From contig JBGGMM010000088.1 of the NCBI GenBank assembly GCA_041288045.1, positions 1 to 10,395 on the forward strand: 10,395 nt of DNA, written 5' to 3'. The notes under the pieces are model-generated. The model was not told the origin of the DNA and made no database searches. It worked only from the letters and a program-made list of their open reading frames with translations. Each line of letters opens with the position of its first letter. The first letter of the stretch is position 1. The position numbers and the translations under genes are program-made. The DNA is from Pseudobdellovibrionaceae bacterium. GTDB lineage: Bacteria; Bdellovibrionota; Bdellovibrionia; Bdellovibrionales; Bdellovibrionaceae. Of this stretch, positions 1 through 10,395 are shown one piece after another.

Positions 1-1596
1 ACTCGCATGGCCATCTCTCAAGACGGCTCTGTCGGGATCGGAACCAACAAACCAGTTTCATTTGTTCAAATCGCCTATCCAGGAATGATCTCAGCCATTA
101 ACAATGCGAATACTTATTTGCAAATCGGTGGTGATGAAAGCACGTCCAACGGTCACCGCTTGATCGGCTTTGGATACACCACTCCGTCCAACACTTATTC
201 TCCGGCCTATATGGGTTATCAGGAAAGTAGCAGTGCTGGGCAATCAAAAGGTGATTTGATTTTCGGAACTCGCAGCACAACCTCGGACGCGCAACCTGAA
301 GAACGAATGAGAATTATGAGTTCCGGAAATGTGGGAATCGGAACAAATGCTCCCGGCACAAGCTTGGATGTGAGTGGCGCGATCACTGTTCGCCCGACGG
401 GAACAGCCAGTGGCAATACAGGACAAATCCTTTTGCGAGAACTTTCTGTCAATGGCACAAACACTGTGACCCTCAGAGCACCTGATGCCTTAGCGGCCGA
501 TGTGAGCTTTGCTCTGCCAAGTGGTGACGGATCCAGTGGCCAAGTGCTGTCGACCAATGGATTGGGAGTTCTGACTTGGATCGATGCCGGCAGCAGCAAT
601 GGTTTTGTCGATGGTGGAAACTCTTTCGGTCAAGCTGGAGATCTTGGAACCAATGATAACAATCCACTTTATTTAAGAACCAACAGCAACACCAAGATGA
701 CGATTTTAGCTGCAGGCAACATTGGGATTGGGACGACCAATCCGACTTATAGCCTCAGCTTCAGTGGAGATTCCTCTCGCACCATCGGAATGGAAAGACA
801 TTCCACTGCCGGCACTGCAGGCAGCGATCTGATTCTAGCTGCCGGCGGAGCAACCAGCGGATCTTCCAACAAAGATGGTGGCGGGCTTCAGTTGAAAGCA
901 GGAACTGCCACCGGAAACGGCGGATCCAATATTTCTTTTTACGTGGCGCAAGGAAATCAAGGACCTGGTACCACTGATCGGCTGGCTGATATTTTTATGG
1001 GCGGCATTGATGGCACAACTCGAAGCGTGCGGTTAGGGATCGGATCATCTGCCGCCGGAAATTACAGTACAGCTTTGGGTTACAGCGCTTCGGCTCAAGG
1101 CAACTATAGCGTGGCTGTTGGTCCCAACTTTTATGTCAGTGGCACAAATAGCATGGGTTTCAATCTCGATACCACCAACCGAACTCTTTCTCAGGATAGC
1201 ACCATGGCCATCATGGGTGGGAATGTCGGAATCGGTACGACGATTCCAGGTTCAGGAACCAAATTGAATGTCGATGGTCAGATCCGCTCCAAGTCGGCAT
1301 CAATTGCCACGGGCTCAGTGGACTGGTCGGCTGGAAATACAGTCACCACTTCTTTTGATTGCGGAAGCCAAATCAGTATGGCCAACATTCGCGATGGAGG
1401 GAGCTACACTCTTGTGGTCACTGGCACGGGCACCACTCAATGTGATTTCAACACGGCCACCACTGGCGATGATGCGGGCACTGTGACCTATCGCTTCAGT
1501 CCTCCGAATTCGACCCGATCAGCTTCGACACACACGATTTATTCTCTCTTAAGAGTCGGCACCATTGTTTACATTTCATGGATTGGCGGATTTTAG
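1..1596 (+). CDS. Mosaic phage-tail-fibre-like trimeric adhesin (Bdellovibrio MAT/'tail fiber domain' type), 5'-truncated by the window edge
   Basis: The frame is open from base 1 (act cgc atg = T-R-M), and RMxI...GxVGIGT is an internal repeat context, so the ATG at 7 is probably not the true start. G(S/N)(V/I)GIGT motifs occur at 25, 325, 715 and 1219. Other fibre-type motifs are LPSGDGSSGQVLSTNGLGVLTW and FVDGGNSFG...LGTNDN. A 14-aa-period YadA-head-like segment lies at ~1024-1160. The protein is G/S/T/N-rich. Stop is TAG at 1594-1596. Confidence 0.85.
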   Translation, partial: TRMAISQDGSVGIGTNKPVSFVQIAYPGMISAINNANTYLQIGGDESTSNGHRLIGFGYTTPSNTYSPAYMGYQESSSAGQSKGDLIFGTRSTTSDAQPEERMRIMSSGNVGIGTNAPGTSLDVSGAITVRPTGTASGNTGQILLRELSVNGTNTVTLRAPDALAADVSFALPSGDGSSGQVLSTNGLGVLTWIDAGSSNGFVDGGNSFGQAGDLGTNDNNPLYLRTNSNTKMTILAAGNIGIGTTNPTYSLSFSGDSSRTIGMERHSTAGTAGSDLILAAGGATSGSSNKDGGGLQLKAGTATGNGGSNISFYVAQGNQGPGTTDRLADIFMGGIDGTTRSVRLGIGSSAAGNYSTALGYSASAQGNYSVAVGPNFYVSGTNSMGFNLDTTNRTLSQDSTMAIMGGNVGIGTTIPGSGTKLNVDGQIRSKSASIATGSVDWSAGNTVTTSFDCGSQISMANIRDGGSYTLVVTGTGTTQCDFNTATTGDDAGTVTYRFSPPNSTRSASTHTIYSLLRVGTIVYISWIGGF

Positions 1597-1600
1597 ATGT

Positions 1601-4600
1601 ATGATGAAAATTCAAACCGCGCTGCTTAGATTAGCACTCATCTTGTCCGGTTTGACTCCGGTTTTGGTTTTCTTTTACGCCACTCCCGATTCATCGGCCT
1701 ATCAGGCCCGCATCATGTTCTGGAAATCCCAGTGCCCGATCACTTACGGTGCCCACATCAGCGTCAACGGGCAAGTGAATGCTGTGCTTGTCGATGGCAC
1801 CACGACTTATATCGGTGGCAACTTCACCACCATTCAAGGGCAAGCCAGAAACAATCTCGCCGCCATTGACAACAATGGCAACCTGCTCGCTTTCAATCCC
1901 AATATGAACGGAGCCGTCAACGTTTTGAAAAAAGATGGCGGCACTCTTTACGTCGGCGGAGATTTCACCAATCTGCATGACTATCTCACCACTCAAGGTG
2001 TGGAGGTCAGCTCAGCCGGCGCTGTGAACACCAGCTTTCCCTCAGTCTCAGGCGGAACCATCAAAGCGGTGGTTCCTGATGGCAGCGGCGGTTGGTTCAT
2101 TGGTGGATCCTTTACCAGTGTCGGCGGCACTGGTCGGACTCGTTTGGCCCGCATCAATTCCGACGGCAGCTTGCACGCCTTCAGTGCCACTGCCAATGGC
2201 ACAGTCGAAGCTTTGGCTCTTTCAGGAACCACTTTGTATGTGGGAGGAGCCTTCACCGATCTTTCTGGAGGTGGGCGCATCAGCATCGGTGCTGTGAACG
2301 CGAATACTGGTGTGGTCACTGCCTGGAATCCAATCACCAATGTGGGCGGAACTGTGCGAACCATGGCCCTCAGCGGGACCACACTTTATATCGGTGGGGA
2401 TTTTATCAGTGTTGGGGGAGCCAGCCGACTTCGATTGGCGGCTCTTGACACCACTGTGAACACCAACAATGCTCTGGCCTGGAATCCCACTGTCAATGCA
2501 GGCGTGTACTCAATCAAGGTATCTGCCGACGGCAACACTCTTTATGCCGGTGGAAATTTCACGAATGTCGGTGATTATCAAGCTTCTCAGGGAACAGAGA
2601 TCAACACTTCCGGAGTTGCCAATGCCAGTTTTCCGCTGGTGACCGGTGGTGCCGTCAGCACGGCTGTCAGTGATGGCAGCGGCGGTTGGTACATTGGTGG
2701 ATCCTTCACCACTGTGGGTGGCCAAGCTCGAAACCGAATTGCTCGTATCAATTCTGACGGAAGTGTTCACAGCTTCAACCCAGGAGCTGATAGCGGGATC
2801 TCAGGCATGATTCTGATTGGCAGCACTCTGTATGTGAGTGGCTCTTTCTCGACAATCGGTGGTGCCACTCGCAATCGAATGGCGGCTTTGGACACGACCT
2901 TGGATACCAACAACGCCACAGCTTGGAATCCAAATTTCAATGGGACCATCAACGCTCTCGTCGCCAACGGCACAACAATCTATGCCGGTGGAGCTTTCAC
3001 ACAAATCGGCGACACGCAAAGCACCTCGGGCGGAGAGCTGGATCTGACTACGGGAAAAATGACCACCACTTTCCCAGCCATCACCGGCGGCGATGTGTTG
3101 GCCAGCGCTCCCGACGGCAGCGGCGGTTGGTACATCGCCGGAACATTCACAAGCGTCGGTGGAACTGCTCGCAATCGCATTGCCCGCATCAATTCTGACG
3201 GAACTCTGCATGCTTTCAATCCCGATGCAGATGGCGCCGTCAATGCTCTCGTTCTCAGTGGCAGCACTCTGTATGTCGGTGGAGCTTTCACCAATATCGG
3301 CGGCTCGACGCGAAACCGAATCGCAGCCTTAAACACCGCGCTGGACACGGGTAATGCCACTCTTTGGAATCCCAATGCCGACAACACAGTGAATGCACTT
3401 TTGCTCTCAGGCACAACCATGTACGTGGGTGGAGGCTTTGCCAATATCGGTGGTGCCGCTCGCACACGCATTGCCGCCTTGGACACAGCCACCAACACCA
3501 ACAATGCCACTCTTTGGAATCCCACTGCAGATAACACCGTTCGAAGTTTTGCGATCAATGGAACCACTCTCTATGTGGGTGGAAGCTTCGCCAACATTGG
3601 AGGCTCAGCGCGAAATCAGATTGCTGCTCTTCTCACCACAACCAACACCAATAATGCCACTGCTTGGAATCCGAACTCCAATGCGACTGTCAATGCAGTC
3701 CTTCTTTCAGGGACCACTTTGTATGTGGCCGGAGGCTTTTCCAGTATTGGAGGTTCTTCGCGAAATGCGATTGCCGCTCTGAACACAGCCGTGAACACCA
3801 ACAATGCCACGGCTTGGAATCCCGCTGCCAATTCCTTTTCTTCAGCCGCATCTTTAGCTCTTTCGGGAACCACTCTGTATGTTGGTGGAAATTTCTCTTA
3901 TGCCGGTGGACAAACGCGGTCGCGAATTGTCGCTCTGAACACAGCTGTGAACACCAACAATGCTCTCTCTTGGGAAGGCGCTGGCACTGGGACCGCTGGA
4001 ACTGTGAATACGATTTCACTGACTGCGACCAAAATGTATATCGGTGGAACCATCACTGTCTTAGGCGGAAGAAACAGATCCAGACTGGCTGCTCTTGATA
4101 CGACGGCTGCAACCGATATGGTCACCAATTTCAGTCCGGGATTGGACAATGATGTCAAAGCTGTGGCTTTCGCTAGCAACATTCTCTATGCCGGAGGCGA
4201 CTTCAGCGCGACGGCTTCTGTGAATCGAAATCGAATGGCGGCCTTTGACATGACGACGAGCACGGGCGCGCCCACCTCTTGGAATCCTGGCATCAGCGGG
4301 AATTACCCTTTCTTCTATTGGGTCAGCGCCATGGCGGTCTATGGTGGCAATGTCTATGTGGCCGGAAATTTTCGAATCTTAGGAGGGCAAGCGCGAGCTT
4401 CATTGGGTGCAGTGAGCGCCTCCACTGGCCTTGCAACAGCGTGGAATCCTGTGATTGGCTTTGACGATGCTTCTGGTGGATCGACTGTGCAGTATGCCTC
4501 AGAACTTTCGATCATGGGGGATACTTTGTACGTCGGAGGATTTTTCAATTCATTCACCAATGTTCCCAGAGAAAATTTGGCCGCTTTTGATCTTCTCACT

Positions 4601-5995
4601 GGCAGCGACACTCCCACGGATTGGCATCCAGCCACCAATGCGGCTGTCTCCTGGATCAGCAATGACGGAACCGACCTCTATGTCGGCGGCAGTTTCACTC
4701 AGATCGGTGGAACTCCCCGCTCCAGATTGGCTTCGATTAGCACCCTAACAGATACCAACAATGTCACCACTTGGGATCCAAGCGCCGATGCCACTGTCTT
4801 GAGTATTGAGGTCTCGGGAACAACTGTGTATGCCGCTGGAAATTTCAAAATGATTGGTGGTGCGGTCCGATCGAAAATCGCTGCCATTAGCACAAGCACA
4901 AACACGAATAATGCCACTGCCTGGAATCCCAACTCTTCAGGTCAGGTCAACAGCCTTTCGCTCAATGGCACCACCCTTTATGTCGGCGGCAGTTTTTCAC
5001 ACATCGGGGGACAGCCGCGGCTGAATGCTGCAGCCCTCGACACTACGACTAACACCAACATGGCCTCCAGTTGGAATCCCGGGGCGAACAACACAGTGGA
5101 TGCAATCTCCGCTTCGGGAACTGCAATCTACGTCGGTGGGCAATTCACAAATATCGGCGGAACTCCCCGGGGACGACTTGCCGCTCTGGACACTGGCTTT
5201 AACACCAACAATTCGACCTCTTGGAATCCAAGCGCCGATGGCTCGGTCAAAACGCTTTTGCAATCCGGAAATTATTTTTACGTCGGCGGAAATTTCTCAA
5301 GCCTTGGTGGCCAGTTCAGAAATGATTTGGGAATGGTGGACACCACGGTCGCTGTCAACAATGCCACAAATTTCAATCCTTCAACGGTTGGCGGAGCCCA
5401 GGTCCTTCCCAATGTCTCTTACATCAATACACTGGCTCTTTCAGGAACCACTTTGTATGTCGGGGGAAATTTTGATTTTATCGGCAATGCTTCTCGCTGG
5501 AGCCTTGCCGCTCTCAACACTTTGCTAGATACGAACAATGCCACATCTTTGAATTCGGCTTTGAATTCTTTTGCGACTGTCAACAGCATCGCTCTGAGCG
5601 GAACGACTTTGTACGTCGCTGGAAATTTCAATTCTCTTGGCGGCCAAACCCGCAATCGCATTGGTGCCATCGATACGACAGTCGCCAGCAACAATGCCAC
5701 CACTTGGAATCCGAACGCAAACGCCACAGTCTCCACGATCTTACTTGAAGGCACGAATCTCTATGTGGGCGGCTCTTTCACCAACATCGGAGGAGCCAGT
5801 CGCAATTATCTCGCCATGCTCTACACAGGCCGAGCGACGAATATGGCGGCACCATGGAATCCCAATGCAAGTGCAGCGGTTTCAGCTCTAGCATCGAATG
5901 GTGCTGGCACCTATACGGTGGGCGGAAACTTCACAACACTGGGTGGATCGGCGAGCCGAATCCGTGCAGCGACTTTGAGTGGCTGCGGGAATTAA
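1601..5995 (+). CDS. Large secreted multi-beta-propeller repeat protein (1464 aa, 28 blade repeats), putative adhesin
   Basis: ATG-ATG at 1601/1604 lies 4 nt after the upstream stop, with GGCGGA at 1585-1590 as a possible RBS; the TTG start at 1565 in the ORF track overlaps the upstream gene and is less likely. The N-terminus is Sec-like (MMKIQTALLRLALILSGLTPVLVFFYA...). It has 28 copies of a ~50-aa unit, VxAL.LSGTTLYVGGxFTxIGGxxRNRIAALD...WNP. Stop is TAA at 5993-5995. Confidence 0.9.
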   Translation: MMKIQTALLRLALILSGLTPVLVFFYATPDSSAYQARIMFWKSQCPITYGAHISVNGQVNAVLVDGTTTYIGGNFTTIQGQARNNLAAIDNNGNLLAFNPNMNGAVNVLKKDGGTLYVGGDFTNLHDYLTTQGVEVSSAGAVNTSFPSVSGGTIKAVVPDGSGGWFIGGSFTSVGGTGRTRLARINSDGSLHAFSATANGTVEALALSGTTLYVGGAFTDLSGGGRISIGAVNANTGVVTAWNPITNVGGTVRTMALSGTTLYIGGDFISVGGASRLRLAALDTTVNTNNALAWNPTVNAGVYSIKVSADGNTLYAGGNFTNVGDYQASQGTEINTSGVANASFPLVTGGAVSTAVSDGSGGWYIGGSFTTVGGQARNRIARINSDGSVHSFNPGADSGISGMILIGSTLYVSGSFSTIGGATRNRMAALDTTLDTNNATAWNPNFNGTINALVANGTTIYAGGAFTQIGDTQSTSGGELDLTTGKMTTTFPAITGGDVLASAPDGSGGWYIAGTFTSVGGTARNRIARINSDGTLHAFNPDADGAVNALVLSGSTLYVGGAFTNIGGSTRNRIAALNTALDTGNATLWNPNADNTVNALLLSGTTMYVGGGFANIGGAARTRIAALDTATNTNNATLWNPTADNTVRSFAINGTTLYVGGSFANIGGSARNQIAALLTTTNTNNATAWNPNSNATVNAVLLSGTTLYVAGGFSSIGGSSRNAIAALNTAVNTNNATAWNPAANSFSSAASLALSGTTLYVGGNFSYAGGQTRSRIVALNTAVNTNNALSWEGAGTGTAGTVNTISLTATKMYIGGTITVLGGRNRSRLAALDTTAATDMVTNFSPGLDNDVKAVAFASNILYAGGDFSATASVNRNRMAAFDMTTSTGAPTSWNPGISGNYPFFYWVSAMAVYGGNVYVAGNFRILGGQARASLGAVSASTGLATAWNPVIGFDDASGGSTVQYASELSIMGDTLYVGGFFNSFTNVPRENLAAFDLLTGSDTPTDWHPATNAAVSWISNDGTDLYVGGSFTQIGGTPRSRLASISTLTDTNNVTTWDPSADATVLSIEVSGTTVYAAGNFKMIGGAVRSKIAAISTSTNTNNATAWNPNSSGQVNSLSLNGTTLYVGGSFSHIGGQPRLNAAALDTTTNTNMASSWNPGANNTVDAISASGTAIYVGGQFTNIGGTPRGRLAALDTGFNTNNSTSWNPSADGSVKTLLQSGNYFYVGGNFSSLGGQFRNDLGMVDTTVAVNNATNFNPSTVGGAQVLPNVSYINTLALSGTTLYVGGNFDFIGNASRWSLAALNTLLDTNNATSLNSALNSFATVNSIALSGTTLYVAGNFNSLGGQTRNRIGAIDTTVASNNATTWNPNANATVSTILLEGTNLYVGGSFTNIGGASRNYLAMLYTGRATNMAAPWNPNASAAVSALASNGAGTYTVGGNFTTLGGSASRIRAATLSGCGN
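1769..5980 (+). repeat. Intragenic tandem array of 28 degenerate ~150-bp blade-coding repeats
   Basis: I counted 28 (Y/F/T)x(G/A/S)GxF-type cores in the translation. DNA-level similarity is visible, e.g. 2077-2117 vs 2671-2711 (41 nt, 2 mismatches) and recurring ACCAACAATGCCAC...TGGAATCC. Confidence 0.85.
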
Positions 5996-7530
5996 TTGCA
6001 GACACCTTGCTCTTCAGCACAAGTATAGGGCGAGCAACCATAACTAGTAGCACTGACGCAAGCATCTCTCGCACCGGCGTCTCGACAGGTAGGTTGATCC
6101 GGATAATCTGAATACGGCACGAACATACTTGTGTAACCGAGACAGGTCATTCGCCAGCAAGTGCAAGTGCTCGTTGGGCAGACCGCATGCGGGCGATCCA
6201 TTGAATCTGTCCAAATGATAAGATTCGGACTGGCTGAAAGCAGCGTGGTTCCCATGAGAAAAACTCGGGTGGCTCCAGGAGACATATTGACTGTTGAAAT
6301 GACTCCGCTTGAGCTTCTAGCTTGAATTGTACATGCCCCTGCAGTCGTACTTGCAGAACAAGAAGCCGAGGTCGATCCACTTGTACATGACCATGCCCAA
6401 GGTCCGGTGCCTGCCACAGCACTGGCCGTTCCGACGGCACAAAGTCCTGTCGTTGGAGCCGCCGCTCTTGAAGTTCCATCAGCAGCTCCACAGGTTGCGG
6501 TGGGTGGAGTGACTGAGCTGGCAGCACTGCAATTCGCATTCGTTGTGCTGCCGAAAACTCCACGGCAAATCCAAGTCCAAGGACCTGTTGCTCCGCCAAC
6601 AATTGCTGACGATGATCCAGCTGAACAGCGATTGGCGAGAGGTGGTGGAGCTGCGAGAGTTTGTCCATTCGCTGGTCCACACACTCCGGCAACTGGAGTT
6701 CCGACACAGGTTCCAGCTGGCCTTGGAGCTTCATCGAGAGCAACGACTTCACTTGCTCGACCTTGAGTGAATCCTAATCTCGTCAGTGGCGAAGGCCGAG
6801 GCACACAAACAACTTCCAAACCACTGCTTCCCCAGCGAAGATCTGTCATATACTCATCAGCTTCACATCCCAAAGTGGTCGGCAAGTTTGCACAGGTCAG
6901 TTTCAATGTGAGTGGATCCACACTCACCACATATTGTCCCGGGCCCGCAGAGAGACCACCTAGTCCCGAACAATTGTTACCGGCAGGAAGAGGTTGGCAA
7001 TTGGGAGTGTTGTCGGGATTCATCCCGGCAAAAACAGGCTGATCTGGGTTCAATGTAAAGCAATCGGTGGCTGTCACCTGAAGTGTATCATTGGGAACGA
7101 GAATGTCGATGTTGATGGGTTCAAAGGGGAAATCAATTCCATCATAAATCAAAGTTCCCATAATATGATTTGTCGAGCCAATCTGTACCAAACTGAGATT
7201 GCCTGGCATTCCCACTTTCACTCCACATAATTGAGGGGGCGTTAGCTCGCACTCGGCTCCAGGAATCAGAATTTCGATATCGTCTTTGAGATTGTTTCTG
7301 AGGCAGATCGCAACTCCCCCAGGACAGCCAGTGGTGCGAAAGGTAGTGGGCTGCATAGACAAAAGCCTGAGTTTGGCTTGGGCGGCGATAAACGAGGAGC
7401 GAATGCGAGGGGCCTTGAGTAGCACATCCGTTTGTTGGCTTTTTTGCATGAGGTATCCTGAAATCAATCCAACTCCAAGAGTCAAAACGATCGCAGTTAA
7501 AAGCGCCTGGCCTTTAGAATTTATCGACAT
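5992..7530 (-). CDS. Large Cys-rich minor pilin/pseudopilin-like protein (PilX/GspK-like, no Glu5), 512 aa
   Basis: ATG at 7530 has GAGGA about 10 nt upstream. The N-terminus MSINSKG|QALLTAIVLTLGVGLISGYLM has a short leader, a Gly at the putative cleavage site and a hydrophobic helix, as in class III signal peptides. It is followed by three Cys-bracketed modules, two CG.A.G...GPW.W.C repeats and a 10-Cys C-terminal domain. The stop overlaps the stop of the convergent gene. Confidence 0.75.
   Translation of the reverse strand: MSINSKGQALLTAIVLTLGVGLISGYLMQKSQQTDVLLKAPRIRSSFIAAQAKLRLLSMQPTTFRTTGCPGGVAICLRNNLKDDIEILIPGAECELTPPQLCGVKVGMPGNLSLVQIGSTNHIMGTLIYDGIDFPFEPINIDILVPNDTLQVTATDCFTLNPDQPVFAGMNPDNTPNCQPLPAGNNCSGLGGLSAGPGQYVVSVDPLTLKLTCANLPTTLGCEADEYMTDLRWGSSGLEVVCVPRPSPLTRLGFTQGRASEVVALDEAPRPAGTCVGTPVAGVCGPANGQTLAAPPPLANRCSAGSSSAIVGGATGPWTWICRGVFGSTTNANCSAASSVTPPTATCGAADGTSRAAAPTTGLCAVGTASAVAGTGPWAWSCTSGSTSASCSASTTAGACTIQARSSSGVISTVNMSPGATRVFLMGTTLLSASPNLIIWTDSMDRPHAVCPTSTCTCWRMTCLGYTSMFVPYSDYPDQPTCRDAGARDACVSATSYGCSPYTCAEEQGVCN
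6352..6687 (-). repeat. Two tandem 4-Cys ~50-aa modules (CGxAxG...P...C..G...GPWxWxC...CSA)
   Basis: GVCGPANGQTLAAPPPLANRCSAGSSSAIVGGATGPWTWICRGVFGSTTNANCSA (~6523-6687) and ATCGAADGTSRAAAPTTGLCAVGTASAVAGTGPWAWSCTSGSTSASCSA (~6352-6498). Confidence 0.85.
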
Positions 7531-7688
7531 AGGATGAACGTCCTCAACATCAAATTCCATCCTCCCATTTCTCAGCACAGTTTACCAAGATTTCTCAAAA
7601 TGATCCGATCTAAGTCGAGACAGTCCAAAGCCTATTCTGAGAAATTCATCGGCATTTTCGGCGATCTTGATTTAAACTAGTGGATAGC
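7531..7688. promoter_or_regulatory. Divergent promoter region between pilin-like genes, with three ATTTCTCA copies
   Basis: This is an AT-richer 158-bp gap between divergent starts. ATTTCTCAG lies at 7567-7575, ATTTCTCAA at 7590-7598, and the inverted copy CTGAGAAAT at 7637-7645. No confident -35/-10 elements could be assigned. Confidence 0.55.
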
Positions 7689-8462
7689 ATGCAAATCTCA
7701 CTTTCAAATTCTCTTTTGAAATCCTCTGCAGGCATGTCTCTGATGTCAGTCATTATAGGCATGGCAATGATGGGCCTTTTGGCGCTGGCTTCTGCCAATA
7801 TTCTTGCTGATACAAAAAGAGCAGAAATGACTGGAGAAGTCTCTTCGTTTCTTTCCCAGTCTCACACTTTAAGTATTTACAAAACTCGGTCGCTTCAAAG
7901 AATTAGAGCGATTCTAATGGCATCAGCCAATGCGAATTGCCCTGCTGCGCGAATGAGTGCCTGCCTGGCTGGAACAGGGACAAGTTGCCTTTTGTGCGCC
8001 AATCCCGATTTCGTTGCGATGCCTGCTCTGTCTTCGACATTCACTGAAAATCGAATTGTTGTTCGCAGCCTCGCCAGCTATCAAAGAGTGTGTACATCCG
8101 ACTCATCCTGTGGAACTGTTCGGGTCCGCGTCGCTTCGACCTCCGCTGCAGATACCAGTCGCGGCATCGATGCCATGAGAAGAGATGTTGAATTCCATAT
8201 TGCCGGAGCCTTCTTAGGCGACAAATCCGATTTTTCATTTGCTTGCACTTCTGGCGGAAAGGTTGTCACTGGCATCGATCAGGCCTCTCGCCAAGCCAAA
8301 TGCGAAGGGATGCGCCTCATAGGCCCCAGCAATTGCACAAGCGCCCCAGTCAATGATCTGAATGCCGGATTACCTACTGGCTGCGCGACCATGGCAAGCA
8401 TTGATTGCCCACGAGGAATTCGCCGAATTGGTTTGATGTCTGGACAGGGAGTCTGCTTGTGA
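7689..8462 (+). CDS. Cys-rich minor pilin/pseudopilin-like protein (257 aa)
   Basis: Start is ATG at 7689 (alternative GTG at 7680). The N-terminus ...LLKSSAG|MSLMSVIIGMAMMGLLALASANIL is a class III-like signal with Ser rather than Glu at +5. The C-terminal third consists of three Cys-bracketed modules. Stop is TGA at 8460-8462. Confidence 0.75.
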   Translation: MQISLSNSLLKSSAGMSLMSVIIGMAMMGLLALASANILADTKRAEMTGEVSSFLSQSHTLSIYKTRSLQRIRAILMASANANCPAARMSACLAGTGTSCLLCANPDFVAMPALSSTFTENRIVVRSLASYQRVCTSDSSCGTVRVRVASTSAADTSRGIDAMRRDVEFHIAGAFLGDKSDFSFACTSGGKVVTGIDQASRQAKCEGMRLIGPSNCTSAPVNDLNAGLPTGCATMASIDCPRGIRRIGLMSGQGVCL

Positions 8463-9793
8463 GGAAGTCCGGCGGATTTAGCTTAATTGAGATCCTAGCT
8501 GCGACAGCCCTGATCTCAGTTTCAGCTCTGGGACTAGGAATGGGCTTACAGAAAATGGCCAAATCCCGACAAAACGTCAAAACTGTCACAGCTGGAATGG
8601 CCATTGAATCGGCGATTCAAGCAGCCATACAAGATCCAGTTCAGTATGATTCAGAAGCCATCTATGATATGCGTAATGGACTCAACAACGTCCGCACCAT
8701 GAGCTTTGATTTGACTGTGGCGTTGGCGGATTCCGCGGATGTGAGCACCGTGACCATCCCGACAAACTCAAATGTCTATTTTAATTCCAATGGGTCTGTC
8801 TGCTCGTCTTGCCTTGAGAATACGACAGACTGGGCTTTTAAAGCGCAAATTGAAATCGAACGGCAGAATGTCCCAGGAGCCCCTGGAATTTTAACTTATG
8901 GCCTTGCTTACCGCTTTCAATACAATCCCAATCTTTATATTTTCAAAAACATGGGTGTTGCCGATAACGCCGGCTCTGGATCCCCTTCTGGTTCCGGCTC
9001 TGGTTCTGGCCCCAGTGCTTTTACCAATTCCGACTTTAAATGGATCATCCCTCGCGAAATTTATATGAATCCAGCTGGTCAATCCTGCGCACTTGGTTCA
9101 CAGAATGTCGTAGTCACAGGCATTGATACAAATACTGGACAGGTCAACTGTCTGAAAGTGGGAGACGCAGACCCAGCCACTCGTTGTGCCCCAGGGCAAG
9201 TGGCAACGGGCTGGACTTATGAGACTTCCCCGAGCGGAGCCAAACTTCCTAAGCTGAAAATGGCTTGTAAAAATATTGCTCCTGCTGGCAATTGCCCCAG
9301 CCTGGCTCCTGGATATGATTACGCTGTCCAATCTATCGTCCCCGATTCTTTTGATCCCAATGCCACTTCACCTCGCCAAGGGCGCTGCATTTTTATTGCC
9401 GACCGAACACAAGCTGTGGCCATGCATTCTGGAACCTCGAAGAGGTCCGTGCGCTTTGATATCTGCCCTGATTTTTACACTTTTGTTCCAGCCCCAGCAA
9501 GAGCCGCCACCAATGGCTGCTGGTTTTCCTCTGTGACTCCTCTTCAGGGTTGGCGCGCTCAAGCTTGCCCGGCTGGATACACGGGCCAAGATTGGGTTCA
9601 AGATGTGGATCCCGCTTTACCTTTGGCAGTCACAGGCGTTGTCAGTGGCAGCAGTGTCACTTGCACATTACAAAACGACCAGCAGACCTTACCGCCTGGG
9701 CCCACCAATTACTCAGGCTATCAAGCTCTGGTACGAGTCGCTGGCACTTGTGTCTTGAACCCAGATGAATCCGTGGCCATGCCCCCCAACTGA
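8459..9793 (+). CDS. Prepilin-type N-terminal cleavage/methylation domain protein, large Cys-rich minor pilin (444 aa)
   Basis: GTG at 8459 overlaps the upstream TGA (GTGA), with an AGGGAG RBS at 8446-8451. It has a canonical class III motif, MRKSGG|FSLIEILAATALISVSALGLG, with Glu5. A GS-rich linker is followed by three Cys-bracketed modules and a further Cys-containing C-terminal domain. Confidence 0.88.
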   Translation: MRKSGGFSLIEILAATALISVSALGLGMGLQKMAKSRQNVKTVTAGMAIESAIQAAIQDPVQYDSEAIYDMRNGLNNVRTMSFDLTVALADSADVSTVTIPTNSNVYFNSNGSVCSSCLENTTDWAFKAQIEIERQNVPGAPGILTYGLAYRFQYNPNLYIFKNMGVADNAGSGSPSGSGSGSGPSAFTNSDFKWIIPREIYMNPAGQSCALGSQNVVVTGIDTNTGQVNCLKVGDADPATRCAPGQVATGWTYETSPSGAKLPKLKMACKNIAPAGNCPSLAPGYDYAVQSIVPDSFDPNATSPRQGRCIFIADRTQAVAMHSGTSKRSVRFDICPDFYTFVPAPARAATNGCWFSSVTPLQGWRAQACPAGYTGQDWVQDVDPALPLAVTGVVSGSSVTCTLQNDQQTLPPGPTNYSGYQALVRVAGTCVLNPDESVAMPPN

Positions 9794-9910
9794 TCCCATT
9801 TTCATCTTCTTTTCATTTGAGACTCATTCTCAAAATTTCAGTGCGTCCGCTCAGCTTTCAGATTAGAGAGCTTGAGAGATTTTCAAATCCCCTTTCTCAA
9901 AGGACGCAAA

Positions 9911-10309
9911 ATGAAAACATGGATTCTGGTTCTCGGTTTGTTGATTGGCTTTTCAGCTTTGGCAAGACCTGCTGTTCGCTATGATGAAGTCGCCTTCAGT
10001 GAAAGCTTTGGCCCCAAACTGTCTTCACAAATCCTTTCCGTGGATCTGCCATCTGAGGGAACTTTGCGCTTTTCTGGAGAGCGGGGACAAATGGGCTTTG
10101 GAACTTTTGATTACTACATTGGTGAAATTCACTTCTTGTTTGAAGATGGCAGCGGAGACAGCGTCGTGGTGAACCGCTGGTTCCAAAAAACTTTGCTTCT
10201 CCCCTACAAGTTTTCAAAATCTGTTCGTTCGCTGACAATCAGTGCTCAACATGACGATCGCTTGAGCAACGGAAATTCTCACCGGCTGACAGTCTCATTG
10301 GCGCGCTGA
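9911..10309 (+). CDS. Small secreted hypothetical protein (132 aa), probably beta-rich
   Basis: An AAGGA RBS at ~9900-9904 precedes ATG 9911. The Sec/SPI signal is clear: MKTWILVLGLLIGFSALA|RP. Stop is TGA at 10307-10309. No family was recognised. Confidence 0.8.
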   Translation: MKTWILVLGLLIGFSALARPAVRYDEVAFSESFGPKLSSQILSVDLPSEGTLRFSGERGQMGFGTFDYYIGEIHFLFEDGSGDSVVVNRWFQKTLLLPYKFSKSVRSLTISAQHDDRLSNGNSHRLTVSLAR

Positions 10310-10320
10310 CCGGATCCTCA

Positions 10321-10390
10321 GGTGCCTTTCTCTTTTTCCTTCACCCGCTGCGGCTTGCCGCGCTGGGTGAAGGAAAAAGAGAAAGGCACC
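10321..10390. repeat. 70-bp near-perfect palindrome (26-bp perfect arms), REP/REPIN-like or RNA-stabilising hairpin
   Basis: GGTGCCTTTCTCTTTTTCCTTCACCC (10321-10346) is the exact reverse complement of GGGTGAAGGAAAAAGAGAAAGGCACC (10365-10390). The 18-nt centre contains a further GCGGC/GCCGC stem. It starts 11 nt after the last stop codon. Confidence 0.9.
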
Positions 10391-10395
10391 CTCTG

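Follow-up and report, generated by a model that had tools for sequence, protein, structure and literature searches.

A DUF5122/Rax2-like protein with a probable architecture of four nested seven-bladed propellers, encoded behind a MAT-like fibre gene

Split beta-propellers are known as single cases, Aip1/WDR1-type double propellers close across their termini, and the BPB of DDB1 is attached through two linkers. The accessible part of PMC10665379 describes the AMBRA1 WD40 domain as a propeller of seven blades, one of them interrupted at its b-c transition, in which the N- and C-terminal halves come back together, and DDB1 as a set of three propellers, each seven-bladed, in which the BPB is mobile. 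DUF5122 is listed in a table of contact-based models in which nesting is not mentioned (PMC8078820, in the portion available), and no published account of nested propellers in the DUF5122/Rax2-like family was found in a literature search made largely without subscription papers. Among adhesive fibres, the Bd2133 tip trimer has been seen binding one hexapeptide in a pocket (PMC10769870, in extracts), and gp38 of phages T2/T6 is described, in the available text of PMC12032242, as a variable monomeric adhesin whose N-terminus is attached to the trimeric gp37 fibre.

The window analysed here is a 10,395-nucleotide stretch of DNA from a Pseudobdellovibrionaceae bacterium, which carries a long propeller gene behind a gene for a fibre-like protein:

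1..1596, forward strand: MAT-like or phage-tail-fibre-like protein, 5' end missing (PHROG tail-fibre matches; profile match to Bd2133)
1219-1593, forward strand: 125-aa tip domain of this upstream protein, present in 74 of 121 family genomes
1601..5995, forward strand: propeller ORF of 1464 aa, by profile a 28-blade DUF5122/Rax2-like beta-propeller protein (PF17164, 156 bits)
1601..1699, forward strand: likely signal peptide (hydrophobic N-terminal stretch, judged by eye; same layout in an orthologue)
1700..1726, forward strand: short aromatic peptide (..IMFWK) at the likely mature N-terminus, a candidate for docking to the fibre tip
1733..1735, forward strand: Cys45, 24 residues before core 1, at a c-d loop position and in a predicted interface
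5984..5986, forward strand: Cys1462, 24 residues after the start of core 28, at a c-d loop position and in the same predicted interface

By profile comparison, the query belongs to the DUF5122/Rax2-like propeller proteins and has thousands of relatives. It scores 156.3 bits against the PF17164 (DUF5122) HMM, for which the curated cut-off is 27, and, of 8000 scored, 4045 are relatives at E<=1e-20, which frequently carry T9SS, Ig-like or TIG domains. The Rax2 C-terminal propeller profile, PF12768, has no match in the query at E<=0.1 and matches the homologues P0065 and P0046. PDB searches with the query sequence (best E 0.25) and with profile A1 (best match, a designed propeller) returned no solved relative, an NCBIfam search of the query gave no match, the ESM Atlas yielded DUF5122/Rax2 clusters only, without models, and no paralogue was found in the protein's own genome.

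Twenty-eight GxxF-type cores span residues 69-1438 at a spacing of 47-59 aa, with junctions after cores 2, 6 and 9 (NLHDY at nt 1970, NVGDY at nt 2564 and QIGDT at nt 3002). These three cores are the only ones of the 28 to lack the GGxxR hairpin motif, and each is followed by an entry core carrying DGSGG-W(F/Y)I. In a self-comparison, the junction cores 2/6/9 are mutual best matches, as are the entry cores 3/7/10. The sequence-only reading had reported the 28 cores, the positions of the three junctions, the entry unit shared by all three and the restriction of cysteine to residues 45 and 1462, and all of this stands. The layout is not an assembly artefact, because an orthologue (G121) lying on one 3.6-Mb contig has the same counts, 28 cores and three junctions.

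Across homologues, junction number predicts core number, from which we conclude that the pattern is not due to chance. The relation cores = 7×(junctions+1) holds in 145 of 197 junction-bearing tracts, compared with a mean of 88.3 and a maximum of 104 in 10,000 shuffles; the homologues are related to one another, so p-values drawn from such counts are overstated. It is obeyed by 81/115 tracts in a first set and 64/82 in a second search, and by 30 of the 54 tracts with two or more junctions (4.1 in shuffles). Comparison of homologues for blocks of seven blades had been proposed as a check, and in these 145 tracts each junction does add seven cores. The rule is broken by 52 of the 197 tracts, which were left out of the return-signature tests described below; one relative, L084, has one junction and only 6 cores. 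Members whose junction follows core 7 begin with the entry unit and are serial, while gaps of 2-4 cores between junctions are too short for a serial arrangement of propellers. At the level of family sequences, nesting is well supported.

We consider it probable that the query forms four nested seven-bladed propellers, with a likely Cys45-Cys1462 disulfide and a likely role as an adhesive tip that can dock onto the upstream fibre. In an ordinary blade, the GGxxR hairpin would connect strands b and c. At a junction core this hairpin would open, so that the chain exits and a new propeller begins with the entry c-d pair; seven cores on, the inner propeller would close and the c-d strands of the return core would complete the open blade. 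Each link would thus swap strands reciprocally, through a linker of two strands. Repetition of the swap would give a bracket-like grammar, which in the query would read as exits at 2/6/9 and returns at 16/20/23, and the last blade of propeller 1 would be completed by the N-terminal d strand. A zigzag chain of propellers is more likely than a coaxial stack, since both links of a middle propeller would start from b-c hairpins on one face. The proposed parts are:

1730..1975, forward strand: N-terminal part of propeller 1 (strand d, blade 1, a-b of core 2), then exit 1; 2b-23c pairing in the predicted complex
1982..2566, forward strand: predicted N-terminal part of propeller 2 (entry c-d, cores 3-5, a-b of core 6), then exit 2; from count rule and return signature, absent from model 1
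2576..3004, forward strand: predicted N-terminal part of propeller 3 (entry c-d, cores 7-8, a-b of core 9), then exit 3; crossover at junction 9 in model 1
3014..4060, forward strand: predicted innermost propeller 4, contiguous (entry c-d, cores 10-15, a-b of core 16); WD40 Z about 28, core 16 atypical
4061..4702, forward strand: predicted C-terminal part of propeller 3 (16 c-d to 20 a-b), boundary at core 20 or 19; from signature and couplings
4703..5152, forward strand: predicted C-terminal part of propeller 2 (20 c-d to 23 a-b), inferred from the count rule
5153..5992, forward strand: C-terminal part of propeller 1 (23 c-d, cores 24-27, a-c of core 28); complex score 0.93, best control 0.00

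A signature of return cores was learnt from proteins with one junction and then applied to 30 multi-junction tracts. At the 77 returns in these tracts its mean Z was 0.98, which was reached in 0/3000 permutations, while shifted positions gave about 0; in seven further tracts of family genomes the mean Z was 0.83 (0/5000 permutations). The (1,4) junction pattern gave only 0.1 at positions expected from nesting alone, and the (1,10) pattern gave -2.18. The signature is weak in the query itself (mean Z 0.7; 322/3000 permutations). The return points 16, 20 and 23 proposed in the sequence-only reading are backed in part, by the family-level signature and by the atypical character of core 16 (z 1.5-2.0), but core 20 scores about 0 and is exceeded by core 19 (z 1.7-1.9). 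The motif IGGTPR, which had been offered as further support, is indeed restricted to cores 20 and 23 of the 28; it was rejected as a return marker, Pro at that position not being enriched at return cores of the family.

Strand couplings, learnt on 1739 ordinary blades, favour a c strand that is swapped between junction and return cores at family level. Ordinary a-b strands prefer their own c in 123/149 cases, whereas return a-b strands show no such preference (109/203, mean -0.06), and swapped c pairing outscores unswapped pairing in 129 of the 203 (57/88 in multi-junction tracts). In a set of 114 proteins with one junction, the best covariation partner of core 1 is the c strand of core 8, and that of core 8 is the junction c.

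An AlphaFold prediction for a fragment of the query (model 1) was made from a mis-registered alignment that skips core 16 (1/40 rows) and is distorted as a result; two further alignments of the fragment were off-register and were left out. Model 1 displays a chain crossover at junction 9 only, with ordinary hairpins at junction 6 and core 20, and core 16 looped out. Over the whole chain, Foldseek found nothing better than poor matches (TM about 0.2), and seven-bladed WD40 structures match at Z 26-28 (rmsd 2.2-2.8 Å over about 270 residues), with Z about 28 over model residues 355-744. WD40 matches also trace one propeller over 303-1057 (1gxr, 276 residues, rmsd 2.8) or 312-1058 (7vgg, 268 residues, rmsd 2.3), such that the innermost propeller is surrounded by a discontinuous one and 9a-b is grouped with cores 18-23. 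A second model, of the 21-core relative L014, from a 7-row in-register alignment, is serial (pLDDT 76.6, pTM 0.43), with WD40 matches at about 20-365 and 367-699 and a DSSP hairpin at junction 4. Two levels of nesting are seen in neither model.

The N- and C-terminal pieces of the query (residues 42-128 and 1186-1464) were also predicted as a complex, which scored 0.93 against 0.00 for the best control, at a mark reached by 51/78 solved pairs and 2/108 mismatched pairs; the cut points were chosen by us, and propeller halves can pass through likeness to solved structures. Runs agree to at least 96%, the partner pLDDT is 91, residues 45 and 1462 are both part of the interface, and strand 2b (116-119) is paired with strand 23c (1193-1196). 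A propeller cut between strands b and c is predicted by this 2b-23c pairing, by the junction 9 crossover and by the covariation. The seven-bladed form and the placing of both termini in propeller 1, as first read from the sequence, agree with the WD40 matches and with the modelled closure of propeller 1 respectively; the nested insertion is supported by count rule, return signature and couplings across the family, while model 1 offers a single crossover and model 2 is serial.

The chain might instead form a ring, which we regard as improbable, in which cores 3-9, 10-16 and 17-23 are contiguous, propeller 1 alone is split (1-2 and 24-28) and junction 6 is a relic folded as an ordinary hairpin. 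Query positions 2, 9, 16 and 23 are seven apart; model 1 has its hairpins at junction 6 and core 20, core 20 is without a return signature, L084 suggests that a junction can sit within one small propeller, and the predicted terminal complex fits a ring equally well. However, most homologues have junction patterns to which a ring cannot be fitted (1,3,5; 1,4,7; 1,5,9; 1,3,6), ring-only positions score -0.29 (n=42) in the return signature against 0.89 (n=46) for nested-only positions, the seven cores added per junction are left unexplained, and 9a-b shares a propeller with cores 18-23 in model 1.

Quite improbable, in our judgement, is that the propellers are split and inserted as proposed but close in the order 4, 2, 3, 1, with returns at 16, 19 and 23. 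The higher score of core 19 over core 20 points this way, and the query couplings put the nested pairing last (-3.45 against -2.67 for this order and -2.40). Against it, this order needs three-way swaps without longer linkers, all core spacings being 47-59 aa, and if propeller 1 closes last, one- and two-junction proteins would allow only reciprocal swaps. Atypical cores also fall at the nested position in G121 (junctions 2,5,9; core 19, with core 16 atypical too) and in L075 (junctions 1,3,6; core 17). Last-in-first-out closing is favoured over the alternative order by signature in only 3 or 5 of 7 tracts, and by couplings in only 11/19. Four contiguous propellers (1-7, 8-14, 15-21, 22-28) with junctions as decorated loops and unrelated cysteines are very improbable: serial 28-core members exist (P0043, P0075) and model 2 is serial, but those members have a linker every seven cores and the query has none at cores 7, 14 or 21, model 2 has its low pTM from 7 rows and pLDDT <50 both at junction 1 and where it makes its own crossings (43-49, 362-367, 388-396, 686-708), and count rule, return signature, couplings, N-C complementation and Cys pair would all go unexplained.

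In the nested reading, a Cys45-Cys1462 disulfide likely closes the chain end to end, as judged from sequence and the modelled interface. Cysteines at -24/-25 and +24 occur together in the query, G121, L021 and L084 (4/256 tracts; about 0.5 expected), and P0065 has the same terminal pair by eye; the four relatives that share the pair have 28, 21, 14 and 6 cores. Positions -24 and +24 would correspond to a c-d loop site, and the disulfide would stand in place of the loop.

The stop codon of the upstream fibre gene lies 4 nt before the propeller gene. Its product matches 8ond (Bd2133; E 5.8e-6) and 8ol4 (E 0.0014) by profile, matches 8oml (E 0.00068) and carries VGIGT-type repeats, and so combines the fibre repeats and the relation to solved MAT proteins looked for in a MAT fibre. 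Because the propeller gene follows this MAT-like fibre and the likely mature N-terminus bears a shared aromatic peptide, the arrangement suggests a dockable adhesin. A similar peptide is found in 15/21 signal-bearing genes behind the tip domain compared with 36/552 control ORFs. The peptide would bind the trimeric fibre tip, and the docked protein would present the faces of four propellers, by which prey or surfaces could be bound. Aromatic N-terminal peptides of this kind are common to varied genes behind such tips.

More tentatively, and with rather less than even confidence, we suggest that a recursive exit/entry module nests propellers to a depth of as many as five, or sets them side by side, in a widespread bacterial surface-protein family, and that in predatory Bdellovibrio-like bacteria disulfide-closed exchangeable adhesin heads clip onto MAT fibre tips by a short N-terminal aromatic peptide, as a two-part prey-recognition cassette. 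If true, such a module would give repeat proteins a new rule of growth that can be read off the sequence as matched brackets, would explain domain boundaries mis-assigned by annotation and shallow-alignment models in thousands of DUF5122/Rax2-like proteins, and would offer designers double-linked propeller chains. The fibre-plus-partner pattern bears on how Bdellovibrio-like predators diversify prey recognition and makes that question directly testable.

In the available part of PMC10769870, the tips of Bdellovibrio MAT fibres are described within the fibre chain and a downstream partner protein is not mentioned. The match of the upstream protein to Bd2133 is mostly to stalk rather than tip, and the conserved 130-aa domain that follows the signal peptide in MATs would fall in the part of the upstream gene that lies beyond the contig edge. 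The likeness to gp38 would be one of logic, N-terminal attachment to a trimeric fibre: gp38, in the portion of PMC12032242 available, attaches through a folded domain and has a polyglycine sandwich, while the query has a short peptide and propellers, its body consisting of propeller repeats throughout with no polyglycine sandwich receptor domain. AMBRA1 resembles the query in its b-c split propeller but, as described in the accessible part of PMC10665379, has one level only, a disordered region as the insert and an unrelated sequence family. DDB1 and Aip1/WDR1 are fixed architectures, whereas the query family has a reusable exit/entry module that is apparently employed recursively or side by side, in proteins of 14, 21, 28 or 35 cores.

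Re-parsing of the 1464-aa propeller protein (ORF 1601-5995) bore out everything the sequence-only reading had described in it: 28 repeat cores; junction cores 2, 6 and 9; a DGSGG-W entry core after each; and two Cys only, at residues 45 and 1462. Each core is read here as one blade of strands a-d, and at a junction core the b-c hairpin would be open and the chain would exit. DUF5122 membership was confirmed, the gene is single-copy in its genome, and PDB sequence and profile searches found no solved relative. The 1601-5992 protein also matches PHROG 5490 (function not assigned; E 1.6e-216), so the repeat family is present in phage or prophage genomes too. The reading had proposed four nested seven-bladed propellers, the chain re-entering the outer ones at return cores 16, 20 and 23.

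We parsed the best 120 of 4045 matches and, from a second search, the best 120 of 4529 (211 distinct proteins), together with 11 related-genome ORFs and the query. Junctions occur in 197 of the 232 tracts with at least 10 cores, and in 145 of these the cores number exactly 7×(junctions+1), against a mean of 88 and a maximum of 104 after shuffling; for tracts with at least two junctions the rule holds in 30/54, against 4.1 by shuffling. Of the rule-fitting tracts, 115 have 14 cores, 15 have 21, 13 have 28 and two have 35. Tracts open their first junction after core 1 or core 2, and most of the later gaps span 2-4 cores, a spacing incompatible with serial seven-bladed domains. A push-down grammar accommodates all 145, side-by-side insertions (e.g. 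homologues P0027 and P0164) included. Among the 52 exceptions, 35 have too few cores, and in the inspected subset of these, cores had been missed or truncated; in ten, a junction follows core 7, and the two of these that were read (P0019, P0038) have an entry unit at the start and look serial. Patterns like (1,7,11,26) and (1,10), in P0027, P0164, P0054 and P0162, imply two propellers side by side in one host, and P0002 has four junctions and 35 cores. The ORF L091:1989-4364 has junctions after cores 1, 3 and 6 yet only 14 cores before an unrelated tail, and is probably broken.

A return-core profile was trained on one-junction proteins and tested on 30 multi-junction tracts. Kinship among homologues inflates all such tests; with that, the 77 predicted returns had a mean Z of 0.98 (0/3000 permutations as high; shifted positions ~0), and the top-ranked core was a predicted return in 22 tracts, against 4.0 expected. 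A rival arrangement would split only propeller 1 (cores 1-2 + 24-28) and set the others (3-9, 10-16, 17-23) in series as a ring. Positions expected only under nesting scored 0.89 (n=46), those expected only under the ring -0.29 (n=42). The profile gave 0.55 in 58 held-out one-junction tracts and 0.83 (0/5000) in seven tracts from 20 further family-genome ORFs, and an untrained atypicality measure was concordant; the patterns (1,4), at 0.1, and (1,10), at -2.18, do not share the signal. In the query alone the signal is not significant (322/3000 permutations) and core 19 scores above core 20. The proposed IGGTPR marker fails at family level, its Pro showing no enrichment at return cores.

A further test used a-b/c strand couplings trained on 1739 ordinary blades and cross-validated by protein. 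Ordinary blades preferred their own c in 123/149 cases; return cores showed no such preference (109/203), and 123/203 junction cores favoured the c of the predicted return core. Swapped pairing exceeded unswapped in 129/203 (57/88 in several-junction tracts). Direct covariation in 114 one-junction proteins, its diagonal noisy for other rows, matches core 1 to the c strand of core 8, and core 8 to that of the junction core. For the query itself and for closing order, the coupling test was without power or opposite in direction.

Structure prediction divides. An AlphaFold model of residues 127-1189 (41 rows; pLDDT 86, pTM 0.62) contains an inner propeller that is contiguous in the chain, plus an outer one alignable over model 303/312-1057 (~270 residues, resting on 1/50 and 2/50 rows of two structure comparisons), and its predicted chain crosses over at junction 9. 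Junction 6 is modelled as a hairpin, and core 16, skipped by the input alignment, is looped out. A full 21-core relative (7 in-register rows) was modelled as serial propellers, with pTM 0.43 and low confidence at the crossings; this model speaks against nesting, with little covariation behind it. ESMFold2 joined residues 42-128 and 1186-1464 into propeller 1, scoring 0.93 against 0.00 for the best control, a mark reached by 51/78 solved and 2/108 mismatched pairs, with cuts chosen by hand and propeller halves able to score through likeness. Contacts agree to at least 96% and partner pLDDT is 91. In this predicted complex strand 2b is paired to 23c, the exit strand contacts the return strand, and the interface includes both Cys. 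Count rule, return signature and swap couplings make nesting in some closing order probable, while the core 20 return and the serial 21-core model count against the proposal; the exact 16/20/23 map is somewhat less probable, though still favoured.

Cys45 stands at -24 relative to core 1, and Cys1462 at +24 relative to core 28; both offsets match the c-d loop position of a 50-residue repeat. The pair recurs in the orthologue from genome G121 (28 cores; its only Cys past the signal) and in loci L021 (14) and L084 (6); both terminal Cys occur in 4/256 tracts, against ~0.5 expected, with P0065 (21 cores by eye) a fifth case. All five have their first junction after core 2, and retention of the pair despite changing propeller number is expected if both ends lie within propeller 1. 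A Cys45-Cys1462 disulfide is probable, and fits nesting and the ring alike. L084 (G091:C39), a 340-aa ORF, combines the two terminal Cys with six cores and a single junction; it has either lost cores by internal deletion or collapsed in assembly, or it is a six-bladed propeller with a self-closing junction. Where the first junction follows core 1 (L013, L014, L016-L019, L075-L077, L079; P0029, P0046, P0049, P0060, P0067), proteins often carry a different pair of Cys, which flank core 1 at -15 to -17 and ~+12 and would tether the exit strand to blade 1.

The propeller gene begins 4 nt downstream of a fibre gene that has relatives among phage tail fibres and MAT proteins; the tip domain of this fibre occurs in 74/121 family genomes. 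MAT-like fibres suggest that the host is Bdellovibrio-like. At 30 tip-domain loci a next ORF is present in 27, with a hydrophobic N-terminus in 21; 15 of these 21 signal-bearing genes carry a short FW/GF-type peptide, a motif defined after these loci had been seen, against 36/552 control ORFs, and the bodies downstream vary. The partner encoded after such a tip is a propeller protein in the window and also in G121, L013 and L091. The Bd2133 tip trimer is described with one hexapeptide bound (PMC10769870), and phage gp38 as attaching to gp37 via its N-terminus (PMC12032242). We infer a putative dockable adhesin, which would attach to the fibre tip. In the window (1219-1726) and at L024-L053 the tip domain usually lies directly 5' of a signal-bearing gene with an aromatic peptide at the mature N-terminus and an unrelated body; the pairing is possibly a fibre-plus-swappable-head cassette across the family. 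The genome that holds the window has a second tip-plus-partner pair, on contig C89. Other features of the window are:

5992-7578, - strand: Cys-rich protein, pilin-like N-terminus
7680-8462, + strand: Cys-rich protein, pilin-like N-terminus
8459-9793, + strand: Cys-rich protein, pilin-like N-terminus with N-methylation motif (PF07963)
10321-10346 and 10365-10390: inverted repeat with two perfectly matching 26-bp arms, identified by eye at the end of the contig

The three Cys-rich proteins are possibly minor pilins adjoining the fibre locus, and the inverted repeat is either a terminator or a repeat element.

No description of recursive nesting was found in the literature searched, which left out AlphaFold DB and most subscription papers. 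A propeller split at b-c has a precedent in AMBRA1, as described in PMC10665379, at one level only.
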